In this document: positions 1-64,000 of the stretch, piece by piece | How positions within the stretch are numbered: position 1 is the first letter of the stretch | How the letters are laid out: each line of letters begins with the position of its first letter | Source of the DNA: Peptococcaceae bacterium BICA1-8 | GTDB taxonomy: Bacteria; Bacillota; Peptococcia; Peptococcales; BICA1-8 | Assembly (NCBI GenBank): GCA_000802045.1 | Contig: JUEF01000030.1 | Location: 11,767 to 75,766, forward strand | DNA length: 64,000 nucleotides | Direction of reading: 5' to 3' | Notes under the pieces: generated by a model | Databases searched by the model: none | Seen by the model: only the letters and a program-made list of their open reading frames with translations | What the model was told of the DNA's origin: nothing | Made by a program: the position numbers and the translations under genes

Positions 1-83
1 TATAACTGCTCTGATAGCTGTTATGTCTGATAACGTCCCGAGAATTCTCGATGCGTCCCGACCACATGCATTGTAGTAGTCTA

Positions 84-227
84 ATCCCTATCCTTTAGGG
101 CATAACCATGGGTTTGTCCTCAAACGGTTTGAATGGTTCCGTTCCAGCTCCTTCGTAGTCTGCTTTGTTGCTATCGTCTACCTTAAAATAGAGAACATCA
201 TCAGCAATTATTCCAAAAATTAAACCA
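84..227 (-). pseudogene. TfoX N-terminal-domain protein fragment (no start codon)
   Basis: Minus-strand frame reads IYYDGLIFGIIADDVLYFKVDDSNKADYEGAGTEPFKPFEDKPMVMP*, resembling the TfoX_N core. It opens directly after a TGA and has no initiator. Confidence 0.4.
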
Positions 228-365
228 TCATAATAAATTCAGATTTCGAACCTTGCATAATACTACACCAATATCATCAACCAGTTTCTCAGCTTCCTCA
301 TTTGATAAATGGGGTAGGCAGAAAGATGCTATGACTGCATCATACTCGTTACCTTTGAAATTCAT
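228..365 (-). pseudogene. class I SAM-dependent methyltransferase remnant (45 aa)
   Basis: MNFKGNEYDAVIASFCLPHLSNEEAEKLVDDIGVVL... is only the middle segment of a SAM-MTase fold. It ends at a TGA in the same frame as the TfoX fragment. Confidence 0.4.
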
Positions 366-510
366 GTCTCTCTTCGTTTTGTCCAAATTGAGTCATCCCT
401 TTCTTTTTCGTTTCTGCGATGGCGTCTAACTTTCGAGCGTATTACCGACGCGTCATTTTAGCTTTCATCTTGGACAAAGTGTTGGGAATACACTCTATCT
501 ACTGTTACGC

Positions 511-1329
511 TCATTCACTTACTGCTTCCAAAGTTATTAGTACAATTTCAGGGCGATTATAAAATCTAACAGGTAAGATGCTTTCTCCTAGACCACCATT
601 TATCACCATGGTTGTGGAGTTTGACGAAAATAGTCCATAATCTAACTTTGGAAAAAGGCCTTGCCCTGGAACAACAATTGCTCCTATAATTGGTATTCGC
701 ACCTGCCCACCATGAGTATGACCTGCCAATACTAAGTCAATTTTAGATTGAATTGCTAATGGATAAATATTTGGCGCATGCGCTAACAATAATCTTGGCG
801 AAGAATCATCGGTTCCTTCCAAAGCCAAATCTAAATTATCCTTTCCTAGGTATGGATCATCTACACCGATAATCCATATGTGTTTATCGCCCTTAGTATA
901 CTTTTGGCTTGTGTTCTCTAATATTTGTACCCCTTCTGATAAAAGTGGCTCTTTAATTTTATAGTCTGTCCACCAATCATGATTTCCGGGAACAAAAAAT
1001 GCCGGTTTTTTTTGCATCCCTTTTATTAAGCTAATAGCCGGATTAATGTTCGGATTATCTTTATCTACTAGGTCGCCAGTAATTGCCACCATGTCAAACT
1101 CATATCGATTTATTAAGTTAATCAAACGTTTCTGGTTACTACCATACTCCTTGCTATGAAGATCAGTTAAATGTAATATAGTAAAACCGTTAAATGAGGA
1201 AGGTAAATTCCTTACAGGGACAACATATTTTTTTACAGCAATAGATTTCACTTCGAAAAACACATAAGATATAAATGTCAGTCCGCCGCCAATAAGAAAA
1301 GTACGCCGTGAAACCTTTCCTATCCTCAA
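511..1329 (-). CDS. membrane-anchored metallophosphoesterase (calcineurin-like, YkuE-type)
   Basis: 272-aa ORF with GDLVD, GNHD and GHTHGGQ metallophosphatase motifs and an N-terminal hydrophobic anchor. Confidence 0.85.
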   Translation of the reverse strand: MRIGKVSRRTFLIGGGLTFISYVFFEVKSIAVKKYVVPVRNLPSSFNGFTILHLTDLHSKEYGSNQKRLINLINRYEFDMVAITGDLVDKDNPNINPAISLIKGMQKKPAFFVPGNHDWWTDYKIKEPLLSEGVQILENTSQKYTKGDKHIWIIGVDDPYLGKDNLDLALEGTDDSSPRLLLAHAPNIYPLAIQSKIDLVLAGHTHGGQVRIPIIGAIVVPGQGLFPKLDYGLFSSNSTTMVINGGLGESILPVRFYNRPEIVLITLEAVSE

Positions 1330-1383
1330 ATAAAAAACCTCCCTTTTATAAATGCTCCGATACGTAATTGCAGAAACATCATC

Positions 1384-2109
1384 TCATATATTATTTTCTT
1401 TTAAAATAATGGCCTCAACAGGACAAGATGTTACACAAAGTCCACAGCCATAACATAATTCCGGGTCATATAATAATTGTTCGCTTATTTTTTCCCGAGC
1501 CCCGAACACACACCGCTCCACACAATTAAAACATTTAATACATTTTTCATGGTCATCGAAAGCAACTACACTTGCTTTCCGAACCCAATTCGAACGTCCG
1601 TATTTAAGTAAAGCTTGTAAATCGTGACAACAACAACTGCAACAAGAACAAAGGGCATAATCTGGTTGACCGGGAGAAGAGATAGCCAAATGAACTAACC
1701 CCTCTCTGTCCGCAATAGTTAATATCTCCTGGCCTTCTTCTATCGTTATTTGTTTACCTACTCCTCGCTCCAATAACTCTTGAGCAGAATCATTAAGGTT
1801 AATGCATGTATTAATCGGTTTTTGGCAATTTTGAAAGGTTAAGCGGCAAGAGCATGAAACCAATACACGGTTATTAGCCCTGCTTAAAATATCAAATGCC
1901 TCATCTTTAGTAACTATGAAAGTTTCACCTGCAGCATGTAACTGTTCATGATGCTTAAGAGCTTCACCTATAGTCATTACTTTTGAAGATGGCTTTAAAA
2001 GCCTTTCATCTATATATCTGTCATATATCTGGAGCCTAGACTGCATGTAAAACTCTATGATTTTAGCTCGGTCTCCCTGAGATAATTCCCTTAACTTTCC
2101 TTCTCCCAA
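1384..2109 (-). CDS. 4Fe-4S dicluster domain protein, probably the 3' part of a frameshifted gene
   Basis: Two ferredoxin motifs (CIKCFNCVERC, CYGCGLCVTSCP) plus a CSCCSCCC stretch. The frame stays open upstream of the listed start (ANCNRLFRDGIVSRNKECFKTRSFYGIVNTLL...). Confidence 0.65.
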   Translation of the reverse strand: MGEGKLRELSQGDRAKIIEFYMQSRLQIYDRYIDERLLKPSSKVMTIGEALKHHEQLHAAGETFIVTKDEAFDILSRANNRVLVSCSCRLTFQNCQKPINTCINLNDSAQELLERGVGKQITIEEGQEILTIADREGLVHLAISSPGQPDYALCSCCSCCCHDLQALLKYGRSNWVRKASVVAFDDHEKCIKCFNCVERCVFGAREKISEQLLYDPELCYGCGLCVTSCPVEAIILKENNI

Positions 2110-2168
2110 AAGGGTATTAACAATCCCGTAGAAACTTCTCGTTTTGAAGCATTCTTTATTACGAGATA

Positions 2169-2384
2169 CTATTCCATCCCTAAAGAGTCTATTACAGTTT
2201 GCTTAACCTCTTCTACGGTCATCTCGAGTTTTTCCGCTATATCTTTTGGTTCGGCCCAATTATTAAAACTCAATAATATTGGTAGCATATCACCGGGAAT
2301 AATAGTTTTTAAAATATCAAGAAAATCCGGCGGGCATTTTATCTTTATTGCTAAACTTTCATATAAATCTAACATAAAAAACAA
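2169..2384 (-). CDS. small protein, probably the detached N-terminal part of the downstream Fe-S gene
   Basis: 71-aa ORF whose 3' end overlaps, in another frame, the upstream extension of ORF 1384..2109. Confidence 0.4.
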   Translation of the reverse strand: MFFMLDLYESLAIKIKCPPDFLDILKTIIPGDMLPILLSFNNWAEPKDIAEKLEMTVEEVKQTVIDSLGME

Positions 2385-2509
2385 TCCCTCCTTTTACTTA
2401 TATTAAAGAGAATTATAGGTCAGTATTTGGGCGTTATGTGATGTCCACACTCTTTTGGTTGTAAAACCCAAGAATTGTTCTAGTCATTCTTGGGTAAAAT
2501 TAGCCTGAG

Positions 2510-2767
2510 GTGAATAATATGTTAATGAACCAGCTAATGAATATGATGGAAAATTTAGTTCAGGAACTAAAAGAAGCTGACCCGGATAAGAGAGATCATT
2601 TCTTAAAAACTACGGTTACCCTTTTTGATATTGCTACTGAAGCTATGGAAAGAAGTCAAGAATTCCGGCAAGGGTTTGCAAAAGTTCATTCAGAATTTCT
2701 TAAATATCCGGAATGTAGAGAAACAGTTGACCTGAGCATAAAAGCTTACGAAAAGTTTGTTGAATAG
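2510..2767 (+). CDS. hypothetical protein
   Basis: 85-aa ORF, helical and acidic composition, no recognisable motif. Confidence 0.3.
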   Translation: MNNMLMNQLMNMMENLVQELKEADPDKRDHFLKTTVTLFDIATEAMERSQEFRQGFAKVHSEFLKYPECRETVDLSIKAYEKFVE

Positions 2768-2819
2768 AAATCAGGTTTGCCTTACCATTAGAAATAATAT
2801 ATGCGCTCCCAAGTTGTTT

Positions 2820-3464
2820 TCATCTTGAAGCTATACACTTCTCTTGGGTAGGGTAAAATGGAAGGAACCCGCCATACATATTTCTAAAAGTTCCACCACC
2901 TGTTCCACCATCTGCGCTAATCATAAAATAGTTCGTAATTCCTGCTAATTTTACTTTAAAGCTCTCAAATTTACTCCATTTTAATACTTCTTCAGAGAAT
3001 TTGTTAATCCCATTAACACCCAATAATTTCGCAGGAGGGTTTAACATAGTATCACAAGTTTCTTTAACAGCCTCAATTATTATTTGGGCAGTTACAGGTT
3101 GAGAACTGTTGAAATCAAACTCAAGCCATTTATTATTCGCAGGAAAAGGTCTGTAATTACTACTTCTAGCCTTTTCCATTTGTTGATAATCAACTAAATG
3201 AAAATCCTCAGATATTAAACCTTTTGGGGTTCTTATTGGATAATCAGAGTTATCCCTATCAGATACATGGAATTTTCGTTTTTCATCCTCAAATCCAAAT
3301 AAAACAATTGCATGACCACCAAAATGATTATCTTCACCTAAATTTAGATATTGAAGATACGGCATATCTACATAGACTAAAACAGGCTGTCCTTTTCTTA
3401 TAAGCAGCTTATTTTTTTCGAAAGCTTTATCATATCGCTTTGTGCTTTTACATTGTATTTTCAC
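2820..3464 (-). CDS. BtrH-like / DUF4872 family protein, probably N-terminally truncated
   Basis: GGHAIVLFGFED and following segments resemble the end of a BtrH_N peptidase-like domain plus DUF4872. About 100 aa of the expected N-terminus are absent. Confidence 0.45.
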   Translation of the reverse strand: MKIQCKSTKRYDKAFEKNKLLIRKGQPVLVYVDMPYLQYLNLGEDNHFGGHAIVLFGFEDEKRKFHVSDRDNSDYPIRTPKGLISEDFHLVDYQQMEKARSSNYRPFPANNKWLEFDFNSSQPVTAQIIIEAVKETCDTMLNPPAKLLGVNGINKFSEEVLKWSKFESFKVKLAGITNYFMISADGGTGGGTFRNMYGGFLPFYPTQEKCIASR

Positions 3465-3559
3465 ATTTAATCTTTTAGATATTTTCCTCTCATCTATTCA
3501 CACAGCACAAAATAAAACAATTCGGCTTACATTATGTTAGTTTTACTTAGTAGTTTTTG

Positions 3560-4018
3560 TTAGTCATTCAATCTAGTACTGTGATATTTTTCGCTTGAAC
3601 CTTCTAAAATGGAAGTTATTTTCTCTACGGTAATCCAATCATCCATATTACTCTGACGATTAAGTTTGAGAGTTTCAATAGTTTCAACATCTTTTATTTC
3701 TATTAGGCAAAGAATTTTTTTACCTGCCCAACGTTTTATTTGAGTATCAGTTAGGTTTAGTTTATTTTGATTTTCAGCAACTACCGCTTTTGATTCATCT
3801 TCTGTCATTTTTTCAGAATTAAATACGCTTTTAACAGTGGCTTTCGCATTAATTAATCCATTACCATTATTTTCAATAAAGTAAAGTGTTTCTCCTTCAA
3901 ATACTCTGCCATGAGGTAACTTTCTACCAGCTGCACCTCTAATAATCATTGTTTTTGTTCCATTTAAAATTTTTTCTAAAACCTTTGCTTTTGCATCGCA
4001 ATAAACTAAATGTTCCAT
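3560..4018 (-). CDS. ASCH/PUA-like domain protein
   Basis: 152-aa ORF. The N-terminal beta-rich segment (TMIIRGAAGRKLPHGRV..GETLYF) is typical of ASCH-fold proteins. This is a tentative call. Confidence 0.4.
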   Translation of the reverse strand: MEHLVYCDAKAKVLEKILNGTKTMIIRGAAGRKLPHGRVFEGETLYFIENNGNGLINAKATVKSVFNSEKMTEDESKAVVAENQNKLNLTDTQIKRWAGKKILCLIEIKDVETIETLKLNRQSNMDDWITVEKITSILEGSSEKYHSTRLND

Positions 4019-4440
4019 CTAAAGTACCCTCCCCATTTTTATTAGTTTATTAACACTATCATGACTCAACCTTTATCAAAACGAGAAATTCTATTTACCA
4101 TTGGAAATAACATTTTCTTCTATTCTTCATCTATTCATCTCTTAAACAAAGACAGGCAAAAATTGAACTCCCATATGTATGTGCCTTCTGCAGACGGTTC
4201 AGTACAACACAAGATTCATGAAGTTCTATATTCTTTTGTGCCATTTCAAAGGTCTCTCAGCTATTATGCTCCGAGGTCTTTTTTACTTTATTCATGGAAC
4301 ATCATAAATCTCTAATTTGTTATCTGACGGTTCGCCCTCATAGACTACCAAAAAGTTATTATTTGGGTGAAATCAGGAGCTTAGGTTTTGCTTGCAAATC
4401 TTAACCCCTAGCGAGCTGGCGTAGTCCATCAAAGGTGGAT

Positions 4441-5358
4441 TTAACGCTCTATTCCGAACAAATCACTTACCGATTTGTGCTTACGATGTAACAGCCAGGC
4501 TACGATCATGCCAAAAATAAATGTGGAAGAAGCTGTCTCTATCATGTGACTAAAGCGTACGCTTGCAATCGGTATAAGCGGATTTTCCAAAATGTGACCA
4601 ATGTTCTGCGGGATACTAAAGAGCAGACCTACAAGGATAGCCGTCCACCAGGCATTGATCTTTGAGCAACGAATAACCGGAAGAGCGCACAATGTCCAAA
4701 GCATGGCACGAAGAATCTGGAAGGAAAATAACCCAGGATCTGTACGCAAGGTATTGGATGTATGCGTCCAAAAAGGCAGAATTTCTCCCGGGCTTCCATA
4801 AAAAGCTCGTAACTCTGGGTTTTGCCAGGCAATGAAATATCCAGCACTCCAATACAGGACAAGATAGGCCATAACGATAACGACCAACTTCAATGCCCAC
4901 TGTTTCACGGGCATGACAAGTGCTGGATTAGACACTGAATCAGCCTTTCCACGACCTTTACCCAAAACCAACACCCCCAGTGGGACAAAGAAGAACGCGA
5001 TCGGAAAACCCATCACAAACAAACGTGGTAAAAGTTGTGCTCCAACCGTAATATTAGAAAGGAAATACCATGTCTCGATTTGCATAATGAATGTTACTGC
5101 ACCGTAATAGGCAAAAGATAATCCCAAGGCTAGTTTCCAGCCGCTCCAACGTGAGCTCAGAACCAGCCCCATCACCAACAGCGTATTGACAATACTAATA
5201 ATTAACATGCCAGTTTCCGCCGATACAAGCCCTGGCTCTGATTTGATATTCGGTATCAGCCCCAAAACAGCCTGCGCTCCACCGATGAAGAAGACGTTGA
5301 ACAACACGACAAGTACAATAAAACGTAAAATCCAACCTAGAACAGAAAAAGCCTTCAT
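4441..5358 (-). CDS. polytopic integral membrane protein, unknown family
   Basis: 305-aa ORF with about 8 hydrophobic segments. It is visibly more GC-rich than its neighbours. The nested ORFs on either strand are artefacts. Confidence 0.6.
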   Translation of the reverse strand: MKAFSVLGWILRFIVLVVLFNVFFIGGAQAVLGLIPNIKSEPGLVSAETGMLIISIVNTLLVMGLVLSSRWSGWKLALGLSFAYYGAVTFIMQIETWYFLSNITVGAQLLPRLFVMGFPIAFFFVPLGVLVLGKGRGKADSVSNPALVMPVKQWALKLVVIVMAYLVLYWSAGYFIAWQNPELRAFYGSPGEILPFWTHTSNTLRTDPGLFSFQILRAMLWTLCALPVIRCSKINAWWTAILVGLLFSIPQNIGHILENPLIPIASVRFSHMIETASSTFIFGMIVAWLLHRKHKSVSDLFGIER

Positions 5359-5547
5359 AATTTACTCTCCTAACTCAATTATTTAGAGCATGTAAAACCT
5401 TGACTAAGTTTTATGCAGCAGTATCTAGCATTTCATTCTTTTATAACCGAGTATTTCACCTAATGACCCTGAGCTTTGCGACGTCGGGGCTTAATAATAA
5501 CCTTCTGATGGTTGATATATTCACATGGAAATTACCTCATAATATCC

Positions 5548-6156
5548 TCATACCTTTTTGAGAATCATTCTAACACTGAAATATATCAATAAAAAACCAA
5601 CAGTAACATTCAAGATTTGTATTACATTATCCGCGAAAAACGTCTTAGCAAAGCTTCCGATTAAAGCAATTAACGTTAAAAAGAACATCGTCGATAATAA
5701 TGCTCCAAATCCAAATAAGTAAATGTCTTTTCTTTTCATGTCTTCTTCTGCGATTTTGGCTGAAAATACACCTGCCCAGAAAATTATTGTAAGGGGATTT
5801 GAAGCAGTGAGGATGATTGCAGTAGAAAATAAATTATTTGAATAATAAATATTCTGTATACTTAAGCTCGGCAAGAAACTAATATTAAATTGACTTAGAA
5901 CTGTGCTAAATCCAAAAATAAACAAGATGGCAGAGCCAAATATTTTTAAACTAAATTTTATATTTTTTTTCTCAATTATCGAAGCTATACCAAGAATAGC
6001 AGTAAGAATAAAAAAACCATCAATTAAAACAACACCTAATACCCCTGTTTCTGCAAAATAAAATCCTCTTAATGACGCCATTTGGAAAATAAAAATACAA
6101 ACAGGGCCTATTGCAAATTGTAATACCATTCCAAAATTGAAACCTTTAAAAATCAT
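5548..6156 (-). CDS. LysE family amino-acid exporter
   Basis: 202-aa, 6-TM protein with LysE-type organisation. It overlaps the upstream Lrp/AsnC gene by 4 nt. Confidence 0.75.
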   Translation of the reverse strand: MIFKGFNFGMVLQFAIGPVCIFIFQMASLRGFYFAETGVLGVVLIDGFFILTAILGIASIIEKKNIKFSLKIFGSAILFIFGFSTVLSQFNISFLPSLSIQNIYYSNNLFSTAIILTASNPLTIIFWAGVFSAKIAEEDMKRKDIYLFGFGALLSTMFFLTLIALIGSFAKTFFADNVIQILNVTVGFLLIYFSVRMILKKV

Positions 6157-6617
6157 TTTGCATAACTCTCAATATTAATATTTTCTTTTAAAGAGGAAAG
6201 AGCAATTATTGTATTTGATTTAAGTACACCTTTAATTTTCTTTAGAATATTTGATAAAAAATTTTCCAGGGATTTGGTATCTTCTACAAGTATTTTTAAT
6301 AAATAATCATATTCACCGACAACATGGTGGCACTCTAATACAGAATTACATTGAACAATAGATTTTCTAAAATCTTCTATATTCTCTGTTTTATCAATAT
6401 TGACAAAAACAAAGGCCAAAAGCTTGTAGTTGATTTTCTCTCTATTAATTTTTATTGTGTATTTTTCAATTATCTTTGCTTCCTCCATTTTTCTTATTCT
6501 TTCTGCTACCGCAGGAATGGAGAGGCTTACTTTTTTGCTTATTTCCGAAGTAGTTGCCCTGCTATTTTCTTTCAAGACATTAATAATTTTCAAATCAATT
6601 GTGTCCATAATAATCAC
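6153..6617 (-). CDS. Lrp/AsnC family transcriptional regulator
   Basis: LDxxDxKIL-type start (IDLKIINVLKENSRATTSEISKKVSLSIPAVAERIRKME), an HTH_AsnC plus RAM domain layout. Confidence 0.9.
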   Translation of the reverse strand: MIIMDTIDLKIINVLKENSRATTSEISKKVSLSIPAVAERIRKMEEAKIIEKYTIKINREKINYKLLAFVFVNIDKTENIEDFRKSIVQCNSVLECHHVVGEYDYLLKILVEDTKSLENFLSNILKKIKGVLKSNTIIALSSLKENINIESYAK

Positions 6618-7025
6618 CTCGTTTCTTAAATTAATGCTATTCTACACATTAGTTTAAATAAAGTAAATCTTTTCTTAAAATACATTAATATCTTAGGAAA
6701 TTCATGTTTTTACTTTCAATATTTAAACTTCATAGCATAAAATTTAGCATTAAACTTAAAAAACAGAAAGTGGCATTATATATTAGATATATCATATATA
6801 AAACCATAAGAAACTCTCAGAGGCAGACTCAGGTTGGGGTTGATGAGATAACAACCAACCAACTCTTCTAGACACAAGCCAAAATATAAAGGTAGTCTTA
6901 TCATTAGAACCATACAGTAAATGTGCTGTCTCAACCGTTCGTATAGAACTACTACAAATACACTTTGGCCAATGGCACCAAAGTAGCCCAAGTGCTACTT
7001 TTTTTTCGTAGTCTGCCGACTTTAA

Positions 7026-7245
7026 GATAACGTCCAAGCACTCACGACGCCGAGAGCCTTTGCTAGCTTACCCGGTATTGGAATAGGCTGTGGAAAGATT
7101 ACCGTACACCAGCTGGTCTGGCATTTTTTGGCCATGACTACTACGGCTTTCGCTTCCGGCATAATGTCCGCAGGATTGAAACCCGGCGGTGCTCAAGTAA
7201 AACGCTCCAAGGAAGCCACGCCCACTAGATCAGCCTGAAATTCTT
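7026..7245 (-). pseudogene. N-terminal fragment of an Fe-S oxidoreductase-like gene with an in-frame stop
   Basis: Frame reads FQADLVGVASLERFT*APPGFNPADIMPEAKAVVVMAKK. The ADLVG(V/I)A..ERF..AP.G..P.D..P.AK.V(V/I)V pattern is typical of N-termini in the epoxyqueuosine-reductase/reductive-dehalogenase-like Fe-S family. TGA at 7193-7195. No start codon. Confidence 0.4.
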
Positions 7246-7262
7246 TCTATCATGGATAATGT

Positions 7263-7952
7263 TCATAATCTTAAACACAAGGTTTTACTCTCACACTTTA
7301 TTTTTTTAACAAATTTCAAGTTAGATAATTCTATCGAACCTTCTAATTTGTTTTCACTAAATGGCCTAATTACAAAGCAGATTTCTCTAAACCCATTACT
7401 AGAATTAAATAAGTCTTTTAGCTTACAAAAAAAGATTGTTTCTGTAGGAGCTACAGGGATATTAATTTTATTTTCTAAATTTCCAAACTTCGCTTCAAGT
7501 ACAAAAGTTTTAATGTCTGTTGATTTACATTTAAAGCTCAAGTAGTATCCCTTATCATAATACTCTTCTAAATCATCGATACCTGTAATTACATAACTTA
7601 CCCAATTGTCTGAATTATCAGTGATATGATGATACTTTAATGCCAGTATGTTATTATTTGCGTATGCTTCAATTGTTCCTGGCAACTCATAACTAGTATA
7701 AATACCTCTTTTTTTGCCTAACCCATTTTCTATGTTAACTAACTTAGCTAATTCTAACGAAGTAAATTGAAAATCATCAAGTTCTCTTTCTTTTAAATTT
7801 TTAAATATTTCTCTTATACCACTTAAACTATTTAATATTTTTTTCTGAAATCTTTTAGAAAAAAAGAATACTACAGCCAGAATCATACTTAGAATCCCTA
7901 TCATATTAAGAAAAATACTACTTATATCACTAAATGATTTTAAAAAATGCAT
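7263..7952 (-). CDS. orphan membrane-anchored protein (N-terminal TM plus beta-rich domain)
   Basis: 229-aa AT-rich ORF with RBS AGGGGG upstream. No recognisable family. Confidence 0.5.
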   Translation of the reverse strand: MHFLKSFSDISSIFLNMIGILSMILAVVFFFSKRFQKKILNSLSGIREIFKNLKERELDDFQFTSLELAKLVNIENGLGKKRGIYTSYELPGTIEAYANNNILALKYHHITDNSDNWVSYVITGIDDLEEYYDKGYYLSFKCKSTDIKTFVLEAKFGNLENKINIPVAPTETIFFCKLKDLFNSSNGFREICFVIRPFSENKLEGSIELSNLKFVKKIKCESKTLCLRL

Positions 7953-7999
7953 TTTCTTTTCCCCCTATTTGTTATTAATTTTATTTATGACCCATAAGG

Positions 8000-8215
8000 A
8001 ATACCCTAGACGACTATTTCACATAACGATTGTGTTTTGCCGACGTCCTTGAGCCTTCAGGTGACCGCTCATGCCGGGGACCCTTTGGGTAAGCTAACAC
8101 GGGCACCGACTCGGTTGGTGAAAGGATGTGGCGCGCATGCCCCAAATCCCAGCTCAACGCGCCTTTACGGCAAAACTGGGTTATCGGATGGATGAGGCCG
8201 CAGCAAGAGCCGCAT
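8000..8215. other. GC-rich ORF-free structured segment (right-hand half of the split element)
   Basis: 9-bp long-range inverted repeat GTTTTGCCG (8034-8042) / CGGCAAAAC (8168-8176). Local hairpin GCCGC-ATGGAC-GCGGC. No credible reading frame. Confidence 0.4.
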
Positions 8216-8230
8216 GGACGCGGCGACCTT
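8216..8230. repeat. 15-bp direct repeat, copy 1 (GGACGCGGCGACCTT)
   Basis: 14/15 identical to 9030-9044. The two copies bracket the AT-rich two-ORF block. Confidence 0.8.
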
Positions 8231-8239
8231 TAATAGCAT

Positions 8240-8779
8240 TTATAAATCCAGTGTATTAAAAAATGCCTGTAGTTCCTCATTGCTTTTTTCATGCTTTATT
8301 CTATACTCATTAAATTCTTGTATAGGTAGGACAATCTTATATTTTTCTTGCTTAAAAATATTATTATTTCTTGTCGACACTATGAGCTTAAATTCAAAAT
8401 CGTTGATCCAATTAATTGTATTAAGATAATCCTCACGATTCGCACCTGATACTTCAAGATATATAATTAAAATCTTATTCACAGTTTTTTTTGGTTCCAA
8501 GACTATAGGGTATTTAACTTGCGTTTTGTGTTTCATAAATTCTAAAGGTGTAAAAATCTCTTCTTCAGACACAAAGTATTCCGTGAATTTGACATTAACC
8601 TTACTTAATAAAAATTCATCTTTAATTTTACTGAATTTTACTAATTCAACAATAATGTCTTCAATAATCCCAACATTATTACCAAAGTTATTAATAAACA
8701 AATTATAATTTACCATTAAATCAATATAGTTTTCTCCACAATCCTTAGCTTTAAAATGATATTGACGCAACGGAGACAC
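8240..8779 (-). CDS. orphan soluble protein
   Basis: 179-aa AT-rich ORF immediately downstream of the 66-aa membrane ORF. No recognisable motif. Confidence 0.45.
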   Translation of the reverse strand: MSPLRQYHFKAKDCGENYIDLMVNYNLFINNFGNNVGIIEDIIVELVKFSKIKDEFLLSKVNVKFTEYFVSEEEIFTPLEFMKHKTQVKYPIVLEPKKTVNKILIIYLEVSGANREDYLNTINWINDFEFKLIVSTRNNNIFKQEKYKIVLPIQEFNEYRIKHEKSNEELQAFFNTLDL

Positions 8780-8787
8780 ACTGACAT

Positions 8788-8988
8788 TTATTTCTGAGAA
8801 TTTTCAAGATATATTCTATAATTTGCAACAATAAATCCTATTAATAGAATTGCAGTAAATAAATATGATGGCAACTCAATATTTCCATAATATGTTATTA
8901 GCATTCCAATGACATCTAACCCTAGACATATAAGCAAAACACTATTTTTAATAATAAGTGACAAATAGGTAACTAATTTATTCATCAA
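8788..8988 (-). CDS. small two-TM membrane protein
   Basis: 66-aa ORF with two hydrophobic helices and RBS AAAGGAG upstream. Confidence 0.45.
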   Translation of the reverse strand: MMNKLVTYLSLIIKNSVLLICLGLDVIGMLITYYGNIELPSYLFTAILLIGFIVANYRIYLENSQK

Positions 8989-9029
8989 AAACTCCTTTTC
9001 TGTACTTTATTTAATAAACAGCCGTTACA

Positions 9030-9044
9030 GGACGCGGCGGCCTT
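9030..9044. repeat. 15-bp direct repeat, copy 2 (GGACGCGGCGGCCTT)
   Basis: See 8216-8230. Confidence 0.8.
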
Positions 9045-9890
9045 GCCTCATCTTTCCGAGTCATGGTAGACGCATCGGTTACCCGACGCACCGGGCTCCT
9101 CGAGAATACTCCCTTCCGTAATCGGCTATCATTAATAGCCTCTTGGTATTTTTCGCAGTGAGGTTGGCACCATTTATCCAGCCCTGCATGTCCGGTAGGT
9201 GTTTCCTTTGCAAATTGCGTATTCCCGTTAATCCCTTCCCCATGTAGCCGGCTCTCTCGACCTCATAGTAATATGGATTAATCCGACTTCCTATAGGTCT
9301 TCGGTCAGCCTCTTTGTCGATTGCACATTCCTACCAATAATATTTATATAACTGGAACCTATAGGATCTCCCAAGTTCCGGATACTTCTCTCCATACATG
9401 CCACGTTCTAGGACCCCGACAGACCCTCCAAAATCTCACCAATAGCGATTTTTTTGTATTACTTCCGTGACATTAAACACGTCGTCATCTGCATTTTCCT
9501 CTGTTTCCAGAGTCCACGGTTAACGGGGCTCAATTGTGCTTCAGGGATTACGGTCTCCCTTATGGCCTATATGGTTCTCTAGGTAAAGAATCTAAGCGAT
9601 TCACACAAAAACTAAAAAAAGGTTTTTGGTTCTCTGCTTATGTGTACATTCACCTAGCAGTTACCAGTTTCGGCGCAACACTCGATATGGGTGGCTGGTT
9701 AGGCCTTGCCCAACAGGGACTTTCACCCTGCAAGAAGTACCAAACTTCGCTTGGCGTACTAACGTTCCCGGCATTCCCGACGCTCACCAACCTTAACGCC
9801 TTACCCAATAGGGTGAGTGTGGTCCGGCATGCTACTTGATTAAACTATACCGGACCCGTAAGTGGGAATGGACGTGTTAGCCGGGGTAGC
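9045..9890 (-). ncRNA. GC-rich ORF-free structured segment, family unassigned (degenerate group-II-intron-like or other large ncRNA, or decayed DNA)
   Basis: About 0.85 kb with no credible ORF in six frames and many local hairpins. On the minus strand, GAGCCCGGU-GCGUCGG-GUAA-CCGAUGC (9058-9098) resembles a domain-5-like GNRA hairpin with an AGC base. GGGUGAAAGUCCC lies near 9717-9729. Confidence 0.3.
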
Positions 9891-9895
9891 ATCTT

Positions 9896-10684
9896 TTAAA
9901 AAGGTATATCCTCTTTTCGTATCAAAAGTGAATCTACAAGATAAGTAATATAGGCAGCAACTAAATTTAAAATCAGTTCCGCCTCAGTTTCTGTAACTTT
10001 GGATCCTTCAGGAGATGAATGTGCAACGCCCTGACTTTCACCCCGAAAAGCATATATTTTAATAATACTTTCAGTAATAGTGGGGGGAATATTGATTAAA
10101 TCCGATTTTTGGAGTTCCCGAATTGCCTTGGTAAAATTTACTGACGCCTTCTTACCCGTAATGATTTCTATACAAGACTCTAATGCACACATAGATTCCT
10201 TTACACAATTAGTTAAATCCGGAATAGGCTTTTCCCCGAAAAACTTAAGTGCCTTATTATAATGTTGCCTCACTAAATATAATTCGCTGTTGGAGAGGAT
10301 TGCCCCCATTCTCTTAATACTCTTCTGTGTATGTAGTCTTCCTTCTCTCTCAAACTGTCCATTGTTAAATCTATAATCTAAATTTTCTTCACATAACAAA
10401 TTATTAATTTCATGTGTAAAATACTCTTTTACTTCTTCAATAGATACTAATATCTGCATTAATTGGTTATCACGGACATCAGTTAAAAGTATTGCATATA
10501 TTCGTTCACAAAGTGAATATATCTTGTACCATTCTACACTTTGAAGCAACCAATTAAACTCATCTAGGTAAGTTTGAAAATTGTTATAGCCTTTTTCTAC
10601 CCGTCCAAGTCGATATAACTCATTAAGAACAGTTCCCCATGCCGAGGAGTTATTGTTTTCTGCAATATAACGCCGATGTACCAT
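9896..10684 (-). CDS. AbiJ-N-terminal-domain / HEPN-like (Abi_C-like) protein, possibly 5'-truncated
   Basis: 262 aa. The C-terminal FRGESQGVAHSS resembles the R-x(n)-H HEPN/Abi_C motif. The frame is open upstream (LFEKPISDDFPNTVRIGLSFIIED) but has no start codon there. Confidence 0.45.
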   Translation of the reverse strand: MVHRRYIAENNNSSAWGTVLNELYRLGRVEKGYNNFQTYLDEFNWLLQSVEWYKIYSLCERIYAILLTDVRDNQLMQILVSIEEVKEYFTHEINNLLCEENLDYRFNNGQFEREGRLHTQKSIKRMGAILSNSELYLVRQHYNKALKFFGEKPIPDLTNCVKESMCALESCIEIITGKKASVNFTKAIRELQKSDLINIPPTITESIIKIYAFRGESQGVAHSSPEGSKVTETEAELILNLVAAYITYLVDSLLIRKEDIPF

Positions 10685-11085
10685 ATCTTCAATGATGAAA
10701 CTTAAGCCAATACGGACAGTATTTGGAAAATCATCAGATATTGGTTTTTCAAATAATACTTGCTACAATCACCATTTTCCTAATTATTAGCTATTCTTCT
10801 TAATATTTCTATTTCCTTTAACAAATTTCCCCGTAATATCGACAATAATAAGTCACCAAAGGCTTTTTCACAATATTAGCATTTTAGAAAATAAATAACC
10901 TGAGTCCCCTATATTAAGTAAACTCAATAACTTTAGCTTATTAATTTTCAATAAAATATAGGGTTTCGCCCTTATATACTCTACTCTAATCTCTGAGGAC
11001 TTGATATATCCCAAAGTCAGTGATGTGGAAAATGTGCTAGTAAAAAGGGTGGATGGAGGTATTTAAATCTACTGAATTCTTATTC

Positions 11086-12594
11086 CTATTGACAAGACAA
11101 GTATGTAAAATAAACATCATCCATTGGATTATTTACAACAAACTCAATAACCCATTGACGTGAAGGTTCTAATATTGAATCTGGGTTATTCCAGACGAGG
11201 CGATCCCTTGCCTGCCAATGGTTTAATCCTTTATAATCTTCCTTTTTCATTTCCTCCCATACTGCCTGGGCATTTTTAGATTGATTGGAAACAGGTTCAT
11301 CAGGAGAACCATCCATCTCATTGAAGTAATAACCAGTAATGGCTGCTTTCCATTTATTTTTGCCATCTTGTGTTTTATCTTTTTCCAAGGAAGTCAATTC
11401 ATAAATATATCCTCCATGATCACTCCACCCTATCGGAATATACCTGCCATCCTCCAAGGTTAAATAATGAGAGGACTTGTGGGTATAGTTAATATTCCCA
11501 AAATATTTTTTAACCAGATTATCAAACTGCTCCTCGGTAATTCCCGTTTCATAAGAAACATTGGTAGCTTTTTCATAAATATATTTGCTAAGTTCATCCC
11601 AGTTGGGAACTTGCCCTAGAGAATAAGCTGGCAGAGATCTGATTTCTGACGGATTATTACTAAAGTAATCGTTAAAAAAGATGATGGTACATAAGGAAAT
11701 ATTTATTTCTCCATTTTGTATTTGACGTAAATAAAAATCATACTGATATTCATACTTCCAATTATTAAATGAAATCTTAGCTTCTTCAAAGGGTTGTACA
11801 TCCCAATCAACTTCTGCTGCCTTACCTTCTTGGACCCTGATGCCACCCCATCTTCCATCTTCTTTTACAAAAATTATATCCTCCGGTACGTTAAGCACAT
11901 CCATGAAAGCAGCATCCCATTTAATATCAACAAGGGGTTTCCCTTTCCGGGTTAAATATCCATATTTCTCCCTTTGTTTAACCTTAATAAAGGGTTCTAC
12001 TTCTTCGTAATAATTAAGCTCAATAAATTCATACTCTGGCTTTATTATCATAGTGCCACTTTGATCGACAGCACCCCATAAACCCTCCGCCTTTACTCCT
12101 ACAAGACCATTAGCCTTGAACCCATCAGGCATTTCAGCATTTTGTATTTCATCAAAGACATGATCGATTATTTGTATGCCGGTCTTATCATAAAGGCCCC
12201 ATTTACCATCTTTTTTCGCAAAAACAAGGTTTAACATAAGGTCATAGTCCTCAAAGCCAGTGAGGATAATATCGCCCCCATCATAGGCAAGGACTTTTTT
12301 GCCATCCTTTAAGGTTGAGATAATATAATCTGTTGTTTTTTCTCCAGCCTCACCAAGCCAGTAGCTTATAGTAAACTTTTCAGATTCCAGTGGTTTTTCC
12401 GAGCTAGCATCTTCCGTTTTTTTCTCCCCACTTGTTATATCTTTTTCCTTATTAACTTCTTGGATAGGCTCATTTATTATTGGCTTTTGTTCAAGTACTT
12501 CATTCTCTATAGGGGATTTACCCTGACAGCCAATTAGGATGCTGAAGATAATAATAATTATGGCTGTAAATATTATTAAACTACCTTTATTCAT
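11086..12594 (-). CDS. lipoprotein with WG/KWG-type repeats
   Basis: Lipobox LIGC after a signal peptide when started at MNKGSLII (RBS GGGGGA). Repeated KWGLYDKTG / LWGAVDQSG / KYGYLTRKG / RWGGIRV motifs. Confidence 0.7.
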   Translation of the reverse strand: MNKGSLIIFTAIIIIIFSILIGCQGKSPIENEVLEQKPIINEPIQEVNKEKDITSGEKKTEDASSEKPLESEKFTISYWLGEAGEKTTDYIISTLKDGKKVLAYDGGDIILTGFEDYDLMLNLVFAKKDGKWGLYDKTGIQIIDHVFDEIQNAEMPDGFKANGLVGVKAEGLWGAVDQSGTMIIKPEYEFIELNYYEEVEPFIKVKQREKYGYLTRKGKPLVDIKWDAAFMDVLNVPEDIIFVKEDGRWGGIRVQEGKAAEVDWDVQPFEEAKISFNNWKYEYQYDFYLRQIQNGEINISLCTIIFFNDYFSNNPSEIRSLPAYSLGQVPNWDELSKYIYEKATNVSYETGITEEQFDNLVKKYFGNINYTHKSSHYLTLEDGRYIPIGWSDHGGYIYELTSLEKDKTQDGKNKWKAAITGYYFNEMDGSPDEPVSNQSKNAQAVWEEMKKEDYKGLNHWQARDRLVWNNPDSILEPSRQWVIEFVVNNPMDDVYFTYLSCQ

Positions 12595-12632
12595 AAAATA
12601 TCCCCCACAGTTTTTATACATTAATCGTAAGA

Positions 12633-14348
12633 TTACCCCTCCCTATAGATATTACCACCTACACACACTATTTCATCCTTCTCAAGATAAATAGGCTTCA
12701 GGGAGTTATCAATCTCAATCTTCCCAATACTGTCATTTAGCAAATCCCATGTTAATAAATACTTATGGGTTTCTCCCTCTGGATTGTTTTTATGGGTCAT
12801 TGTTAGAATACTATTCCCTGCATTATCCCATTTAATTAAACTGTTATCGAAATAATCCAATTCCACATCCTTAATAGACAGGGAATGGGTTGTCTCTCCA
12901 TTTATGCTTAACACTTTAATATTCTGTTGCCCAAAATGTATCCCCTCATCTGTTACTTCCATAATAGCTATCTTTTTACCATCAGGCGATACTGTTGGCC
13001 TAATATAATTAGGTAAGTTTAAACTGATTGCACCACTATTAATGTCCAGAATCTGAATTGAGGGCTTATCTGTCTCCTGATTCCATGTTTCTATGACTAC
13101 TTTTTCTCCATCTAACCATTGAAAATGAATAGGTAAAACAGTTTGCAAATTACTGCTATACCGTGGAAACAGTGAAGTAGGCAAGTTGATTAAGACTTGA
13201 CCCTCTAGATCCAGTATCAGCAAACTTAGCGGTATCCCATCCCTATCACCGTGGTCCCTTAGTTGGCAGGCAAACACAGCTATCTTTTCTCCACTAGGGG
13301 CGGGACTCCCACCTAAAAGCAATAAATCCTCTGGGAGCTGGAATTTATTTAACTTTCCAGTACCAACCTCATACACAGATGTCTCATCAAGTAGTATTTT
13401 AGCTGAATCTGCAAACCATTTTGCATCCCAAAACCAAGTATAAAATTCCTCGTCCAATTCTTTAATTTCACCGGTATTAGTATTATAAAACACTGGCATG
13501 CCTCCCTGGGCTTCCCCCCCATCAAAGGTAATCCTGACCATGGACAGCCAATTTCTATCGGGAGACGGATTAAAATAATAATACTGAAGGTCTTTAATTG
13601 TCCCTAATGACTTCTTTTTCCCCGTTTTACTATCTAAAGACCATAAATAATGGGCATATTCAGTAGAGAGATCAGCCAGTACCTCGTTGTCCTTATTTGA
13701 TAGCTGTTTATACTTAATAATCCCGTCCTGCCCCCATCCCTCTACTGTGTAAAAATACTCCTTAGTACCCATAGCTATAGGGACAAAATATAAATCATTA
13801 TTGAAGTTCTTAATCAGTAGGTCGGTAGACTTTACATAATCCCCTCCGCCGGACCAGACTTCTCTTCTTTGGGTAAAGCAGATCTTATCTCCATCCGGTG
13901 ACCAAAAAGGCCCGGTTTCATAATCAATATTTACTCCAGAATATTCCTCTTGAGTGTTAACAACCATTGCCCTTTTCAAATCCGGCCAATCTAGAAGAAT
14001 ATATTTAGAATTGGATGACCAGCTTAAGTCTGAAAAATTATCAGCCTTAACTTTCATTTCCTTAGCATTCTGGAAATCTTGTCCAATACTAATAAACAGC
14101 CTCCGATCCCATGATTTGCCCACAAGATAAGCGGTGTATTTTTTATCCGGCGATACCACTTCTGCAACAATTTCAACATTTTTTTCCTCAATCGGGGATT
14201 TATTAGGGCTATTAGAAACCGTTTCTTCCTTTTGTTTTGCTTGTTCTGTATTCTTTTCTAAAGGTTCGGGGTATTTCTCCTGATTTACAGAACAGGCAGT
14301 AAGAAACAATATTAAGGTAACAATTATACATAAGCTCTTTTTAACCAA
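12633..14348 (-). CDS. lipoprotein with TolB-like beta-propeller repeats
   Basis: Signal peptide with LTAC lipobox. Recurrent SPDG(K/D)K..(I/F) motifs typical of WD40-like beta-propeller (PD40) repeats. Confidence 0.6.
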   Translation of the reverse strand: MVKKSLCIIVTLILFLTACSVNQEKYPEPLEKNTEQAKQKEETVSNSPNKSPIEEKNVEIVAEVVSPDKKYTAYLVGKSWDRRLFISIGQDFQNAKEMKVKADNFSDLSWSSNSKYILLDWPDLKRAMVVNTQEEYSGVNIDYETGPFWSPDGDKICFTQRREVWSGGGDYVKSTDLLIKNFNNDLYFVPIAMGTKEYFYTVEGWGQDGIIKYKQLSNKDNEVLADLSTEYAHYLWSLDSKTGKKKSLGTIKDLQYYYFNPSPDRNWLSMVRITFDGGEAQGGMPVFYNTNTGEIKELDEEFYTWFWDAKWFADSAKILLDETSVYEVGTGKLNKFQLPEDLLLLGGSPAPSGEKIAVFACQLRDHGDRDGIPLSLLILDLEGQVLINLPTSLFPRYSSNLQTVLPIHFQWLDGEKVVIETWNQETDKPSIQILDINSGAISLNLPNYIRPTVSPDGKKIAIMEVTDEGIHFGQQNIKVLSINGETTHSLSIKDVELDYFDNSLIKWDNAGNSILTMTHKNNPEGETHKYLLTWDLLNDSIGKIEIDNSLKPIYLEKDEIVCVGGNIYREG

Positions 14349-14503
14349 TTTTATATCGCCCTTTCTCTAGTTCGCAAACTGATAAGCAAAGTTCCATTTT
14401 TTTAATACTATTTTTTTCTTTTAAGGAGAACAACCACAATAATTATTCCAATAATAAGAAGGATTACTGCACCCCCCAAATGCCTTATCCGGTGTCTAAA
14501 TTA

Positions 14504-15142
14504 TTACTTATTATCTGAACCGGTAAACGCTGTAGCTACTCCTAAAGCTATGTAAATACTTCCTGTTATATATCGTTGAGCTTTTAAGTATGATGTTTTT
14601 CTCTTGAGCCATTTGCCTATACTTCCAGCTAGCAATGCAAATGATGTGTCTGTTAAAATTGCCAACATAATAAAGACTAGTCCAAGAAACATTATTTGTG
14701 CACTGGTACTTCCTTTTGACACATCGATAAATTGTGGTAAAAATGCTAAAAAAAACAAAGCAGTTTTTGGATTAAGGAGGTTTACTAGTATAGCTTTGTA
14801 AAAAACTACTGAGAGTTTGTTGTTCTTAATTTCATTATCATTACCCTCTAGCATCTCTTGTTTAATTAATTTACAAATACCTAAATATATTAGATAACCA
14901 GCACCAATAAATTTTATAATATTGAATGCGGTAGCTGATGCCATTAATAGTGCCGATATGCCAAAGGTTGCAGCTATTACATGGATAAAGCTCCCTAATT
15001 CTATACCTAATACAGCAATAATACCTGCTGATCGTCCTTGCTCTATACTCTGTGTCATAATGTAAATAATTGATGGTCCAGGAGTAATTAATAAAATCAA
15101 TGATGCTCCTGCAAACAATATAAGTGTAGTAATATCCGGCAT
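14504..15142 (-). CDS. LysE/RhtB family exporter
   Basis: 212 aa, 6 TM, N-terminal LTPGPS motif typical of RhtB/LysE translocators. Confidence 0.85.
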   Translation of the reverse strand: MPDITTLILFAGASLILLITPGPSIIYIMTQSIEQGRSAGIIAVLGIELGSFIHVIAATFGISALLMASATAFNIIKFIGAGYLIYLGICKLIKQEMLEGNDNEIKNNKLSVVFYKAILVNLLNPKTALFFLAFLPQFIDVSKGSTSAQIMFLGLVFIMLAILTDTSFALLAGSIGKWLKRKTSYLKAQRYITGSIYIALGVATAFTGSDNK

Positions 15143-15187
15143 TTTGCTTTCCTCCTAATTAAAAGTCCCACTAGAATTAGTTTTGCA

Positions 15188-15592
15188 TTACTCAATTACA
15201 AACGAAATCCTCATTGTACCTTTTGTACCCTCTTCTGTTTCAGCAGTAAAGGCACATTGGTAACGACCTTTATCTAATTTTGTTAGCAGAACGCTATTTG
15301 TATATTCATCTCCGTTGTTAAGAACTATATCCTTCCCACCATCTTCACTGGTATATTTTCTATTCGTGGTTGTATTTCTTACCTCATATTGCTCAATATT
15401 ACCATATAGAAATGTTGCCGTTATGTCTGATTTATTTGTTACGTTCCATTTTAATTTACAATAGTCTGTGCCCTTCTCAGCAACTCTGACGCTAACCTCA
15501 ATTATAGGTAAATCTTTGTTTTCCGTGCAGGCAGAAAGCACTAAGGTTGCTAAAATTAGAACAACTACCAATACTACTTTTGTAAAACGCAA
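15188..15592 (-). CDS. small lipoprotein (possibly BsuPI-like fold)
   Basis: Signal peptide plus LSAC lipobox, with a beta-rich mature part. Confidence 0.5.
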   Translation of the reverse strand: MRFTKVVLVVVLILATLVLSACTENKDLPIIEVSVRVAEKGTDYCKLKWNVTNKSDITATFLYGNIEQYEVRNTTTNRKYTSEDGGKDIVLNNGDEYTNSVLLTKLDKGRYQCAFTAETEEGTKGTMRISFVIE

Positions 15593-15900
15593 ATTCTACA
15601 ACTCCTTCTATGTAACTTATTTCAGTTTTTCATTAAAAAGTTCATCTGATGAATTTGTTATGTTTAGATTGTTTGTACTTACATGGGTATAAATTTCTGT
15701 AGTTTTTAAAATATTAATTCATCTTATCACCAAATTTTTACATAATAATTAAGTATTCCGTTCTTCTTCTCACTTTCCTTCCCCAAAATTCCCCTTAATT
15801 TCGACAAAATTAAGGCTCCATTTAAAGAAAATGCTTAGTCTAAACCAAGTTATCTATTTAATGGTATGATATAGAAGATCTACAAATTTCTTATCTGGCG

Positions 15901-16986
15901 GTGATTTATTTGCGAATAGGAGTTTTAACAGGTGGTGGTGATTGTCCTGGTTTAAATGCAGTAATTAGGGCAGTGACCAGAACGGCTATCTCCCACGGTG
16001 ATACAGTTTTTGGCTTTAAGGATGGCTTTAAAGGGCTAATTGAAAATCGTTACATTTCTTTAAATCATGATAGTGTTTCGGGGATATTAATCCGGGGAGG
16101 GACTATTTTAGGTACGACAAATAGGGACAACCCTATGAGATATGGACAGATAGTAAATGGAGAAAAGGTCTATAGTGATATGTCGGGGGTAATCAAAGAG
16201 AATTATCAGGCATTAGGCCTGGACGCCTTAGTTGTTATCGGCGGTGACGGTACCATGCGTATGGCCAATGAGATAGCGGAAAAAACCAATATCAAGGTGG
16301 TCGGTGTTCCGAAAACCATTGACAATGACATTGTTGGTACAGATCTGACCTTCGGTTTTTCCAGTGCTGTTGATATTGCCACAGAGGCTTTAGATAGGCT
16401 CCATTCTACAGCGGAATCCCACCACAGAGTTATGATTTTAGAGGTTATGGGAAGGGATGCTGGCTGGATTGCCCTTCATGCAGGGGTAGCAGGTGGAGCA
16501 GATATTATTTTGATCCCCGAAATTTCCTATAATATTGAAGGAATCCTTAATACCATAAATAACCGAATCAAAAGAGGTAAGCATTTTAGCCTTATTGTTG
16601 TAGCAGAAGGAGTGAAAACTCCCGAAGGGGATAGTATCTTTAAAGATATCATAAAATCAGATATCGATTTGGTTAAACTTGGCGGTATAAGTAACTGGCT
16701 AGTTAAAGCTATCGAAGCAGCAAGTAGTATCGAATGCCGGGCTACAATTTTGGGTCATTTACAACGGGGAGGCTCCCCTAACAGCTTTGACCGTGTTTAC
16801 TGTACCCAACTAGGAGCAAAGGCTGTAGAGTTGATTTACCAGGGTAAATTCCAGGAGATGGTCGCACTTATAAATAGCAATATTACCAGTGTACCTTTAT
16901 CGGGAGTGAAAGGTATTAAACTAGTAGATCCAGATGGGCAATTGGTTAATACGGCAAAGCAAATAGGCATATCATTCGGACAATAA
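15901..16986 (+). CDS. pfkA: ATP-dependent 6-phosphofructokinase
   Basis: GVLTGGGDCPGLNAVIR, IGGDGT, PKTIDNDI and MGRDAGWIA motifs. The real start may be the in-frame TTG at 15910. Confidence 0.9.
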   Translation: MIYLRIGVLTGGGDCPGLNAVIRAVTRTAISHGDTVFGFKDGFKGLIENRYISLNHDSVSGILIRGGTILGTTNRDNPMRYGQIVNGEKVYSDMSGVIKENYQALGLDALVVIGGDGTMRMANEIAEKTNIKVVGVPKTIDNDIVGTDLTFGFSSAVDIATEALDRLHSTAESHHRVMILEVMGRDAGWIALHAGVAGGADIILIPEISYNIEGILNTINNRIKRGKHFSLIVVAEGVKTPEGDSIFKDIIKSDIDLVKLGGISNWLVKAIEAASSIECRATILGHLQRGGSPNSFDRVYCTQLGAKAVELIYQGKFQEMVALINSNITSVPLSGVKGIKLVDPDGQLVNTAKQIGISFGQ

Positions 16987-17034
16987 CAAAAGGGCGACTA
17001 TAAACTATTGACCATAGACCATAGACTATTATAA

Positions 17035-17075
17035 GTCACCAGTCACTAGTGACTAGTCACTAGTCACTAGTCACT
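17035..17075. repeat. ACTAGT-containing heptamer tandem array (CACTAGT/GACTAGT)
   Basis: gtcaccagtcactagtgactagtcactagtcactagtcact, preceded by accatagaccatagactatt (17011-17030). Confidence 0.85.
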
Positions 17076-17158
17076 TATTTACCCACTTCTCTTCATTCAC
17101 CTTTCCTCAAAATTATGCATATTCTATAGTGATAATTTTGAGGAAGGGTGATTTTTTT

Positions 17159-17746
17159 ATGAGTTGTAATGTGAGGATTCTAAATGCTTGTCCCGGTCCA
17201 AGATGTTTAGACATTTATACAAATGACCTGCTTTTAAAAGACAATTGTTCATATAAGTATTTATCCGATTATACCTATGTTGATCCCGGTGACCACAATA
17301 TTAAAGTTTATAAATCCGGTAATAAACACTATCCAATTTTAAAGGCTTATACAAACCTTGTCGATACATCTTGTCATACTATTATCGCTTCAGGCCAAAA
17401 TTCTGATATGAGCCTATTTCTGGTCCCCGACGCCCATGTACCAGTAGCTACAGGTAAAGCATTTCTGAGATTTGTAAATTTGGCTGATTCACCCGATTTA
17501 GATTTCACCTTTACTGATGGAGCCTTTATTATGGTAAATGATATTGAATACAAAGAAGCAACTCAGTATTATCCGGTAACCCCAGGCACTTATACGGTAA
17601 AGGTTTTTATCTCCGGAACCAAACAACTCCTAATGGAAGTGCCTAATTTTACCCTAAGGCGGGGAAGATCTTATACACTTTATATTCTCGGTTTAATGAG
17701 TGATTGGAATATGATGGGACATATAGTCTGTTCGGATGGGGAATGA
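17159..17746 (+). CDS. DUF4397-like protein
   Basis: Start at MSCNVRILNA with RBS GAGGAAGGG. Two repeats of the V(R/K).(L/V)N..P....D(I/F)... beta pattern seen in DUF4397. Confidence 0.55.
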   Translation: MSCNVRILNACPGPRCLDIYTNDLLLKDNCSYKYLSDYTYVDPGDHNIKVYKSGNKHYPILKAYTNLVDTSCHTIIASGQNSDMSLFLVPDAHVPVATGKAFLRFVNLADSPDLDFTFTDGAFIMVNDIEYKEATQYYPVTPGTYTVKVFISGTKQLLMEVPNFTLRRGRSYTLYILGLMSDWNMMGHIVCSDGE

Positions 17747-17750
17747 GGAA

Positions 17751-17778
17751 TGGGGGCACACCTGTCCCCATCTTTTTT
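17751..17778 (+). terminator. rho-independent terminator
   Basis: tgggggcacacctgtcccca hairpin followed by tcttttttc. Confidence 0.55.
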
Positions 17779-17853
17779 CATTTTTTCCACTTTGTTTCAT
17801 ATCGAAAATATGTTAATATTTTTTATAGATCTGTTATAGAAGGAGATGAAAAA

Positions 17854-18354
17854 ATGAACACAAGGAAATTAACCTTTTCCGCCTTACTTATTGCTCTTGG
17901 TACTTTACTTGGCCATGTTATCTACATACCGGTAGGAGTAGCTAAATGCTTTCCGATTCAACACACTATTAATGTTTTATCAGCGGTCCTATTAGGCCCT
18001 GGTTACGCCCTTTCAAATGCCTTTTTAATTTCCCTTCTTAGAAATATTTTAGGGACAGGCTCGCCGCTAGCCTTTCCGGGAAGTATGCTAGGTGCTATTT
18101 TAGCAGCTTACCTTTTCCAAAGAACAAAAAAGTATTCCTATACAGTAGCGGGAGAAATATTTGGCACAGGTGTTTTAGGGGGATTGGCCTCCTACCCCAT
18201 TGCAAAGTATGTTTTAGGAAAGGAAATAGCCGTAATGTTTTTTGTAATACCCTTTTTAATTAGTACAATCGGCGGCAGCTTAATTGGCTTGGCAATTCTT
18301 AAGCTCTTAGAACGAAATGCATGGTTAGAAAAACAGGGCTTCCTAAGGAGATAA
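17854..18354 (+). CDS. thiW: energy-coupling-factor S component ThiW (thiazole precursor uptake)
   Basis: MNTRKLTFSALLIALGTLLGHVIYIPVGVAKCFPIQHTINVLSAVLLGP is ThiW-like. RBS AAGGAG lies 8 nt upstream. The longer listed ORF start is an upstream extension. Confidence 0.7.
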   Translation: MNTRKLTFSALLIALGTLLGHVIYIPVGVAKCFPIQHTINVLSAVLLGPGYALSNAFLISLLRNILGTGSPLAFPGSMLGAILAAYLFQRTKKYSYTVAGEIFGTGVLGGLASYPIAKYVLGKEIAVMFFVIPFLISTIGGSLIGLAILKLLERNAWLEKQGFLRR

Positions 18355-18358
18355 TCTC

Positions 18359-19291
18359 TTGAAAAATGATAAATTAATTTTCCTATTAATGGTCTTAGCT
18401 ACTTTTTTTTGGGCAGGAGCCTTTATTGCGGGAAAATACGGGGTTCAAGAATTTTCTCCTCTATCTCTAACTTTCTTTAGGTTCTTATTAGCCTCTGTAA
18501 TCATTTTTATTATTATGGTTAAGTATGAACAAAAGGACTGGCATCTAAAAAAAGAAGATTGGAAGGTAGTATTATTTTTAGGAACTGTAGGAATGATTGG
18601 TTATCATATTCTTTTTTTTGCAGCCTTAAAATATACTACGTCAATAAATGCCTCGATTATTGCCGCAACCAACCCCATGATAACCTCGGTTTTAGCAGTC
18701 TCTTTCGCCGGAGAAAGATTAAATATTAAAAGGGTTGGGGCAATATTTATTGCCCTAATGGGGGTAATTCTGACTATTACGAATTGGGACTTAAACTTTC
18801 TAACTCATTTTACTTTTAATAAAGGTGATATTTTAATGCTGTTTGCCGTTGTCTGTTGGGCTAGTTATTCCGTTATCTCCAAAAGGGTAATGCCTAAATA
18901 TTCACCTTTGATTCTTTCTACCTATAGCTTTATTGTTTGTACTGTGCTTTTATTTCCCTTTGTTGTATGGGAACAGATCCAAACTAGCTTTTTAAGCTCC
19001 ACAACCTGGTCCGGCTGGACTTCAGTAATTTATATGGCAATATTCCCAACTGTGATCGGCTACCTTATCCAACAAATGTCTTTTAAAGCCCTTGGAGCCA
19101 GTAGGACTAATATTTTCATCAACCTTGTGCCTATTTTTTCCATTATTTTAGCTACCCTTATCTTGCACGAACAATTCTCCGGTTTAAAACTGATCAGTGC
19201 CGGAATAATCATTGGCGGAGTTTATCTTAACTCTGTTATCACTGAAAACCCTCGCCAAGAAAGTAATAAAAGTGGAGACACGTCAATTTAA
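18359..19291 (+). CDS. EamA/DMT family transporter
   Basis: 310 aa, 10 TM, two EamA repeats. TTG start after RBS TAAGGAG. Confidence 0.85.
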   Translation: MKNDKLIFLLMVLATFFWAGAFIAGKYGVQEFSPLSLTFFRFLLASVIIFIIMVKYEQKDWHLKKEDWKVVLFLGTVGMIGYHILFFAALKYTTSINASIIAATNPMITSVLAVSFAGERLNIKRVGAIFIALMGVILTITNWDLNFLTHFTFNKGDILMLFAVVCWASYSVISKRVMPKYSPLILSTYSFIVCTVLLFPFVVWEQIQTSFLSSTTWSGWTSVIYMAIFPTVIGYLIQQMSFKALGASRTNIFINLVPIFSIILATLILHEQFSGLKLISAGIIIGGVYLNSVITENPRQESNKSGDTSI

Positions 19292-19355
19292 AGGAATGGG
19301 GACACACCTCTATTTTGATAGGTCTGCGTGCTGAGGAATGTCCCCAAATATAAAA

Positions 19356-19381
19356 ATCGCCCCAAACGAGGGCGATTTTTT
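19356..19381. terminator. bidirectional rho-independent terminator
   Basis: aaaaATCGCCCcaaacgaGGGCGATttttt lies between convergent genes (EamA on plus, cupin on minus). Confidence 0.75.
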
Positions 19382-19406
19382 GATTGCTACTTATGAATCC
19401 GACAAA

Positions 19407-19440
19407 ACCACTAGTCACCAGTCACTAGTCACTAGCCACT
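19407..19440. repeat. ACTAGT-containing heptamer array
   Basis: accactagtcaccagtcactagtcactagccact. Confidence 0.8.
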
Positions 19441-19443
19441 TTT

Positions 19444-19764
19444 TTACAGATAGTCTTCCCGTACGGGTGAAAATACTTCAACTACTACAGAATCCTCTAA
19501 TACATCAACACTATGTACTGCCCCTCCAGGTATTGCCCAACTATCCCCTGGCTTTGCGCTAAATTCATTCCCATCAATTTTAAAAACCATACTGCCAGAA
19601 ATCATATAGCCCGTTTGCTCGTGGGGATGGCTATGCTCAGGAATTATACTCCCCTTATCTAAAAATACTTCAATTAGTAACGTTTTTTCCCCATGAGCCA
19701 AAGTCTTTCTTTTTACCCCCTCAACCATAGGAATAAAGCCTCTTTTTTCATTTTTAACGAACAT
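19444..19764 (-). CDS. cupin domain protein
   Basis: 106 aa with the cupin_2 motifs HSHPHEQTGY and GDSWAIPGGAVH. Confidence 0.8.
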   Translation of the reverse strand: MFVKNEKRGFIPMVEGVKRKTLAHGEKTLLIEVFLDKGSIIPEHSHPHEQTGYMISGSMVFKIDGNEFSAKPGDSWAIPGGAVHSVDVLEDSVVVEVFSPVREDYL

Positions 19765-19845
19765 AAATATCCCTCCTATATATAATCTAAGATATTATTT
19801 CGGTATCCCAACTTCACTCTCCTTTAAAAACAAATACCAATATTT

Positions 19846-19888
19846 AACCACAGATCCTCCGAGGCATACGGTTAAAGAATAAAATAAA
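19846..19888. repeat. degenerate copy of the AACCACGG...CACGGT element
   Basis: aaccacagatcctccgaggcatacggttaaagaataaaataaa aligns with 48853-48900 and 51837-51884. Confidence 0.5.
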
Positions 19889-20035
19889 GACTAGAAATTA
19901 CGCTTCGCTAGATTTAACTTGAAAAAATACTAACGAAATGAAATGTAGTGAAATCTTAATCTAACGAAGTGAAATCTGAGTCTTTTATTATTTAACCTTA
20001 ACCTAGCGAAACGAAGTGGAGCGAAACCTTAACCT

Positions 20036-20062
20036 AAAAAGCCAGCCCGCGGGCTGGCTTTT
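20036..20062 (-). terminator. rho-independent terminator of the trpP-like gene (bidirectional shape)
   Basis: aaaaaGCCAGCCCgcGGGCTGGCtttt directly after the stop at 20067. Confidence 0.7.
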
Positions 20063-20066
20063 GAAA

Positions 20067-20600
20067 TTACTTAGTTATTTCCTGGGGTCTTCCCCTCTCT
20101 ATCACCTGTTTACTAAAGGTAACAAGAGGATAAAGTACTACTACCCCTATAGTATTTGCAATTGTTGCAGGTAAGACAACTGTTGCATAAAGGATTTCAA
20201 AGGGTGCGGGAATGCCTACTAAGGCTAAAGCTGAAAGCAAGAATACAGCTCCACTAAACAAGGTACCTAAAGCACCGATAATTCCTGCAGTTACAAGAAC
20301 AGGCACTCTACTTTTTGCAAGAATTTTAATCAGCATATATACAAACAAACTTGTTAAAGGTTTATCAATTAGGTTAGGAATTTGCCCCGCAGGAAAAGTT
20401 GTAGTTAGAGCACAGATAATTCCCGCTACACTACCTGCCAAAAGGGTTGATCTCAAATCCTTTTTTAATAGGATAATCACAAACAACATTGCTAAAAGTA
20501 AATCCGGCTTCATTCCAGCTCCATAACCAGGAGTAATTAAACGCAAAATAAAACCAATCGCCAGTAATAAACTGATTTGGGCCATTTCTCTAATATTCAT
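20067..20600 (-). CDS. trpP: TrpP-like tryptophan transporter (ECF-S-like membrane protein)
   Basis: 177 aa. GMKPDLLLAMLF and FPAGQIPNLIDKP segments as I recall them from B. subtilis TrpP/YhaG. Supported by the (G/U)AG triplet array in its leader. Confidence 0.65.
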   Translation of the reverse strand: MNIREMAQISLLLAIGFILRLITPGYGAGMKPDLLLAMLFVIILLKKDLRSTLLAGSVAGIICALTTTFPAGQIPNLIDKPLTSLFVYMLIKILAKSRVPVLVTAGIIGALGTLFSGAVFLLSALALVGIPAPFEILYATVVLPATIANTIGVVVLYPLVTFSKQVIERGRPQEITK

Positions 20601-20610
20601 TTTAACTTTT

Positions 20611-20714
20611 CTCCTCTCATCTCTTCTAGACTCAACTTACTAAACTAGCTAATTTACATATCAAACTTCTCATCTAACTTACTATTCTCATCTCAACTCA
20701 ACTTTTCTCGTCTA
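20611..20714 (-). promoter_or_regulatory. (G/U)AG triplet-repeat array: candidate TRAP (MtrB) binding site overlapping the SD
   Basis: The leader RNA has 16 GAG/UAG triplets. One run is GAG-uc-UAG-aa-GAG-au-GAG-ag-GAG, ending inside the AGGAG SD 10 nt before the ATG. Another is GAG-uu-GAG-au-GAG-aa-UAG. Confidence 0.55.
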
Positions 20715-20734
20715 GCATCACTCCTGTTTATTTT

Positions 20735-20767
20735 AGTTACTTGTGACTAGTTACTAGTGACTGGTGG
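20735..20767. repeat. ACTAGT-containing heptamer array
   Basis: agttacttgtgactagttactagtgactggtg, with related cagtgtccagtgaccag at 20808-20824. Confidence 0.75.
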
Positions 20768-20892
20768 GTTATTGAGGGTAAAATCTTAGGGTATCGTGCC
20801 CAGTTCTCAGTGTCCAGTGACCAGAAATAAATAACTTATTTAATAATATAACTCTAAATGGTTGTTTTTGCAATACATAATTTATAACAATC

Positions 20893-20919
20893 GGGCAGGC
20901 ATGGAAACCTGCCCCTACA
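20893..20919. repeat. GC hairpin ending CCCCTACA (CATGGAAAC-loop variant)
   Basis: gggcaggcatggaaacctgcccctaca. Same family as 56808-56834. Confidence 0.8.
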
Positions 20920-20965
20920 ATTAATATAAATCCTTCAACCTAACATCCTTACCCAAAAAAATAAC

Positions 20966-20989
20966 GGACGCGCAATGCGCGCCCCTACA
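20966..20989. repeat. GC hairpin ending CCCCTACA (CAATG variant)
   Basis: ggacgcgcaatgcgcgcccctaca. Same family as 44954-44977 and, inverted, 58767-58788. Confidence 0.8.
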
Positions 20990-20992
20990 TGT

Positions 20993-21334
20993 TTACATTT
21001 GTGGATACCACAGCTCTACTGCTTCGGAAATTATTTTTTGGATATCACCCAAAACCCTGCCCAGATGGTATTCGGCCTCTAAAAAGTCTTTTATAGCAGG
21101 ATTTAAATTCAAAACTTCAGAGGCCTTTTCCAATTCTGCCATTTTTTCTGGTGGTACTTCCTTGCCCATCATTTGCAGTGCCTGAATTTCCATCTGTTTT
21201 TTCCGCAAGTCTGTTAAAATCTTTTCTTTATCTTTACTCCCTTTTATTTTACTTAATGCCTCTTGATAGTTCTTGTATTCCGCGGAACTATTAAGTCCCC
21301 TTGAAAGATTATGGGCTAAGTCATGGACATTCAT
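20993..21334 (-). CDS. YlbF/YmcA family protein
   Basis: Start at MNVHDLAH (RBS GGAGGG 9 nt upstream). Helical 113-aa protein matching the YlbF/YmcA (UPF0342) pattern. Confidence 0.65.
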   Translation of the reverse strand: MNVHDLAHNLSRGLNSSAEYKNYQEALSKIKGSKDKEKILTDLRKKQMEIQALQMMGKEVPPEKMAELEKASEVLNLNPAIKDFLEAEYHLGRVLGDIQKIISEAVELWYPQM

Positions 21335-21520
21335 GTATAAAACCCTCCCCAATTATTAACTAGTTTTAATATATGTATTACTTAAAAATTGGTTCAACAC
21401 TCTTTTCGAAAATCCTCTTTTTAAGTAGCTATTAGGTAAATAGAACATCCTTATTTAAAAATAAAAGAAAATAAGTTGATATAATAATATAAAGAGTTAA
21501 AATAGTTTATATGTACCTAT

Positions 21521-22477
21521 ATGCGTCTTTTTGAGGAGTTTAAAAACATGAATATTTCACCCAATATTTTATTAGTTCTGGCTCCCCTCTTTTGGAGTCT
21601 TAATTTTTTAATCGGCAAAGCTATTGCTGGAGTAATACCTCCCGGTGCCATGACTTTATTTCGTTGGCTTATCACAATTATTATTATATTGCCCTTCTAC
21701 CGGAAACAATTAGTTCTAGATAAAAAGGTCTTTTTAACCCACTGGCCTTTAATCCTGATTTTTGGCCTTACAGGATATTTTATTAATAGTGCTGGGGCAT
21801 TTCTGGCCGTAACCTACACAACGGCAATTAATGCTGCATTCATTGCCGCCCTTAATCCAATTGCCTTTGCAGTTATCTCTTTTATTTTTTTCAAGGAGAG
21901 AATATCAAATATGCAGGTAATAGGGATAATTATTTCTTTGGTAGGAGTAATGTGGATACTCTTTAAGGGTGATATTCTTAACATCTTATCTTTGAAAATA
22001 AACATAGGTGATGGTTTTATGCTAATTTCAGTCTTAAGCTGGGCCGTTTATTCCACTGTTTTAAAGAAGAAAGGTACTATCTTCCCTTTGAATACCCTCT
22101 TTCCCGCTATGGTCTTAGGTGGCATATTAGTTAGCCTGCCCTACTTTATTGGAGAAGCCATTTTTACTGGTGTAGACTGGTTGAAAAACCTTGATCCTAA
22201 GCATTACCTAAGTATCTTAGCTGTGGGTATATTTCCCTCTTTTTTAGCCCTTTACAGTTGGAATACAGCTTTACAGACTGTTTCCTCCAACCATGCAGCT
22301 ATTTTTCTTAATTTAATTCCTGTTTTTACAACTATCTTATCCATACTTATTCTAGGAGAGCAGTTTGTTTTCTACCATGTTATTGGCGGACTATTAATAT
22401 TTTCAGGTGTAGTTATGGTCACAAATGACCAATTTTTTAGAAATAAATTAAAAGAAAGGTTTGCCACAAATGAGTGA
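21521..22477 (+). CDS. EamA/DMT family transporter
   Basis: 318 aa, 10 TM, duplicated EamA domains. The start may be the internal MNISPN. Confidence 0.85.
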   Translation: MRLFEEFKNMNISPNILLVLAPLFWSLNFLIGKAIAGVIPPGAMTLFRWLITIIIILPFYRKQLVLDKKVFLTHWPLILIFGLTGYFINSAGAFLAVTYTTAINAAFIAALNPIAFAVISFIFFKERISNMQVIGIIISLVGVMWILFKGDILNILSLKINIGDGFMLISVLSWAVYSTVLKKKGTIFPLNTLFPAMVLGGILVSLPYFIGEAIFTGVDWLKNLDPKHYLSILAVGIFPSFLALYSWNTALQTVSSNHAAIFLNLIPVFTTILSILILGEQFVFYHVIGGLLIFSGVVMVTNDQFFRNKLKERFATNE

Positions 22478-22494
22478 ATTATTTGTAAAGTAGG

Positions 22495-22525
22495 GACTAT
22501 AGACAATAGACTATAGACTATTGTC
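22495..22525. repeat. CTATAGA-type repeat / hairpin between convergent genes
   Basis: GACAATAGactatagaCTATTGTC stem-loop. It overlaps the last codons of ORF 22511..23539. Confidence 0.7.
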
Positions 22526-23539
22526 GGTAGCGGATATGATATCTTGAAATAGACCAGCTCCGCCTTCTTCTACCACGTTATAAACATTAACGGAAACCTT
22601 ACTGGCGATTTCCTGATAAAGCTTCTCCTTATTAACATAGGATGCTTCATAATCATCACTATTAAACCGGTATTTAGGATAGTAGGGATTAATGGTAAGA
22701 GCTATAATCTTGATATGTTTTCTTACTCCTATTTCTATTCCCTTTTGCTTAAGTTGAGCAAAAACATTATGTATTTTGTTTATATCACCAATAACCATAA
22801 GTTTTATGGGGTCAGGGAAAATTAATTTTTTCCCCGAAAGTTTCTCTGCTTTCTCTACCAAATACATTAAGCTCTTCTCACCTATTACCCCTTTAATATA
22901 AACAGTACTGACCTTCTCTAATTGGCTAAGTAATTCATCTACTTCATCACTGCTTAATATTGAATTTAAGCTGACAGTATTATGCTCAATATCTAAAACA
23001 GGATAACTAAAAACCTCTACCATACAATGGGTTTCAAAAGCGAGGTCACTTATTTTACTTTTCCGAGCAGCCCCAGTTGTCAGTATTAATCCCTCAACCT
23101 CAACCATAGGTGCAATCCTATTAAGAGCACCGTCAACTATAATCAAATTTAGATTATGTTGGCGTAGCTTATTTAATACCTGTCTTAGTTCACTGCTTTT
23201 ATTAGGTCCGGCAACGACCAGTCTACCCCCCTTAGTTACCTTGCCCAAGATAATCTTCCCTAATGGAGTAGCAAATTTCGTTACCTCCAAGACCTCTACT
23301 TCTGCAGTGCTAACCTTCAAGCATTTTTCAGCTACGGCCACCAAAACCCCGGGCCAAACTTCGATTTTTGGTTTAGGAAGACCAGTAACATTATCTATGT
23401 CTTCACCATCATAACCGATACTAGTCAGACCCAAGTTTAGCTTCTCATTTTTTTTAACCTCTGCCATTATGAAGGAGGTTGTTGTTGTTTTTCCTGTATT
23501 TTTAGCTGTCCCAGCTATTCCAATAATAATTGTCTGCAT
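22511..23539 (-). CDS. P-loop NTPase of unknown function
   Basis: N-terminal Walker A GIAGTAKNTGKTT. 342 aa. Start lies 3 nt after the stop of the upstream mutase-like gene. Confidence 0.5.
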   Translation of the reverse strand: MQTIIIGIAGTAKNTGKTTTTSFIMAEVKKNEKLNLGLTSIGYDGEDIDNVTGLPKPKIEVWPGVLVAVAEKCLKVSTAEVEVLEVTKFATPLGKIILGKVTKGGRLVVAGPNKSSELRQVLNKLRQHNLNLIIVDGALNRIAPMVEVEGLILTTGAARKSKISDLAFETHCMVEVFSYPVLDIEHNTVSLNSILSSDEVDELLSQLEKVSTVYIKGVIGEKSLMYLVEKAEKLSGKKLIFPDPIKLMVIGDINKIHNVFAQLKQKGIEIGVRKHIKIIALTINPYYPKYRFNSDDYEASYVNKEKLYQEIASKVSVNVYNVVEEGGAGLFQDIISATDNSL

Positions 23540-23541
23540 AG

Positions 23542-25359
23542 TTAACTTTCCTGTACTGTATTACGCCCTGCTCTACCAGGATATGCACCCTCTTCTCTGG
23601 TTCCCAATAAACCATCATAAAGGGCTTGTACAAAATCTCCCTTGGCTAGAACCTGTTTTAAGACCTCCTCAATACCTTTAACTATCTCATTTTGCCATTG
23701 TTCTGCTTTAGAAGTTGGCTTAATTCCTGCATTTCCTAAAAATCTAAAGCTTTCCTCGACCCCTCTTAGGGTATCAATTTTAGAGGGAACACTTATAGGG
23801 CCACCGGAGTAGGCCTCGTCAGCAGAGGCAATAGAAATAGCATCCACTCCTAAGGCTGTTGCCAGTAAAGCATGTAAGGAAGTAGCCATACTTGATTGTA
23901 CTCTATCTTCAGTCTGAGTTAAAAATCCAATGGGTGCTCCAGGCCAGATAGGTGCATCTATGATACTTCTTAGGGCATAGATTTTGGCTGCATTAAAATC
24001 GATATAGTTGTCCTCCATCTGCCCACCAATCATCATTTCCGGTGAATAAGCAAATAAAGGCTGTAAAATTGGTCTTGATCCTAGCTTTATGGCTAAATCA
24101 GCCATAATCAGCATCCCGGCAAAGGCTTTATAAGCAGGAACTCCAGTTAGTTCCTCATTAGTAACAATATCAAACGGCATTTTATATTTGGTTGCATATT
24201 TAATAGCACTGAACCCGTCTACGGTAAGCCGTGCAGGATCGGTGCCTGCAGCTAATGAACCATAGCAAACATTGATTTTTGTGAAATCAGCACCAATTTT
24301 TCCTGCTAAAACTACTGTCTCCGGTGTATTAAGACCTCGATGGGCACGCACCTGCCACAGGGTTGATTTTTCTAAAGACTGATAAATTCTAGCTAAATTA
24401 TTGGGTGTAATTACTGTACCATCCTCCTGATGTGTCAAATCCCCGCCTAAAAAACCCTCCGTCCTAGCACCCCAGGAGGGATCAAAATGGACAACTCCAT
24501 CAGCACCCCAAGACTCACTGACTTTAATATGGCCAATATCCATAAAGGGACATCCTGTTCCATATTGATTCCATACCACTGGTAATTTTCTCGTATGCTG
24601 AAGTTTTTTAACCTTCATTTTCTCTTTTATTTCAGTAATAAACTTCTGATAATTTTCCAGCTCTTCTTTCGTCAACTCTCTGGTTTTAGGATGAATTTTC
24701 CCTTGCAAGTAATATTCCTTAGGTACCTGATCGCAAAGCTCCGGATATTTTTTTAGGAACTCTTGGCTTTCCTGCATTTTGAGAAAAGACTGGTAATCCC
24801 ACAATTCTTCCCTGAGTTTAGCACGTTCCACTCCTGGTGAGGTTTTATTACTAGCCCAGGAAATAATTTGCTGGGAAATCTTATCTAAGAGGTTTCCTAT
24901 AGTTTGATTTACATATGTATATTTGTACGGCGCTGTAAAATCTGTTTTTTCTTTTTTGATTATAGTTTCCTCGGGATTATATTCTCTACCCTCAACAAAG
25001 GCCACTGCCTCTTCAACAGTAGTACCCGGCCCAAAACCGGCATCAAAGCCTAACTCTGCAGCCAATTCTTGACGAATAGCCATACCCCCTATACCAATTT
25101 TAACCTTTTCTCTTAAACCAGCTGCATCAGCTAAATCCACAAATCGGGCTAATAGCTCAGCAACTCCATATCCTAAGGTCCTACTTAATAATAAAGTATT
25201 ATAGTTTTCATCTAAGGCAATGCGAATAATTTCCTCGGGGGGAGTATCAGGTGGTAAAAGCCGAGTTTCTAAGCCTGATTCTTCCAAACCTCTTTTAATC
25301 ATTTTTAACCCAATATCATGAACAGGATCTAACGGTGCTAAAAGTACCTTTCTTTCCAT
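23542..25359 (-). CDS. B12-binding-like domain fused to an aminomutase/mutase-type TIM-barrel domain (putative cobalamin-dependent mutase)
   Basis: The N-terminal ~130 aa have the Rossmann layout of B12-binding domains but DPVHDIG instead of DxHxxG. The C-terminal part has RTEGFLGG... reminiscent of the lysine/ornithine aminomutase large subunit. Confidence 0.4.
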   Translation of the reverse strand: MERKVLLAPLDPVHDIGLKMIKRGLEESGLETRLLPPDTPPEEIIRIALDENYNTLLLSRTLGYGVAELLARFVDLADAAGLREKVKIGIGGMAIRQELAAELGFDAGFGPGTTVEEAVAFVEGREYNPEETIIKKEKTDFTAPYKYTYVNQTIGNLLDKISQQIISWASNKTSPGVERAKLREELWDYQSFLKMQESQEFLKKYPELCDQVPKEYYLQGKIHPKTRELTKEELENYQKFITEIKEKMKVKKLQHTRKLPVVWNQYGTGCPFMDIGHIKVSESWGADGVVHFDPSWGARTEGFLGGDLTHQEDGTVITPNNLARIYQSLEKSTLWQVRAHRGLNTPETVVLAGKIGADFTKINVCYGSLAAGTDPARLTVDGFSAIKYATKYKMPFDIVTNEELTGVPAYKAFAGMLIMADLAIKLGSRPILQPLFAYSPEMMIGGQMEDNYIDFNAAKIYALRSIIDAPIWPGAPIGFLTQTEDRVQSSMATSLHALLATALGVDAISIASADEAYSGGPISVPSKIDTLRGVEESFRFLGNAGIKPTSKAEQWQNEIVKGIEEVLKQVLAKGDFVQALYDGLLGTREEGAYPGRAGRNTVQES

Positions 25360-25599
25360 CTATTTTCCCTCCCCGCTAGTGAACAGCCAACCGTATTTAT
25401 CTCCCGACCTATGAAGGTATGCTCTAGCTCTAATCCTAGCGCCAGGTCCGATAAATTCAATAAATACTAGGTCTACATCGTCAAAGCCTAAATTCTTCAT
25501 CATCTCTAGAGCTATTCCTTTGCCTTGATCCTCACTGTCACAAACTATAAAGGTTTCTACATCCAGCGCATCCATAACCTTTTCCATAAGCTTAGCCAA
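25360..25599 (-). CDS. small protein of unknown function, first gene of the mutase-like operon
   Basis: Probable TTG start with RBS AAGGGGGA. The longer listed ORF would abut the divergent ORF at 25741 with no room for a promoter. Confidence 0.35.
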   Translation of the reverse strand: MAKLMEKVMDALDVETFIVCDSEDQGKGIALEMMKNLGFDDVDLVFIEFIGPGARIRARAYLHRSGDKYGWLFTSGEGK

Positions 25600-25740
25600 A
25601 ACCGAATCCCCCTTTTTTGAATGGCTTTGCCATTGACATTTTGTATAGCCTATTAGAATAAATATTTTTCTTTGTAAAGTTTTCCCCTTAATTGGAATAA
25701 ACATGTGGCAAGTAATGAAAAAATGAGGTGAAGACATGGG

Positions 25741-26381
25741 GTGAAAACCAATGAGTTTATTATTTTAGAGAAGATTCCGCTAGACGAGATAATCAACATT
25801 ACCTGCCAAATGGCTCACAAAGTTGATGATATTGCAGAATATAGTGTTTTGCAGTTAAAACCCAAATCTATTCAAGAATTGCCAAACTTCTGGGGAATAG
25901 TAGTAAAGACAAAAAAAGATATGGGCCTTTTTACAATTGTTCTCAAAAATGCCGGACTAAAAGAACCTTTAATGCTAGAACCTTTATTAGAAAAAAATTT
26001 AGTTATTGAATATCAAAAACTAGGTAGAGTTTTACCACCTCTGGTAACAAAAAGTATGCAGAAAATTATGATTATAGTGGACGGCTTTTGGATATGTTTA
26101 GAGCATATTTAATCTCCACTTTAAAAGAAGCTGGTTGTGAGGTAAGTATTTCCGGACCCTTTTCTATAAAATGGTTGGATAATCTAAGCTTAACGCAGGC
26201 TGATAAAATAATACCCATAGATACCTTTACTTCCTTAAGCAAAGAAATAATAAGCTCTGATGCCGATACATTAATCAGCCTAAACACACCCCTCTGGCAA
26301 AGAAAAATTACATCTCTGATGTGGTCTCAGAAAATAAATAAGTATCTTATAACAGTGAATAATCAATGGCTGGATAGCTAA
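25741..26381 (+). pseudogene. hypothetical gene split by a frameshift at a T-run
   Basis: ORFs 25741..26112 and 26088..26381 overlap. Reading ...KIMIIVDGF then shifting at ggcTTTTgg continues as LDMFRAYLISTLKEAGCEV.... Confidence 0.35.
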
Positions 26382-26455
26382 TGGGCAGACATCGGGGGTC
26401 GGTGACCAGGGACCGGTGCCCGGTGTTCAGGGGACAGTTACTTTGGGGGCATATT

Positions 26456-26817
26456 ATTGCGTCTGATAGTTGCTATTTGGTTAATTTGTTGCGTCTGACA
26501 TTACTTCTTCGTTAAATTGTTGCGTCTGATTTACTTTGGGGCCATTCTCTTGCTTCTGACAAGTATTGTCATTGCGAAGGCGTTAACCTGTGGCAATCTC
26601 TGGGTCGGAGATCGCCACGCTACGCTCGCGATGACAGGATCACTAATGCGAACTAGGAAAGGAGATATACCTGCAAAAGCGCAGGAATATCCCCTTTATT
26701 GTGCGGTTAATTTGGGGGCAAAACTTTGCGTCTGACTAATACTGATTGGTTATTTGTTACGTCTAATCGGTTATCTAATTGGTCTAATAGTACTTCTAAG
26801 TGAGCATTTGCGTCTAA
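26456..26817. repeat. phased array of TTGCGTCTGA-type motifs (31-32-bp period)
   Basis: Copies start at 26456, 26488, 26519 and 26550, then 26725, 26756 and 26806. GTCATTGCGA...TCGCGATGAC inverted segment at 26568-26634. Confidence 0.7.
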
Positions 26818-26942
26818 TAAATTTTAATATTACAAAAAGATAAATACAGCATACAAAAAAGCTTGATTTAACACCGTTTTCATATATAAATCGTTGTAAC
26901 ATATTCGAAATATCATAGTATTTTTATATTACGGAGTAATAT

Positions 26943-27069
26943 GTAGGCTGTTAAAAAATATTAGATAGCTAGGCGCAAAAAGGGGGCAAAACCGGAGGCG
27001 TACTAAAGTACGTTGAGGATTTTGACCCCTTTTGGGTACGACGCTAGATGATGTTTTTTAGCAGCCTAC
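26943..27069. repeat. ~125-nt long-hairpin element, copy A
   Basis: Three-stem hairpin with conserved boxes AGCTAGGCG, CCGGAGGCGTA, TACGTTGAGGAT and ACGACGCTAG. It ends 3 nt from the stop codon at 27073. Confidence 0.75.
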
Positions 27070-27072
27070 TTT

Positions 27073-28461
27073 TTACATGAGGAATATTGCCATGACAGTA
27101 GCTCCCAACAATCCTAACATAACGGGGATAAAGTTTCTCCGTGCTAATTCCATCGGGTCAACACCACAAATAGCAGCAACTGGAATTAATCCCCAAGGTA
27201 CTACTGTTCCGCCACCTATCCAGACAGAAGACAATTGTCCTAAGGCTGCTAAGGTTCCTTTGTCAACAGCAATAGCACTGCCAAAGGTTTGGGCCAATGA
27301 GCCTACTAAAGGTAGCCCTGAGAATCCCGAACCATCCAAACCGGTAATTCCACCAATTATTACTTGAATAAAAGCTACCGGTATCCTACTTAAAGGAACA
27401 TTATTAGCTAACGCATAACCCAAATCGGTCAAAAGACCAGTTGCTTGTTCACCTAGGATAACTTTAGCTGTTCCCTCTGAACCCAAGAAGAAGAAACCTC
27501 CGATTACAATTACAGGAGCAAAGATTTTAATTCCGAACATAAAGCCATCCCGGATGTAATCAGTAATTTTCTCCAGAGAATCAGTGCCAAATTGGAGAAT
27601 AGCTGCCAAGCACATAATAGCTGCTGCCGTACCTCCAATTAAAGCAGTAGCATCTCCACCCCGTATTTCGTATAAATACATGAATAGTACATCCAAACCG
27701 AAGGCTACTGGAATCAAAATTGCAATAAAGTAAGACACCCAGGTAAATTTCTGATTAGCCTTGGCTTCCTGATCTTTGGCCATTTGTTTTTGTTCAACTT
27801 TTATTGCCTCCTGATTTTTATTTATGTCTTTTTTGAGCATGATAAATGCTGTCACACTAGCAATAATTGAACAAGTTAACCATAAAGGAATACTTGGTCC
27901 GATTACTCCTGTTGCATCGGCAAACCCTGCTGATTTAGCAGTAATAGCCGGAGCACCTTGAATAAAGTAATCTGATGATAAAGCAATACCATGACCAAAT
28001 ATATTCATAGAAATTGCTGCACCAATAACCGGAAGTCCTGCTCTAACAGCTACTGGAAGAACAATGGCACCAATTAATGCTACAGCTGGTGATGGCCAAA
28101 CAAACCAGGATACTAGAAGCATAGCAATACCTAAAACCCAAAAAGCTATATTTGCGTTAACCATTGCCCGTGAGGCTGGCTGCATTACAATATAATCAGC
28201 ACCGACATCAGCTAAAGCTTTAGACATAGCTACAACCAGGGATATAATGGCAATAATTCCCCAGAACTCATTACCGGCAGCAATTAAAGCATTATATACT
28301 ACCTGTAGCCCTCCGATAAGACTGCCTTTTGCTGATAATCCAATAACAAATAAGCCTATAAAACAAGGCAATACCGTATCCCTGCGCAAAATCATGGTAA
28401 CCAAAACTATTAATACCATGAAAACATATATCCAATGTAATGAGGTTAATTGTACTTCCAC
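27073..28461 (-). CDS. polytopic permease (ion-transporter superfamily-like; substrate unknown)
   Basis: 462 aa, more than 10 TM, with a central hydrophilic loop. Resembles DcuC/YfcC/NhaC-type carriers. Confidence 0.6.
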   Translation of the reverse strand: MEVQLTSLHWIYVFMVLIVLVTMILRRDTVLPCFIGLFVIGLSAKGSLIGGLQVVYNALIAAGNEFWGIIAIISLVVAMSKALADVGADYIVMQPASRAMVNANIAFWVLGIAMLLVSWFVWPSPAVALIGAIVLPVAVRAGLPVIGAAISMNIFGHGIALSSDYFIQGAPAITAKSAGFADATGVIGPSIPLWLTCSIIASVTAFIMLKKDINKNQEAIKVEQKQMAKDQEAKANQKFTWVSYFIAILIPVAFGLDVLFMYLYEIRGGDATALIGGTAAAIMCLAAILQFGTDSLEKITDYIRDGFMFGIKIFAPVIVIGGFFFLGSEGTAKVILGEQATGLLTDLGYALANNVPLSRIPVAFIQVIIGGITGLDGSGFSGLPLVGSLAQTFGSAIAVDKGTLAALGQLSSVWIGGGTVVPWGLIPVAAICGVDPMELARRNFIPVMLGLLGATVMAIFLM

Positions 28462-28482
28462 TTTTTTCCCCCCTAATATGCC

Positions 28483-29763
28483 TTATACTACTGATTGATT
28501 ATAGAAGTTTGTCATTCCCGCTTCTTCTACTTTTTTCTTAATTTCGTTAAGATCGGTAGTATAGAAATTCAATTCTTTCATCCGTTGAAAATATACAGAA
28601 CCGGAGAAGGTATATTTTTTGGTTAGACCTTCTTCTGTAGCCATTTGTTCATTAACATATGCTATAGCATCACCGATTACTAGGCTAGTAGGAATCTGTT
28701 TTAAGTCTTTTTTAGCGGCATAACGAACTGCATTATTGCCTGCTAGGCTGCCAGTTACAATAGCCTCGGTATGACCTACTAACAAACCGGCTTTTTCGCC
28801 TCCGCAAAACAGATTATCTACACCCTTAGTTTTTAAGTAATTATCTCTTGGCGAAAGTGCAAGATAACGCATGGAGTTTCCAATCCCTCCGGAATACGGA
28901 TCTTCAAAACGTGCATTTTCAAAACCTGGAATCTGTCTTAAAGTATCCAAATGATAATAAGGTGTCATTAATTTGGCATGCCCTGTATCTAAGAGAATAA
29001 CGTTTTCCTTAAATTCCTGAAGTGCATATTGCTGACAGGCCTTCGACTCTAACGCCCCTTCTTTCTGGAGTTTCTGGGGAATAGGTATAACTGCAACCCC
29101 TTTAGAATTTAATTCTTTAACGATACTTTCTGCCAATGATTCCTTATGTAATTTACAAGAACCACTCATTGCTCCAACAGAGCCATCAGCCTTTTTACCT
29201 TTAAATTCTGTAACACCACATTTTGTTGCTAATTCAATTCTAGGTCCAAAGGTTGGGCAACGATAAATACACATAGCACAGCCATTACCGTATTTTAGGC
29301 AATTTCCCTGCGGCCCAGCCGTACCACTGGTTTCGACAAAAACGTCACCTGTATATTCGTTACCATCTTGGTCAACAACAGCGACAATTTTTTTTCCGTC
29401 CATTTTTACATCTTTAACTCGACACTGCAATTTATATTTTACCCCTGCTTCATCGAGCTTTCTCCGCACTGCCGGCTCTATAGCAGCTACATCATATAGT
29501 GATGCATGCTTATGTCCAGGAAACTCCATGTTTTTATGACGGGCGGTTTCATCAGTTGCATTAAAAAGTTCATTTCCACCCATCGCAATTGACTCTTCAG
29601 TTGCGACAAAACGGCCGTTATTTCGCATTATTCCACCGACTAAACCAGTACCTAAGAACATGTCTGTTCTTTCTAAGACAAGAACGTCAGCTCCTGCCTT
29701 TTTAGCAGTCAAACCAGCAGCACAGCCAGCCCAACCACCTCCAACAACAACAACTTTAACCAT
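28483..29763 (-). CDS. FAD-dependent oxidoreductase
   Basis: N-terminal VVVVGGGWAGCAAG dinucleotide-binding motif. 426 aa. CAMCIYRCP cysteine cluster. Confidence 0.7.
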   Translation of the reverse strand: MVKVVVVGGGWAGCAAGLTAKKAGADVLVLERTDMFLGTGLVGGIMRNNGRFVATEESIAMGGNELFNATDETARHKNMEFPGHKHASLYDVAAIEPAVRRKLDEAGVKYKLQCRVKDVKMDGKKIVAVVDQDGNEYTGDVFVETSGTAGPQGNCLKYGNGCAMCIYRCPTFGPRIELATKCGVTEFKGKKADGSVGAMSGSCKLHKESLAESIVKELNSKGVAVIPIPQKLQKEGALESKACQQYALQEFKENVILLDTGHAKLMTPYYHLDTLRQIPGFENARFEDPYSGGIGNSMRYLALSPRDNYLKTKGVDNLFCGGEKAGLLVGHTEAIVTGSLAGNNAVRYAAKKDLKQIPTSLVIGDAIAYVNEQMATEEGLTKKYTFSGSVYFQRMKELNFYTTDLNEIKKKVEEAGMTNFYNQSVV

Positions 29764-29806
29764 TCAGAAATCTCCTTTCATTTGTCCTTTGGACAGGCTA
29801 ACGTAA

Positions 29807-29861
29807 GGCTAAGGTTGAGGTTGAGTAAAAGATGCGAAACGAAGTGAGTGAAACCTTAGCC
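29807..29861. repeat. hairpin repeat (GGCTAAGGTT...AACCTTAGCC) with a GCGAAACGAAGTGAGTGAAACC core
   Basis: 10-bp stem. Core shared with 19985-20035, 59673-59708 (inverted) and 63459-63524. Confidence 0.65.
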
Positions 29862-29867
29862 TAGTTT

Positions 29868-31328
29868 TTATAGTAATCCTGCGTGTTTACATACAATTTC
29901 AATCAGTTTAACTTGGGCTTTTACGGCATAGCGCATTTTATCTGGAATTAGATTGCCATGGTCATCGGTTGTACCTAGACCAGTAGAAATGTAAATATTT
30001 CCGTCATAAGCAATAGTTGGGATAACACCAAACTTAGTCATTCCTGTTTGGAAGAGATTTGTGCCTGAATACATATCTTCAATTGGGAAGATAGGTATAC
30101 CCATTTGACCATCCTTCCAGGTACCTTCATAGTTAACCTCAACTGCAGTCGAATTGTATACCTTTGTGATTTTAATACCATCTCTAAACTTAGCTGGGAT
30201 ATTTTTAAACTCTTCAACAACAATGTCGTACATGTCATCTACTGGCTTTGTCAGCACTTCGGGGTTATCTCTTAGAACTTTCAGAGCCTGAATTTGACTT
30301 AATAAGGCTTCTTTACCAGGGTCAAAGGTTACATATGCTGCTTTTCCATAAGAAGAAGGAGTTCCCCAACGATCACCGTGCATACCCATTGACCGGCGAA
30401 TTTGAACCATTACATCCTCTTTACCGATGATAAGACCACTGGTTGCTGCTCCAGTTGCTTTATCCATACTATAGATCATTACATCACAATCAATTTTAGT
30501 TGGATCTATGCCAACAAAGGGAAGACCCCAAGCATTGTCAATTACATAAGGCACATTATAGGAATGGGCTAAATCGGCCATATATTTACATAATAGAGGA
30601 GTTCCGTCCTCATCCTGTACGCCATAACCATAACCTGGTGATGGATAGCCTAATGAGGTAATTCCAGTTAAGAAGTTTTCATGGATTTCTGCATGTAAAG
30701 CCAGCTTTTCAATAGATGCTTCAGGATCAACTTCTGATAACAAGATTGCTGGCCATTGCTTAATACCATGAACCGGATATTTTGCTCCTTCCAATGGAAC
30801 AAAGACAACATCAGTGTTATTTTGCCGCTTACCATAAAAGCCTAATTCACCAGCAGTTGAACCTCTATCAGCAACGATATCCTTGTATTTTGGTGGGAAG
30901 GGACGCCCATATCCGCCTTGGTGATGGATGTGTTTTTCATAGGGTGCTAGATAACGAGCACGGTAATTGTCACCACGACCTAAGTTCGGTGGAGTAAACA
31001 AGGTATCAAAAGTACACCAAAGTCCTGCTTCACAGGTACTTGTTGCTGCTGCTTCCCATTCATCACCATATACATCCTTAACCAATTCTCTGATTTGATC
31101 CATAAGTACTGCTAAGGGAATAACTTCCTTCGCACCTTTTTCGCTGTATTCCATAATATCGTGTCTTAAAGGTGCCGGACATCCAGAGATCGCTCCAGTC
31201 AGACCGAATTTTCCCCTGATCTCAGGGGGAATACCAATTTCATCTGCTGCCTTTGCAGCATCTGCATAAATATCTGCCACTTTAGCATGCAATTGCTTGT
31301 ACATTTGGTATTTATATTTTGCTACCAT
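29868..31328 (-). CDS. fold-type-I PLP-dependent enzyme, SelA/DgaE-like
   Basis: 486 aa. YSMDKATGAATSG resembles the S-x-D-K PLP-lysine motif of the SelA family. Confidence 0.5.
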   Translation of the reverse strand: MVAKYKYQMYKQLHAKVADIYADAAKAADEIGIPPEIRGKFGLTGAISGCPAPLRHDIMEYSEKGAKEVIPLAVLMDQIRELVKDVYGDEWEAAATSTCEAGLWCTFDTLFTPPNLGRGDNYRARYLAPYEKHIHHQGGYGRPFPPKYKDIVADRGSTAGELGFYGKRQNNTDVVFVPLEGAKYPVHGIKQWPAILLSEVDPEASIEKLALHAEIHENFLTGITSLGYPSPGYGYGVQDEDGTPLLCKYMADLAHSYNVPYVIDNAWGLPFVGIDPTKIDCDVMIYSMDKATGAATSGLIIGKEDVMVQIRRSMGMHGDRWGTPSSYGKAAYVTFDPGKEALLSQIQALKVLRDNPEVLTKPVDDMYDIVVEEFKNIPAKFRDGIKITKVYNSTAVEVNYEGTWKDGQMGIPIFPIEDMYSGTNLFQTGMTKFGVIPTIAYDGNIYISTGLGTTDDHGNLIPDKMRYAVKAQVKLIEIVCKHAGLL

Positions 31329-31355
31329 CTTAAAATAAAACCTCCTTTTATTAAT

Positions 31356-31377
31356 GGCTAGTGGCTAGTCACTAGTC
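31356..31377. repeat. ACTAGT-containing heptamer array inside an operon spacer
   Basis: ggctagtggctagtcactagtc, between the RidA gene and the PLP-enzyme gene. Confidence 0.75.
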
Positions 31378-31415
31378 TTTATAATTCTCAATTTTTAAAT
31401 CTCAATTCTCAGTTG

Positions 31416-31877
31416 TTACTTAACCTTTACTATCATTTCAACTTCACAAGTGGAATTTAGGGGAAGTTCATTAACCCCCACTGCGGCCCGGGCGTGTTGC
31501 CCTTTTTCTCCAAAAATTTCACCGATTAGCTCACTAGCTCCATTAATGACTTTAGGCTGCATATCAAAACCGTCACTAGAAGCAACAAAACCAGTTACTT
31601 TAACAATCTGCTCAATTTTATCAAGGTCACCGACTACACCCTTAATTACACTCAGACAGTTTAATGCACATAATTTGGCTGCCTGATATGCATCCTCTTC
31701 TTTTACATCTTTACCTACCTTTCCTTTATATTTCAATTCACCATTTAGAAAAGGTATTTGCCCTGAGGTATACACATAGTTGTCTACTTTAACTGCAGGG
31801 ACATAAGCTGCGACAGGTTTAGGTGCTTCCGGGATTTCTAAACCCATGCTTTTAATTTTTTCTTCGACTTTGGACAA
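31416..31877 (-). CDS. RidA/YjgF family reactive-intermediate deaminase
   Basis: 153 aa. YjgF/chorismate-mutase-like pattern (YVYTSGQIP...ARAAVGVNELPLNSTCEVE). Confidence 0.85.
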   Translation of the reverse strand: MSKVEEKIKSMGLEIPEAPKPVAAYVPAVKVDNYVYTSGQIPFLNGELKYKGKVGKDVKEEDAYQAAKLCALNCLSVIKGVVGDLDKIEQIVKVTGFVASSDGFDMQPKVINGASELIGEIFGEKGQHARAAVGVNELPLNSTCEVEMIVKVK

Positions 31878-31947
31878 TTTACTAACCTCCTTTCAAAATT
31901 TCTATAAATAAACATTTCCCTAATAGTTTTCTTAAGGAATCAAACAT

Positions 31948-32391
31948 TTATTCTCGTGATTTTTTACAAATAATTTCCATTCCCACCTCCGCATCAAGTT
32001 CCACTCCTGTTTTCCTTTCATCTGCCTTAATAACAATATTTAAATGATTAGGCATATGTGTTTCATCAAAACCTGCAATCTGACCAACTAATTTACCATC
32101 CAGATAAATTTCATCACCATTTATCATGACACTTCCCTGCTGAACCTCAAAAAAACCTAAATACGAAATACTGTCTACATTTTTCCCTGGCCCTGCTTCT
32201 TTTTCATCAGTAAAGATTAACTCGTGAATTTCATTTTTATTTAAAGCTCGAGATATTGGAGTAATTAGCTTTAAATTTCGGCCTTCTAGCTTACCATCTA
32301 AAACGACAACTAGTCTCCCTTTAATATCCTGTTTCTTTGCATAAGGATTGTTTTTAAAAAGACCCGCCTTATAAGGATCTATAACAGTCAA
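31948..32391 (-). CDS. small beta-rich protein, first gene of the operon (glucitol-IIA-like fold?)
   Basis: 147 aa with a TTG start. No firm family. Weak resemblance to PTS-IIA-glucitol-type barrels. Confidence 0.3.
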   Translation of the reverse strand: MTVIDPYKAGLFKNNPYAKKQDIKGRLVVVLDGKLEGRNLKLITPISRALNKNEIHELIFTDEKEAGPGKNVDSISYLGFFEVQQGSVMINGDEIYLDGKLVGQIAGFDETHMPNHLNIVIKADERKTGVELDAEVGMEIICKKSRE

Positions 32392-32459
32392 AAAATAAAC
32401 ACCTCCTTCTTTTTACTTTTAGATCAATTTTTTGGTCAGTATTTAACAAAAAAGTTATA

Positions 32460-32474
32460 TACTGAATGTCAGTA
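32460..32474. promoter_or_regulatory. palindromic operator candidate TACTGA-ATG-TCAGTA
   Basis: Perfect 6-bp arms lying 69-83 nt upstream of the TTG start at 32391. An extra TCAGTA half-site lies at 32446-32451. Confidence 0.4.
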
Positions 32475-32612
32475 TGGCGGCTCACACTACACTTAAACAC
32501 TCACATTAGTGTTATTATCTACTTTAAGAAGGTTTTTATGTAAAAATAGGTTTATAGTTTTATTCCTATCGATGTTTATCAATAATTAAATAAAGTTTAG
32601 CTAAAAAACGAC

Positions 32613-32637
32613 AAAAAAAAGCCGAGCTTAGCTCGAC
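32613..32637 (-). terminator. rho-independent terminator
   Basis: Minus strand reads GUCGAGCuaaGCUCGGC followed by U8, right after the stop at 32647. Confidence 0.8.
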
Positions 32638-32646
32638 TTTTAATGC

Positions 32647-33408
32647 TTAAACACTTATATAATTTACTTTACCATTCCCAAAGGTAGCTATCTTTGTATA
32701 TCCTGCTTTCTTGGCTATGGCTAAAGCCTTATCCACATCTCTTCCTACCTGTTCTGCCTGATGAGCATCAGATGATAATGTAATTGGAAGATTGGCTTGA
32801 AAACATAGTTCAACTAATTCTGGTGCCGGGTACAACTCATTAATTGGCTTGTACCAGCCGTTAGTATTTAATTCTATAACTACTCCTGTTTTCTCCAAGT
32901 CCCTAAGATAAGGGCTGAAGGTTTCTACAATACTTTTTTTAGGTCTGTGCCCAAATATCTTTAAAAGATCCAAATGTCCAATCAAAGGGAATAAACCGGT
33001 ATTTGCTGCTTCAACAACTAAAGTAAGATATCTGGTGTAGAGCTCGTCTATATCCCACTCCTCAAACCTTTTTTTCCCTTTATCAGCATCAAACATCCAT
33101 TCATCTATATAGTGAACAGAGCCTATTACATAGTCAAAAGGATGGCTGGTTCGAATTTTTGTGATCTCTTCTAGCTTTCCGGGGTAATAATCTATTTCTA
33201 ATCCTACCCTAATATTTATCTGGGGATACAATTCCTGTAGTTCCCGGTATAAAGTAAAATTTAAACTTCCTAGGTAGCGGTCGTGATCAGCAAAACCAAT
33301 TTCCTGGAGATTTTTCTTTAGGGCTACATCTAAAAATGGTATTAACTCCTCTAAAGAATGTTCACGATCAGCATGGCCTAAAGCATGGACATGATAATCT
33401 ACTAACAT
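32647..33408 (-). CDS. PHP-family histidinol-phosphatase-like hydrolase
   Basis: Starts MLVDYHVHALGHADREH (RBS AAGGAAGTGG). PHP metal-binding His/Asp pattern throughout. Confidence 0.8.
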   Translation of the reverse strand: MLVDYHVHALGHADREHSLEELIPFLDVALKKNLQEIGFADHDRYLGSLNFTLYRELQELYPQINIRVGLEIDYYPGKLEEITKIRTSHPFDYVIGSVHYIDEWMFDADKGKKRFEEWDIDELYTRYLTLVVEAANTGLFPLIGHLDLLKIFGHRPKKSIVETFSPYLRDLEKTGVVIELNTNGWYKPINELYPAPELVELCFQANLPITLSSDAHQAEQVGRDVDKALAIAKKAGYTKIATFGNGKVNYISV

Positions 33409-33522
33409 ATTTACCACTTCCTTTATTGTAATTGTTATTGTAAATATTATTATTTCCACTAAAATCAAAGTTCCTATGTCGATGTCTTCATTTTTTCACC
33501 ATTTCACTCTTTCACCCTTACA

Positions 33523-34365
33523 CTATTTCACTTTCTCATTACTTTCCTTGCCATAAGGTATTGGTATGTATTGTACCGATGGTCTCCGATTATTAGTCTG
33601 GGGATACAAGTCCATTAACTTGTATACTTCATAGGGCATATCTGTACTTACAAAAAGCTCTAATTCCCGCAACTCTTCAAATCTTATTGGATAATCATGG
33701 GTCCAGCGACCTTCGCTAAAAATTTTAGCAAGCTCACAAGCCCTTTCCTGGGAGAAATGCTCGGCCAGAATAAAGCACAAGGTATTCTCCACTTGTTTAA
33801 TCGCTTTTTTTGCTATATCAGCGAAAATTAGAGTTTCATCATCTATTTCATTGATATCCTTTTCCTTAACAACATTTAGTATAGAGACTGCAGGATATTG
33901 GCCTAGTTGTGGATCTACAGGACCTAAAACTGCGTTTTCATCCATTACTATTTTGTCGGCTGCCAAGGCAATCATTGTTCCGCCAGACATTGCATAATGA
34001 GGAACAAAAACTGTCACATCTGCTTTGTGTTTTTTTAAAGCATAGGCTATCTGTTCGGAAGCCAAAACTAATCCACCAGGGGTATGTAAAATAATATCTA
34101 TTGGCATATCAGCTGGAGTGAATCGAATTGCCCGCAGTATCTGCTCCGAATCCTCGATGTTTATATATTTTCGTAAGGCTAAGCCAAAAAAGCTCATTGA
34201 TTCCTGTCGGTGAATAAGGGTAATAACCCTCGAATTCCTCTTTTTCTCAAAATCCTGCATAATCTTAATTCTACTGGTTTCTATGCCTCTTTGCTTTATT
34301 AAAGGTAACAGCATAGATACCAAAAATAAAAGCAAAAAAAACTGCCAAAATCCATCGCCTTTCAC
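33523..34365 (-). CDS. SDH-family ClpP-fold serine protease
   Basis: N-terminal TM, then TPGGLVLASEQIA and YAMSGGTMIALAAD typical of the serine dehydrogenase proteinase family. The start codon is uncertain. Confidence 0.7.
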   Translation of the reverse strand: MKGDGFWQFFLLLFLVSMLLPLIKQRGIETSRIKIMQDFEKKRNSRVITLIHRQESMSFFGLALRKYINIEDSEQILRAIRFTPADMPIDIILHTPGGLVLASEQIAYALKKHKADVTVFVPHYAMSGGTMIALAADKIVMDENAVLGPVDPQLGQYPAVSILNVVKEKDINEIDDETLIFADIAKKAIKQVENTLCFILAEHFSQERACELAKIFSEGRWTHDYPIRFEELRELELFVSTDMPYEVYKLMDLYPQTNNRRPSVQYIPIPYGKESNEKVK

Positions 34366-34446
34366 CTCCTAGTTTATGTTATGTATATACCCAAATAATT
34401 ACTAGAAAAAACCGCAGAGGGTTTGCCCATAATTAATTACAATCTT

Positions 34447-36075
34447 TTATTGCTCATCATCCTTTTTTAAAATCATCTCACAAAATTGTTCTAAGATTAT
34501 AGGGTCATAATGGGTTACAGTATATTTAGCTAATTCCTCAACTGCTTGTTCCTTGGACATTGCTTCTTTATAAGGCCGATTTGTTGTAATAGCATCATAG
34601 CTATCAACAATCCTTAGTATTCTTGCACCTATAGGAATATCCTTACCTTTTAAACCTTTCGGATAACCTGTCCCATCATAATTTTCATGATGGTATAAAA
34701 TTATCTCCAAAGAATTCTGAAGAGTTTTTATAGGTCTGATAATATCTGCTCCCCATTGAGGATGTTGTTTAAACATTTCCCACTCAGACTGATTAAGTTT
34801 TTTTGGTTTATTCAAAACCTCTCTAGAAATTTCTATTTTACCGATATCATGTAAGAGTGAACCATAAATAAGATTTTTTGTTAGGAAATCATTGAATTTT
34901 GAACTTATAGAAAATTTTCTGCATAGTTCCATAGTTCTTTCCGAATGTCCATAAGTATAGCGGTCTTTAGCATTAATAACCATAGTTAGAGTTCTGATTG
35001 AATTTAAAAGTTCTTGTTCCTCATCCTTTAAAACAAGGCTCAATTCGTCAAAAACTGAATAATAGACTTCTACTTTATTCTTACTGACAAATTTAGCTTT
35101 ATATAAAGCTTCATCAGCTTTTTGAATAAGCTTTTCCTTAGTATCAGCCATTAAAGGCAACTGAGCTATTCCAATTGAAACAGTTAAGTTGCCCTTTGGC
35201 AGCACCTGCATGCCTATAAATTCAGTTTTTTCTATCTCTTCTCGAATCTTCTCAGCTAATATCCTAGCATCCCGGATCCCTGCCTCAGGCAATATTATTA
35301 CAAACTCTTCCCCACCATACCTAGCACAGTAGCCTTTTCCTTGAGTATTATTCTTCATGATATCAGCAACGGCTTTTAATACAATGTCACCCTTCTGATG
35401 ACCTAGGGAATCATTATACACCTTAAAATAATCTATATCTAATAAAAGCAAAGAAAGTGAAGACTTATTTCCTTTGGCTTCAGTTATTTTCTCATCTAGT
35501 ATGGTCTGAAAGCTCCTATGGTTTAATAAATCAGTCAATCCATCATGGGTTGCAAGTCTTTCTAATTCCTCTCTTATCTTTGCCTCTGTTTCCGTCATGT
35601 TGCCTAAAAGCCAGGCTAACAAAAATAAGACTCCACTAAGCATGATATCTGCATCAATATAGATAAAATTACTTAAAAAACCCATACCTAATAAAATAAG
35701 TGTTATTAAACCGACAAATATATACGAGTATATTTTTTTATATTTTAATGATGTGATAACTATTGGCATTAAATAAAGTATTTTAAAAATTTCTTGTTCT
35801 TCTTTCAATAAAAGAAAGGAAGCAATTAAAATAAAGAATATATTTATAAATGTGTCAAGCAATATGGTATGTTTATAGTCTACAAGTCGTATTAGTGGTA
35901 TCAGTGAAATAATAACTATAAAAACATAGCTAGAACCTACCGAGTAAAGAGTTGATGCTTCATTTTTAAAATCAAAAACTCTCATTACTAATATGGCTAA
36001 AAGTAAAAAAAAGAAAGTTTGTGTGACAAGAATATAAATCTCTTTATTTTTAAAATTTTTATCTATTTCTAACAT
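34447..36075 (-). CDS. polytopic membrane GGDEF plus HD-GYP protein (c-di-GMP synthesis/hydrolysis)
   Basis: About 6 N-terminal TM segments. GGDEF domain with RYGGEEF. HD-GYP domain with HSERT...LLHDIGK...HHENYDGTGYP. Start taken at MLEIDKNF. Confidence 0.85.
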   Translation of the reverse strand: MLEIDKNFKNKEIYILVTQTFFFLLLAILVMRVFDFKNEASTLYSVGSSYVFIVIISLIPLIRLVDYKHTILLDTFINIFFILIASFLLLKEEQEIFKILYLMPIVITSLKYKKIYSYIFVGLITLILLGMGFLSNFIYIDADIMLSGVLFLLAWLLGNMTETEAKIREELERLATHDGLTDLLNHRSFQTILDEKITEAKGNKSSLSLLLLDIDYFKVYNDSLGHQKGDIVLKAVADIMKNNTQGKGYCARYGGEEFVIILPEAGIRDARILAEKIREEIEKTEFIGMQVLPKGNLTVSIGIAQLPLMADTKEKLIQKADEALYKAKFVSKNKVEVYYSVFDELSLVLKDEEQELLNSIRTLTMVINAKDRYTYGHSERTMELCRKFSISSKFNDFLTKNLIYGSLLHDIGKIEISREVLNKPKKLNQSEWEMFKQHPQWGADIIRPIKTLQNSLEIILYHHENYDGTGYPKGLKGKDIPIGARILRIVDSYDAITTNRPYKEAMSKEQAVEELAKYTVTHYDPIILEQFCEMILKKDDEQ

Positions 36076-36095
36076 AGTTATAAACCTCACTGAAT

Positions 36096-36124
36096 TTAAA
36101 TTGAGGTGGAAAACCACCTCAATT
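36096..36124 (-). other. strong stem-loop between agrD and the GGDEF/HD-GYP gene
   Basis: AAATTGAGGTGGttttCCACCTCAATTT, a 12-bp perfect stem with no U-run after it. Confidence 0.6.
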
Positions 36125-36128
36125 TAAA

Positions 36129-36251
36129 CTATTTTTGTAAAGACTTAGGAGCTTTAGGTTGATATGTCCACCAACCACAGGCAAAAACTGAGCTGACACT
36201 GGCCAAAAGCATTAAAGTTGTAGCAAGTGCTGTAAAAATCGCCTTTTTCAT
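36129..36251 (-). CDS. agrD: AgrD-type autoinducing-peptide precursor (40 aa, absent from the ORF track)
   Basis: MKKAIFTALATTLMLLASVSSVFACGWWTYQPKAPKSLQK. RBS GGGAGGTG. The CGWWT-YQP..PKSL tail parallels clostridial AgrD (e.g. CLWFT-HQPEEPKSL). Lies 5 nt after agrB. Confidence 0.75.
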   Translation of the reverse strand: MKKAIFTALATTLMLLASVSSVFACGWWTYQPKAPKSLQK

Positions 36252-36256
36252 TTAAA

Positions 36257-36829
36257 TCACCTCCCTTTATTAAAAATTGGTAGTAAAGTTAGTGACTGAT
36301 ATAAAATGCCTAACATTGCACTAATATTTATCAGCAAATTGTCATTTAAAATTGTAAATATTAAAATAAAAATAATAAACAGAACAGAGGAAAGTCTCAG
36401 CTTATTCCGTAAGGTTTGGGAATGAATAGGTTTGGCTTCGGAGTCAACGGGTGCAAATAAAAATACAATAATCAAACATAGCAAAATGAAAATCATATTA
36501 ATCCAGTTAGTAGATCCAACCTGCAATAAATAATTAGCTAGGACTCCAATTAAACTGTAGATAATTGCACCCAAACCTAGGCATTTTAAGGGTGTATCAA
36601 AGTGAGCGCCTCCGGAAACTCTACGTAAAACACCGCCTGATATAGCTGCTATGGCTGCAGGCAAAAGAGCGTTAAAGACAAAACCTAATAATAAAATAGC
36701 CAGAAAACCAACTACACCAAGCAAGAACATCTCAATGGCATAAGAAACAATTTCATTTTTTTCTTCATCATAGTTTAAATCCTTAGTAATAAAACCCGCT
36801 AAGGATTTACTAAAATTAGAAAGCATCAC
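36257..36829 (-). CDS. agrB: AgrB family AIP-processing membrane peptidase
   Basis: 190 aa, 4-6 TM, conserved RR.SGG.H segment (LRRVSGGAHF). Confidence 0.85.
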   Translation of the reverse strand: MMLSNFSKSLAGFITKDLNYDEEKNEIVSYAIEMFLLGVVGFLAILLLGFVFNALLPAAIAAISGGVLRRVSGGAHFDTPLKCLGLGAIIYSLIGVLANYLLQVGSTNWINMIFILLCLIIVFLFAPVDSEAKPIHSQTLRNKLRLSSVLFIIFILIFTILNDNLLINISAMLGILYQSLTLLPIFNKGR

Positions 36830-37283
36830 TAGACTCCTTTATATCTAATCTCTTTTTTTTAATAAATAAGGCTACAAAAAAGATAATTAATACATGGGGT
36901 AAAGTAATTAAAATTCTTATAAAATCATTAGTTAATAATTCCTCACGAGAAATCGCAAATAGATTCATAATGGTAGGAACTATTAAGGACTCTGAAACAA
37001 TTAAAACTAAAAAACTCAATAAGCTAGATAAAATTGCACTACTTAAATCTACTTTTTTAATGAAACTTAGATAAGCAAATAAAAGACCAATTAATACTAC
37101 GGTATGCACGCCAAAAGTAATAGGTAGTAACCTAACCATAAAGGCAGTTATTGCTAGAATAATTCCTACAAAAATTACCTCTCGCCATTTAAAAGGTTGT
37201 CTTGCAATTGAAAGAGCTAAAATAACAACCGCAATTTGTTCAGGAATTCCTTGTAATAATACTACAGAAAAAGAAATATTCAT
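36816..37283 (-). CDS. 5-TM membrane protein of unknown function, overlapping agrB by 14 nt
   Basis: 155 aa, RBS GGAGGA, no soluble domain. Confidence 0.5.
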   Translation of the reverse strand: MNISFSVVLLQGIPEQIAVVILALSIARQPFKWREVIFVGIILAITAFMVRLLPITFGVHTVVLIGLLFAYLSFIKKVDLSSAILSSLLSFLVLIVSESLIVPTIMNLFAISREELLTNDFIRILITLPHVLIIFFVALFIKKKRLDIKESSDAF

Positions 37284-37483
37284 TCTGCATCCTCCATTTC
37301 AACTAATTTCCACAAATAATAATTTTCCCCTTTTTAAAAAAACAAATATTTCTATATTTTTTTCTCATATATTTAGAAAATCTACCTTTCTGCTGTTATA
37401 ATTTTTCACAATATTATTTATTCGCCAAACATTTACAAATTCCTACTAATTTTATCCACTTTGTATAAAATTTTTATGCATAG

Positions 37484-37510
37484 AAAAAACCGGGCCAACG
37501 AACGCCCGGT
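37484..37510 (-). terminator. rho-independent terminator after flxA
   Basis: Minus strand reads ACCGGGCguucguugGCCCGGU followed by UUUUUU. Confidence 0.75.
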
Positions 37511-37556
37511 TTCCCCCCCTCCTCATACGGTTTTACAATATCATTGTTATAACGAC

Positions 37557-38396
37557 TTAATATTCAGGTGGTAGATCCTTCAACTGCTCCATGGTGAAAA
37601 CAGGACCATCAAGACAAACATAACATGAACCAATGTTACAACGGCCACATTTACCAATACCGCATTTCATCCGCATTTCTAAGGTAGTAATAATATCTTG
37701 ATCACTAAAGTTCATTTTTTGCAGACTTGGCAGTGTGAATTTAATCATAATAGGAGGTCCGCACAAAACAGTGACCTGAGGCTTAGGAGCCAGTTCTTCT
37801 ACATAGGCGGGGACAAAACCTACATGACCGTCCCACCCTTCTTCTGCTCGGTCAATAGTAACAAAGACATCCATATTTGGGACCTTAGTCCAGTTTTCAA
37901 ATAAATCTTCCTGAAAACAGAGGTCTGACTTAGACCTAGCACCATAAACTACGGTCAGCTTACCAAAGTCATCTCTATTTTTAATACAGTGCATAATCAG
38001 ACTGCGGACAGGGGCCAAACCGATACCCCCACCAATAATGAGCAGATCTTTACCCTTACAGTAATCAATAGGGAAACCATTGCCGTAAGGCCCCCGAATC
38101 CCAACTTCCTGCCCTACTTCTATTTCATGCAAGGCTTTTGTCAGCTGACCTACTTCTTTAAGAGCCATTTCAATATGGTTTTCCCCTTTGTTGGTAATGG
38201 AAAACATACCCTCACCAACTAGAGGTAGAGACAGCATTCCTAATTGACCAGGCATGGGGTCAAAGGGCTTTTGATCATCCATAGTGCTTATATGAAAGGT
38301 TCTAACATCCGGAGTTTCCTGGACAATTTTTGTTACCTTGGCCTTTATGGGAACTAATGGGTTGATTTTTTTTACATCCTCTACAGTTATCGCCAC
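37557..38396 (-). CDS. flxA: FAD/NAD(P)-binding plus 2Fe-2S oxidoreductase, FlxA/AsrB/HydG-like
   Basis: 279 aa. GGGIGLAP NAD-binding motif and C-terminal CGIGKCGRCNIG 2Fe-2S motif. Confidence 0.75.
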   Translation of the reverse strand: MAITVEDVKKINPLVPIKAKVTKIVQETPDVRTFHISTMDDQKPFDPMPGQLGMLSLPLVGEGMFSITNKGENHIEMALKEVGQLTKALHEIEVGQEVGIRGPYGNGFPIDYCKGKDLLIIGGGIGLAPVRSLIMHCIKNRDDFGKLTVVYGARSKSDLCFQEDLFENWTKVPNMDVFVTIDRAEEGWDGHVGFVPAYVEELAPKPQVTVLCGPPIMIKFTLPSLQKMNFSDQDIITTLEMRMKCGIGKCGRCNIGSCYVCLDGPVFTMEQLKDLPPEY

Positions 38397-38448
38397 CTTA
38401 TTCCCTCCTTCACTTAAGATTAGTTACTCTACCTAGGATGTACTTCAT

Positions 38449-38823
38449 GTCATTCTGAGCGTAGCGAAGAATCTTAATCCATAAGATTCTCTGATAAATC
38501 CTTCCACCCTGGGTTTGCGTTTTCTATCAAATCATTTTTTTTAGACCTAATCCAGCCTTTAATCTGTTTCTCTCTGGAAATTGCACTTCTTACATCTGTC
38601 GTACTTTCAAAATAAACTAATTTATCAACATTATATTTCTTTGTAAACCCTTTAACCATCTTGTTTTTATGTTCATATAAGCGACGTTCGAGATCATTAG
38701 TAACACCTGTATATAGAACATTGTTTGACCAGTTTGTCAGTATATAAACATAATACATAAAGTTCACCTACTGATAAGATTCTTCACTTCGTTCCCGTCA
38801 TTCTGAGCGTAGCGAAGAATCTT
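38449..38823 (-). mobile_element. GIY-YIG mini-cassette bounded by perfect 27-bp direct repeats
   Basis: GTCATTCTGAGCGTAGCGAAGAATCTT at 38449-38475 and 38797-38823. It encloses only the GIY-YIG ORF. Confidence 0.65.
38474..38758 (-). CDS. GIY-YIG nuclease superfamily protein (UPF0213/YhbQ-like)
   Basis: MYYVYILTNWSNNVLYTGVTNDLERRLYEHK... carries the GIY-YIG core motifs. RBS AGGTGA 5 nt upstream of this ATG. Confidence 0.85.
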   Translation of the reverse strand: MYYVYILTNWSNNVLYTGVTNDLERRLYEHKNKMVKGFTKKYNVDKLVYFESTTDVRSAISREKQIKGWIRSKKNDLIENANPGWKDLSENLMD

Positions 38824-38919
38824 GCCTAGTAAGAAGACTAAGATCCTTCGGTCGTACCTCCCTCAGGATGACACAGCAACAATCTGTAGCTTTCAAAGCT
38901 ATGACAAATACAATTTTAG

Positions 38920-39909
38920 TTACGCTTCTTGTAGCTTCTTTATAACATTCGTTATATCAAGATTTACTGGACACTTCACTACACAGCGGCCACAGCCGGT
39001 ACAGAGGAGCATATTGTACCTTTCCGGGAAGTAGCGCAGCTTGTGTAAGAAACGGTTTCTGACCCGTTCCTTTTTACCGGGTCTGGGCTGATGACCACCA
39101 GCCATAACAGTGTATTCATCAACCATACAGCAGTCCCAGCAGCGGATTTTGGTACCATCTTCTCCTCTGACCTCACTTGCGATATCAAAGCAGTGACAGG
39201 TCGGACAGACATAGGCACAAGTGCTGCAGTTTAAGCATTTCCGGGAAATATCATCCCAAATAGGGTGGTCAAACATATCCTTTAATTTTTCCGGCAAGCC
39301 TTCTACATCAGCGGTAAGATTAAACTCTCCTATAGAAGGAATAGCTGCATCTTCCTCTGCAAACATACCCGAAACCTTACTTAATACCTCTTGTCCTCTT
39401 TCAGTGATTCCTTCAAAGCCCAATTTTTCCCCTAAATCATAGGCTTGAATATCTGCGCCCTGACCTTTTTGGGGGTCGATACCCATTGAAGTACAGAAAC
39501 AGGACTCCATAGGTTTTACACAGCTTAAAGCAATCAAAATACTTTTATCCCGCTTGTCTTGATAAAAGGGATCAACAAAGCCTTTGGTTAGAAAAACCTG
39601 ATCTAAGCAGTCAATACTTTTCATATCACAGGAACGGACACCAAAAATAACCTGCAATTTTTCGTCCTGAGGTATTTCTTCAATTTCCAAAGATTGATCC
39701 TTGGATTTGAATTTATACATTTCCTCAGTCTGAGGAAAGAAAATATCCTTGGGAGGCATAGTCACATTTTCCTCTAGAGCCAATTCCAAATTCTCACGGT
39801 AGGCAGCAAATCTAGAAACCCCTTCTAATTTTGCCGGGACTAATACTTTATATTCTTTTGCAAGTTGTTCCAACAACTCAGGCAGCTTTGCTTTAAGAAT
39901 AGTCTTCAT
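38920..39909 (-). CDS. flxB: 4Fe-4S protein, FlxB/AsrA-like
   Basis: 329 aa. CLNCSTCAYVCPTCHC and CTGCGRCVVKCP cluster motifs. N-terminus like anaerobic sulfite reductase subunit A. Confidence 0.7.
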   Translation of the reverse strand: MKTILKAKLPELLEQLAKEYKVLVPAKLEGVSRFAAYRENLELALEENVTMPPKDIFFPQTEEMYKFKSKDQSLEIEEIPQDEKLQVIFGVRSCDMKSIDCLDQVFLTKGFVDPFYQDKRDKSILIALSCVKPMESCFCTSMGIDPQKGQGADIQAYDLGEKLGFEGITERGQEVLSKVSGMFAEEDAAIPSIGEFNLTADVEGLPEKLKDMFDHPIWDDISRKCLNCSTCAYVCPTCHCFDIASEVRGEDGTKIRCWDCCMVDEYTVMAGGHQPRPGKKERVRNRFLHKLRYFPERYNMLLCTGCGRCVVKCPVNLDITNVIKKLQEA

Positions 39910-39921
39910 CGTTGCACCTCC

Positions 39922-40821
39922 CTACATGAACTCTTCTGGGTCATTTTTATCAAAATGGCCTAGAGGTAGTTTTCCTTCTATATCAACACCGGCATCATAC
40001 TCACCAAATAATTCATTGATATCCTTAACCAGCTTTTTGTTTAAAAGCATGATGGGAATATCCATAGGACAAGCCCGCTCACATTCACCACATTCGATAC
40101 AGCGGCCAGCCACATGCATAGCTCTAGTCAGAGCAAAAAATTGATTTTCTGAGGAGTTGTTAGCTTTACCGATCCAACCTACCCGAGTCTGGTCAAAAAC
40201 ACACTCCCGACAGCTGCAGGCAGGGCAGACATTCCGGCAGGCATAGCAACGAATACAGCGATCATATTGCCTTGTCCAGAAATCATATCTTTCATCAGGG
40301 CTCATGGCTTCAATTGCTGCCACATCACTGTAATCAGCTGCTTCTTTTGTTGCCGCTACTTCATTTAAAGCCTCTTTATCACCTAGGTAATAATCATAAA
40401 CCAAGGGATTAGGATACTGACACTCCAAGCATTTTTGAGCCTTGGGAAGTTCAGAGTTTTTCCCTAATTCTTTAGCTTTATCCTGGTCTAGAAGACCGGG
40501 GCAGGGAATACCAATCAAAATAACCTTTTCTCTATCTATTTGTTTATCCTGTAATAGCCGATTAAAGGCCCGAGAATCACAGCCTTTAACAAAAACAGCT
40601 GTTTTCCCTTCATGGTTTTTTAAGTCCACTAGATATTTACTGAGGTTGTTGTGACAAAAATCATCCCAAACTAACCTTTGTACATCTTCTGGTTTATCGA
40701 TAAAAGCTGGGGGTGACAGGTACCAGAAAGTACCCTTTTCCCAACCGATAACAACCTGAGCTTCACCCTTTTCTAAAATTTCCCGGGCAATTTCCTGCAT
40801 TTTTTTAGTCATTTCACTCAT
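39922..40821 (-). CDS. flxC: 4Fe-4S protein, FlxC-like
   Basis: 299 aa. CIRCYACRNVCPACSC and CIECGECERACP motifs. Overlaps flxD by 4 nt. Confidence 0.7.
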   Translation of the reverse strand: MSEMTKKMQEIAREILEKGEAQVVIGWEKGTFWYLSPPAFIDKPEDVQRLVWDDFCHNNLSKYLVDLKNHEGKTAVFVKGCDSRAFNRLLQDKQIDREKVILIGIPCPGLLDQDKAKELGKNSELPKAQKCLECQYPNPLVYDYYLGDKEALNEVAATKEAADYSDVAAIEAMSPDERYDFWTRQYDRCIRCYACRNVCPACSCRECVFDQTRVGWIGKANNSSENQFFALTRAMHVAGRCIECGECERACPMDIPIMLLNKKLVKDINELFGEYDAGVDIEGKLPLGHFDKNDPEEFM

Positions 40822-41255
40822 TGGGCATCCCTCAACTTCCTGTTAGGCCCCATAGCCCTAATTTCTTCAGTTATTTGGGTAACAACCTGTTGAAATTTCG
40901 GACCCTCGGAACCAGATATCCATCTGGCCTGGAATCGTTCAGGGTCAATACCTACATATTGTAAAAGTCTTTGCATCAACAAATACCTTCTGCGGGTGAA
41001 ATAATTGCCGCTTACATAATGACAGTCACCAGGATGGCAGCCTGCCACTAAGACCCCATCAATTCCCCGTTGAAAAGCCCTAATTACAAATTGGGGATTA
41101 ACCCGACCAGAACAAGGCACTCTTAGAATTCTAATATTAGGCGGGTACTGTAGGCGGCTTAATCCTGCCAGGTCAGCCCCGGCATAGGTACACCAGTTAC
41201 AGGCAAAAACCAGGATTTTAGGTTCCCAATTTTGTGGCATCTCCGTTATAGACAT
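40818..41255 (-). CDS. flxD: MvhD-type (methyl-viologen-reducing hydrogenase delta) protein, FlxD
   Basis: ILVFACNWCTYAGADLAG...RVPCSGRV...VAGCHPGDCHY is the canonical MvhD pattern. Confidence 0.85.
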   Translation of the reverse strand: MSITEMPQNWEPKILVFACNWCTYAGADLAGLSRLQYPPNIRILRVPCSGRVNPQFVIRAFQRGIDGVLVAGCHPGDCHYVSGNYFTRRRYLLMQRLLQYVGIDPERFQARWISGSEGPKFQQVVTQITEEIRAMGPNRKLRDAQ

Positions 41256-43228
41256 AAGGCATCCACCTCCGCCAAGATTTGTTCATTAGTAAAGTGCTTC
41301 AAGTTTAAGGCTGCAGAACGGCAGGCTACTGTACAAGCACCACAGCCCTGGCACAAACCGCTATTAACATTCGCAACCTTACGGCTAACTGTTTTGCCGT
41401 GAATTCTTTCTTGAATAACCTTAAGGTCAATTGCTGTATAAGGGCAAACTGGTACACACATACCACAACCAGAGCATATTGCCTCATTGACAGCAGAAAT
41501 AATCGGTTCTGTCGGCATTTCTTCCTTAGACAAGAGACCGCAGACCTTAACAGCGGCCGCACTAGCCTGAGCAACAGATTCAGGTATATCTTTCGGTCCC
41601 TGACACGCCCCTGCTAAGAAAACACCAGCAGTATGAGTTTCAACTGGAGCCAGCTTGGGATGAGCTTCAGTATAAAAATGGTTCTGGTCATAGGAGAAAC
41701 CAACCATTTGAGCAAGTTTTGCAGCATCAGCTTTGGCAACCATAGCTGTAGCTAAGACTACCATATCTGCTTCGATTTCCACAGGTCGTCCTAAAAGGGT
41801 ATCTTCACCCCAGACAATAAGCTTATCACCCTTTTCATAAATCTTAGATACCCTACCCCTAATATACTTGGCTCCATATTGATCAGTTGTCCGGGTGTAA
41901 AATTCATCATAACCCTTGCCAGGTGTCCGGACATCCATATAAAAGACATAAGCATTTGAATCTTTAATCTTTTCTCGCACCAGTGTTGCATGTTTTGCTG
42001 TATACATACAGCAGGTTTTAGAGCAATAAGCTTTACCTTTAGCTTCATCTCGGGAACCTACACATTTAATAAACACTACGTTTTGTGGTATTTTACCGTC
42101 AGAAGGCCGTTTGATTTTTCCCATGGTAGGACCGGAGGCATTTAACAATCTTTCAAAATGCAATCCGGTAATAACATCCTTATATTTGCCATAGCCATAT
42201 TCACCATAGACACTTTCATCAAAGAGGTCAAAACCAGTAGCGACTACGATGGCACCATAACGTTCTGTAACTAGTTCATCTTCTTGGGTAAAGTCTACCG
42301 CATTTGTTGGGCACACCTTTTGACAGACCCCGCACTTCCCGGATTTAAAGTATCGGCAGTTTTCTCTGTCGATTACCGGCTTATTGGGGATTGCCTGCGG
42401 AAATGGGGTATAAATAGCCTTTCGATCCATCATTTCCATTTCAAACTCACTAGGCACCTTTGTTGGGCACTTTTGGATACAGGTACCACAACCTGTACAG
42501 GCTTTGAGATCAACGGAACGGGCTTTTTTCCTGATAGTCACATCAAAATTGCCCACATAACCTTCTACTTTCTCTATCTCCGAATAGGTAATTAAATTAA
42601 CATTGGGATGATTGGCCACATCTACCATCTTAGGTGTTAAAATACAAGCTGAACAATCCAAAGTGGGGAAGGTCTTATCAACCTGAGCCATCCGACCACC
42701 GATAGAGGGTTCTTTTTCAACAACATCGACTATATGACCGGTGTTAGCAATATCAAGAGCTGCTTGTATTCCGGCAATCCCACCACCAATAACTAGTGCC
42801 CTCTTAGTGATAGGTATGGTCGACCTGACCAAGGCTTCATTTTGCATGACTTTGGCCACAGCCATCTTGACTAGATCTGTTGCTTTAATAGTGGCCCTTT
42901 CTTTATCATCAGGGTGAACCCAGGAGCAATGCTCTCTGATATTTGCCATTTCCAATAAGTAAGCATTTAAGCCGCCGCTTTCGATACAACGGCGAAAGGT
43001 TGGCTCATGCATCCGAGGTGAACAGGATGCCACCACGATTCTGTCTAGCTTTTGTTCCTTTATGGCTTTCTTTATTAATTCTTGTCCCGGTTCTGCACAC
43101 ATATACTTATAATCAGTACTATAGGCTACACCGGGAAAGCTTTTGGCATTTTCCGCCACTTTCTCACAATCCACTGCCGCTGAAATATTAGTACCACAGT
43201 GACAGATAAATACACCTACACGCTTCAT
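41246..43228 (-). CDS. hdrA: heterodisulfide reductase subunit A
   Basis: 660 aa. VGVFICHCGTNI start, GGGIAGIQAA FAD motif, multiple CxxCxxCxxxCP clusters. Confidence 0.9.
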   Translation of the reverse strand: MKRVGVFICHCGTNISAAVDCEKVAENAKSFPGVAYSTDYKYMCAEPGQELIKKAIKEQKLDRIVVASCSPRMHEPTFRRCIESGGLNAYLLEMANIREHCSWVHPDDKERATIKATDLVKMAVAKVMQNEALVRSTIPITKRALVIGGGIAGIQAALDIANTGHIVDVVEKEPSIGGRMAQVDKTFPTLDCSACILTPKMVDVANHPNVNLITYSEIEKVEGYVGNFDVTIRKKARSVDLKACTGCGTCIQKCPTKVPSEFEMEMMDRKAIYTPFPQAIPNKPVIDRENCRYFKSGKCGVCQKVCPTNAVDFTQEDELVTERYGAIVVATGFDLFDESVYGEYGYGKYKDVITGLHFERLLNASGPTMGKIKRPSDGKIPQNVVFIKCVGSRDEAKGKAYCSKTCCMYTAKHATLVREKIKDSNAYVFYMDVRTPGKGYDEFYTRTTDQYGAKYIRGRVSKIYEKGDKLIVWGEDTLLGRPVEIEADMVVLATAMVAKADAAKLAQMVGFSYDQNHFYTEAHPKLAPVETHTAGVFLAGACQGPKDIPESVAQASAAAVKVCGLLSKEEMPTEPIISAVNEAICSGCGMCVPVCPYTAIDLKVIQERIHGKTVSRKVANVNSGLCQGCGACTVACRSAALNLKHFTNEQILAEVDALCL

Positions 43229-44112
43229 GCAGTATCCCTCCTGCCTGCAGCTTCATTAAGCTTCTTCACTATGCCTGAAACATCAACAAAATGCTTACTG
43301 ATACCTAATTCTTGTGGATTTATCCCTAAGGCTATTCCCATTAACTCCGTAAAATAAAAGACTGGCAAGCTGTAGTTTTGTCCATATTTTGCTCCAACTT
43401 GAGTCTGACGCATATCCAGATTGCTCATACATAAAGGACAGGCAGTTGCTATACAATCGGCTCCCGTTTCCTTGGCTGCCGTCAATATTTTCTCAATCAT
43501 GGGAAAGCCTACCTCAGATTTGGTTGTGGCATGGGCAGCACCACAGCATTCAGTTTTAAAGGCCCAATCTACAGGGGTGCCCCCTAGAGCCTCTATCAAT
43601 TTATCCATGCTTTGGGGATCTTCCGCATCATCAAAACCCAATTTTGGGGGACGCACCAATAAGCAGCCATAATAGCTGACCACTTTTAAATCTTTTAAAG
43701 GTTTATTGACTAAAGTGTTGATAGACTCTAATCCCAAGTCATTAACAAAAACATCTAATAAAGCTCTAGCTTGGGATTTTCCTGTATACTGCCGTTCAAT
43801 CACTGCGCTTATAGTTTCTTGCATCTCCTTAGAATTCCTTACTTCAACCTCGGTTGCTTTACAGCGAGCATAGCAGGCTGCACAAGGGATAGCCACATCT
43901 AAGCCTTTTTCTTCAGCTATAGCTAAATTGCGAGCTGGTAGGGCTAAAGCTAACAAATGATCAGTTAAGTGGGCACTAGAAGCCCCACAGCAGTTCCACT
44001 CAGGGATTTCCCATAGCTCAATTCCTAAGGATTTAGCCACTTTTTTTGTAGATATATCATACTCTACACCGGTAGAACTTAACGAACAACCGGGATAATA
44101 GGCATACTTCAT
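43225..44112 (-). CDS. hdrB: heterodisulfide reductase subunit B
   Basis: Two CCG domains (NCCGASS, ECCGAAH). 295 aa. Confidence 0.9.
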   Translation of the reverse strand: MKYAYYPGCSLSSTGVEYDISTKKVAKSLGIELWEIPEWNCCGASSAHLTDHLLALALPARNLAIAEEKGLDVAIPCAACYARCKATEVEVRNSKEMQETISAVIERQYTGKSQARALLDVFVNDLGLESINTLVNKPLKDLKVVSYYGCLLVRPPKLGFDDAEDPQSMDKLIEALGGTPVDWAFKTECCGAAHATTKSEVGFPMIEKILTAAKETGADCIATACPLCMSNLDMRQTQVGAKYGQNYSLPVFYFTELMGIALGINPQELGISKHFVDVSGIVKKLNEAAGRRDTA

Positions 44113-44678
44113 AATTTACCACCCCGCTTCCGGACATTAGCGAATATTTTCTTCACTTCCCCATTATCTTTAATGGTATGGGGTAATGGGGATAATTTGC
44201 CTTTTAATAACATGCTAGGACCAAAATGGGCATCTTTTAAAGGCTGCATTCCATAGATATTGAAGCCCAGAATTAAACCCAACTCATGGACCCGACCATT
44301 ATTCTCTACGGATTTCAAAAATAGATCATGAAACAGGTCCATTTTCTTTTCCGCTACTGAGCCTTTTCTTTTAGCAATTATTCGTAAGGTCTCCATCACT
44401 CGGGCTATATCCACTTCGCGGGGGCAGCGGGTTGAACAGGTATCACAGCTTGCACACAACCAGATAGTATGGGATTGTAATGCTTCATCCATTAATCCCA
44501 GCTGGACTAACCGCATAATTTCCCGGGGAGTCTTATCCATAGCAAAGGCAACTGGGCACCCAGCTGAACATTTGCCACATTGGTAGCATTTTGAAGCTCG
44601 AACTCCGCTTTCTTTTGTAACCTCAGCCAAAACCTCTTGACCTTTAGCCCAGGCCGCAGTCAGTTCAATCCTTTCCAT
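44109..44678 (-). CDS. hdrC: heterodisulfide reductase subunit C
   Basis: CYQCGKCSAGCP and CASCDTCSTRCP motifs. Start set at MERIELT (RBS GGAAGGAGG), which leaves the Rex-like box outside the CDS. Confidence 0.85.
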   Translation of the reverse strand: MERIELTAAWAKGQEVLAEVTKESGVRASKCYQCGKCSAGCPVAFAMDKTPREIMRLVQLGLMDEALQSHTIWLCASCDTCSTRCPREVDIARVMETLRIIAKRKGSVAEKKMDLFHDLFLKSVENNGRVHELGLILGFNIYGMQPLKDAHFGPSMLLKGKLSPLPHTIKDNGEVKKIFANVRKRGGKL

Positions 44679-44705
44679 ACTGTTCCTCCTTCCATTTGCA
44701 TCAAC

Positions 44706-44723
44706 TTGTGATTTTGTACACAA
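44706..44723. promoter_or_regulatory. Rex-like operator candidate
   Basis: TTGTGAttttgtACACAA (minus strand TTGTGTacaaaaTCACAA) versus the Rex consensus TTGTGAA-n4-TTCACAA. It lies 28-45 nt upstream of hdrC. Confidence 0.35.
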
Positions 44724-44953
44724 TTTCACTAATGGCACATAAGTTTTGTTATTCTAGATTACCAGACAAAAATCCTTCACTGAAAATTAAAAGTATTCTT
44801 ATGATTCCTATAACCTTTGTCAATCACCTATCCATTATATCTAAAAATTCTTCCATAGTAAAAGAAAAATTCTGAATAATTTATCTACTGTTCTTCTAAC
44901 AATTGTCAATTAGTAATATACATTAGGGCAGGTAGTGACTAAATCACAACCGC

Positions 44954-44977
44954 GGACGTGCAATGCACGCCCCTACC
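44954..44977. repeat. GC hairpin ending CCCCTACC
   Basis: ggacgtgcaatgcacgcccctacc. Confidence 0.8.
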
Positions 44978-44980
44978 TTC

Positions 44981-45025
44981 CACTAGTGACTAGTCACTAG
45001 TCACTAGTCACTAGTCACTAGTAAC
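44981..45025. repeat. ACTAGT-containing heptamer array (longest copy)
   Basis: cactagtgactagtcactagtcactagtcactagtcactagtaac. Confidence 0.9.
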
Positions 45026-45049
45026 AAATACAGAGGTGTTGAAATAATT

Positions 45050-45967
45050 ATGCTAAGTGCACTATTTTTTCTTCTAGGTTTAGCTCTTTTTTTACTTGGA
45101 TTATTTATCTTAAAGGCGGGATTAGAAAGAATAGCAAGCTTTAATCTAAAAAAAATAATACAACGCTTTACTGCTACTCCTAGCTTAGGATGTTTAACAG
45201 GAACCTTTTTAACCATGCTTTTACAATCTAGCAGTGCTGTTACAGTAATTTCCATTGGTTTAGTAGATACTGGATTGATGTCATTTGCTCAGGCTTTGGG
45301 TATTGTCTTAGGAACAAATATTGGTACCACTATTACCGGTCAAATGTTGGCCTTTCCTTTGGAAGCTTTAGGCATACCATTAGTTTTCTTGGGTCTTGTC
45401 CTAATGATTTTCGGTAATACTCTACGATCCGTAGGTTTAAACATCTGTGGTTTAGGCTTTATTTTTTGGGGGATGGATTTTATGGGGAGTGCTTTTTCCT
45501 ATATAATGCATAATCCTTTAATCCAACACTTGCTGCTTTTAACAACCCGGAGCCACCTGCTTGCAGTACTTTTTGGAATAATTTTCACCGCCATTATTCA
45601 ATCAAGTAGTGCTATGACAGGCATAGTTCTGGTTTTAGCCAAAAGTGGCCATTTAGACCTTGTTACCTCAACTGCTATCATACTAGGCAGCAATATGGGC
45701 ACCTGTATAACTGCTGTTTTAGCCAGTATTGGATCAACTACCGCAGGAAAAAGAGTAGCTATAGCCCATGTTATCTTAAATTTTTTAGGTATTGTTATTT
45801 TCTATCCAATTCTCGAGCAGTTTACAGCTCTAATGGCTCTCAGCAGCTCAGACCTGCCTAGGCAAATTGCCCACACCCATACTTTTTTTAACGTTATTAG
45901 TTCACTAGCTGTACTACTCTTTGCTGGAGTTTTTACGAAATTCATCTATTGGCTTGTTCCGGAATAA
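45050..45967 (+). CDS. Na/Pi cotransporter family protein (short form, no PhoU domain)
   Basis: Duplicated Na_Pi_cotrans motif (LLQSSSAVTVI, IIQSSSAMTGI). 305 aa. RBS GAGGTG. Confidence 0.8.
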   Translation: MLSALFFLLGLALFLLGLFILKAGLERIASFNLKKIIQRFTATPSLGCLTGTFLTMLLQSSSAVTVISIGLVDTGLMSFAQALGIVLGTNIGTTITGQMLAFPLEALGIPLVFLGLVLMIFGNTLRSVGLNICGLGFIFWGMDFMGSAFSYIMHNPLIQHLLLLTTRSHLLAVLFGIIFTAIIQSSSAMTGIVLVLAKSGHLDLVTSTAIILGSNMGTCITAVLASIGSTTAGKRVAIAHVILNFLGIVIFYPILEQFTALMALSSSDLPRQIAHTHTFFNVISSLAVLLFAGVFTKFIYWLVPE

Positions 45968-46028
45968 AAATTCGCTTATTCGTGAGCGCGTGAGCGAGTG
46001 GGCGCGCTAATACTTTAGGGAGAATATG

Positions 46029-46214
46029 CTAGGTCTGGACAATTGCTAATAAGGAAGATTTCGGGTTGGACAATTACTATGAGGGCAAATTATTGCGTCT
46101 GACAAAAATCAAAAAAAATAGGCTTATGCCTATTTTATAAACAATTTTTTTTAATATCAAAGCTTGTGTCAGACGTAAGAGCAAAACCTATGAATAACTG
46201 TCAAACGCACTAGC
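46029..46214. repeat. second phased GTCTGACA-type array, with inverted copies beyond a hairpin
   Basis: ggtctggaca (46032), gggttggaca (46063) and gcgtctgaca (46095), at 31-32-bp spacing. Inverted gtcagacg (46169) and gtcaaacg (46200). Confidence 0.6.
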
Positions 46215-46495
46215 TAGACCCATGAGTAATTGTCTGTGTCAACATTTACTAAAGGCTCAAAGTCTTTTACTATAACTATTAGAGTATTGTAATCACAAAG
46301 CATTTTTTTAGTTATGATTGTATCTGCACCTTCAGGAAGTTTACTTCCTCCATTTATTTTTACAGTTTCACATAGTTTTATGCTAGCACTATTTTCTAGA
46401 ATAATACGTAAAGCAACATAGCCTTCTTCAAAGATAATTTTTTTAACTTCACTTGTTACTGCATAGCCATTAATAGCTGCTCTATACCCATTCAT
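46214..46495 (-). CDS. hypothetical protein
   Basis: 93-aa ORF, no motif recognised. Confidence 0.3.
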   Translation of the reverse strand: MNGYRAAINGYAVTSEVKKIIFEEGYVALRIILENSASIKLCETVKINGGSKLPEGADTIITKKMLCDYNTLIVIVKDFEPLVNVDTDNYSWV

Positions 46496-46645
46496 AAATA
46501 ACCTCCAGCACTATTTTACAGTCATTTAATAAATTGTATTTTTAATTTCTCTAAAAGTTCCTTCTTTCCTGCTGAATATTTCAAAAAGAATTCTGGAATA
46601 ATAAAGCTGAAAAATTAAAAATCTTTTAAAATTAGGAGGTCACTT

Positions 46646-47128
46646 ATGACAAAAAAAATTGTTGGTATTTTTTCCTCAAAAGGACAAGCAGAAGGTGCTG
46701 CTGAACAATTAAGACAAGCAGGATTTGATAAGGAAATATCTATTGTTTCCAAGGGCGAAGAAAAAAAACAAGGTAATAAGGAAGGCATGAACATGGGTAC
46801 TAGCGATTCTGTTACTGATGGAGCAGCAACAGGTGCCACTTGGGGAGCACTAGGCGGTCTTGCATTAGGCGCAGGTGCTCTTGCAATACCAGGCTTCGGA
46901 CCATTATTAGCAGCTGGACCTATTGCTGCAGCTCTTTCAGGAGCAGCAGCTGGTGGTTTAGGTGGAGCACTAGTAGATATGGGAATCCCTGAAACAGAAA
47001 GTAAAAATTATGAAAAAGACGTAAAAATGGGCAAAACCTTAATTGCTATAGAATGCAGTGATGACAAAGCAGCAAAAGCTCAAGAAATCTTAAAACAAAG
47101 CGGTGCCGAAAACGTAAAACAACATTAA
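46646..47128 (+). CDS. general-stress-type protein (YflT-like N-domain plus glycine-zipper segment)
   Basis: IVGIFSSKGQAEGAAEQLRQAGF start, GALGGLALGAGALAIPGFG glycine zipper, RBS AGGAGG. Confidence 0.55.
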   Translation: MTKKIVGIFSSKGQAEGAAEQLRQAGFDKEISIVSKGEEKKQGNKEGMNMGTSDSVTDGAATGATWGALGGLALGAGALAIPGFGPLLAAGPIAAALSGAAAGGLGGALVDMGIPETESKNYEKDVKMGKTLIAIECSDDKAAKAQEILKQSGAENVKQH

Positions 47129-47147
47129 CTGAATGGCTTTGCCATTC

Positions 47148-47180
47148 GTGCTACAGTGCTACAGTTCTACAGTGCTACAG
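47148..47180. repeat. GCTACAGT octamer tandem repeat
   Basis: gtgctacagtgctacagttctacagtgctacag. Confidence 0.85.
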
Positions 47181-47197
47181 AAAAACCTTAAAACAAA

Positions 47198-47224
47198 GTA
47201 AAGACCGGCAATACCGGTCTTTAC
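47198..47224. terminator. bidirectional terminator between convergent genes
   Basis: GTAAAGACCGGcaataCCGGTCTTTAC, 11-bp stem. Confidence 0.65.
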
Positions 47225-47231
47225 TTATATT

Positions 47232-48080
47232 TTAGGTAAAAAATTCGTCGGCATGGTAAGAGCTTCTTACAAGGGGTCCGGAGGCAACATACTTAAAACC
47301 TAATTCATAACCAATTTCTTTATATTTTTCGAAAATTACAGGCTCAATATATTCTATCACTGGATGATGATTTTTGGATGGCGCAAGATACTGGCCTATG
47401 GTTAAAACGTCACAACCAATATTTCGCAGGTCTTTCATAACATTAACTACCTCTTCTTCTTTTTCGCCAAGCCCCAACATAATACCAGATTTGGTATAAA
47501 TAGCATCATCAATTTGTTTAGCATTTTCTAAAAGCTTTAAGGAACGCAGGTAATTAGCTTGGGGTCTTACCGAGGAGTATAATCTAGGTACCGTCTCAAT
47601 ATTATGATTTAGGATATCAGGTCGCCCCTTAATTACCTTAAGTAGCGCATCACCATCACCTTGGAAATCAGGTATTAGTACTTCTATGGTAACCTTATTC
47701 TCTAATTCCCTAATTTTTTCGATAACCCTTACAAAATGATCAGCCCCACCATCAGACAAATCATCTCTGGTCACTGAGGTTATGACAACATGCTTAAGAT
47801 TAAGTTCTTGCACAGCACTGGCAACACGGTAAGGCTCTTCAAAATCAACTTCTTCTACCTCGCCCTTTCCTACATTACAAAAAGTACAGTTTCGGGTACA
47901 TATCCTACCTAAAATCATAAATGTTGCAGTCTTTCTTCCAAAACATTCAATAACATTTGGACAGTTAGCTTCCTCACATACGGTGTGTAAAGACAGTCGG
48001 TCCAACATTTTTTTTACCTCAATTAATTTTGAAGCATCCTTTAATTTAATCTTCAGCCAACTAGGTTTTCTTGCGTTCAT
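47232..48080 (-). CDS. lipA: lipoyl synthase
   Basis: CEEANCPN and CTRNCTFC radical-SAM/auxiliary cluster motifs. 282 aa. Confidence 0.95.
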
Positions 48081-48081
48081 T

Positions 48082-48768
48082 TTACTCTCTCCCCATCATT
48101 GCAAGCAGTTCTTGCTTATCAATTATCTCAGGCTCTAAGTTAAATTCCTTAGAAAAATATTCAATAATATAATTATTCACTACATTTAAATCTATTGTTG
48201 AACCAAGAACTTTTTCCAGAGAGGTTACCCCTTTGTCCTTGAAACCACAAGGGTTTATCCAATTAAAATGCTCTAATTTGGTATTAACATTAAAAGCAAA
48301 GCCATGCATACTAACCCACTTTTTAAAAGCAACACCGATAGCTGTAATTTTTTCATTATTAATCCACACTCCTGGGCATTTGGGTATAGTACAAGCTGTT
48401 ATTCCAAATTCATATTTTAATAGCTTTATAAAGGTTTCTTCGATCTTATGAAAGAAAACACTAATATCCCGGCCATGATAATTAAGATTTATGATAGGAT
48501 ACCCTACTATTTGACCCGGACCATGATAAGTAATATCCCCTCCTCTATTTACTTTATAGATATTTACACCCTGATTCTTCAATAGTTCCTGAGGGGTAAG
48601 TATATTATGATAATTTGTTCTTACGCCTAAAGTTAAGATAGGCGGATGCTCTAAAAGCAGCATTGTATCCTTTATCTTATTTTCTTGCCGCAGCTTTAAT
48701 AGTTCCTCCTGGATATTTAAAGCTTCCTGATAATCTATCATCCCAAGTTTGGAAATCAGTAATTTCAT
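48082..48768 (-). CDS. lipB: octanoyltransferase
   Basis: Start at MKLLISKLG (RBS AGGAG). [12 protein letters not shown] and KITAIGV motifs. Confidence 0.9.
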
Positions 48769-48852
48769 AGTGGCTCCTGTCAATATTATTCCAATTTTTA
48801 TTAATATTTTAACATATATATAAGCGGTATCCAAACACAAAATCTATTATTA

Positions 48853-48900
48853 AACCACGGACCCCTCCGGGGCACACAGATAAACACGGTAAAAATAAAT
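48853..48900. repeat. AACCACGG...CACGGT element
   Basis: aaccacggacccctccggggcacacagataaacacggtaaaaataaat. Near-identical architecture at 51837-51884. Confidence 0.8.
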
Positions 48901-48943
48901 ACTATATTTTGGTGTCACCAATTGGGTATTTATAAATTTACTA

Positions 48944-49003
48944 GGCCGTTCAAAAAGGCGTAGAACAAGGCCAAAAAGGGGTCAAAACCGGAGGCGTAAA
49001 TAC
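48944..49003. repeat. left half-copy of the ~125-nt hairpin element
   Basis: ggccgttcaaaaag...aaaaaggggtcaaaaccggaggcgtaaatac matches the 5' arm of copy A but has no 3' arm. Confidence 0.6.
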
Positions 49004-49024
49004 AGGGGTCTGATTCGTTGGGTT

Positions 49025-49144
49025 GGGTGCTCAAAAGTGGTAGATAGCTAGGCATATTTTAAGCCCAAGACCGCAGGCGTATATTAATACGTTGAGGATC
49101 TTGGGCTTAAAATTAACGACGCTAGGTGCCGCTTTTCAGCACCC
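49025..49144. repeat. ~125-nt long-hairpin element, copy B
   Basis: Same conserved boxes as copy A with different but self-complementary stems. It ends 2 nt from the copZ stop codon. Confidence 0.75.
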
Positions 49145-49146
49145 TA

Positions 49147-49380
49147 TTACACTGTGTAGCCTTCTTCAGTAATAACAGCTTTAACAGCCTCTAAGGTAAC
49201 CATATTAGCATCATATTCAACTTTAACTTCTTTTGCAGCTAAATCTACTTCCACACTTTCTACACCATTTAAAGCACCAACTGCTTTTAAAACTGCATTT
49301 TTACAATGATCACAGGTCATTCCTTCTACTTTTAGTACTTCAGCATGTACATGGCGATGACCACCACAGCATTCACACAT
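49147..49380 (-). CDS. copZ: copper chaperone CopZ (HMA domain) with a Cys/His-rich N-terminal tag
   Basis: GMTCDHC metal-binding motif. N-terminus MCECCGGHRHVH. Confidence 0.85.
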   Translation of the reverse strand: MCECCGGHRHVHAEVLKVEGMTCDHCKNAVLKAVGALNGVESVEVDLAAKEVKVEYDANMVTLEAVKAVITEEGYTV

Positions 49381-49416
49381 AGCTAAAACCTCCTCTGTCT
49401 TTTAATTATATTTTAA

Positions 49417-49431
49417 ACCACCTAGGGGTAT
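49417..49431. promoter_or_regulatory. weak CsoR-like pseudo-palindrome upstream of copZ
   Basis: ACCACCTAGGGGTAT, 37-51 nt upstream of the copZ start. It only partly matches the GC-rich CsoR operator pattern. Confidence 0.25.
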
Positions 49432-49492
49432 GGGTCAATTTGTTTTTTTTCCTGGGAAGGACTAAAGGCTGTTTTGTGGAAATAAGTATGAA

Positions 49493-49543
49493 GTAATTAT
49501 GTTTAATAATATTTTAACATAATATATGATTAAACATAATTAC
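49493..49543. promoter_or_regulatory. perfect 15-bp inverted repeat in the copZ / phosphodiesterase divergent region
   Basis: GTAATTATGTTTAAT (49493-49507) and ATTAAACATAATTAC (49529-49543), 21-bp spacer. Confidence 0.45.
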
Positions 49544-49586
49544 CTATTGTTAAACAGCTTAAAAATATTTATGGGAGTGAAGCCTA

Positions 49587-50291
49587 ATGCTGGTAATTGG
49601 ACATAGAGGGGCAGGTGCTTATGCTCCCCATAATTCACGGCAAGCCTTTGTCCAGGCTATTGCTATGGGTGCAGATATGATTGAAACCGATATCAGAGTA
49701 ACCTATGATAATGTTCCAGTTATTTTCCATGATAAAGATACCCGCTGGGGTCCAATCGCTGTTTTGACTTGGGATGAGCTGTGCCGTTATCCTTTAGGTA
49801 ATGGCGAATATATACTCTCTTTAGAGGAAATGCTCCTGCTTTTCGGTTCTAAAATTAGATTTAATTTGGAAATCAAACCAATTCCCTTAGAAAAACTAGA
49901 GCCTGTTTTAAATATATTAAAAAAATTCACCTTAGTGTCCTGCCTTATATCATCTTTCTCTATTCCTATTCTCGAGGAATTATCTCGCCTTACGAATTAT
50001 CAAAAAGCCTTATTAATTAATAAGGAAATGCCTCCTGAAAAGCTTCTAGGTCTTATGGAACAATGTCAGGTCTCCATACTTAATTTATACTATCCACTTT
50101 TAGATTCCCATGTCGCTGAGCTAATGTATGGTTATGATTATCAAATCATTGCTTGGACTGATTTTCACTCGGAAATCTGGAACCCCATTGTTTTATACAA
50201 AAAAGCCCTCGAACTAAATTGTCTAGGCTTCATTACCGGAAAACCTAATCTTCTCAAAGAATATTTGAAGTTTTTAAATCTACGTTTTTAG
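49587..50291 (+). CDS. glycerophosphodiester phosphodiesterase family protein
   Basis: IGHRGAG..APHNS...ETDIRVT.D..PV.FHD GDPD motifs. Confidence 0.85.
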   Translation: MLVIGHRGAGAYAPHNSRQAFVQAIAMGADMIETDIRVTYDNVPVIFHDKDTRWGPIAVLTWDELCRYPLGNGEYILSLEEMLLLFGSKIRFNLEIKPIPLEKLEPVLNILKKFTLVSCLISSFSIPILEELSRLTNYQKALLINKEMPPEKLLGLMEQCQVSILNLYYPLLDSHVAELMYGYDYQIIAWTDFHSEIWNPIVLYKKALELNCLGFITGKPNLLKEYLKFLNLRF

Positions 50292-50326
50292 GGTATATTA
50301 ATTTACGACTTAAGGGGGTCGTAACC

Positions 50327-51805
50327 TTGGACGCATTACAACTAAGTTCTTTATTCCCAGTAAACCAGATCACAGAAATTATCACCTCTACTTTTACATT
50401 AACCATCCTTTTTATAGCAATTGTTATTTTTTTTGAAAATGACGACCCATCTAAAACTCTGGCTTGGTTGCTAATTTTAGTTTTTTTGCCCGTTTTAGGT
50501 TTTTTTCTATATATGCTCGTAGGAAGGAAGTTTAGAAAAATTAAGCGGTATAGGAAAAAAGGAATTACCAGTCTAAGCGAACTTTCTAAAATGGTTCAAG
50601 ATGAATGCATGCTTGTTGTAAAGGGACAGGAATATGTAGAAAAAAATATACCTCATAAAAAAAAGTTAATTAGCCTTATTGTTAACTCAGCAAGTTCCCC
50701 ATTTACTATTAACAATAAATCTCAGATACTAAATAATGGCTTTGATACATATCAGAGCTTCTTTCAAGCTATTGAACTGGCTCAGCATCATATACATCTA
50801 GAATTTTATATAATTAGAGATGACCAAATTGGTACACAATTGCAAGAACTGTTGATTAAAAAAGCCCACGAGGGTGTGAAAATTCGCTTAATTTATGATG
50901 GTTACGGCAGCCTTAAGTTAGATCAAAAATTCTTGGAAAATTTTGAAAAAAACGGTATTCAAACAGCTTGTTTTTCGCCGGTTATCCTCCCAATCATAAA
51001 CAACAGAATAAACTACCGCAACCACAGAAAAATCTTGGTTGTTGACGGGAAAATCGGTTTTGTAGGTGGGATAAATATAGGTGATGAATACTTAGGGAAA
51101 AGCAAGGATTTTTTGGATTGGCGAGACACCCACTTACGCATCGAGGGTGATGCTGTAAAATTTTTGCAGCATATTTTTATCCAGGACTGGCTCTTTACTG
51201 CGAAAGAAAAAATCACTGGCTCCATGTATTATCCTCCCTGCTCTCCTAATACCAGTGAGGAATTAATTCAGATTGCTTCTAGTGGCCCTGATTCACCATG
51301 GGAGTCTATCATGCAAATGTATTTTTCTATGATAGCAACTGCAGAAAAATCTATGTACCTAACAACCCCCTACTTTATTCCTAATGAGAGCATTCTGATG
51401 GCTATCAAAAATGCTGCCTTAAGTGGTTTGGATGTGAGAATTATTATTCCCGGCAAACCAGATAGTAGATTTGTACTTTGGGCCTCCATGTCCTATCTAA
51501 AAGAACTTTTAGAAGCAGGAGTGCGGGTGTATCAATACCAAAAGGGTTTTATTCATTCTAAGACTTTAGTTGTTGACGGTTTAGTTTCCTCAATTGGAAC
51601 CGCAAATATGGACTTGAGAAGCTTTAAACTTAACTTTGAAGTAAATGCCTTTATTTATAATCAAGAAGCAAGTCAAAAACTTGAAGAGGATTTCTTTAAT
51701 GATTTAAAAAATAGTAAGGAAATCAGCTACTATGACTATCAAAAACGTTCTCTGTTCCTAAGGATTATGGAATCCCTAGCGCGGCTTTTTTCTCCTTTAC
51801 TTTAA
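50327..51805 (+). CDS. cls: cardiolipin synthase
   Basis: Two PLD HKD motifs (HRKILVVDG, HSKTLVVDG) and N-terminal TM helices. Confidence 0.9.
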   Translation: MDALQLSSLFPVNQITEIITSTFTLTILFIAIVIFFENDDPSKTLAWLLILVFLPVLGFFLYMLVGRKFRKIKRYRKKGITSLSELSKMVQDECMLVVKGQEYVEKNIPHKKKLISLIVNSASSPFTINNKSQILNNGFDTYQSFFQAIELAQHHIHLEFYIIRDDQIGTQLQELLIKKAHEGVKIRLIYDGYGSLKLDQKFLENFEKNGIQTACFSPVILPIINNRINYRNHRKILVVDGKIGFVGGINIGDEYLGKSKDFLDWRDTHLRIEGDAVKFLQHIFIQDWLFTAKEKITGSMYYPPCSPNTSEELIQIASSGPDSPWESIMQMYFSMIATAEKSMYLTTPYFIPNESILMAIKNAALSGLDVRIIIPGKPDSRFVLWASMSYLKELLEAGVRVYQYQKGFIHSKTLVVDGLVSSIGTANMDLRSFKLNFEVNAFIYNQEASQKLEEDFFNDLKNSKEISYYDYQKRSLFLRIMESLARLFSPLL

Positions 51806-51836
51806 GAATAACCTATAAGTAACAAATCTACTATTT

Positions 51837-51884
51837 AACCACGGGCCCCTTTGGGGCACACGGAGAAACACGGTAATAATAAAT
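51837..51884. repeat. AACCACGG...CACGGT element
   Basis: aaccacgggcccctttggggcacacggagaaacacggtaataataaat. Confidence 0.8.
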
Positions 51885-52018
51885 AATATTATAATTAACA
51901 TTTTCAGATGCAGAAAAAGGATATTTGCTTATTTATATAGAAAATAACTTAATATACTTTTATATGTTTTCTAACTTCGAACATCTAACGTCTAATTTCT
52001 AGAACGGGGGTCATACAA

Positions 52019-52174
52019 ATGGGTATTAATGTTCTTGGATGGTTCGGTCTAATTATTTTGGGTGGTTTAATTTTTTATCAAATATTTGGTCTTGATAATT
52101 CCTTTGACCCAATGTTAGCTGAAAATGTTGATTTCAACATGAAAAAACCTGAAAACGCACCAGCACATCATTAA
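52019..52174 (+). CDS. small membrane protein (51 aa, absent from the ORF track)
   Basis: MGINVLGWFGLIILGGLIFYQIFGL.... RBS GGGGG. A strong terminator follows immediately. Confidence 0.45.
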   Translation: MGINVLGWFGLIILGGLIFYQIFGLDNSFDPMLAENVDFNMKKPENAPAHH

Positions 52175-52177
52175 AAA

Positions 52178-52200
52178 ATCGCCCATCGGGCGATTTTTTT
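52178..52200 (+). terminator. rho-independent terminator
   Basis: ATCGCCCatcGGGCGAT followed by TTTTTTT. Confidence 0.8.
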
Positions 52201-52424
52201 AGGTTTAAGGCTCAAGTTAAGCTTCACCCTTATTAAATATAAAAAGCCCTTATTTCTGCTCCACTTATAATTAAGTGCATGAGTTGAATTAAAATGAAAC
52301 TCCAAAAATTCATTCTCCTTCCTTTTCCTTGGCCATTTATAAAACTATTGCAAGTCATGAATTTTGATCTTTATTTCTTCAATATAAACAGAAATATAAT
52401 TGTTGACAACAAACTATGATTTAT

Positions 52425-52456
52425 GTAAAGTTAACTTAACGTAAAGTTAACTTTAC
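52425..52456. promoter_or_regulatory. operator of the XRE regulator (palindrome GTAAAGTTAACTTTAC plus an upstream half-site)
   Basis: 16-bp perfect palindrome at 52441-52456 and GTAAAGTTAAC at 52425-52435, overlapping a TTGACA(-35)/TAAAGT(-10)-like promoter. Confidence 0.5.
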
Positions 52457-52474
52457 ATAGAAAGGGATGAGTAG

Positions 52475-52693
52475 TTGAAAAACAAAATTAGAGAGTTAAG
52501 AGAAAAACATGATTTAACTCAGGAACAGCTAGCGAAAAAATTGGAGGTATCCAGGCAGACAATTATCTCTATAGAGGTAGGCCGCTACAATCCCTCATTA
52601 ATCCTTGCCTACAAACTTGCTCAAAGCTTTGGGTGCAGCATCGAAGACATTTTTAATTTTTCAGACCTGGAAGGAGAGATGAATGATGAATAG
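52475..52693 (+). CDS. XRE-family HTH transcriptional regulator
   Basis: LTQEQLAKKLEVSRQTIISIEVGRYNPSL is a canonical HTH_3 domain. 72 aa. Confidence 0.85.
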   Translation: MKNKIRELREKHDLTQEQLAKKLEVSRQTIISIEVGRYNPSLILAYKLAQSFGCSIEDIFNFSDLEGEMNDE

Positions 52694-53075
52694 ATCCTTT
52701 GTTAAAGAATTGGTTTTAACTAACTACTTTTTAATTGGTTCCTTTGCTTTGATAATTATTCTGGGAAACTTATTTTATGGCGGAACAGTAGAGAGTTGGA
52801 CCAAATCATTTACTTTGTTAATCACATTGGCTTTAGCTTTTTTATTTAAGATCAAACGAATTAAATCCAAAGGCAAGTTACTAGATGAACGTCTTCAGCT
52901 CATTACGTACCGCGCAATAACCATTGGCTTCTACTTTATGTTAAGTTCGATATTCTGGTTTTTTACGAAAGAAATGGTGGTTGAAGGACAGGTTTCTGTA
53001 CGGACAATTGTAGAATTGATTGCAGGTGTTATAGGTTATATTGGAAGCTTTCTAATATTAGCTAAAAAATATTAG
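52683..53075 (+). CDS. 4-TM membrane protein co-transcribed with the XRE regulator
   Basis: Overlaps the regulator by 11 nt. 130 aa. Confidence 0.55.
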   Translation: MMNRSFVKELVLTNYFLIGSFALIIILGNLFYGGTVESWTKSFTLLITLALAFLFKIKRIKSKGKLLDERLQLITYRAITIGFYFMLSSIFWFFTKEMVVEGQVSVRTIVELIAGVIGYIGSFLILAKKY

Positions 53076-53405
53076 CAGCACCTACTTGAAATAAATCACT
53101 GTACCGCCTGTTGGCGATACTTTCACTTGACATGAACAAAATAGGCACTTATTAAAAGATCAATATAACCATGTTGTTCTTACACAGCTCAATCTATAAA
53201 GTATAAAAAGAGCCAATTAAGGTACATTTCATACCTTAATCGGCATTAGTTGGCGAAACACACTTTCTCTATTCTCAGCAAGCATTTCCACAGCTTGCTT
53301 TTTTAAAGAACAATAAAAGCCCTTGAGTACACTTAGTAATTCTCAAAGGCTTTTATATGTGAAATAACCCATAAGTTCAAACTGCAAAACGACTCAAGCC
53401 GTTTT

Positions 53406-54059
53406 TTAGTAGAGCATTTTCCCTAATGGGCCATTTTCATCAATAATATCTTGGATTTCATAAACCGAAATTGGGAAGTAAGGGAAACCATAGACATAAG
53501 GAGTAAGGTCATAAAGCTGAAAATAAATTACTAAAGCTTTATCTGCGATGTAATAATCCTGTTCAGGGTTAATCGATTGAAATTCATTAATCAAGGGTAA
53601 ATCACGTTCTACTATTTGTCTTCTAATAATTTCAGATAGCCTGCCAATGTAATCGCTTCCCCTAATAAATAGATCTGATAACCTATATGTTCTTCCAGTA
53701 ACAACATCAAAGGTTAATGATTTAATATAAGTCATACCGTGGGCTCCACCGGCAAAAGCATAATTAATTATCGAAAGACTCAATATACCCCTCTGATTAT
53801 TTTTTAGTTCATAGGTGCCTGTTACAGTAGTAAGAGGATTTTCATAATAACCTTGTTTTCTAAGAAGAAAATAAACCATATTCAAAATATCACTATTAAT
53901 CTTTTGCAAAATCCAATAATTAATATTTCCGCTCACCACAGGGTACACCACATCTAATCTATGCCCGACTAATCGTTGGGTAGTAACAATTACTGGTAAA
54001 TCTTGCATGTTCATATCTAACCACACCTTTCTAAATACTCCATATATGTTATGCAGCAA
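53406..54059 (-). CDS. DUF3298/DUF4163 (RsiV/PdaC-like) domain protein
   Basis: FAGGAHGM motif and following beta-rich domain typical of DUF3298. Confidence 0.6.
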   Translation of the reverse strand: MLHNIYGVFRKVWLDMNMQDLPVIVTTQRLVGHRLDVVYPVVSGNINYWILQKINSDILNMVYFLLRKQGYYENPLTTVTGTYELKNNQRGILSLSIINYAFAGGAHGMTYIKSLTFDVVTGRTYRLSDLFIRGSDYIGRLSEIIRRQIVERDLPLINEFQSINPEQDYYIADKALVIYFQLYDLTPYVYGFPYFPISVYEIQDIIDENGPLGKMLY

Positions 54060-54091
54060 TAAACGGTATGGTTATAATTTTGAAGCAGAAT

Positions 54092-55387
54092 CTACATTCT
54101 ACAAGTTTTGATTTTTGAAATTCGTTTTTCATCAACCTCTTCTACTTTAAATAAAATCTCATCTAATTCAATAACAGGGTTTTCCCCCTCAACAGGGAAT
54201 TTTCCTAATTGGCCTATGAGATAACCGCTTAAGGTTTCATATTCCTCGGTAGGTAATTTAACCCCAATAATTTTTTCAGCTTTATCTAGACTAATTGTCC
54301 CATCAAATAAATAGGTATTTTCATCTATTTTCTCAAACTCTTTTTCTTCTTCATAATCATGTTCATCAAAAATATTCCCAACTATCTCCTCAAGCAAGTC
54401 TTCTATGGTTACAATGCCAGCAGTACCACCATACTCATCTATTACTACAGCCATATGAACTTTACTTTCTTGTAATTCTTTTAATAAGTGATTGGTCTTT
54501 TTTGATTCTGGTACAAAATGGGGTTGCCTAATTATCTTTTTTAAATCAAATTGGTTATCACAGACATTAACAAATTTAATCAAATCTTTAACATGAAGAA
54601 TTCCAATTATATTATCAATTGAAGTTTCATAAACAGGAATCCTTGTGAATTGTTTTCTACTTATAACATTAATTATTTCCGCCAAACCTAAATCTATCGA
54701 AATACTAACTATATCTGTTCTATGGGTCATAATGTCTGAAGCCACTTTATCATCAAAATCAAAAATGTTATTAATCATTTCTTTTTCAGTTTCCTGAATT
54801 GTTCCTTTTTCTTCGCCTACATCAATCATTAGAAGTATTTCTTCTTCAGTAACATACTCTTCATTAGCATTAGGATCTCCGCCCAGGGCACTAATAAAGA
54901 AATTTGTCGAAAGTGTCAATAATTTTACAAATGGTGCTGTTACATACCCTAATAAGGTTAGTGGACCAACAGAAAATCTGGATATTACCTCTGGCTTTTG
55001 CATTGCAAGCCTTTTAGGAACAAGTTCACCTAAAACCAGGGTAAAATAAGCTAGAATAAGAGTTATAAATATAACTGCAAAGGGTTTAATTACCGCGGAA
55101 GACACAGATACACCATTTATTTGAATAAAAGCTACCAGTCTGTCTGCAAAGCTTTCAGATGCAAGTGCACTGGCTAGAAATCCTGCTAAGGTGATTCCGA
55201 TCTGGATAGTTGCCAGGAACTTACTTGGTTCATTTAAAAGGTTTTTAAGAAGTTGGGCTTTTTTATCCCCCTCCTCAGCCATCACTTTTATTTTATTATC
55301 ATTTAGTGAAATCATGGCAATTTCTGAGGCAGCAAAAAAAGCGTTAAGTAAAATCAGAACCGCCAGAATAAGTAATTCAATAAGCAA
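54092..55387 (-). CDS. hemolysin-family / CNNM-type protein (DUF21 + CBS pair + CorC_HlyC)
   Basis: 431 aa. N-terminal 4-TM DUF21, two CBS motifs, C-terminal transporter-associated domain. TTG start with RBS GGAGG. Confidence 0.9.
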
Positions 55388-55740
55388 ATATATTCAACCT
55401 CCACACAGTAGATTTCAGCAAAATAAAAAGACAAAAAACCTCCATCAATCAGAAAAACTTAAAGGTTCATTGTCATATTATAAACATCTGATTTTTCTGT
55501 TTATTGCCCAATTACAAGGGTTATCGTCCATGATTAGCAAAACCACTCCAAAAAAAACATATTTTTATAAATTATATCAATAGACTGTGTAGGTGTAAAT
55601 ATACAATCGTTCAGGCTTTGAGCGGTTCAAATGTTAACCACATAAAATTTATATAAATTTATAAAACTAAGAACAACTAATATAAATAATAACTATTGCG
55701 GGCTTTCTCAATTTTAATGAAAAGATAGGGTGAGTTATAA

Positions 55741-56262
55741 ATGAAAATAACAAAGATAGTTGAACAAATCGGAAATATAGGAAAAAGGGATGACCAAAAG
55801 GAAAAGCTTATTACTATTAGTGAAGCCCATGCCATTTGGGAAACTCTTACTGCTAAGTATGATGCAATGCACTTAACAAATATTCTACTTGTTTTTACTA
55901 AAGATGATGATTTGAAGATCATACTGAAAGATGGTATCGAAGCCATTAAAAAACAAATAATTATCATGGAAAAGTTAATGAACGCCTATAATATACCACT
56001 TACCAATAAACCACCTGATAATATTAATTGCAGTAATGTTGATATTAACTTAATGACCGATGAAATGATTTTTAGAACAATCGATACAGGGATGCAAGGT
56101 CAATTGGTACTTTTAATAGATAATTTCAGACACTCTATTTCCTCCATTATCAGAGAAGCCTTTAGAACAGCAGTTACTATTGAAATGGATCTATATGATG
56201 CATTTACTGAGTATGGGAAATTAAAGGGTTATTTATTAAGAGAGCCCTCCTTTAGACCATGA
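55741..56262 (+). CDS. DUF3231-like (ferritin-like helical) protein
   Basis: 173 aa. ISEAHAIWETLTAKYD... pattern is as in DUF3231 and spore-coat-related proteins. This is a tentative call. Confidence 0.45.
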   Translation: MKITKIVEQIGNIGKRDDQKEKLITISEAHAIWETLTAKYDAMHLTNILLVFTKDDDLKIILKDGIEAIKKQIIIMEKLMNAYNIPLTNKPPDNINCSNVDINLMTDEMIFRTIDTGMQGQLVLLIDNFRHSISSIIREAFRTAVTIEMDLYDAFTEYGKLKGYLLREPSFRP

Positions 56263-56793
56263 AAAACAAAGCATCGTTTCTTTTCGCCATTGTCCTTGAC
56301 TGATAATTCTTTCCATTATAAAGACACATAGTGTTGTAATAATATTGACCGAAACTATAGTGTATAATAAGTTTCTAGTATTTTTTGCATACTTTTTTAG
56401 AAAATAATAAACAATCGGAATTTCAAAAACTAAAGTGAGGAGTAAGTAACCCAGCATAATCATATAATATGGTCCACTATCAAAAGCACTTTTCCAAGCC
56501 CAAATAAATTCTCCCGCTGTCGCCCTATGACGCAGTGCTCTTTCAAAATAAGGGAATATAAAAGACATCATATTTGCCAGGGTAACTACCGCCAATGTTT
56601 TTGACCAATTATTAATCTTGCCTAATGTCTTTATCCCAACTGTTTCAATTAAAAGGGTTATTATTACTGCATATGGCAGAATTTTTTTTGGGCTATATGT
56701 TACCCAATGCCAGGATGAGTTTGCATAGGCTACTATTGGATACGTTAAGGTAAATATGAACATAACAATGTAAATTGCTTTCCACATTCTCAT
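56236..56793 (-). CDS. membrane protein, unknown family
   Basis: 185 aa, about 5 TM. Confidence 0.45.
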   Translation of the reverse strand: MRMWKAIYIVMFIFTLTYPIVAYANSSWHWVTYSPKKILPYAVIITLLIETVGIKTLGKINNWSKTLAVVTLANMMSFIFPYFERALRHRATAGEFIWAWKSAFDSGPYYMIMLGYLLLTLVFEIPIVYYFLKKYAKNTRNLLYTIVSVNIITTLCVFIMERIISQGQWRKETMLCFSWSKGGLS

Positions 56794-56807
56794 ATTATTA
56801 GACCCCC

Positions 56808-56834
56808 AGACATAATCGGGCGGACATGGAAACC
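56808..56834. repeat. GC hairpin ending CCCCTACA (CATGGAAAC variant)
   Basis: gggcggacatggaaacccgcccctaca. Confidence 0.8.
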
Positions 56835-56906
56835 CGCCCCTACACGATTAAATCAACTAAATTTTATTGTATGAAACACGAACACATCATCCGAGGTATG
56901 CTGAAT

Positions 56907-57083
56907 TTAGTTGCCTTTCGGAAACCGAAAATGACCAATCATAGGAGAACTCCATTTTAATAAATAGTCTTCCTCACGGGGAGTTGGCCCGGCATTATGA
57001 ATAATATGAGGCACACCGTCTGCTCTGCGCTTTTCAGAAACTACAGCAATATGCCAAAGTGGTACTCCATAAATGACAATACA
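56907..57083 (-). pseudogene. C-terminal fragment of a DUF1287-like gene
   Basis: Frame reads ...YGVPLWHIAVVSEKRRADGVPHIIHNAGPTPREEDYLLKWSSPMIGHFRFPKGN* with stops just upstream and no start codon. Confidence 0.45.
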
Positions 57084-57116
57084 GAACTACTTTTTTCATA
57101 AAGCACCTCATAAATG

Positions 57117-57473
57117 TTAGATATTTCCTACTACCCACTTTATTAGTTCAATTAAAAATTGAATAATTACTCCTGCGAAAAAAACAAAAGTAAGCCTACG
57201 ATACCAGTACAGCCACTTAATGACTTCTCTCTCATTCTCTGCCCACTGAGGGGTTTTGAATAACCATTTTATAGCTAAACTGTTTCGGGCATATGAACCA
57301 TAAAGTACACTTGCCTTATCGGGAACCCAAAGGATACCTATAGGTTTTTTGTCTTCCTCCCAAATCTCTCTATGATTTTCATATTCAAAACGCAAGATTT
57401 TATCAAATATAATAAAACCTATCAATAATAATAAAATTAGGACTGCAAAATATATTGCAAACAAGTCAATCAC
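57117..57473 (-). CDS. small membrane protein
   Basis: 118 aa, 2-3 TM. Confidence 0.4.
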   Translation of the reverse strand: MIDLFAIYFAVLILLLLIGFIIFDKILRFEYENHREIWEEDKKPIGILWVPDKASVLYGSYARNSLAIKWLFKTPQWAENEREVIKWLYWYRRLTFVFFAGVIIQFLIELIKWVVGNI

Positions 57474-57679
57474 CTCTTTTTCATATTTTCTCTTTTTATA
57501 ATAATGTCCTATACCAATCCGCTATAGAAGTAGCTAGTATTAATTTTCGTGCAAAATTAAGTAATTTCCTTTATTAATCTATACCAAAATGCAAATTTCA
57601 TAAAACAACCCCATAGGGTAGACTTTTTTATATTGTCTACTCTATAGGGTATTTTAACACCTTCTGGGGTTTTAATAAC

Positions 57680-58747
57680 CTAATTATAAATGATTAATTC
57701 TTTGTTATCCTTAATAATCAAACCCTCATCTAGCTTGTCCTTCTCACTTTCCGGTATACTTATTGTACTGGGATCACCATCACTAATATATCTTTTTTCC
57801 GGGTTATTATCAAAGTAGTTCAACCACTTATCAAACTCTTCCTGGAAAACTTGAATCCTCGGTAGCTTAGTGGGGTCATAGCCTTTAGCAGCAGGTGATT
57901 TAATAGGACCAGAACCTACTAATAGAATAGCTTTATTGTGGTATTTTGTTCCATCATACTCTCCGCTAACAGCCCAGTTAACCTCTTTAGGGTTAATCCC
58001 ATGGGGTAAAGCAAGGGTATCTAGTTCGTAGCCTGGAACAACCTCTTGAACCATTTTTACCATTCTAGCCAGTTCTTCTGCTACCTTTTCTTGAGAAAGG
58101 GTGCTAAGCTTTTCATGGTTTACCGTATGGTTACCCAGATCCATGCCTAAAGCAACCACTTCCTTTAGCTTATCCTGCCAGGAATCCTTTTGCCGAAAAG
58201 GTGTGTAATAGTTGATATAAAAGGTCGCTTCTAAACCAAAATCCGGATGTTCCTCAGCAAAAGCTTTTAATACTCCGACTGCAGAATTTGGATCAATGAT
58301 TCTTTTGCCATCCTGCTCTATGTACCTAAAATGTCCTTCTGTACCATCATCGAAGGTTAGAACAACAGGGGTATAGCCTGCTTCTACCTGAATATTATTT
58401 GTAACCACATCCCTGAGACTCACTAACCTGTAACCCTTTTCATATAGTACTTCTAAATCTTTACGAAAATTGGTATAGGTTCGGGCCCACCGACCTTCTT
58501 GTTCACCAATGGTATGCCACTCTAAAATCATAATCTGTCCTGCTTCATTAGCTTTGACTAAAACTGGGTCTATCTTCGTTTCCTCAGGTTCAGGTTCTAT
58601 TACGGGTGCTGGGTTCGGCTCTTCCTTTATTGAGATATTTGGTTCTTTTTCACCAGGATTTTGAACCTGCTTAGTACTGCAGCCTGTAAGAATGAGGGCA
58701 AAAACTAGAATTACTACTAAAATTATGTACCGCGTTTTTAACTTCAA
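57680..58747 (-). CDS. polysaccharide deacetylase family lipoprotein
   Basis: TFDDG and NHTVNH NodB motifs. LTGC lipobox. Start reset to TTG (MKLKTRY, RBS AAGGAGG), because the listed MRAPT N-terminus is encoded by a repeat. Confidence 0.8.
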   Translation of the reverse strand: MKLKTRYIILVVILVFALILTGCSTKQVQNPGEKEPNISIKEEPNPAPVIEPEPEETKIDPVLVKANEAGQIMILEWHTIGEQEGRWARTYTNFRKDLEVLYEKGYRLVSLRDVVTNNIQVEAGYTPVVLTFDDGTEGHFRYIEQDGKRIIDPNSAVGVLKAFAEEHPDFGLEATFYINYYTPFRQKDSWQDKLKEVVALGMDLGNHTVNHEKLSTLSQEKVAEELARMVKMVQEVVPGYELDTLALPHGINPKEVNWAVSGEYDGTKYHNKAILLVGSGPIKSPAAKGYDPTKLPRIQVFQEEFDKWLNYFDNNPEKRYISDGDPSTISIPESEKDKLDEGLIIKDNKELIIYN

Positions 58748-58766
58748 CTGTTTGTCCTCCTTTATT

Positions 58767-58788
58767 GTAGGGGCGCGCAATGCGCGTC
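58767..58788. repeat. GC hairpin family, inverted orientation
   Basis: tgtaggggcgcgcaatgcgcgtc. Confidence 0.8.
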
Positions 58789-58994
58789 TTTACTATATGT
58801 ATTCTATCACCTTGAACTGACACTCTTCTACATATTTATATTGTTAGTTATTTACAAATAAATTTCTTATCTGTACGTAAGACACTGTATGTTCGTGACA
58901 TCATGTCAACCGTTCGCCGAAAAGCCAATAAAAATTAAAACTACGAGTTTTAATTTCTTACTTCCGACCTCCGATCTCCAACCTCTAACCTCTA

Positions 58995-59555
58995 TTAGTA
59001 TCCTACTCTCCGCTTATCTAAGGTGGCTACTATGGCCGAAATAACTCGATATAGCTCTTCCTTTTCTTGAACGACAGATTGTAGATTCTTTCTGCATTCT
59101 CTACCAATTATTTCCCCATGGGCAATGGAAAGATTAACACTAGTTACCCCTTGCAAACAGTCAAGGACAGTATCGTCGTAAAAAGTTACTTGGGCCTTGG
59201 TATTATCTCCTGGGATACAATTTTTTATCTTATTATGGACTATATAACCGTTAGCACCCTCATCCTTGGCAAAAGGCTCCCTAATTTTTATGGACAGAAG
59301 TATTAATTCAGGATGAAAGGCTAAGGGTGCAGCAACTTTCTTACCAATTAAAACGCCATATTTGCGTTTTAATTGGGCTATGTCAACAGCAAAAACTTTA
59401 GCTAAATTTTTCAAAACCGTTTTAGTTTTATAAGGTATTACTATTTTTTCTCCACCAACTAACCAAACCTCAGTACTATTTCCGCCCAGTTGCTCGTAAA
59501 TAGGTATTAAACAATTTATGTCTTGCCATTTCAACTCAAAGTTAAAATTAGCCAT
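58995..59555 (-). CDS. ComK-like protein (tentative)
   Basis: Start at MANFNF (RBS GAGGAGG). Its layout (K..AAPLAF.PELILL..K.R.P......GYI....I) parallels the ComK family. Weak call. Confidence 0.4.
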   Translation of the reverse strand: MANFNFELKWQDINCLIPIYEQLGGNSTEVWLVGGEKIVIPYKTKTVLKNLAKVFAVDIAQLKRKYGVLIGKKVAAPLAFHPELILLSIKIREPFAKDEGANGYIVHNKIKNCIPGDNTKAQVTFYDDTVLDCLQGVTSVNLSIAHGEIIGRECRKNLQSVVQEKEELYRVISAIVATLDKRRVGY

Positions 59556-59619
59556 TAACAGACCTCCTCTCATAAGAAGAAAAATTATAACCTTTGGCGA
59601 AGGCTTAGTGTAATTTTAT

Positions 59620-59633
59620 CGAACGTACGTTCG
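59620..59633. promoter_or_regulatory. LexA (Cheo) box CGAACGTACGTTCG
   Basis: Perfect match to the Firmicute SOS-box consensus CGAAC-N4-GTTCG. It sits just upstream of a TTACAC-18-TATAAT promoter for the ComK-like gene. Confidence 0.55.
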
Positions 59634-59645
59634 GTTGTCAACTGA

Positions 59646-59670
59646 CAAAAAACCTGCGCTGCAGGTTTTT
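59646..59670 (-). terminator. rho-independent terminator after the amidase gene (bidirectional shape)
   Basis: aaaaaACCTGCgctGCAGGTtttt. Confidence 0.65.
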
Positions 59671-59730
59671 GAGGTTAAGGTTTCGCTACGCTAGGTTAAG
59701 GTTAAGAAAAAACTGCTTTTTATGGAGTGA

Positions 59731-60180
59731 TTATCCTGAATTTAATAGTTTTAAGAATACTTCTTTAGGAAAGAAGCGGCCAGGACATAAGGTGCTACTT
59801 CCTGGGACCTGATTATGAAGCTCTATTTTTCCTGTTTGAATATTATATTCTTGTCTTAGCTTCTTAACTAGCTTTACTGCCGCAGATAACTGTTCCGGTG
59901 ATGTAGTATCGTATTGAAAATTACCTACTAAACAGATGCCGATAGCGGTAAAATTCCTTCGCCCTGCCTGAGCATAGGCTCCTATTTTATCTAAGGGGCG
60001 TCCTAGCTCAATGCTACCGTCTGCTAAAACCAGATAGTGGTAACCGATATCACTCCAACCCCGTTCTTGAACATGCCATCTTCTTACAACTTCTGAATCA
60101 ATTGGCTGCCACTTATCCCCCTGCCAAAAGCCCCTCGGGCTAGCAGAATGATGAATCACAATACCCTGCCACTTAACCAT
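59731..60180 (-). CDS. N-acetylmuramoyl-L-alanine amidase (Amidase_2/PGRP type)
   Basis: GIVIHHSA...IGYHYLV...CPG pattern. 149 aa. Confidence 0.85.
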   Translation of the reverse strand: MVKWQGIVIHHSASPRGFWQGDKWQPIDSEVVRRWHVQERGWSDIGYHYLVLADGSIELGRPLDKIGAYAQAGRRNFTAIGICLVGNFQYDTTSPEQLSAAVKLVKKLRQEYNIQTGKIELHNQVPGSSTLCPGRFFPKEVFLKLLNSG

Positions 60181-60334
60181 TATATCGAGCCTCCTTTAAA
60201 CCTTCTATTACTTTAGCCAATTCCGTAATAGAATAGGCTAAGCTGTCCAACTTATTCTCAACCCTAACCAATAGATAGATGCTTATAACCATAGGAAACC
60301 CATAATTACTCACTTGCTGAAGTAGATTATCCAT
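60173..60334 (-). CDS. YvrJ family small membrane protein (53 aa, absent from the ORF track)
   Basis: MDNLLQQVSNYGFPMVISIYLLVRVENKLDSLAYSITELAKVIEG matches the YvrJ pattern. Its ATG overlaps the upstream stop (TAATG), and its stop overlaps the amidase start. Confidence 0.6.
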   Translation of the reverse strand: MDNLLQQVSNYGFPMVISIYLLVRVENKLDSLAYSITELAKVIEGLKEARYNG

Positions 60335-60555
60335 TACTCCTCACCCCCTTTAAAATTCCATTCCTCGATAACCCGCTGCTCACCCTCAATTATTCTTAAG
60401 ATTGCCTCCAGACAAGGGCTGCAAAGTAATAAATCACCCACTACCTGACTTTGCTGCCAGATTACTAACCGTTTTTCCACCTTTTCTAAGCGATCACATA
60501 AATTGCATTTATACCGTTTGGCAATATTATAGGGCTGTATTTCTACTTTGTTCAT
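60334..60555 (-). CDS. small zinc-ribbon-like protein
   Basis: 73 aa with CNLC ... CSPC cysteine pairs. Confidence 0.4.
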   Translation of the reverse strand: MNKVEIQPYNIAKRYKCNLCDRLEKVEKRLVIWQQSQVVGDLLLCSPCLEAILRIIEGEQRVIEEWNFKGGEE

Positions 60556-60656
60556 TTATAAAAAACTCCTCTAACGCTTATTTTGCTTATTCTTGGGCGA
60601 GTGAGTGGTGCTGGTAAAGAGTCTATAGTCTATCGCCCATTCTTATTTTTTTTTGT

Positions 60657-60780
60657 AAGGCAGTTCAAAAACGAGTATAGCTAGGCGTATTTAATGACCG
60701 AAACCGGAGTCGTATATGTAATACGTCGAGGATTTCGGTCATTAAAACAACGACGCTAGACGAAGTTTTTCAACTGCCTT
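60657..60780. repeat. ~125-nt long-hairpin element, copy C
   Basis: Same boxes as copies A and B, with unique self-complementary stems. It ends 9 nt from the stop codon at 60790. Confidence 0.75.
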
Positions 60781-60789
60781 ATTCTACAT

Positions 60790-61011
60790 CTAGCTAACTA
60801 GTTCGGTAACCTGTCTTGCTACAATTCTAGCCCCAATGACCGAGACAAGATCACCGCCGGTCGAATTGATAATATTTGCAGTGATAATGTCGTTCATAGC
60901 TGTTCCAACATCTACAGCAGTTAGATCCTCTCTAGGGTCTAGAATACTTATGGTCACACGACCGTTGGCTGCATTAGCAAATATCATCTGCAGGGTTTTA
61001 GTTTCTTCCAT
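60790..61011 (-). CDS. DUF2922 family protein
   Basis: 73 aa. The pattern TLQMIFANAANGRVTISILDPREDLT is typical of DUF2922, and it is adjacent to DUF1659. Confidence 0.6.
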   Translation of the reverse strand: MEETKTLQMIFANAANGRVTISILDPREDLTAVDVGTAMNDIITANIINSTGGDLVSVIGARIVARQVTELVS

Positions 61012-61049
61012 TATTAAATCACACCTCCTCTCCTGCTATTTTTCATAAC

Positions 61050-61283
61050 CTACATATCTTCTAAACTTACTTCATTGACCCTATTTACTTCAAACAGTGG
61101 ATGCTGCTGCAAGCCTGCAAGAGTAACAGAAAACTGGTAAACATTTTCATCAGACGCACTGGCTTTAACCCTATTATAACTACGGGTTTTTAAAACCGGA
61201 TTGCCCTGACCATCAACACCTGTTTGCACAATAACTTGCAGCCTAGAGCCTAAAGCGGTAGAGACTATTGCCATTTTTTTCAC
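61050..61283 (-). CDS. DUF1659 family protein
   Basis: 77 aa. The pattern GSRLQVIVQTGVDGQGNPVLKTRSYNRVK is typical of DUF1659. Confidence 0.6.
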   Translation of the reverse strand: MKKMAIVSTALGSRLQVIVQTGVDGQGNPVLKTRSYNRVKASASDENVYQFSVTLAGLQQHPLFEVNRVNEVSLEDM

Positions 61284-61508
61284 CTCCTCTATTCTTGACT
61301 TGTTTTAATTCTAATTGAGAAAGATAAAACAATACAAAGTCGTATTGACTACAAAACCTGTATGATTTACAACAAATCTTGCAAATTTTTAGTTTAAATA
61401 CTTAAAAAAAAGTGATAAAATATAGAAATATTAAATAAAACCTATAATCTACAGGGGAAATTGTTTTAATAGAGAATCTTTAATGAAATTCTTAATGGAG
61501 GGATATAT

Positions 61509-61934
61509 ATGGAGGCAAAAGTAATATGGAAAGATAAGGTATGCTTTGAAGCAAATGTGGGATCAGGCCATCAAGTTATCATGGATGGTTCAGCTGATAT
61601 TGGTGGTGAGAATAAAGGAGCAAGACCCACCGAGCTTTTACTTAGTGGCGTTGGTGGTTGCTCAGGTATAGATATGGTAAACATCTTAAATAAAATGCGC
61701 CAAGAAATAACCAATCTGACAATTCATGTCAACGGAAAAAGAGCAGAAGATTATCCGAGAAGATTTACCAATATTAACATTCATTTTGAGCTAGAAGGGG
61801 CAAATCTTGACCCTGAAAAAGTAAAAAGAGCCGCACAAATGTCTATGGAGAAATACTGCTCAGTATCCCTCTCTCTAAATGCAGAAATTACCTATACATG
61901 TGAAGTGAATGGAATATTTATCTCTACTCAATAG
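61509..61934 (+). CDS. OsmC family peroxiredoxin-like protein
   Basis: 141 aa. GARPTELLL..VGGCSGIDM and EKYCSVS motifs. Confidence 0.85.
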   Translation: MEAKVIWKDKVCFEANVGSGHQVIMDGSADIGGENKGARPTELLLSGVGGCSGIDMVNILNKMRQEITNLTIHVNGKRAEDYPRRFTNINIHFELEGANLDPEKVKRAAQMSMEKYCSVSLSLNAEITYTCEVNGIFISTQ

Positions 61935-61995
61935 TAATATGCTTTATTTTTCAGAAAACTTGTATGACACAAAAAAAATCAGGAGGCATGTTGAA

Positions 61996-62856
61996 ATGGA
62001 AGGTTTGGGTTTAGTAGACGGTAAATTTGTTGGTTTGGATGAATATGTTGTACCCATCGAAGATAGAGGTCACCTGTTTGGTGATGGGGTTTATGAAGCG
62101 GTAGTTGTCTGGGGTAGCAAACCTTTTATGGTAGTGGAACATATGGAAAGAATGTTTAATAGTGCTGCTTTAATTAGAATGGACCTTCCATATACTTTAG
62201 AAGAACTGATTAAATTTCACCTGCAATTGATTGAAAAAACGGGTTTTGAAGAAGCCTTAATATATTCCCAATTTACTAGAGGAGTTGCTCCCCGCAAGCA
62301 TCCCTTTCCTTTAGAAGTTAAGCCCCGTTTGTCTATGACTATCCGCCCTTGGGTTAGATTAGACTCTAATTTAAAAATTAACGGAGCCAAAGCCGTTCTT
62401 TTACCTGATGAGCGTTGGTTAAAATGCAATATTAAATCTCTTAATTTATTAGGAAATGTGCTAGCTAAACAGACGGCCACTGAAAATGGCTGTTTTGAAG
62501 CAATTTTGCATAGGGACGGATACGTCACTGAAGGTTCTAGTTCCAATGTCTTTGTGGTGAAGGATAGTGTAATCTATACAGCACCAACTAGTAACAAAAT
62601 TTTAGCGGGAATTACAAGAGGTGTCATTCTCAAACTTGCACAAGAGAATAATCTTATTTTGAAGGAAGAAACCTTTTCTCCTGACTTTCTGTTAGCTGCT
62701 GATGAGGTGTTTTTGACTGGCACTACTACAGAAATCATGCCTATAGTCTCCGTAAATAACCAAGCTATAGGTGATGGCAGAGTAGGCACTATTTCTAAGA
62801 TCCTGCATGAAGTTTATATGAATATAATAGCTAGAGAATGCCATTTATTACCGTAG
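61996..62856 (+). CDS. dat: D-amino-acid (class IV) aminotransferase
   Basis: Start at MEGLGLV (RBS AGGAGG). EDRGHLFGDGVYE, IKSLNLLGNVLAKQ and ITEGSSSNVF motifs of fold-type IV. Confidence 0.8.
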   Translation: MEGLGLVDGKFVGLDEYVVPIEDRGHLFGDGVYEAVVVWGSKPFMVVEHMERMFNSAALIRMDLPYTLEELIKFHLQLIEKTGFEEALIYSQFTRGVAPRKHPFPLEVKPRLSMTIRPWVRLDSNLKINGAKAVLLPDERWLKCNIKSLNLLGNVLAKQTATENGCFEAILHRDGYVTEGSSSNVFVVKDSVIYTAPTSNKILAGITRGVILKLAQENNLILKEETFSPDFLLAADEVFLTGTTTEIMPIVSVNNQAIGDGRVGTISKILHEVYMNIIARECHLLP

Positions 62857-62910
62857 GATTATTACAATGTAAGTTATGCTACTATGACTTCCAGCTGCTT
62901 AAAACAAAAA

Positions 62911-62939
62911 ACTGAACACTTTGAAGTGCTCAGTTTTTT
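62911..62939. terminator. bidirectional terminator
   Basis: aaaaaACTGAaCACTTtgAAGTGcTCAGTtttttt between convergent genes. Confidence 0.65.
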
Positions 62940-63354
62940 ACTTTTCAGCTCTAGTATATTTATAGATAGCTACAGCCAGCATCACAAAAGTAATCCCATA
63001 GGCCAAAATTAGCCCCTCAATATAATTGAAAATATTAATAACTATAAGAATATAAGCAAAACTCCTGCCTAAATTGGATAATAGGTCATATCTGGCAGTA
63101 TCGACACCTAGGCTTTTAAATTCTGCCCTAACCATTTTCCCCATATTGCTGGTCTCTAATGGAATGGAGCCTGCACTTAGAAAAAGTAAAAATCCAAATG
63201 ACCAAGCATAGGACAGATTGCCCAATTGATAGTTTTTCACTGCCATAACTAATTCCAAAGCTGCAGCAAGCATATAGCTAAATAGTAGCAATTTAGATAC
63301 TCCCCTTTTATCTCTCTGTTGACAATTATCTATATTAAATTCGGTAAAAAACAA
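62938..63354 (-). CDS. 4-TM membrane protein
   Basis: 138 aa, hydrophobic. Confidence 0.45.
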   Translation of the reverse strand: MFFTEFNIDNCQQRDKRGVSKLLLFSYMLAAALELVMAVKNYQLGNLSYAWSFGFLLFLSAGSIPLETSNMGKMVRAEFKSLGVDTARYDLLSNLGRSFAYILIVINIFNYIEGLILAYGITFVMLAVAIYKYTRAEK

Positions 63355-63458
63355 CTATTTCCTGCTTTCTAAAGGAAAATGCCTGACGGCGAGTTTTCGC
63401 GTTCTCTTTTGGGTCAATTATAAATGTCTAGTGGGTGAGAAAATAATAATTGAGGCTG

Positions 63459-63524
63459 AGGTTGAGGCTAAGAAAAAACTTAACCTTAACCTAGTGAGCC
63501 GTAAGGGAAACGAAACCTCAACCT
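63459..63524. repeat. hairpin repeat (AGGTTGAGG...CCTCAACCT) of the AACCTTAACC family
   Basis: 9-bp stem enclosing cttaaccttaacctagtgagccgtaagggaaacgaaa. Confidence 0.6.
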
Positions 63525-63540
63525 AATTTCACTAGCCACT

Positions 63541-63564
63541 CAAAACGGGCCTAAGCCCGTTTTG
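63541..63564 (-). terminator. probable terminator
   Basis: AAACGGGCctaaGCCCGTTT with short T/A runs, directly after the stop at 63565. Confidence 0.5.
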
Positions 63565-63792
63565 TCATTCTTTGCCAGTATCAGTCTCCTGCCATTCTAT
63601 CATCTCATCATCAATTGTAGTAACCTCATCCTTAAGGTCAATTAGCTTGGCATCCTCCAGCTCGTTTACAACCTGATGCATAGACTGTCTTTTCACTCCA
63701 GGCATTTTCTTAACAAACTCATTTATTTCTTTAGCACTTGCTTTCTGTTCAAATTTAATTCCGCCATATTTTATGAATTTATCCTCTGGCAT
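63565..63792 (-). CDS. hypothetical acidic protein
   Basis: 75-aa ORF, no motif. Confidence 0.35.
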   Translation of the reverse strand: MPEDKFIKYGGIKFEQKASAKEINEFVKKMPGVKRQSMHQVVNELEDAKLIDLKDEVTTIDDEMIEWQETDTGKE

Positions 63793-63924
63793 CTTTTATA
63801 CCTCCTAAACATTAATATTTCTAATGTGCTCTAAATTACCGCTATTATTCCTCTGTTATAATTGTAAAAACAGGGTTGTTTTGGTATACTAAACAATGAT
63901 TTTTAATTTAGGAGGTAAATACAA

Positions 63925-64000
63925 ATGAAAATTACTAAGGATTTGAGTATTGTTGAAGTTGTTCAAAAATACCCTCAAACAGCCGAAGTTTTTATGCAAT
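63925..64000 (+). CDS. DUF1858-like protein, 5' end only (runs off the window)
   Basis: MKITKDLSIVEVVQKYPQTAEVFMQ matches the DUF1858 / hybrid-cluster-associated disulfide-domain N-terminus. RBS AGGAGG. Confidence 0.5.
   Translation, partial: MKITKDLSIVEVVQKYPQTAEVFMQ

Follow-up and report, generated by a model that had tools for sequence, protein, structure and literature searches.

In the 64-kb stretch of DNA analysed here (the window), which comes from the MAG of Peptococcaceae bacterium BICA1-8, the minus strand between positions 6776 and 10762 very probably holds a fossil array of integron-type cassettes. The islet is composed of three unrelated, promoter-less single-gene cassettes and a piece of a fourth gene. 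Its AT-rich stretches (GC 0.26-0.34, for a window mean of 0.37) are the cargo genes, and the GC-rich spacers that alternate with them (0.45-0.58) are attC hairpin sites and a group II intron. LysE and Lrp/AsnC genes border it at one end, and WG-repeat/PD40 lipoprotein-like genes at the opposite end. The four ORFs, recovered on the minus strand with unchanged coordinates, the alternation of AT-rich and GC-rich DNA and the Fe-S fragment that an initial annotation had pointed out are all real, and its view of the region as an accessory islet, foreign and with a compositional break, is supported. That annotation had considered that no known system could be named, which does not hold, since the layout is that of a CALIN, i.e., an integron-type cassette array with no integrase, carrying a group II intron. 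It had also placed the GC-rich non-coding pieces in a decayed Fe-S region; the Fe-S remains account for only about 120 nt, the remainder being attC sites and intron, the latter bearing out its mention of structured RNA-like DNA next to the genes.

Neither an integrase nor any tyrosine recombinase was detected in the window by a Pfam scan of ten ORFs and by tblastn with one Xer-like query, and an array for which no integrase is found there fits a CALIN-type fossil. The study that defines CALINs (PMC4889954, 2016) reported them, but no complete integrons, in Firmicutes. As in these CALINs, at least two attC sites lie in the same orientation within 4 kb, each after a short ORF that has no promoter and whose function is accessory or unknown, with no intI nearby. 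The islet differs from them by its heavy decay (truncated cassette 1, frameshifted cassette 2, half attC site, intron remnant) and, within an AT-rich Bacillota genome, by the length (125-166 nt) and high GC content of its attC sites.

The attC sites

The recombination sites were located with a covariance model (R2) trained solely on the attC sites of the L008 array, which belongs to another organism; the model represents one array type, and it also recovers the attC sites of the L014 array, which are independent of the training set. In the whole 64-kb window it matches just three places, 9882-9757, 8186-8021 and, weakly, 7068-7025, all of them on the gene strand and each downstream of an ORF. 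The first one is attC1, the recombination site of cassette 1 (9757..9882, minus strand), which scores 25.8 bits (25.4 bits with filters off) with an E-value, rough as all those of this model, of 2.7e-5 over the whole window. Its R'' is GGCTAAC (9882-9876) and its R' is GTTA (9763-9760), which removal of the intron completes with TCG (9059-9057); the resulting exon join, GTTA|TCGGAAAG, agrees with the R' context of L008. The second one, attC2 (8021..8186, minus strand), reaches 19.7 bits, with equally rough E-values of 1.6e-3 for the whole window and, when filters are off, of 1.5e-4 for 12 kb, and is made of R'' CGATAAC (8186-8180), L'' GTTTTGCCG, L' CGGCAAAAC and R' GTTATGT (8027-8021), followed by GAAAT. 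The next-best score is at most 10.5 bits (8.7 bits with default filters), and attC1 and attC2 alone are statistically solid. The last one, attC3 (7025..7095, minus strand), is a remnant of the 3' half alone (L' GGCGTCGTGAGTGC, R' GTTATCT, then TAAAG), and its match at 7068-7025, at 8.7 bits, is within noise by score; about 45 nt of it are about 85% identical to the 3' half of an L059 attC site, and it also agrees with the L008 3' consensus. Upstream of cassette 1, neither an attC site nor an attI site was found.

The group II intron

A 700-nt, ORF-less group II intron (9060..9759, minus strand; Rfam RF02005 at 9723-9404, 83 bits, E 1e-21) interrupts the attC1 top strand at GTTA|TCG and has the orientation of the cassettes. 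It runs from 5' GUACG to CUACCAUGAC 3', both ends being set by comparison with relatives and the 3' end by nine relatives that diverge directly after ..CTACCGTGAC. It carries the remnant of an IEP start (ORF 9243-9079) and an AT-rich insertion of 60 nt (9640-9581), and is collinear with an intron of L012 that does have an IEP, a 448-aa group II reverse transcriptase/maturase (TIGR04416, 365 bits). A deletion of about 35 nt at about 9087/9086 has removed the loop and the 3' strand of domain V. This deletion is unique to the window copy, as the six ORF-less relatives aligned with it (alignment A7; 655-672 nt) all have domain V. Because half of this catalytic domain is gone, the intron would be unable to splice.

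The intron resembles the group IIC-attC introns such as S.ma.I2 (PMC3001079; PMC7923331), which are En-less, class-C-style elements inserted directly past an attC stem-loop by means of a short EBS1-IBS1 pairing. However, those introns occupy the bottom strand, at TTGT/T in R'', in the orientation opposite to the cassettes (PMC3001079; PMC7923331), whereas the islet intron and its relatives lie at R' (..ACGTTA|N) in the top strand and point the same way as the cassettes; the islet copy is further distinguished by its lack of an ORF and its loss of domain V. It has its placement in common with rare same-orientation introns, namely the IIB intron UHB.I2 and an unusual group IIC intron found in an integron of Enterobacter cloacae (Rodriguez-Martinez et al. 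2012, cited in PMC7923331): these too run with the cassettes and lie within the top strand of attC or shortly past the site. It is unlike them in having a family of ORF-less derivatives and a widespread junction: the sequence joining the attC R' to the intron 5' end occurs in at least 119 contigs of a species-representative genome collection.

The cassette genes

Cassette 1 (9896..10762, minus strand; called ORF of 262 aa from ATG 10684) encodes a candidate abortive-infection protein of HEPN type, AbiJ-like and of the PDC-S32 family. The AbiJ likeness that had first been proposed for it is confirmed by PADLOC (PDC-S32, E 1.3e-33; AbiJ, E 0.008) and by Pfam, although the match to AbiJ_NTD4 (31.9 bits, E 2e-7) falls just under the gathering score of 34 and that to Abi_C is weak (E 0.04). 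The protein shares with AbiJ/PDC-S32 an AbiJ_NTD4-type N-terminal domain, a C-terminal Abi_C/HEPN-like region and a conserved R...H motif, here R-x7-H as against the classic HEPN R-x4-6-H, but it is without its N-terminus. Indeed, homologous in-frame sequence extends to 10762 and then runs into stop codons, while its homologues (283-319 aa) begin with M..PF.QR.G about 16-20 codons further upstream; judged from this comparison, the gene is 5'-truncated, its true start and about 16-20 N-terminal codons being absent. In the ORF, the conserved C-terminal half is complete and still has the invariant R240...H248 and the EAEL residues (alignment A6). One homologue, P0019, lies within the 15-attC array L008. 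PDC-S32 is a PADLOC candidate single-gene system, and a literature search found no paper with its experimental validation.

Cassette 2 (8240..8988, minus strand) is one gene for a protein of about 246 aa, and not the two ORFs of 66 and 179 aa that had been counted, into which a single-base deletion near 8796 splits it. Its 11 homologues (P0003-P0013), which span both ORFs, are all single proteins of 232-254 aa in which the TM and soluble parts are fused. The frameshift is also present in an independent assembly, and it could in principle be tolerated, through a split protein or recoding. The protein is predicted to have 2-3 N-terminal TM helices, an Ig/LEA-2-like beta-sandwich and a C-terminal helix (pLDDT 80.9; the PDB matches are to generic beta-sandwiches only). 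Some homologues adjoin Gabija-like genes, and others lie inside a DarTG/AIPR/FRG island.

Cassette 3 (7263..7952, minus strand) has no attC site of its own and encodes a protein of 229 aa in which an N-terminal TM helix precedes a CBM-like beta-jelly-roll (pLDDT 87.5; Foldseek matches to CBM11, CBM30 and CBM4, E 1e-7 to 1e-5). Among 1.84 billion representatives it has 8-9 relatives, the best being 50% identical, and its core, which aligns with them over its full length, appears intact. The nearest homologue, P0030, is a cassette in the 13-attC array L013/L014, which also holds an AbiJ_NTD4 cassette of its own and toxin-antitoxin pairs. The cassette proteins, described initially as orphans, are not so in the strict sense, since distinct homologues were found for each (11 for the 179-aa query, 14 for the 262-aa query and 8-9 for the 229-aa query).

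Proposed assembly and working of the array

From the known action of integrons and class C introns, we infer how the array would have worked. An integron integrase would have stacked the cassettes by recombining folded attC sites at G|TT, and transcription of the cassettes would have come by read-through from upstream. The ORF-less, non-autonomous intron would have been moved in trans, with the help of a reverse transcriptase such as the L012 relative still has, and would have reverse-spliced into the single-stranded top strand of attC1, directly past the hairpin, its target being chosen by pairing of EBS1 (UAAUGU; UAACGU in relatives) with ACGUUA. Because of this insertion point, it would stand 3 nt within the next cassette in sense orientation, and an intact copy could splice from the cassette transcript.

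Alternative explanations

It is very improbable that the GC-rich spacers are unrelated structured elements (REP-like repeats, terminators or small RNAs) with a coincidental likeness to attC sites. Indeed, a model built on the array of another organism selects exactly attC1 and attC2 from 128 kb, both strands included, and does so on the expected strand and at the expected position relative to the ORFs; their central parts and R'+GAAA flanks are similar to those of the L008, L059 and L073 attC sites, and homologous genes are cassettes elsewhere. These points outweigh the facts that imperfect palindromes with TAAC...GTTA ends are frequent in AT-rich DNA, that a crude hairpin counter failed to tell arrays from background, that RNAalifold gave no consensus pairs on the first attC alignment and that attC3 scores within noise. 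That the mosaic arose by chimeric assembly within a metagenome bin, as its origin in a MAG and the break of assembly L002 within the intron, at 9661, might suggest, is extremely unlikely: the JGI contig L001 is 100% identical over 18234-8235, including attC1, the intron, the frameshift and the start of attC2, and the NCBI MAG contig spans 106 kb. The three assemblies are 100% identical where compared, and all three may come from one community sample.

The initial annotation had seen in the four ORFs one functional abortive-infection or defence system, with a HEPN nuclease and paralogous membrane-anchored effectors. The PDC-S32 match, the Gabija-like and DarTG/AIPR neighbours of the cassette 2 homologues and the close spacing of the genes on a shared strand speak for it, and it is nonetheless highly unlikely. 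It fails because homologues of the three families never occur together as a set in the contigs examined, the four genes as a set being absent from them, which is the outcome that the annotation itself had named as counting against it. Between the supposed paralogues, neither sequence nor profile comparison shows similarity (BLASTP E 0.4; hhalign probability 0.7%), and the predicted folds differ (CBM-like jelly-roll against Ig/LEA-2-like sandwich); the genes are independent mobile units, because attC sites separate them; one of them is frameshifted and another has no start. What survives of a defence hotspot is one gene of a candidate anti-phage family and relatives of another near Gabija-like and DarTG genes, and not a co-operating system. 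Integron cassettes do encode phage defence systems (bioRxiv 10.1101/2024.07.02.601719), and the islet likewise carries putative functions of defence type on small single-gene cassettes, but two of its three genes encode uncharacterised beta-sandwich proteins with a membrane anchor, which PADLOC does not include. The array could also have this origin with its cargo still at work, as a live defence or cell-surface hotspot with a shortened AbiJ-like protein from ATG 10684, a 66/179-aa split pair and a functional 229-aa protein; we consider this rather unlikely. The preserved C-terminal half of the 262-aa ORF, the full-length 229-aa core and an excess of sigma-70-like hexamers in the region (33 found vs 17 expected) are in its favor. 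However, the AbiJ_NTD4 domain is without its N-terminal part and the homologous upstream stretch has no start codon, the two parts of the cassette 2 protein are fused in all homologues, and cassettes 1 and 2 have a dead intron between them.

Decay of the array

The fossil array that we favor is decayed and immobile today. Two of the three cassette genes are damaged, cassette 1 by the loss of its 5' end and cassette 2 by a frameshift; cassette 3 no longer has its attC site, and attC3 is a half-site. The products that the array could still yield are at most the 229-aa protein and, perhaps, an AbiJ-like protein with a shortened N-terminus.

The piece of a fourth gene (7124..7246, minus strand), noted from the start as a gene corpse with an in-frame TGA, is a genuine N-terminal fragment of about 41 codons of a 4Fe-4S protein gene (QueG/RdhA-like). 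By tblastn it matches N-termini in metagenome loci at 56-70% identity, where the full-length relatives (220-350 aa) carry Fer4_16/Fer4 domains; the fragment itself had no match in Pfam, PDB or plasmid searches. The TGA stands at a conserved Gly, and the first 15 or so codons and everything past the fragment are gone. Just upstream of cassette 1, a 13-codon fragment (10944..10982, minus strand) is homologous to the 152-aa ORF at 3560-4018 (tblastn 85% over 13 aa, E 0.006; blastn 82% over 39 nt, E 1e-4) and may be the remnant of another lost unit.

A probable decayed cassette array and its attC sites

The locus, from the MAG Peptococcaceae bacterium BICA1-8, is most probably an integron cassette array that has undergone several deletions and apparently no longer has an integrase. 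Read on the minus strand, it opens with a truncated AbiJ-like cassette, followed by an attC site (attC1) that is split at its R' box by an ORF-less group II intron, and then by a frameshifted cassette encoding a two-TM-helix (2TM) protein. After these come a second attC site (attC2), a cassette encoding a 229-aa protein that has no attC of its own, a fragment of an Fe-S gene and, finally, the half-site of a third attC (attC3). The four minus-strand ORFs of the initial annotation are found as described, at 10684-9896 (262 aa), 8988-8788 (66 aa), 8779-8240 (179 aa) and 7952-7263 (229 aa). The same holds for the alternation in composition, the genes having a GC content of 0.26-0.34 and the spacers 0.45-0.58, for a window mean of 0.37. 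The array is flanked by a LysE and Lrp/AsnC pair on one side and by WG-repeat/PD40 lipoprotein-like genes on the other, and no repeat of the 6600-10000 stretch was found elsewhere in the window. Such a mosaic is not an obvious assembly chimera, since two other assemblies from the same community are 100% identical to it over 18234-8235 and 17063-9661.

Homologues of two of the window proteins, P0030 for the 229-aa protein (its closest relative) and P0019 for the 262-aa protein (a close one), are found in long same-strand arrays of small ORFs, whose products are TA pairs, acetyl- and methyltransferases and NUDIX proteins. A conserved imperfect palindrome (..YTAACAA..//..AACGTTAKNN), the attC site, comes after every ORF of these arrays (n = 13 in the L014 contig and n = 15 in L008). 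As expected of mobile cargo, P0019 is itself a cassette of the L008 array, and P0030 a cassette of the L013/L014 array, which also has an AbiJ_NTD4 cassette of its own. No integrase was seen on the fetched stretches of L013/L014 and L008.

We built a covariance model (R2) from 14 aligned attC sites, all of them from L008, and this model recovers the attC sites of the independent L014 array with E-values from 3e-8 to 0.45. Run on both strands of the whole 64-kb window, R2 matches 9882-9757 (attC1; 25.8 bits, E 2.7e-5) and 8186-8021 (attC2; 19.7 bits, E 1.6e-3), together with a weak match at 7068-7025 (8.7 bits). With the filters off over 12 kb, everything else scores at most 10.5 bits, well below the two strong matches. 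All three matches are on the gene strand, each downstream of an ORF. Both strong sites have the architecture of an attC, that is, an imperfect hairpin with R'' (RYYYAAC), L''/L' and R' (GTTRRRY) boxes: attC2 reads CGATAAC..GTTTTGCCG//CGGCAAAAC..GTTATGT, then GAAAT, and attC1 reads GGCTAAC..ATTCCC / GGGAAT..GTTA|TCG, the R' cores of the two being relaxed to GTTAKNN as they are in the L008 array. Only the 3' half of attC3 is present; it is about 85% identical to the 3' half of an attC from L059, another related contig, and fits the 3' consensus of L008. Another model (R1), made from the L014 sites, was discarded after RNAalifold gave no pairs, because MAFFT had set two attC subtypes out of register.

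The first two sites lie 1.6 kb apart on the same strand, within the limit of about 4 kb used to call an attC cluster. No recombinase was found among the 10 window ORFs scanned with Pfam, and a tblastn search of the 64-kb window with one Xer-like recombinase as query found nothing. Cury et al. define a CALIN as at least two attC sites with no nearby intI (PMC4889954), and by this definition the locus would be a CALIN. The same paper reports CALINs from Firmicutes but no complete integrons (PMC4889954). The locus adds a documented attC array with long, GC-rich sites in an AT-rich genome of the Bacillota (Peptococcaceae), a phylum reported to lack complete integrons.

The cassettes and their protein families

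The 262-aa protein of the first cassette had been likened to AbiJ/HEPN abortive-infection proteins, and this likeness stands in part. It matches the PADLOC candidate PDC-S32 (PDLC04997) with an E-value of 1.3e-33, along with a weak AbiJ match. The domain evidence is weaker, as both Pfam domains remain below their cutoffs (AbiJ_NTD4 31.9 bits vs 34; Abi_C 14.4 bits vs 24) and the conserved motif of the family, RG..QGVAH, is R-x7-H, whereas that of HEPN proteins is R-x4-6-H. No relative of the protein was found in the PDB. The gene is truncated: homologues are 283-319 aa long, and the window copy covers positions 78-280 of the 285 of the PDC-S32 profile, compared with 7-279 for intact homologues. 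In our alignment (A6), homology continues in frame over the 26 codons that precede the called ATG, up to 10762, with stop codons beyond, so that the window copy lacks the first 16-20 or so residues of the family (M..PF.QR.G..) as well as any start codon.

The 66-aa and 179-aa ORFs of the second cassette are one gene, as in each of the 11 distinct homologues a single protein of 232-254 aa covers both, and the insertion of one C after TCT at about 8796 restores ..YLENSPEINVSVSPLRQ.. in the window copy. The model of an intact relative (pLDDT 80.9) shows two to three TM helices at the N-terminus, then an Ig-like β-sandwich and a helix at the C-terminus, and its PDB matches are generic sandwiches only. 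A match of the 66-aa ORF to the PADLOC "4TM effector" (E 7e-4) was rejected as spurious because the intact homologues do not reproduce it. No attC sites were seen around the 2TM homologues of contigs L003 and L006, and the integrase on L006, of a Xer-like type, scores under the cutoff for IntI.

For the 229-aa protein of the third cassette, a word-indexed search returned only the protein itself; an exhaustive HMMER scan returned eight to nine relatives, the best of them 50% identical. Its model (pLDDT 87.5) consists of a TM helix and a β-jelly-roll like that of CBM11/30/4 (Foldseek E 1e-7 to 1e-5). The idea that this protein and the 66+179 pair are paralogous modules finds no backing, as there is no detectable homology between them (BLASTP E 0.4; hhalign probability 0.7%), and it reduces to a common general layout.

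Between the 229-aa gene and the attC3 half-site, the Fe-S gene corpse of the initial annotation can be recognized, in the form of about 41 codons (7246-7124). This fragment had no match in Pfam, the PDB, plasmids, the fetched loci or an exact 8-mer peptide scan of metagenomes. A degenerate DNA pattern for DLVGVAxxERF recovered many loci, and tblastn with the corpse then gave 56-70% identity over 36-41 residues, well past the seeded motif (e.g., ADLVGVASTERFDGAPPGHRPEDILAGAKAVVVCARR). It resembles the N-terminus of QueG/RdhA-like 4Fe-4S proteins, and its full-length relatives are 220-350 aa long with C-terminal Fer4_16/Fer4 domains. As this Fer4_16/Fer4 part is absent from the window, the corpse is a fragment only.

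Is the locus a defence system?

The initial annotation was largely correct in what it observed, and its interpretation, a defence or abortive-infection hotspot of four ORFs, is supported only in part. The three families that these ORFs represent never occur together as a set in the contigs that we examined. The locus is not a new multi-gene defence system and is most probably a decayed cassette array, whose units are independent and mostly broken; a false lead is thereby disposed of. There is a real link to defence, but an indirect one: it comes from the membership of the first protein in the PDC-S32/AbiJ-like family, from the defence-island neighbours of the 2TM family and from published evidence for defence genes in integron cassettes (bioRxiv 10.1101/2024.07.02.601719). 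A Gabija-like AAA_15/OLD-TOPRIM and UvrD pair adjoins relatives of the 66+179 protein, which are also found in an island with integrase, FRG, DarT/NADAR and AIPR genes. Three very rare families (PDC-S32/AbiJ-like, 2TM Ig-like and TM-anchored CBM-like) are thus tied to the integron and defence-island gene pool, and for this reason the intact P0016 (AbiJ-like), P0003 (2TM) and P0030 proteins are better candidates for phage challenge than the window alleles. The CALIN, the cassette-borne candidate defence genes and the attC-associated group II intron are all of already known kinds, and what might be new at the locus concerns the lineage of the intron and not a "defence system".

As for the content of the related arrays, L013/L014 (GCA_002841375.1 PGZO01000043.1) and L008 (JGI 3300053034) contain HicAB, ParE/Phd, Gp49/HTH and Fic/DUF2281 pairs. 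AbiJ_NTD4 cassettes are present as well, and at least one of the two comes from a Firmicutes MAG series.

The group II intron in attC1

Rfam RF02005 (group II intron D1-D4) matches 9723-9404 on the minus strand with 83.1 bits for a gathering score of 49 (E 1e-21) over the full model (1-225), so that the secondary structure of domains I-IV is accounted for. The same intron family is found in L012, a contig with another AbiJ-like homologue, where it encodes an RT/maturase of 448 aa (TIGR04416, 365 bits) that has no En domain. The boundary features of group II introns (5' GUGYG, 3' AY, a bulged A in domain VI and an EBS1-IBS1 pairing) can be traced. The 5' end is GUACG in the window and GUGCG in L012, relatives having one or the other, and it directly follows ..ACGTTA, which is the L'-spacer-R' end of the attC. 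The intron finishes in ..CUACCAUGAC, an A being placed 7 nt from this 3' end. The loop UUUAAUGU (UAAUGU; UUUAACGU, UAACGU, in relatives) is complementary to the exon ACGUUA, as expected for EBS1-IBS1.

Two other readings of the region were considered. The 66+179 genes could have been cargo in domain IV of the intron, closed by the GATGAGGC/GCCUCAUC stem, or the 3' splice site could have been at 9024, giving a GTTA|GGC join. Both are ruled out by the same comparison: nine relatives are conserved up to ..CUACCGUGAC and diverge immediately beyond, which sets the 3' end of the window intron at 9060. The exon join then becomes GTTA|TCGGAAAG, identical to the R'+GAAA context of L008.

The window copy is degraded in its catalytic parts. 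Domain V (AGC triad, 2-nt bulge) is down to its first strand, GAGCCCGGUGCG on the 5' side, with loop and 3' strand deleted; RF00029 gave no match even at E<=5, and a regex scan for a canonical domain V returned noise only. This deletion of about 35 nt is found in the window copy alone, domain V being kept in L012 and in six of six ORF-less relatives, and the same is true of a 60-nt AT-rich insertion at 9640-9581. The intron-encoded protein (IEP) expected in domain IV is reduced to about its first 30 codons, which survive as a 54-aa ORF (9243-9079). A Pfam search for IEP remnants in stop-masked translations of the GC-rich pieces found nothing, and blastn of the intron region against plasmids gave one irrelevant 91-nt match. 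Domain V is the catalytic centre of group II introns, and since half of it is deleted, we infer from the sequence that the window intron cannot splice.

Orientation and spread of the intron

Known group IIC-attC introns have TTGT/T (R'') of the bottom strand as their insertion site and run counter to the cassettes (PMC3001079, PMC7923331). The window intron, in contrast, lies on the top strand after ..AACGTTA (R'), in sense with the ORFs and the attC matches, and in this differs from them. In strand and orientation it resembles a single unusual E. cloacae case and the IIB intron UHB.I2, both cited in PMC7923331. Stem-loop or attC targets are known for introns of class C only (PMC4424553).

ORF-less introns of 655-672 nt that have common IEP-deletion breakpoints form a family, to which the window copy belongs together with those at L023:2208-2869, L029:3155-3810, L059:3104-3759, L068:1083-1754, L073:1305-1966 and L077:167-839. 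We observed that these relatives keep domains V and VI intact, come from several Bacillota MAGs and always lie directly after ..CGTTA. They have the look of non-autonomous elements that derive from the IEP-bearing L012 intron and propagate.

The 16-mer at the junction of the attC R' box and the intron (CGTTAGTRCGCCAAGC) is present in at least 119 contigs of a collection of species-representative genomes, with matches in Bacillota, Desulfobacterota, Gammaproteobacteria, Bacteroidota, Chloroflexota and other phyla. We fetched 80 of these loci (L016-L095). An R2 match ends exactly at the junction in eight of the 80, R2 detecting Bacillota-type attCs only, and RF02005 follows the junction in eight of the 18 loci tested. 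All of the credible R2 matches in related loci (18/18) are on the strand of the intron, and in L059 and L073 the cassette ORFs share this strand.

It is possible, if somewhat doubtful, that the intron belongs to a widespread and apparently undescribed lineage of class-C-like group II introns specialised on the attC top strand, which would insert at R' (..ACGUUA|N), sense-oriented and 3 nt inside the downstream cassette, and would also be the source of the propagating, non-autonomous ORF-less derivatives of about 660 nt. If true, such sense introns could be spliced from the cassette transcripts, ride in the arrays without polar effects and move with the cassettes. A family of this kind, found in many phyla and with ORF-less derivatives, would change the picture of the interplay between introns and integrons, and could interest specialists of both.

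Two crude counts of TAAC...GTTA hairpins were set aside. One, with strong hairpins at 33 of the 80 junctions vs 39 of 316 control sites, was in favour of the junctions; the other, of strong hairpins by length, was no different from background at about 0.19 vs 0.15 per kb, and the approach was dropped as uninformative. Textbook attC hairpins are seen directly upstream of the junction in L021, L024 and L025, the last of which also has a match to sRNA-Xcc1 (RF02221). In L073, a 679-aa ORF (2069-4108) starts about 100 nt past the ORF-less intron and is followed by a strong attC (61 bits), which makes for an unusually large cassette.

Features around the array

Two repeats lie on either side of cassette 2, at 9051-9028 and 8232-8190 on the minus strand: a direct one of 15 nt, AAGGYCGCCGCGTCC, and a perfect inverted one of 8 nt, GATGAGGC/GCCTCATC. 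GC hairpins of a similar kind, with (G)TCC(A)T as the loop, occur immediately 3' of the site of the intron in L073, L123 and L129.

Upstream of the AbiJ-like gene, a fragment of 39 nt or 13 codons (10944-10982, minus) is 82-85% identical to codons 38-50 of a 152-aa ORF (3560-4018, minus) that has no Pfam match, which hints at another lost unit or at a local duplication. Two LysE-family transporter genes (5548-6156 and 14504-15142) lie on the same strand, the array and two lipoprotein-like genes being within the 8-kb stretch between them, and this pair may stem from a duplication or bound an insertion. A 305-aa multi-pass membrane ORF (4441-5358, minus), which has no Pfam match and a GC content of 0.45-0.48 vs about 0.30 in its flanks, may be another compositionally foreign gene adjoining the islet. 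Just past the attC3 half-site, at 6961-7001, overlapping terminator-like hairpins are found on both strands (e.g., AAAGTAGCCCAAGTGCTACTTT then T8 on the plus strand), and these may show where the transcript of the array, or a gene that once adjoined it, ended.

Follow-up and report, generated by a model that had tools for sequence, protein, structure and literature searches.

A probable integron-type gene cassette in an eroded chromosomal array of a Peptococcaceae (Bacillota) genome

Integrons are reportedly near-absent from Bacillota, where one complete integron and a few CALINs have been reported (PMC9024848), yet recombinase-headed arrays do occur in this phylum. Integron integrases are defined by an IntI-specific domain of ~39 aa, which is considered necessary to recombine attC sites (PMC8138268; bioRxiv 10.1101/2022.02.06.479319). 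Group II introns have been described within integrons, both as group IIC-attC introns (PMC3001079) and as group IIB introns in the arrays and CALINs of halophiles (PMC7923331), while sedentary chromosomal integrons are known as stores of anti-phage defence cassettes, including the AbiJ-like Taranis (bioRxiv 10.1101/2024.07.02.601686). A further structure of interest is the DUF1874 motif, a multi-stem element in consecutive intergenic regions that has been put forward as an unusual attC site (Weinberg et al. 2017, PMC5737381).

The window analysed here, a 64 kb stretch of a Peptococcaceae (Bacillota) metagenome-assembled genome, contains an AT-rich block that had been flagged in an earlier note as a mobile two-gene cassette. 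This block is very probably a gene cassette of the integron type, part of a chromosomal array that is eroded, lacks a nearby integrase and so resembles a CALIN. The element is thus of a known kind, in an unusual Gram-positive form. All features of the locus lie on the minus strand, and loci compared with the window are designated by L numbers.

The difference in composition between the block and its flanks is as first described, with a GC content of 24-32% inside versus 41-55% in both flanks. The two genes once read in it, for a two-TM protein of 66 aa and a soluble protein of 179 aa, are instead pieces of one gene (8240..8985, minus strand) encoding a protein of ~246 aa, in which the loss of 1 nt near 8796 has broken the frame. 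In twelve homologues a single protein of 232-254 aa reads ...ENSPEINISVSPLRQ... through the junction of the two pieces, and the window is short of one C in TCTC(C)AGAA at this point. The protein is predicted to consist of two TM helices, a beta-sandwich and a C-terminal helix. Structure prediction had been proposed for the two products separately; run on the single protein, it gave a model with a pLDDT of 80.8, whose structural matches were to a generic Ig-like fold only. Searches of Pfam, NCBIfam and PADLOC assigned no family to the cargo protein, the sole match being a weak one to the PADLOC “4TM effector” (E 7e-4) that covers the TM part only.

Free-standing copies of the gene family are also found in defence islands, where they adjoin Gabija-like and DarT/NADAR genes. 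No hairpins surround these copies, and DNA homology between the cassette and a free copy covers the gene plus no more than 12 nt ahead of the ATG and 16 nt past the stop codon. The earlier description of the cargo as RBS-bearing and promoter-less agrees with our finding of no promoter-like site directly upstream of the ORF on its own strand. The cassette therefore holds one RBS-bearing, promoter-less, frameshifted gene in the same orientation as the neighbouring ORFs, and the units of integrons are likewise promoter-less, single-ORF and arranged in one orientation.

The GC-rich flanks had been taken for one structured element split in two. They are in fact a mosaic of an attC-like site (site X), a group II intron relic and a second attC-like site (site Z). 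Site X (9760..9895, minus strand) has the architecture, and partly the sequence, of sites in L011, L018 and L046. It comprises R'' with the outward extension AAGATGCTACCCCGGCTAAC (9895-9876), L'' CCATTCCCAC (9871-9862), L' GTCGGGAATGCC (9781-9770) and the R' core CGTTA (9764-9760). Site Z (8009..8198, minus strand), where the 3' frame is common to 16 cassettes, comprises R'' with the extension GCCTCATCCATCCGATAAC (8198-8180), L'' GTTTTGCCG (8176-8168) followed by a long variable terminal structure, L' CGGCAAAAC (8042-8034) and R' CG|TTATGTGAAATAGTCGTC (8028-8009). Both show the motif order of the aligned sites, with L boxes of 9-10 bp. Measured from the start of the R'' extension they are 136 nt (X) and 190 nt (Z) long, and from TAAC to GTTA 121 and ~160 nt, which is at or above the usual attC range of 57-141 nt; over the TAAC-GTTA interval, most sites of L018 measure 68-73 nt. 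A covariance model of short sites does not pick up these two long-loop sites, which were assigned from motif order and L-box pairing, judged by eye.

Across 12 aligned sites TAAC/GTTA is invariant and 92.9% of the cells are paired (90.7% in the L box), with compensatory changes in 10 of 13 L-box pairs. This degree of pairing was matched by 0 of 500 shuffles, and slid controls pair at 21-44%. The sites thus share with those of integrons an imperfect palindrome after each unit, conserved ..AAC/GTT.. triplets, an unpaired spacer, an L box and a variable loop, in a structure that is kept by covariation rather than by sequence.

With the intron removed, R' of site X reads CG|TTA-TCGGAAAGATGAGGC, where the cassette has its 5' end. 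Sixteen other cassettes have a 5' frame identical to the outer extension TCGGAAAGATGAGGC (9045..9059, minus strand). When the sequence is read directly, again with the intron removed, the cassette ends TTA-TCGGAAAGATGAGGC on the R' side and GCCTCATCCATCCGATAA (8198-8181) are complementary at 16 of 18 positions. The octamers GATGAGGC (8191-8198) and GCCTCATC (9045-9052), both given on the plus strand, were correctly located as complementary in the earlier note, which read them as the remains of an interrupted pre-existing hairpin. That interpretation does not hold. The octamers belong to the R'/R'' boxes of the cassette itself, of which they form the outer parts, and would meet only once the cassette has been excised as a circle. 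The site looks divided since G|TT is where the array is cut, in integrons as here. We infer a crossover at G|TT by analogy with those elements. The corresponding cassette rule was tested by comparing the sequence after G|TT upstream of an ORF with the R'' before TAAC downstream of the same ORF. Partners in L018 pair at 9-17 of 20 positions (mean 14.3), compared with means of 8.9 within the same site and 9.5 for non-partners, and those in L043 and L023 at up to 19 of 20, so that cassette ends pair across the ORF as predicted for integrons by a G|TT crossover. The folding energies of the flanks are no better than those of shuffled sequences (z of -0.6, -1.1 and +1.0, by RNA or DNA folding), a measure that is uninformative for multi-part mosaics.

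Between these boxes and the gene lie the 15-nt direct repeats on which the earlier note was built, GGACGCGGCGACCTT (8216-8230) and GGACGCGGCGGCCTT (9030-9044) on the plus strand, with the 14/15 identity first given for them. Within the 64 kb the 15-mer is no common dispersed motif, a concern raised at the time: these are its only two matches there even at 2 mismatches (0.01 expected by chance). Each copy is the 5' arm and loop of one of two paralogous hairpins with the loop GTCC(A)T. The first, hp1 (9021..9044, minus strand), is a degenerate copy that reads AAGGCCGCCGC GTCCT GTAACGGCTG and contains the repeat at 9030-9044. The second, hp2 (8209..8230, minus strand), reads AAGGTC GCCGC GTCCAT GCGGC, contains the repeat at 8216-8230 and runs into the linker TCTTGCTGCG. 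Sixteen other cassettes share the frame around the window's gene, and in them the hairpin pair brackets ORFs of 11 unrelated families. There, the consensus of hp1 is GGCCGCCGC GTCCT GCGGCGG and the position of hp2 is occupied by GGGTGCGAC GTCCT GTCGCAC. Within these relatives hp1 and hp2 are ~9/15 identical and each is self-complementary. Across the hairpins, no fewer than 10 different covarying stems carry the loop GTCC(A/G)T, in every case on the sense strand. The direct repeat is thus the shared 5' arm and loop of a family-wide hairpin pair and is not specific to an insertion, nor is it the target-site duplication suggested earlier; the accompanying suggestion of att-site-specific insertion fared better, in that attC-like sites do bound the unit. 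Near-identical frames of 41 nt and 55 nt enclose unrelated ORFs as well as unrelated L-box and loop sequences, and a simple integron model does not predict such shared frames. Our guess is that the two hairpins act as single-strand signals, in RNA or ssDNA.

It is improbable that a mobile module, consisting of an ORF and two hairpins, inserted into a single pre-existing hairpin, in its loop or stem, and gave rise to a target-site duplication or att-type repeat of ~15 nt, so that deleting the module would restore one continuous structure. Removing the block and one repeat does yield GCCGC GTCCAT GCGGC flanked by GATGAGGC/GCCTCATC, and the variable ORF region in 17 cassettes is limited exactly by the two hairpins. 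However, both hairpins are complete in the 16 other cassettes, with different arms (~9/15), so that nothing is split there and a fused hp1/hp2 product would not fold. Some L018 cassettes have no detectable hp1, and the outer complementary segments obey the integron G|TT rule. An empty frame, the allele that the earlier note had recommended looking for, was not found in ~100 loci.

The sharp stop of conservation at the hairpins, and the presence on one strand of two similar hairpins in direct orientation with conserved loops and covarying stems, would also suit a non-autonomous IS200/IS605-like or other HUH-type single-strand element, lying inside integron-like sites and mobilised in trans; IS200/605 elements are known beside attC sites (PMC7923331). 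We consider this very unlikely. No TnpA/HUH gene was found in the arrays examined or in the window (among the survey's best 25 of 69 families), the unit was never met outside the R'/R'' frame, and the free-standing homologues of the gene stand without hairpins.

The upstream GC-rich flank consists for the most part of a group II intron, which had gone unrecognised in the earlier note. The relic is 700 nt long (9060..9759, minus strand), lies directly after the CGTTA of site X (putative homing target ..GGAACGTTA), starts with GTACGCC and finishes with ...CTACCATGAC. Domains I-IV match RF02005 (group-II-D1D4-6) at 9723-9404 with 83.1 bits (gathering score 49; E 1e-21), and the relic aligns end to end, 3' terminus included, with the ORF-less intron of L056. 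Relative to the latter, 34 nt have been deleted, and with them the 3' strand of domain V as well as the beginning of domain VI. RF00029 (domain V/VI) finds no match in the window even at E<=10; the DV/DVI of the L056 intron scores 36 bits (E 3e-5) against the same model, short of its gathering score (40). Of the RT ORF, ~12 codons are left (ATG at 9173), homologous to the start of the L011 RT. Because the RT gene and half of domain V have been lost, the window intron is incapable of splicing. Two other views of the relic were discarded. One, a truncated intron joined to the remnant of a second attC, gave way to the present view of an ORF-less intron whose two ends are intact and whose DV carries a deletion; the other, a circularly permuted group II intron (an idea taken from PMC5737381), was rejected as there is no DV-like hairpin upstream of domain I.

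Introns are inserted after the GTTA of R', co-oriented with the cassettes, in three genomes (the window, L011 and L056), and that of L011 interrupts a different attC site of its array. The intron lineage has thus come to lie repeatedly at attC sites, as in integrons, where truncated or degenerate copies are common too, and one reported IIB intron also lies just downstream of an attC site in cassette orientation (PMC7923331). IIC-attC introns differ in that they occupy R'' on the bottom strand and run against the direction of cassette transcription (PMC3001079), whereas the intron here, of the Rfam group-II-D1D4-6 type, is co-oriented and sits 3 nt past the G|TT of R' in all three genomes. The window copy is further set apart from integron group II introns by being ORF-less and having lost half of domain V. 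A DNA search with the whole region against plasmids returned just a 91-nt intron fragment in a Catenovulum plasmid, and one against phages returned nothing.

The view that the gene is non-RT cargo in domain IV of this intron, with the GC-rich flanks as ribozyme halves, draws on the D1-D4 match just upstream on the same strand and on the GATGAGGC/GCCTCATC stem, which encloses the ORF at the expected place of a domain IV stem, but has hardly any probability left, ruled out as it is by the alignment to the L056 intron, which fixes the intron's 3' end at 9060, upstream of the gene, while no DV/DVI was found downstream of the gene (RF00029 at E<=10; hairpin scan) and the same frame occurs in 16 loci of which none has an intron 5' end (GTGCG/GTACG) at the CGTTA junction.

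For the integron-type cassette, the arrays of relatives supply the machinery that the window lacks. The earlier note had proposed promoter-less cargo with cassette-type, att-site-specific mobility and machinery out of view, and this is borne out by complete arrays of relatives, which are headed by a tyrosine recombinase as integrons are. In L011 the recombinase is followed by three cassettes and an intron-interrupted site, and in L018 (the Desulfitobacterium sp. Sab5 chromosome) by at least 12 same-strand ORFs with a site after each; an integrase gene stands beside the array in L011, L018, L056 and L043. Besides Desulfitobacterium (Sab5, NZ_CP172056.1, around 2.392-2.41 Mb), the carriers of such recombinase-headed arrays include Paenibacillus (sp. 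FA6, NZ_CP188820.1) and several MAGs of Clostridia type. Over the 263 positions of NF040815 (“tyrosine recombinase/integron integrase”) the recombinase aligns end to end with 246.8 bits, above the cut-off of 220; against TIGR02249 it scores 219, below the cut-off of 265. Aligned to IntI1, the recombinases of L011, L018, L043, L056 and L037 are missing ~29 + 10 residues at the IntI-specific domain (the I2 helix region, around patch III). The GTDB species representatives contain at least 556 relatives of the recombinase, which range from Bacillota to Bacteroidota and archaea. Behind several of them lies an attC array, and canonical-looking ..CCTAAC...GTTAGG.. sites come after the homologues in Ignavibacteriota, Nitrospirae, Atribacteria, Bacteroidota and Altarchaeum. 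The link between integrase and array could in principle be one of co-location only. One candidate related locus from IMG/VR (L012) was dropped, as its 19-nt match lies inside a coding region and is due to chance.

By analogy with integrons, the cassette would start on the minus strand 3' of the G in the CG|TTA of site X, run through the R' extension TCGGAAAGATGAGGC, hp1, the RBS, one gene, hp2 and the R'' extension GCCTCATCCATCCGATAAC, and finally take in the body of site Z as far as the G in its CG|TTA. A tyrosine recombinase would cut the folded att sites at G|TT, and the unit would leave as a circle in which both extensions pair, rebuilding the cassette's own site, before going back in at an attI or attC site. 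Since the cassettes are promoter-less, expression would be driven by an upstream promoter. The group II intron lineage, homing right after ..AACGTTA, would have entered 3 nt inside the 5' end of the cassette, and the RT gene and half of domain V would have been lost after this insertion. The frameshift, the degenerate neighbouring sites and the integrase-free window make this copy most likely a fossil. What had looked like a mobile cassette without machinery would then be explicable as a fossil integron-type cassette with a dead intron in its recombination site.

The locus also departs from described integrons in several respects. Its host phylum is Bacillota, the recombinase of related arrays has no IntI-specific domain and points in the same direction as the cassettes, R-box pairing reaches ~18-20 bp with a 2-nt mismatch, the sites are long and GC-rich in an AT-rich genome, and two extra conserved hairpins surround the ORF. 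Because the recombinase is without the domain by which integron integrases are defined and searched for, such arrays would be scored as integrase-less or missed. The DUF1874 motif differs from the window's sites in sequence and structure, with no Rfam match here, and no integrase was found with its runs (PMC5737381), whereas the arrays related to the window's have one.

Only tentatively do we extend this to an overlooked, widespread class of integrons, which would combine short Xer-like integrases lacking the IntI-specific domain, extended R-box stems in Bacillota that possibly compensate for this, and a conserved two-hairpin GTCC(A)T frame marking ORF swaps. If this were true, the hairpin frame could be a footprint of cassette generation, a long-standing integron question. 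The frame around unrelated genes, together with the sharp limits of homology between cassette and free copy, offers a testable handle on cassette genesis. In the literature, which was covered incompletely, we found no description of these Bacillota arrays, of a short integrase with attC arrays or of the hairpin frame; this absence is therefore no proof of novelty.

The surroundings of the cassette are those of a small, decayed array. The earlier note had called the DNA outside the repeats ORF-free, which applies to the GC-rich stretches only; beyond them lie same-strand ORFs on either side. The upstream one (9896..10684, minus strand; 262 aa), with site X directly 3' of it, is an AbiJ-like/PDC-S32 candidate defence gene (PADLOC PDC-S32 E 1.3e-33; Pfam AbiJ_NTD4 E 2e-7). 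No R'-type sequence was found upstream of this ORF, where the region is AT-rich and holds no site. Together with the Gabija-like and DarT/NADAR neighbours of the free gene homologues, this AbiJ-like neighbour cassette recalls the defence-storing integrons, although those of Vibrio differ in host and the present array is small and decayed. Judged from these gene annotations, the cargo and its neighbour would fit cassette arrays as stores of phage-defence genes.

As noted earlier for the block itself, no transposase, integrase or terminal inverted repeats were found in or near it by family, tblastn and repeat searches. Within the window, tblastn with the L011 recombinase gave no match, and the best 25 of 69 families in the ORF survey included neither Phage_integrase nor a transposase; in being without an integrase, the window resembles a CALIN. 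The next same-strand ORF (7263..7952, minus strand; 229 aa), which has an N-terminal TM helix and no family match, probably forms the next cassette. A GC-rich patch (7250-7000) ends in a degenerate R'-like remnant, GGACGTTATCTTAAAGTCGGCAGACTACG (7007..7035, minus strand), which is uncertain because the covariance model gives a weak match only (7065-7028, E 3.4); a bidirectional terminator-like palindrome (7001-6961) follows it. The integron-type reading accounts for neither this patch nor the upstream end of the array. Further along the same strand, an attC-like site with a poorly conserved 5' half (31..97; model R1, 19.5 bits, E 0.03) has a BLAST match to a site of L006, and a short attC-like site (427..497) stands after a metallophosphoesterase ORF and is recovered by covariance model R1 with 27.8 bits (E 2e-4).

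On the complete chromosome of Desulfitobacterium sp. Sab5 (L018), a recombinase heads a run of at least 12 ORFs, all on one strand, each with a GC-rich spacer of 110–330 nt behind it. The 5′ half of these spacers runs ...ATAAC, 1–3 unpaired nt, a 10–13-bp stem and a variable loop, and the 3′ half continues with the complementary stem, ~5 unpaired nt and ACGTTAT.... This is the layout of the integron attC site, in which an R″ box ending AAC is followed by an unpaired spacer, an L box, a variable terminal structure and an R′ box starting GTT. Across 12 aligned sites, TAAC and GTTA were invariant and 92.9% of cells paired, compared with 74.9% in shuffles (0 of 500 shuffles reached 92.9%). Compensatory changes were present at 10 of the 13 L-box pairs of this alignment, and sliding the partner by 1–3 columns reduced pairing to 21–44%.

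An IMG/VR contig (L011) carries a tyrosine recombinase and then three unrelated ORFs on one strand, parted by GC-rich elements of ~240 nt, the last of which is interrupted by an intron. Used as a query against species-representative genomes, this recombinase retrieved at least 556 relatives. Homologues with downstream arrays occur in Ignavibacteriota, Nitrospirae, Atribacteria, Bacteroidota and an Altarchaeum MAG, and the arrays in those five groups have canonical-looking ..GCCTAAC...GTTAGGC.. sites. The short-recombinase relatives (loci L013–L092, 47–62% identity) are all ~255–262 aa with no insertion, their hosts being Bacillota, Nitrospirae, Bacteroidota, Ignavibacteriota, Atribacteria, Spirochaetota and several archaeal MAGs. 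In ~15 of these 80 loci, a crude scan placed at least two co-oriented attC-like sites downstream of the recombinase. Downstream of the L011 recombinase, at ~5790–5830 (−), the junction TTAAAACAAAAG|TTAT (longer form GCGTTAAAACAAAAG|TTATCGG) resembles the class 1 attI1 core CTAAAACAAAG|TTA (L107, 170–200; longer form GCCCTAAAACAAAG|TTATGC); upstream of the recombinase, at the contig end (7200–8456), lies an odd GC-rich, purine-rich, ORF-poor stretch.

The integron-type cassette in the ~8000–9890 region of the window, described here 5′ to 3′ on the minus strand, sits between two attC-like sites, X (9895–9760) and Z (8198–8009), each in the order R″, L″, loop, L′, R′ with L boxes of 9–10 bp. In integrons, the crossover falls at G|TT of R′, and the bases past the G belong to the next cassette and pair with its R″. 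For each L018 ORF, 20 nt starting at the upstream TTA were compared with the reverse complement of 20 nt that end in the downstream TAA. Own-ORF pairs agreed at 9–17 of 20 positions, with a mean of 14.3; non-partner pairs scored 9.5 and the opposite ends of a single spacer 8.9, and own-ORF pairing reached 17–19 of 20 in loci L043 and L023. The usual R pairing is 9 bp, a 2-nt mismatch and 7–8 bp more, which is longer than the canonical integron R box of 7 bp.

The octamers GATGAGGC (8191–8198) and GCCTCATC (9045–9052), present as the earlier note stated, had been taken for halves of a target split by insertion. With the intron taken out, the window's R′ reads CG|TTA-TCGGA-AA-GATGAGGC; the R″ side, GCCTCATC-CA-TCCGA-TAAC, is complementary to it at 16 of 18 positions. 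Given this pairing across the ORF and the G|TT rule, the octamers thus form the outer edges of the recombination site that belongs to the cassette itself. If the recombination steps are those that we infer from the anatomy and by analogy with integrons, the two would meet on the excised circle rather than at an "empty" target.

The 15-bp direct repeats (8216–8230 and 9030–9044) were found where reported, identical at 14 of 15 positions, and have no other match in the 64-kb window with two mismatches allowed (0.01 expected by chance). The contrast between an AT-rich block (GC 24–32% between the repeats) and GC-rich flanks (41–55% on both sides) was also borne out. The repeats are not a target-site duplication; each is the 5′ arm and loop of a hairpin, and the two hairpins (hp1 and hp2) frame the ORF. 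A metagenome scan with the window's 5′ junction yielded 14 loci which, with L006 and L011, make 16 further cassettes with the window's frame. Its 5′ part reads TTATCGGAAAGATGAGGC-NNN-GGCCGCCGC GTCCT GCGGCGG and is followed by an RBS and ORF that vary; its 3′ part reads AGGGTGCGAC GTCCT GTCGCAC TCTGGCTTCGGGGGG CCTCATCCWTCCGATAAC, beyond which the L-box and loop sequences are unrelated. About 96 nt of frame are nearly identical around unrelated site bodies and unrelated ORFs, the latter from 11 families. Most cassettes have hp1 and hp2 only ~9/15 identical, each self-complementary; in the window, hp1 is slightly degenerate, and hp2 happens to look like it. At least 10 different stems surround the conserved loop GTCC(A/G)T (L018, L011, L006, L016, L017, L033 and the window), and the loop lies on the ORF sense strand in every case, which suggests that hp1 and hp2 function in folded, single-stranded form. 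There was no match to an Rfam family. Between a cassette copy (L006) and a free-standing copy (L007) of the gene, DNA homology (83% over 775 nt) begins 12 nt before the ATG and breaks off 16 nt past the stop codon, shortly before hp2. An empty frame, with no ORF, was not found among ~100 loci. The earlier observation was largely real, and its interpretation stands in spirit, as cassette-type mobility, but not in mechanism, with neither a target-site duplication nor a split target.

A group II intron makes up most of the upstream GC-rich flank, with an Rfam group-II-D1D4-6 match at 9723–9404 (−) (83 bits, E 1e-21). A related intron in L011, its RT frameshifted, begins GTGCGCC directly after ...CGGAACGTTA. 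An ORF-less copy on the Paenibacillus sp. FA6 chromosome (L056) begins GTACGCC after ...CCAAACGTTA and ends ...CTACCGTGAC, its last 75 nt matching the Rfam domain V/VI model (36 bits, E 3e-5). The ends seen in these two loci exclude the first idea, that the gene was cargo in intron domain IV. The window intron aligns to the L056 intron end to end, from GTACGCC (9759) to CTACCATGAC (9060), with only ~12 RT codons left and a 34-nt deletion that takes out the 3′ strand of domain V; in agreement with this deletion, RF00029 had no match anywhere in the window. The alignment and the truncated domain V indicate a 700-nt dead relic, with the cassette gene outside it, in the 3′ exon. In three genomes, an RF02005-type intron lineage sits immediately 3′ of ..AACGTTA in an attC-like R′ (insertion at 9760/9759 in the window, 2622/2621 in L011 and 13837/13838 in L056); two of the three copies are ORF-less, and two start GTACG where the other has GTGCG. 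Of the group II introns known at attC sites, those of the IIC-attC type insert into the bottom strand and are oriented oppositely, and one IIB intron next to an attC is co-oriented (PMC7923331); the D1D4-6-type introns here lie 3 nt past G|TT, co-oriented with the cassettes.

The "two genes" of the cassette proved to be one. All 12 homologues retrieved with the 179-aa ORF (49–79% identity) are single proteins of 232–254 aa, and the 66-aa ORF corresponds to their N-terminal third. Across the junction the homologues read ...NYRIYxENSPEINISVSPLRQ..., and near 8796 the window has TCTC-AGAAATAAATGTCAGTGTGTCTCCG, one C short relative to them; in this MAG sequence, the frameshift is either a real pseudogene or an assembly error, and the sequence fits both. 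The gene has no family in Pfam, NCBIfam or PADLOC. The full-length homologue closest to it, modelled with AlphaFold (pLDDT 80.8), has 2–3 helices at its N-terminus (the TM part), a beta-sandwich and, at the C-terminus, a long helix; Foldseek returned generic Ig-like domains only (TM-scores 0.2–0.37). Homologues are mostly free-standing in defence-type neighbourhoods, some adjoining OLD-TOPRIM and UvrD (Gabija-like) genes and others DarT/NADAR and AIPR genes, and GC-rich flanks are absent around these free-standing copies.

A covariance model built from short sites detected attC-like sites at 497–427 (−) (E 2e-4) and 97–31 (−) (E 0.03), and did not detect the long-loop sites X and Z. Together with a partial site, a lone R″-like end at ~4322–4335 (−), a degenerate patch at 7250–7000 suggests that the minus-strand stretch from ~10.7 kb to the window start is one eroded array. 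In these first ~10.7 kb, attC-like remnants are interleaved with LysE, Lrp/AsnC and membrane-protein genes, the cassette's upstream neighbour being AbiJ-like (PDC-S32 match, E 1e-33); the remainder of the window holds ordinary chromosomal metabolism genes. No integrase was found in the window, either by tblastn with the L011 recombinase or among the top 25 of 69 ORF families. With this absence, a frameshifted gene, a dead intron and degenerate neighbours, the locus is most likely a fossil. A bidirectional terminator-like palindrome (6961–7001; AAAGTAGCCCAAGTGCTACTTT between T and A runs) closes the GC-rich remnant on its downstream side, and the array's transcription unit could plausibly end there.

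The element resembles an integron cassette array in how its units would move, and the window's piece fits the label CALIN, a cassette array without a nearby integrase. Its host phylum departs from textbook integrons, Firmicutes having one complete integron and a few CALINs on record (PMC9024848). The recombinase of the related arrays passes NCBIfam NF040815 ("site-specific tyrosine recombinase/integron integrase") and fails TIGR02249. Aligned to IntI1, it is missing ~39 residues of the IntI-specific domain, which defines integron integrases and is held essential for function (PMC8138268; bioRxiv 10.1101/2022.02.06.479319). It also differs from IntI in being co-oriented with the cassettes, and the sites differ from textbook attC in their extended R-box stems and extra hairpins. 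The AbiJ-like neighbour fits the defence-gene content on record for chromosomal integrons (bioRxiv 10.1101/2024.07.02.601686). The wider pattern, in which an integrase lacking the IntI domain heads the arrays and hairpins frame cassettes, may merit follow-up.

Other repeats were seen in the window. A segment of ~80 nt, with no Rfam match at the gathering threshold, is duplicated 22 kb apart (26943–27024 and 49022–49103), the second copy within an inverted repeat with 46-nt arms (49025–49144). The heptamer AGTCACT occurs in intergenic tandem runs (17020–17088, 19406–19460, 20728–20768, 31339–31379 and 44971–45039), some adjoined by a conserved palindromic 23-mer, GGACGCGCAATGCGCGCCCCTAC (20966, 44954 and 58771); the two may form a genome-specific repeat family. 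At 26432–26735 and 46068–46102 there are 5–6 copies of a 29–35-nt repeat, each ending TTGCGTCTGA, three of them at ~31-nt spacing, which could be iteron-like or binding-site repeats.

Follow-up and report, generated by a model that had tools for sequence, protein, structure and literature searches.

A group II intron without an ORF, probably dead, in an attC-like cassette boundary of a Peptococcaceae bacterium

The locus described here lies in a 64-kb stretch of DNA from Peptococcaceae bacterium BICA1-8 (hereafter the window), and its genes are read from the minus strand. An AbiJ/HEPN-like ORF of 262 amino acids comes first (9896-10684), with a match to Pfam AbiJ_NTD4 (E 2e-7) that at 31.9 bits falls slightly short of the cutoff of 34, and a weak one to Abi_C. 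Two AT-rich ORFs without any Pfam or NCBIfam match occupy 8240-8988, encoding 66 aa (8788-8988) and 179 aa (8240-8779), and are followed by an ORF of 229 aa (7263-7952) that the source annotation lists as hypothetical, Peptococcaceae bacterium BICA1-8. We treat the AbiJ/HEPN-like ORF as a cassette gene and refer to the two downstream units as Cassette B and Cassette C.

Between the AbiJ/HEPN-like gene and Cassette B, an initial annotation had singled out about 0.85 kb (9045-9890) as ORF-free and rich in hairpins. GC content in this segment is 0.42-0.52, compared with ~0.25 in the flanking ORFs. Its longest ORF is indeed only 101 aa, and neither that ORF, which had been described as non-protein-like in composition, nor one of 54 aa has a Pfam match even at E ≤ 1. 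The structural elements that had been pointed out are likewise present: GGTCCGG at 9821-9827 with CCGGACC at 9850-9856, GGAACC...GTTCC at 9354-9379, the motif GGGUGAAAGUCCC at ~9718-9730 on the minus strand, a hairpin reading GAGCCCGGUGCGUCGG-GUAA-CCGAUGC-GUCUACC from 9098 to 9060, and a 9-bp pairing of 8034-8042 with 8168-8176. The segment is real, but it is not a single unit. On the minus strand it resolves into three parts, namely attC-like sequence at 9760-9895, a group II intron at 9060-9759, and another arm of the interrupted site at 9043-9059.

The only Rfam match at the gathering threshold in the 64-kb window was to group-II-D1D4-6 (RF02005) at 9404-9723 on the minus strand. This match covers the full model (positions 1-225) with 83.1 bits against a gathering score of 49 and an E-value of 1e-21, which is far beyond chance, and it delimits the conserved ribozyme core. 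Models for OLE, GOLLD, ROOL, HEARO and raiA, which had been put forward alongside the group II models, produced no gathering-threshold match in the window and none at E ≤ 10 in 4300-10100. Within the same interval and at the same E-value, no plausible Rfam family other than group-II-D1D4-6 appeared, and the remaining matches were of the chance snoRNA type.

A pattern scan from the conserved D1 core recovered 119 loci of the same intron class from many phyla. Homology to these loci begins at ~9764, skips 9640-9581, and continues to 9087/9043. In the great majority of the relatives' loci, conservation starts at GUGCG and is preceded by CGUUA, which places the 5' end of the window intron at 9759, where the junction reads ...GGGAACGUUA|GUACGCC. 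The initial annotation was therefore right that a clean GUGYG is absent, but a 5' end does exist as GUACG, 130 nt inside the segment that it outlined. Most relatives have GUGCG, and GUACG recurs in the loci L045, L060 and L094, of which L060 has an intact domain 5 (D5); we therefore rejected it as a mark of decay in favor of a probable natural variant. An AT-rich insertion of ~60 nt inside the Rfam-matched core (9581-9640) was rejected as a decay mark because it is also found in a Clostridia MAG (L094). Its absence from L095, L079 and L060 makes it specific to a sub-lineage.

Full-length relatives (L110, L076, L075 and L040) carry a reverse transcriptase (RT) ORF of 400-490 aa after the equivalent of ~9143. 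At that position, alignment with both ORF-less and RT-bearing relatives leaves the window with a minimal domain 4, the short 17-nt hairpin GGCUAUUAAUGAUAGCC (9124-9140). The L110 protein, the only one scanned, matched RVT_1 and GIIM and nothing beyond. After the ORF, these relatives continue with GAGCCCGGUGCGGUAGUUCCGCACGCCGGGAU, a canonical 34-nt D5, and CUGUGCGGGGUGCGCCGGGUAACCGGCGCGUCUACCGUGAC, which is domain 6 (D6), and similarity stops there. Two Desulfosporosinus copies, L095 (675 nt) and L079 (648 nt), are ORF-less with intact D5 and D6, and each aligns with the window from first to last base. This alignment defines the window intron as an ORF-less element of 700 nt running from GUACG at 9759 to GAC at 9060, with a ribozyme that is ~75-85% identical to its relatives outside the deletion described below. 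Counting a copy as ORF-less when D5 lies within 575-820 nt of the 5' end, we found seven with intact D5 among the related loci scanned (L007, L015, L060, L068, L079, L095 and L121), spanning Firmicutes and Proteobacteria. Searching the 64-kb window with a relative's RT (tblastn) revealed no reverse transcriptase. The lineage is IIB-like. A candidate EBS1 motif for EBS/IBS pairing, located after AGCCCCG, did not covary with variant 5' exons and was rejected.

These alignments bear on whether the segment is an intron at all. Being GC-rich, hairpin-dense and ORF-free would also suit a different large structured RNA, whether one of the classes named above or something similar, or else a decayed protein gene. 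However, group-II-D1D4-6 alone passes in Rfam, the nucleotide homology is to intron RNAs from many phyla with length changes that are not multiples of three, and the ORFs of the segment match nothing in Pfam. We consider both ideas refuted by the Rfam result together with the alignment to ORF-less relatives, and assign them next to no probability. Of the options offered by the initial annotation, it is the degenerate ORF-less group II intron that the evidence upholds.

Insertion was precise. Across the relatives, uninterrupted sites read ...GGAACGUUA|ACUGAAAUCGG and interrupted ones ...GGAACGUUA|GUGCG, and uninterrupted sites in L088, L095 and L076 pass directly from GUUA into a right arm. Removing 9759-9060 from the window restores GUUA+UCGGAAAGAUGAGGC, the complement of an arm at 8180-8199. 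The uninterrupted sites and this arm complementarity thus make the intron boundaries exact.

Relative to L095 and L079, the window copy lacks 34 nt between the GGUGCG of D5 and a second GGUGCG in D6. The deletion took the 3' strand of D5 and the 5' strand of D6, fusing GAGCCCGGUGCG to UCGGGUAACC. What is left of D5 is its 5' strand with the AGC triad (GAGCCCGGUGCG, 9087-9098), where relatives read GAGCCCGGUGCGGUAGUUCCGCACGCCGGGAU, and the junction falls between 9087 and 9086. The upper stem, GUAA loop and 3' strand of D6 occupy 9060-9086 and align to CCGGGUAACCGGCGCGUCUACCGUGAC in relatives, with a putative branch A at 9067 and the intron end ...CCAUGAC at 9060. As a result, the 34-nt AGC-triad hairpin with its 2-nt bulge is not formed, and D6, although it keeps its 3' strand, the A and the ...GAC end, cannot form a helix without its 5' strand. 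Folding gave one hairpin in the window (z -0.8) compared to separate D5 (with bulge) and D6 (with bulged A) hairpins in L095 (z -2.2). The hairpin near the 3' end that the initial annotation likened to D5 is instead a chimera of the D5 5' strand and D6, and the imperfect lower stem remarked on there belongs to this same chimera. Its doubt about an intact intron was justified, as both helices are broken. A short deletion can evidently mimic a domain 5.

No D5 3' half was found elsewhere in the window at up to 3 mismatches. The Rfam model for D5/D6 (RF00029) had no match in the window, but in a 61-kb search at E ≤ 0.5 it was also silent on the D5/D6 of L095, L079 and L110 and detected only L040 (44 bits). 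Its silence in the window is therefore no evidence of loss, and the case for loss rests on the alignment. Scanning a metagenome collection for the deletion junction yielded 55 matches, none with intron context, which look like unrelated GC-rich sequence; hence, nothing suggests that the D5-less form propagates. Given how well the rest of the ribozyme is preserved, the deletion may be recent or the RNA may still be constrained. We also considered whether the GC islands at 9045-9890, 8000-8215 and 6800-7250 could be one intron with cargo in domain 4, and rejected this because the D5/D6 homologues at 9098-9060 come directly after the domain 4 stub.

D5 is the catalytic centre of group II ribozymes, so the window copy would be expected neither to splice nor to reverse-splice, and judging from its sequence the ribozyme should be dead. 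Splicing could in principle persist in vivo if the RNA of another intron copy supplied D5 in trans along with its maturase. Domains 1 to 3 are well conserved, and the abundance of ORF-less relatives with intact D5 in this lineage means that trans-acting maturases must exist in some hosts. Another copy may also be at hand, as Logan contig L002 ends inside the conserved D1 core 235 nt past the AbiJ stop, which fits the presence of other copies in the sample. Against this, the 64-kb window has neither an RT nor a D5, and the 5' strand of D6 is gone as well, such that the branch-site helix cannot form. Moreover, rescue by D5 in trans is known as an in vitro phenomenon or, in organelles, one that needs dedicated factors. 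We consider continued splicing by this route highly improbable, and loss of catalysis the far better expectation.

The sequence that surrounds the intron forms an attC-like site, W1, which is the 3' boundary of the AbiJ/HEPN-like cassette. Its outer (left) arm, AAGAUGCUACCCCGGCUAAC (9876-9895), is recognizable by its position and by its ...UAAC box, the same ending as in L088, L095, L076 and L094. The inner part (9760-9875) is homologous to site E1 of Desulfitispora, including the identical string CGUCGGGAAUGCCGGGAACGUUA, and comprises an inner stem CAUUCCC/GGGAAUG (9864-9870 with 9772-9778), a hairpin at 9821-9856, the spacer CCGGGAAC and the conserved core GUUA (9760-9763). That hairpin had been counted as part of the RNA of the segment, but it belongs to this cassette boundary. 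Beyond the intron, arm complementarity identifies UCGGAAAGAUGAGGCAA (9043-9059) as the W1 right arm and first bases of the next cassette. This stretch is 90% identical to the half-site beside the Desulfitispora recombinase. W1 thus consists of 9895-9760 plus 9059-9043, and the intron splits it exactly after the GUUA core. No partner arm was found upstream of the AbiJ/HEPN-like gene.

The next attC-like site, W2 (8024-8199, minus strand), has a left arm GGCCUCAUCCAUCCGAUAAC at 8180-8199, an inner stem pairing 8168-8176 with 8034-8042, a loop of ~125 nt and a GUUA core at 8024-8027. Together with GUUA, 9043-9059 is the reverse complement of the W2 left arm at 17/19 positions; that is, the two arms of Cassette B, which lies between W1 and W2, match each other. 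Folding W2 with the start arm of its own cassette gave -84.3 kcal/mol (z -5.0), compared with z -0.5 for the chromosomal hybrid form. What had been read as a companion piece of the intron at 8000-8215 is this site and not intron, and its 9-bp pairing is the inner stem. A long-range pairing of 9045-9059 with 8184-8198, which we considered as intron structure, was rejected for the same reason, as it is the signature of the cassette arms. After the 229-aa ORF of Cassette C comes a third GC-rich non-coding stretch, W3 (6800-7262, minus strand), with a GGACGUUA core at 7028-7035. It showed no convincing inner stem, matching arm or Rfam match, and may be a degenerate terminal site. W3 also contains a terminator-like hairpin at 6961-6985, and its bases 7056-7073 are complementary at 15/18 positions to 8087-8104 inside W2.

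A common plan holds in W1, W2 and more than 15 sites of relatives. The outer arm ends in ...UAAC, and 0-5 nt further on begins a perfectly paired inner stem (7-14 bp) that encloses a loop of 29-179 nt; its return strand leads through a spacer of 4-8 nt (e.g., GGGAC) to GUUA and a second outer arm. Compensatory changes were observed in 10 of the 14 inner stem pairs across nine sites. In Desulfitispora alkaliphila (L088), a tyrosine recombinase gene precedes the half-site GUUAUCGGAAAGAUGAGG and three AT-rich ORFs parted by GC-rich elements, the third of which is interrupted by the intron at GGAACGUUA| while two uninterrupted ones continue GGAACGUUA|ACUGAAAUCGG. In 10/10 cassettes, taken from six genomes, the cassette opens with GUUA and 16 further nt that together are the reverse complement of the 20-nt stretch, ending in AAC, with which it closes. 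Arms of the same cassette aligned with a mean score of 12, compared to 3.6 in non-self pairs and 4.4 when the two arms belonged to a single chromosomal site. Cassette arms also have a recurrent 2x2 mismatch at the same position. This arm complementarity is the signature expected of cutting and joining at G|UUA, as in integrons. At proteobacterial insertion sites, a strict perfect-stem search for attC-like stems performed no better than on shuffled sequences, which limits the attC-like claim to the Firmicutes loci.

Taken together, we conclude with a probability of about 0.85 that the segment represents a group II intron that lacks an ORF, has lost its activity and occupies a recombination site of the integron type. 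The likely history begins with an already ORF-less member of the lineage being copied into the core of the attC-like site, directly after GUUA and in the orientation of the cassette genes, with RT presumably supplied in trans by a full-length relative. Slippage between the two GGUGCG repeats would later have produced the 34-nt deletion. Without a D5 helix, neither splicing nor reverse-splicing would be possible, leaving a fossil. It would now persist as 700 nt of untranslated sequence that separates the AbiJ-like cassette from the one after it. Since the right arm of W1 is 700 nt away from the rest of the site, recombination there is probably disabled. Such a fossil accounts for the apparently mysterious 0.85 kb.

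The remnant might instead have been co-opted, since a cassette array with no integrase or Pc promoter beside it still requires promoters, and one report mentions outward-facing promoters for Group IIC-attC introns (PMC3001079). A promoter scan, which was itself uninformative, returned no sigma-70-like site on the minus strand in 9060-9759. Furthermore, the deletion junction was found nowhere else, giving no sign of selection for the D5-less form. Co-option therefore appears very unlikely, and we retain the interpretation as a fossil.

Compared with known elements, the window intron resembles the ORF-less group II introns described from bacteria (Simon et al. 2008, RNA 14:1704; PMC4424553) in being a ribozyme that has no intron-encoded protein but descends from a lineage with an RT, and in having full-length related copies in related genomes. 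The window copy differs in having also lost the integrity of D5 and D6. Although ORF-less introns are described as rare in bacteria (PMC4424553), seven such copies occur among the scanned loci of this lineage. A second parallel is with Group IIC-attC introns (S.ma.I2; Quiroga 2008; Leon & Roy 2009), which are also specialized on integron attC sites. Those are small class C ribozymes inserted into the attC bottom strand, antisense to the cassettes (PMC7923331), whereas the window lineage is ~650-700 nt long with a canonical 34-nt D5 and lies in sense orientation. The IIB introns UHB.I2 and H.ha.F1/F2 in integrons and CALINs of halophiles (Sonbol & Siam 2021, PMC7923331) likewise sit at attC sites, UHB.I2 in the cassette orientation. 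The H. halochloris copies, like the window intron, are truncated and found in an integrase-less array. The flanking exons of these introns were reported to lack conservation (PMC7923331), in contrast to the CGUUA that ends the 5' exon at most scanned loci of our lineage in several phyla. Sharing the same CGUUA across several phyla, a sense orientation and many ORF-less copies, this lineage broadens the known association of integrons with group II introns past class C.

We detected no tyrosine recombinase in the 64-kb window. The 262-aa recombinase of D. alkaliphila scored above the cutoff of NF040815 (XerA/integron integrase) but failed TIGR02249 (integron integrase; 219 versus 265). It matched archaeal XerA structures and VchIntIA (2A3V) about equally, and the VchIntIA match was split in two, which fits the absence of the IntI-specific insertion. 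Homologues of this recombinase are found near intron-bearing arrays in L076, L079 and L110. The loci combining recombinase and array (L110 6115-7120; L079 841-1833; L076 1862-5314; L088 5200-7341) have the recombinase gene divergent and ~140-150 bp from the first site in L110 and L079, but co-oriented in L088 and L076. In Desulfitobacteriia, Peptococcaceae and Desulfitispora, these loci may represent integron-like elements that are complete. In the window, tblastn aligned 14 aa at 15665-15706 (minus strand) to the C-terminus of the L088 recombinase with 71% identity (E 0.23). This match may be fortuitous, or it may mark what is left of a recombinase gene ~5 kb upstream of the array.

The intron by itself is an ordinary, routine molecular fossil; more novelty is to be expected from the Peptococcaceae cassette array. 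We tentatively propose, as a possibility that we would not yet favor, a previously unrecognised integron-like cassette system in Peptococcaceae, Desulfitobacteriia and related Clostridia. Its arrays would consist of promoterless cassettes parted by attC-like sites of 100-250 nt, the outer stem of each site being a long cassette-specific arm with a fixed 2x2 mismatch. Recombination would fall to an IntI/XerA-like tyrosine recombinase without the IntI-specific insertion, and for this reason standard integron finders might miss the system. The intron lineage would be a dedicated parasite of the GUUA core of the sites, spreading largely as ORF-less copies.

These sites share many properties with integron attC sites and CALINs (Cury 2016; IntegronFinder 2.0, PMC9024848), including inverted core boxes (...AAC / GUU...), promoterless small ORFs of defence or unknown function, and a hairpin that is imperfectly paired, varies in its loop and covaries in its inner stem. 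They also share the crossover signature, in which the first bases of a cassette complement the first box of its own site. However, the complementary arm of 6-7 nt in integrons is ~17-19 nt here, specific to the cassette and marked by the fixed 2x2 mismatch. The typical attC length is ~57-141 nt, compared to ~150-190 nt for the window sites and ~100 nt for those of relatives. The recombinase of the relatives also differs in lacking the IntI-specific insertion. Integrons are reported to be almost absent from Firmicutes, with one complete example and a few CALINs described (PMC9024848), and we found no papers on such arrays in Peptococcaceae or Desulfosporosinus. A full integron crossover signature is present in a clostridial lineage where integrons were thought nearly absent. 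If the recombinase moves cassettes, gene capture of the integron type would extend to more taxa and more kinds of enzyme than surveys now report. Cassette movement is testable in the isolates Desulfitispora alkaliphila DSM 22410 and Desulfosporosinus sp. I2.

A covariance model of short sites (R1) matched W1 at 9760-9883 (E 0.03) and identified seven sites in L095, four in L076 and three in L110, where the nearest site is 150 bp from the divergent recombinase gene. Elsewhere in the window, it detected a further attC-like site at 427-501 on the minus strand (29.1 bits, E 5e-5), just downstream of a 272-aa ORF (511-1329), and a weaker one at 31-97 on the same strand (E 0.13). Together, these look like a second small array in the same genome. 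A match to GRACGTTA at 42258 falls in what looks like a coding region, and we dismissed it as fortuitous.

Immediately beyond the arms, on either side of cassettes, we noticed a short GC motif or a hairpin whose loop reads GUCC(U/AU) (GCCGCCGCGUCC...), in direct orientation. It occurs on the minus strand at several cassette ends in L088 and at 9030-9044 and 8216-8230 in the window, where it forms the direct repeat GGACGCGGCG[GA]CCTT.

DNA similarity searches gave no match in phages or E. coli genomes, and a viral pattern scan was empty. The single plasmid match, in Catenovulum, covers the D1 core only. On a Catenovulum adriaticum plasmid (NZ_CP109966, L003; 2736-5813), a maturase fragment with D5/D6 is followed by a BrnT/BrnA toxin-antitoxin pair and then by a new copy of the 5' part of the same intron after GGCGUUA, with an IS30 transposase gene ~0.8 kb beyond. 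This alternation of intron, toxin-antitoxin cassette and intron is typical of chromosomal integron arrays.

Follow-up and report, generated by a model that had tools for sequence, protein, structure and literature searches.

TRAP is a textbook case of an RNA-binding regulator, yet to our knowledge it has been studied almost only in Bacillus and its close relatives, with one ring-sized site on each target. In Bacillus subtilis, TRAP directly blocks the ribosome-binding sites of trpP, trpG, and ycbK, as stated in passages of the published sources (PMC10327191; PMC4347634, citing Sarsero 2000, Yakhnin 2004), and passages of two further papers describe the trpEDCFBA leader as an attenuator with 11 triplets and an antiterminator/terminator pair (PMC4027176, PMC3064811). 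TRAP control of trpP is thus already known from B. subtilis, and its kind is not new. What appears to be new at the locus described here is the lineage, which is of Peptococcaceae type and of another bacterial class than Bacillus, and the site, which is conserved, doubled, and free of a terminator; none such was found among the few TRAP papers covered by our searches, and searches for TRAP in Clostridia or Peptococcaceae and for double TRAP sites returned nothing relevant.

We analysed a 64-kb stretch of DNA from Peptococcaceae bacterium BICA1-8 (the whole of it is called the window below), in which trpP is preceded by two arrays of phased (G/U/A)AG triplets. We consider it probable that translation of this trpP is repressed in a TRAP-type, tryptophan-activated manner by occlusion of the Shine-Dalgarno (SD) sequence, a proposal in which we infer TRAP as the binder, the dependence on tryptophan, and the role of the distal array. 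The leader resembles the TRAP site of B. subtilis trpP (yhaG) in that it precedes a gene of the TrpP family, consists of phased triplets with mainly 2-nt spacers, overlaps the SD and initiation region, has no terminator, and is predicted to block ribosome binding at high tryptophan. It differs in having two ring-sized arrays instead of one of about nine triplets, with more AAG and more 1-nt spacers, and in its host, a Peptococcaceae-type MAG and not a Bacillus. The same code of phased GAG/UAG triplets is shared with the trpEDCFBA attenuator of B. subtilis, from which the BICA1-8 leader differs by the absence of an antiterminator/terminator pair between arrays and start codon.

The 177-aa product of the open reading frame is, by family assignment, TrpP, the S component of an ECF-type tryptophan transporter: a match to Pfam PF17099 (E=3.2e-48, residues 3-161) upholds the call made in the initial annotation. 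It is 100% identical to 'hypothetical protein JM58_03240 [Peptococcaceae bacterium BICA1-8]', and the locus was also found in JGI metagenome 3300002838. The features of the locus are as follows.

20036..20058, minus strand: terminator-like hairpin GCCAGCCCG/CGGGCUGGC, then UUUUU, just past the trpP stop codon (read from sequence)
20067..20600, minus strand: trpP (Pfam PF17099)
20606..20651, minus strand: proximal array of 10 triplets, UAG c UAG uu UAG u AAG uu GAG uc UAG aa GAG au GAG ag GAG aa AAG
20611..20615, minus strand: Shine-Dalgarno AGGAG, 10 nt before the ATG (read from sequence; invariant in alignment A2)
20652..20668, minus strand: inter-array gap of 17 nt, A/U-rich (AAGUUUGAUAUGUAAAU)
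20669..20714, minus strand: distal array of 10 triplets, UAG ac GAG aa AAG uu GAG uu GAG au GAG aa UAG u AAG u UAG au GAG
20715..20725, minus strand: conserved block AGGAGUGAUGC, adjoining the distal array on its 5' side and holding GAG 20723-20721
about 20737-20732, minus strand: weak, nearer -10 candidate TAAAAT
20845..20873, minus strand: promoter-like TTGCAA-17-TATATT, one candidate (consensus scan; conserved in the relative L003)

Read in the direction of the mRNA, the 125 nt of the minus strand before the ATG (20600-20598) consist of AGGAGUGAUGC, the distal array, AAGUUUGAUAUGUAAAU, the proximal array, UUAAA, and the AUG. The sixteen (G/U)AG triplets reported in the initial annotation were recovered one by one on the minus (mRNA) strand, and its observation that the last GAG lies inside the AGGAG (20615-20611), 10 nt before the ATG, was confirmed. 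Two further (G/U)AG triplets are present, GAG 20723-20721 and GAG 20616-20614, the latter overlapping its neighbours. Four in-phase AAG triplets (20704-20702, 20680-20678, 20638-20636, 20608-20606) sit in what had been read as long spacers, and with GAG, UAG, and AAG at spacers of 1-3 nt the leader holds two unbroken chains of 10 triplets, 20714-20669 and 20651-20606. Together, the arrays comprise about 20 triplets over 109 nt. The proximal array covers the SD and has its 3' end 5 nt before the ATG. In the block AGGAGUGAUGC, which is possibly the 5' end region of the transcript, GTGATG and the G residues on its flanks vary little or not at all (alignments A2, A4).

The leader is poorly structured. 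Its minimum free energy is -16.9 kcal/mol versus -22 +/- 2.8 for shuffles (z=+1.83), making it less structured than 196 of 200 shuffles, and it has the single-stranded character of TRAP targets in translation-initiation leaders. The terminator scan found no terminator-like hairpin between 20725 and 20600; the hairpin past the trpP stop codon is unlisted in that scan, its loop being shorter than 3 nt. Attenuation of the trp operon type was rejected on the grounds that the leader is unstructured and has no terminator. Because there is neither a terminator nor an antiterminator, control would be translational, as in B. subtilis trpP, trpG, and ycbK. The leader matched no Rfam family, either at gathering score or at E<=1. 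A 5' stem-loop like the 5'SL of the B. subtilis trp leader is unsupported, as the only pairing that RNAalifold predicts, 5 bp between GUCAC and GUGAU, shows no covariation and has an energy close to 0. A leader peptide or uORF (ATG at 20718, MLDEKS*) was also rejected; its AGGAG lies only 2 nt upstream, and its frame and length are unconserved in the relatives.

Under the proposed mechanism, each array, with its about 10 (G/U/A)AG triplets at a 5-nt period, would correspond to roughly the wrap of one 11- or 12-subunit ring. With tryptophan in ample supply, TRAP would be loaded with it and wrap the proximal array (20651-20606). With the wrapped stretch including the SD and reaching to 5 nt before the ATG, binding of the 30S subunit would be blocked and synthesis of the importer would stop. 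The distal array (20714-20669) would most likely take up a further ring on this leader, which is short and unstructured.

Several elements in the surroundings of the gene are recorded here as separate observations. Two GC-rich hairpins on the minus strand, 20984-20966 and 20914-20893, each start with UGUAGGGGC and resemble copies of one short repeated element; a U-run follows the first of them, probably the terminator of a ylbF-like gene, and is lacking after the second. An intergenic heptamer repeat, (CACTAGT)n / (TAGTCAC)n, is dispersed over the window with 3-7 copies per site at 17037-17077, 19409-19442, 20734-20766, 31358-31377, and 44981-45028, giving 22 matches to a 20-mer (<=3 mismatches) versus 0.01 expected. 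Its copy at 20734-20766 falls within the 5' region of trpP, shortly before the distal array, where it could overlap a -35 element, with looser 7-nt phasing on to about 20826 (TGGTCAC TGGACAC TGAGAAC TGGGCAC); similar heptamer repeats are found at the same place in the relatives L003, L006, and L084. A gene for the thiamine-precursor transporter ThiW (17854-18354, plus strand; Pfam E=3.5e-57) is also encoded in the window, and no TPP riboswitch was found upstream of it even at Rfam E<=1; a TPP riboswitch is present near the trpP locus in the relatives L005 and L007. The sole Rfam match in the window is to group II intron domains D1-D4 (RF02005, 83 bits) at 9404-9723 on the minus strand.

The comparison comprised 80 trpP loci from a scan of species-representative genomes. 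The double array recurs in about eight related genomes (L003, L004, L006, L007, L009, L014, L015, and L084/L085, the last being double-array contigs that carry protein P0009), with TrpP identities of 59-92%; the highest value belongs to L003 (BRH_c20a, 92%) and the lowest among L004, L006, L007, L009, L014, and L015 is 59%. In the closest relatives, the distal array extends from about -105 to -60 and the proximal array from about -50 to -4. The letters of the spacers differ among relatives and the gap between the arrays varies from 11 to 26 nt without sequence conservation, while the GAGAGGAG end of the proximal array at the SD is invariant in seven aligned relatives. The array is conserved in orthologous leaders, and its doubling is specific: trpP loci of Bacillaceae have one array, from -30/-40 to -3, as do L034, L042, L048, and L054 from other lineages, and Sporohalobacter salinus, which encodes both MtrB (P0431) and TrpP (P0101), has a single array over the SD of trpP. 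The double layout is confined to the BICA1-8 clade, and Bacillaceae and other lineages as a rule have a single array, in agreement with the earlier remark that two separate clusters would be unusual.

An alternative reading of this architecture is that TRAP acts through the proximal array alone, and that the distal one is a decaying tandem duplicate or lies outside the main transcript and makes no regulatory contribution. Internal repetition speaks for this reading, with a 20-nt period (2.5 copies, 80% matches) detected by TRF within the distal array and UAGUAAGUU common to both arrays, and so does the weaker or shorter distal array in L003, L005, L007, and L008. Moreover, the transcription start of trpP is placed by candidate promoters only, and a single array suffices in Bacillaceae and Sporohalobacter. 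However, 8-10 in-phase distal triplets persist down to 59% TrpP identity (L004, L006, L009, L014, L015, L084) in leaders whose spacers and gap have diverged, and a neutral relic should have lost its phase; the retention of phase across considerable divergence therefore argues against such a relic. L005 and Desulfonispora thiosulfatigenes (L195) each have a good promoter-like -35/-10 pair immediately upstream of the first triplets, so that the triplets are expected to be transcribed there. We regard a proximal-only site as unlikely, a judgement that concerns the architecture only.

In the preferred reading, in which both arrays are occupied, the distal array would serve tighter or sharper repression, either because more TRAP is bound locally or because the rest of the single-stranded standby region is covered as well. 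It is tempting to go one step further and propose that the trpP mRNA of the Peptococcaceae-type clade loads two TRAP rings side by side, with the second ring functional, be it through cooperativity that leads to a steeper tryptophan response or by turning the abundant leader into a TRAP sponge that couples expression of the transporter to the remaining regulon. This extension is offered tentatively, as a possibility that we hold somewhat doubtful. We know of no natural leader with two full tandem TRAP sites and no terminator, and of no description of a natural two-ring TRAP ribonucleoprotein.

The leaders of other trpP orthologues add a further line of evidence. A T-box core motif without an array was present at 34 of the 80 loci, 84-264 nt upstream of trpP, an array of at least six triplets without a T-box at 35, and neither at these thresholds at 11; the two elements thus exclude each other (Fisher p=2.5e-13, a descriptive value only, since phylogenetic independence of the loci is not given). 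Rfam confirmed the T-box in 10 of 12 array-less loci tested, and the specifier was UGG, the tryptophan codon, in the two examined. Together with the Pfam assignment, these T-boxes on orthologues place trpP among the genes for tryptophan synthesis or transport. Upstream of trpP, Rfam detected no T-box in 13 close relatives of BICA1-8 trpP, 10 of which have arrays, and a T-box leader was rejected for BICA1-8 itself, where RF00230 had no match at gathering score or even at E<=1. Since the two elements exclude each other at the same position, the arrays fill the slot that is held by a T-box in other trpP orthologues. T-box leaders of trpP (RF00230) share this regulatory slot with the BICA1-8 leader and, in the two examined, a tryptophan supply signal; they differ in sensing uncharged tRNA and in acting by antitermination through a structured RNA.

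Several of the compared loci have peculiarities of their own. In Desulfonispora thiosulfatigenes (L195, FWWT01000023.1), a cultured relative with conserved ylbF-trpP synteny, one nearly continuous run of about 15 triplets (1897-2003) begins a few nt past a TTGCAA-17-TATATT promoter; this species would be a convenient organism for experimental testing of the TRAP model. L008 has a T-box with a UUC (Phe) specifier at 6644-6907, immediately downstream of trpP and preceding an ABC transporter whose binding protein is of the PF04392 type; one such ABC system stands on either side of its trpP, the arrays of which are reduced (6+5). On L012, the chromosome of a Peptococcia MAG, a 2.6-kb stretch (6544-9144) just downstream of trpP contains four cobalamin riboswitch aptamers. 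Firmicute-type trpP genes in records labelled Betaproteobacteria, Chitinophagales, and Lutibacter (L022, L028, L065), one with a T-box motif and one with a triplet array, likely reflect mis-binning or mislabelling.

The composition of the arrays bears on the identity of the binder. Of the spacers in the double-array clade, 79% have 2 nt, 19% have 1 nt, and 2% have 3 nt, and the triplets divide into 47% GAG, 30% UAG, and 23% AAG; in trpP arrays of Bacillaceae, 90% of the spacers are 2 nt and GAG/UAG/AAG account for 61/30/9%. The share of 1-nt spacers (about a fifth) and that of AAG triplets (about a quarter) speak against a strict TRAP fit, as both kinds of element are suboptimal for B. subtilis TRAP. 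Overall, the arrays appear to fit the TRAP code, with a somewhat larger share of weaker elements than in Bacillaceae.

The gene for TRAP, mtrB, had no match in the window (tblastn with a Geobacillus TRAP query), and tblastn gave nothing credible in 82 fetched loci. The TRAP family comprises 4,559 clusters at 90% identity and 127 at 50%. A TRAP of BICA1-8 or of the double-array MAGs was absent from the 120 clusters listed of the 4,559 in the Geobacillus-seeded search, those listed being from Bacillaceae only, and by organism label none of the 102 proteins listed in a Clostridia-seeded search belonged to BICA1-8 or BRH_c20a. All eight TRAP contigs looked up belong to assemblies other than BICA1-8 and the double-array MAGs. 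Among the matches listed in a metagenome TRAP scan, no contig name matched the BICA1b naming of the JGI record of the BICA1-8 sample, and the contigs of TrpP P0012 and TRAP P0404 had no sample name in common.

TRAP nevertheless occurs outside Bacillaceae, namely in Clostridia MAGs, Acetohalobium, Sporohalobacter, Candidatus Frackibacter, Limnochordales, and Syntrophothermus; the three clusters looked up yielded names for few members, a Clostridia MAG, WOR-3, and Syntrophothermus. Outside Bacillaceae, mtrB usually lies either in the order rapZ-whiA-hpr-dnaE-mtrB-(small ORF)-pfkA-pyk or directly upstream of (aroF)-trpEDCFBA (contexts recorded from L086-L105, L110-L113, L203, L204 and L106-L109), and neither context matches the Bacillus arrangement mtrA(folE)-mtrB. 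On these non-Bacillaceae contigs, the spacer after mtrB contains long arrays. In L106 and L109, the genes called after mtrB are trp-operon genes, and the leader in L149 may, as read by eye, precede a TrpE-like N-terminus. L109 and L149 each have several arrays and a terminator, with the last array over the SD. These trp leaders thus resemble that of BICA1-8 trpP in having more than one array, the last of them over the SD; they differ in that an upstream array precedes a terminator hairpin, a combination of attenuation and SD occlusion, whereas the BICA1-8 arrays are split only by the 17-nt gap. As a side result, several very large proteins (P0307 with 956 aa, P0334 with 2268 aa, P0344-P0347, P0349, P0356, and P0359) contain 2-7 stretches that match the 75-aa TRAP with E from 1e-10 to about 4e-4, which may represent TRAP-like beta-sandwich repeats inside giant proteins.

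Regulation by tryptophan-responsive occlusion of the ribosome-binding site could also be retained with a different binder, either another, non-TRAP RNA-binding protein or a protein with a TRAP fold that is too diverged to be recognised. The window contains no mtrB, none of the matches listed was assigned to the clade, and the higher proportions of AAG and 1-nt spacers compared with Bacillaceae sites would be in line with this explanation. Against it, the period, the triplet identities, and the position match the trpP arrays of Bacillaceae, which contribute most of the MtrB matches listed, and of the MtrB-carrying Sporohalobacter, and TRAP is widespread in Bacillota other than Bacillaceae. Other repeat-binding regulators that we know of do not fit, as HutP recognises UAG at a 7-nt period, CsrA recognises GGA in hairpin loops, and Hfq binds ARN or AG repeats. 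The HutP site of the B. subtilis hut mRNA, which consists of two sets of three UAG triplets and mediates antitermination of histidine-utilisation genes, is comparable in form, with an amino-acid-activated, ring-shaped protein and repeated NAG triplets in two clusters; its 4-nt spacers, period of 7, and 3+3 triplets contrast with a period of 5 and 10+10 triplets in BICA1-8. A HutP-type site was rejected on the array period, which is 5 nt and not 7 (12 of 24 AG-to-AG distances are exactly 5 nt); the heptamer repeat at 20766-20734 does have a period of 7 but is a dispersed genomic repeat. We regard a binder other than a recognisable TRAP as distinctly improbable. The interpretation as a TRAP site given in the initial annotation is partly supported: it stands as far as the form of the arrays, the coverage of the SD, the unstructured RNA, the conservation in orthologues, and the exclusion of T-boxes are concerned, whereas none of the matches listed in the gene searches placed mtrB in BICA1-8 or its close relatives.

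The arrays stand out from their genomic background. The next-best triplet chain on either strand of the window has five members (128 kb counting both strands), which dispels, for these 64 kb, the concern raised in the initial annotation that dense triplet arrays might be common in unrelated leaders of this AT-rich genome. In 20,000 dinucleotide-preserving shuffles of the 125-nt segment, the probability of a best chain of at least 10 was 0.0185 and that of two chains summing to at least 20 was 5e-5. The leader contains only 5 C among its 125 bases, and its raw count of 18 (G/U)AG is not above that of dinucleotide shuffles (16.9 +/- 1.6), so that the signal resides in phasing and composition and not in count. 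Apart from the trpP leaders, the flanks of the 80 related trpP genes (0.92 Mb) contain only two chains of at least eight, and in the TRAP-gene loci (0.54 Mb) such chains lie exclusively just downstream of mtrB. If (G/U)AG alone and spacers of 2-3 nt are admitted, as the strict Bacillus rule demands, the longest unbroken run is 5, or 7 per array if AAG is allowed; the leader thus has the 9-11 triplets with 2-3 nt spacers of a TRAP site in a loose form, and the strict match to B. subtilis is imperfect. That the arrays are non-regulatory, reflecting either a purine-rich, C-poor, unstructured leader that favours efficient translation or low-complexity slippage, is consistent with the unexceptional (G/U)AG count and with the other short dispersed repeats nearby (the heptamer repeats), but it is very improbable given the rarity of comparable chains, a 5-nt phasing that is improbable even given the composition, and the occupation, without overlap between the two, of the T-box position of other trpP orthologues.

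The clean replacement of a T-box by a triplet array upstream of trpP across 80 genomes provides a compact example of regulatory turnover, and which of the two precedes trpP can serve as a cheap predictor of TRAP-encoding genomes. If the second site is functional, the leader would offer a simple natural system for two ring proteins sharing one short RNA, and those who engineer TRAP as an RNA-binding module would gain two paired sites ready for use. On sequence-level evidence, the TRAP-trpP circuit seems to reach into a Peptococcaceae-type, uncultured subsurface lineage, and this lineage keeps a doubled site.
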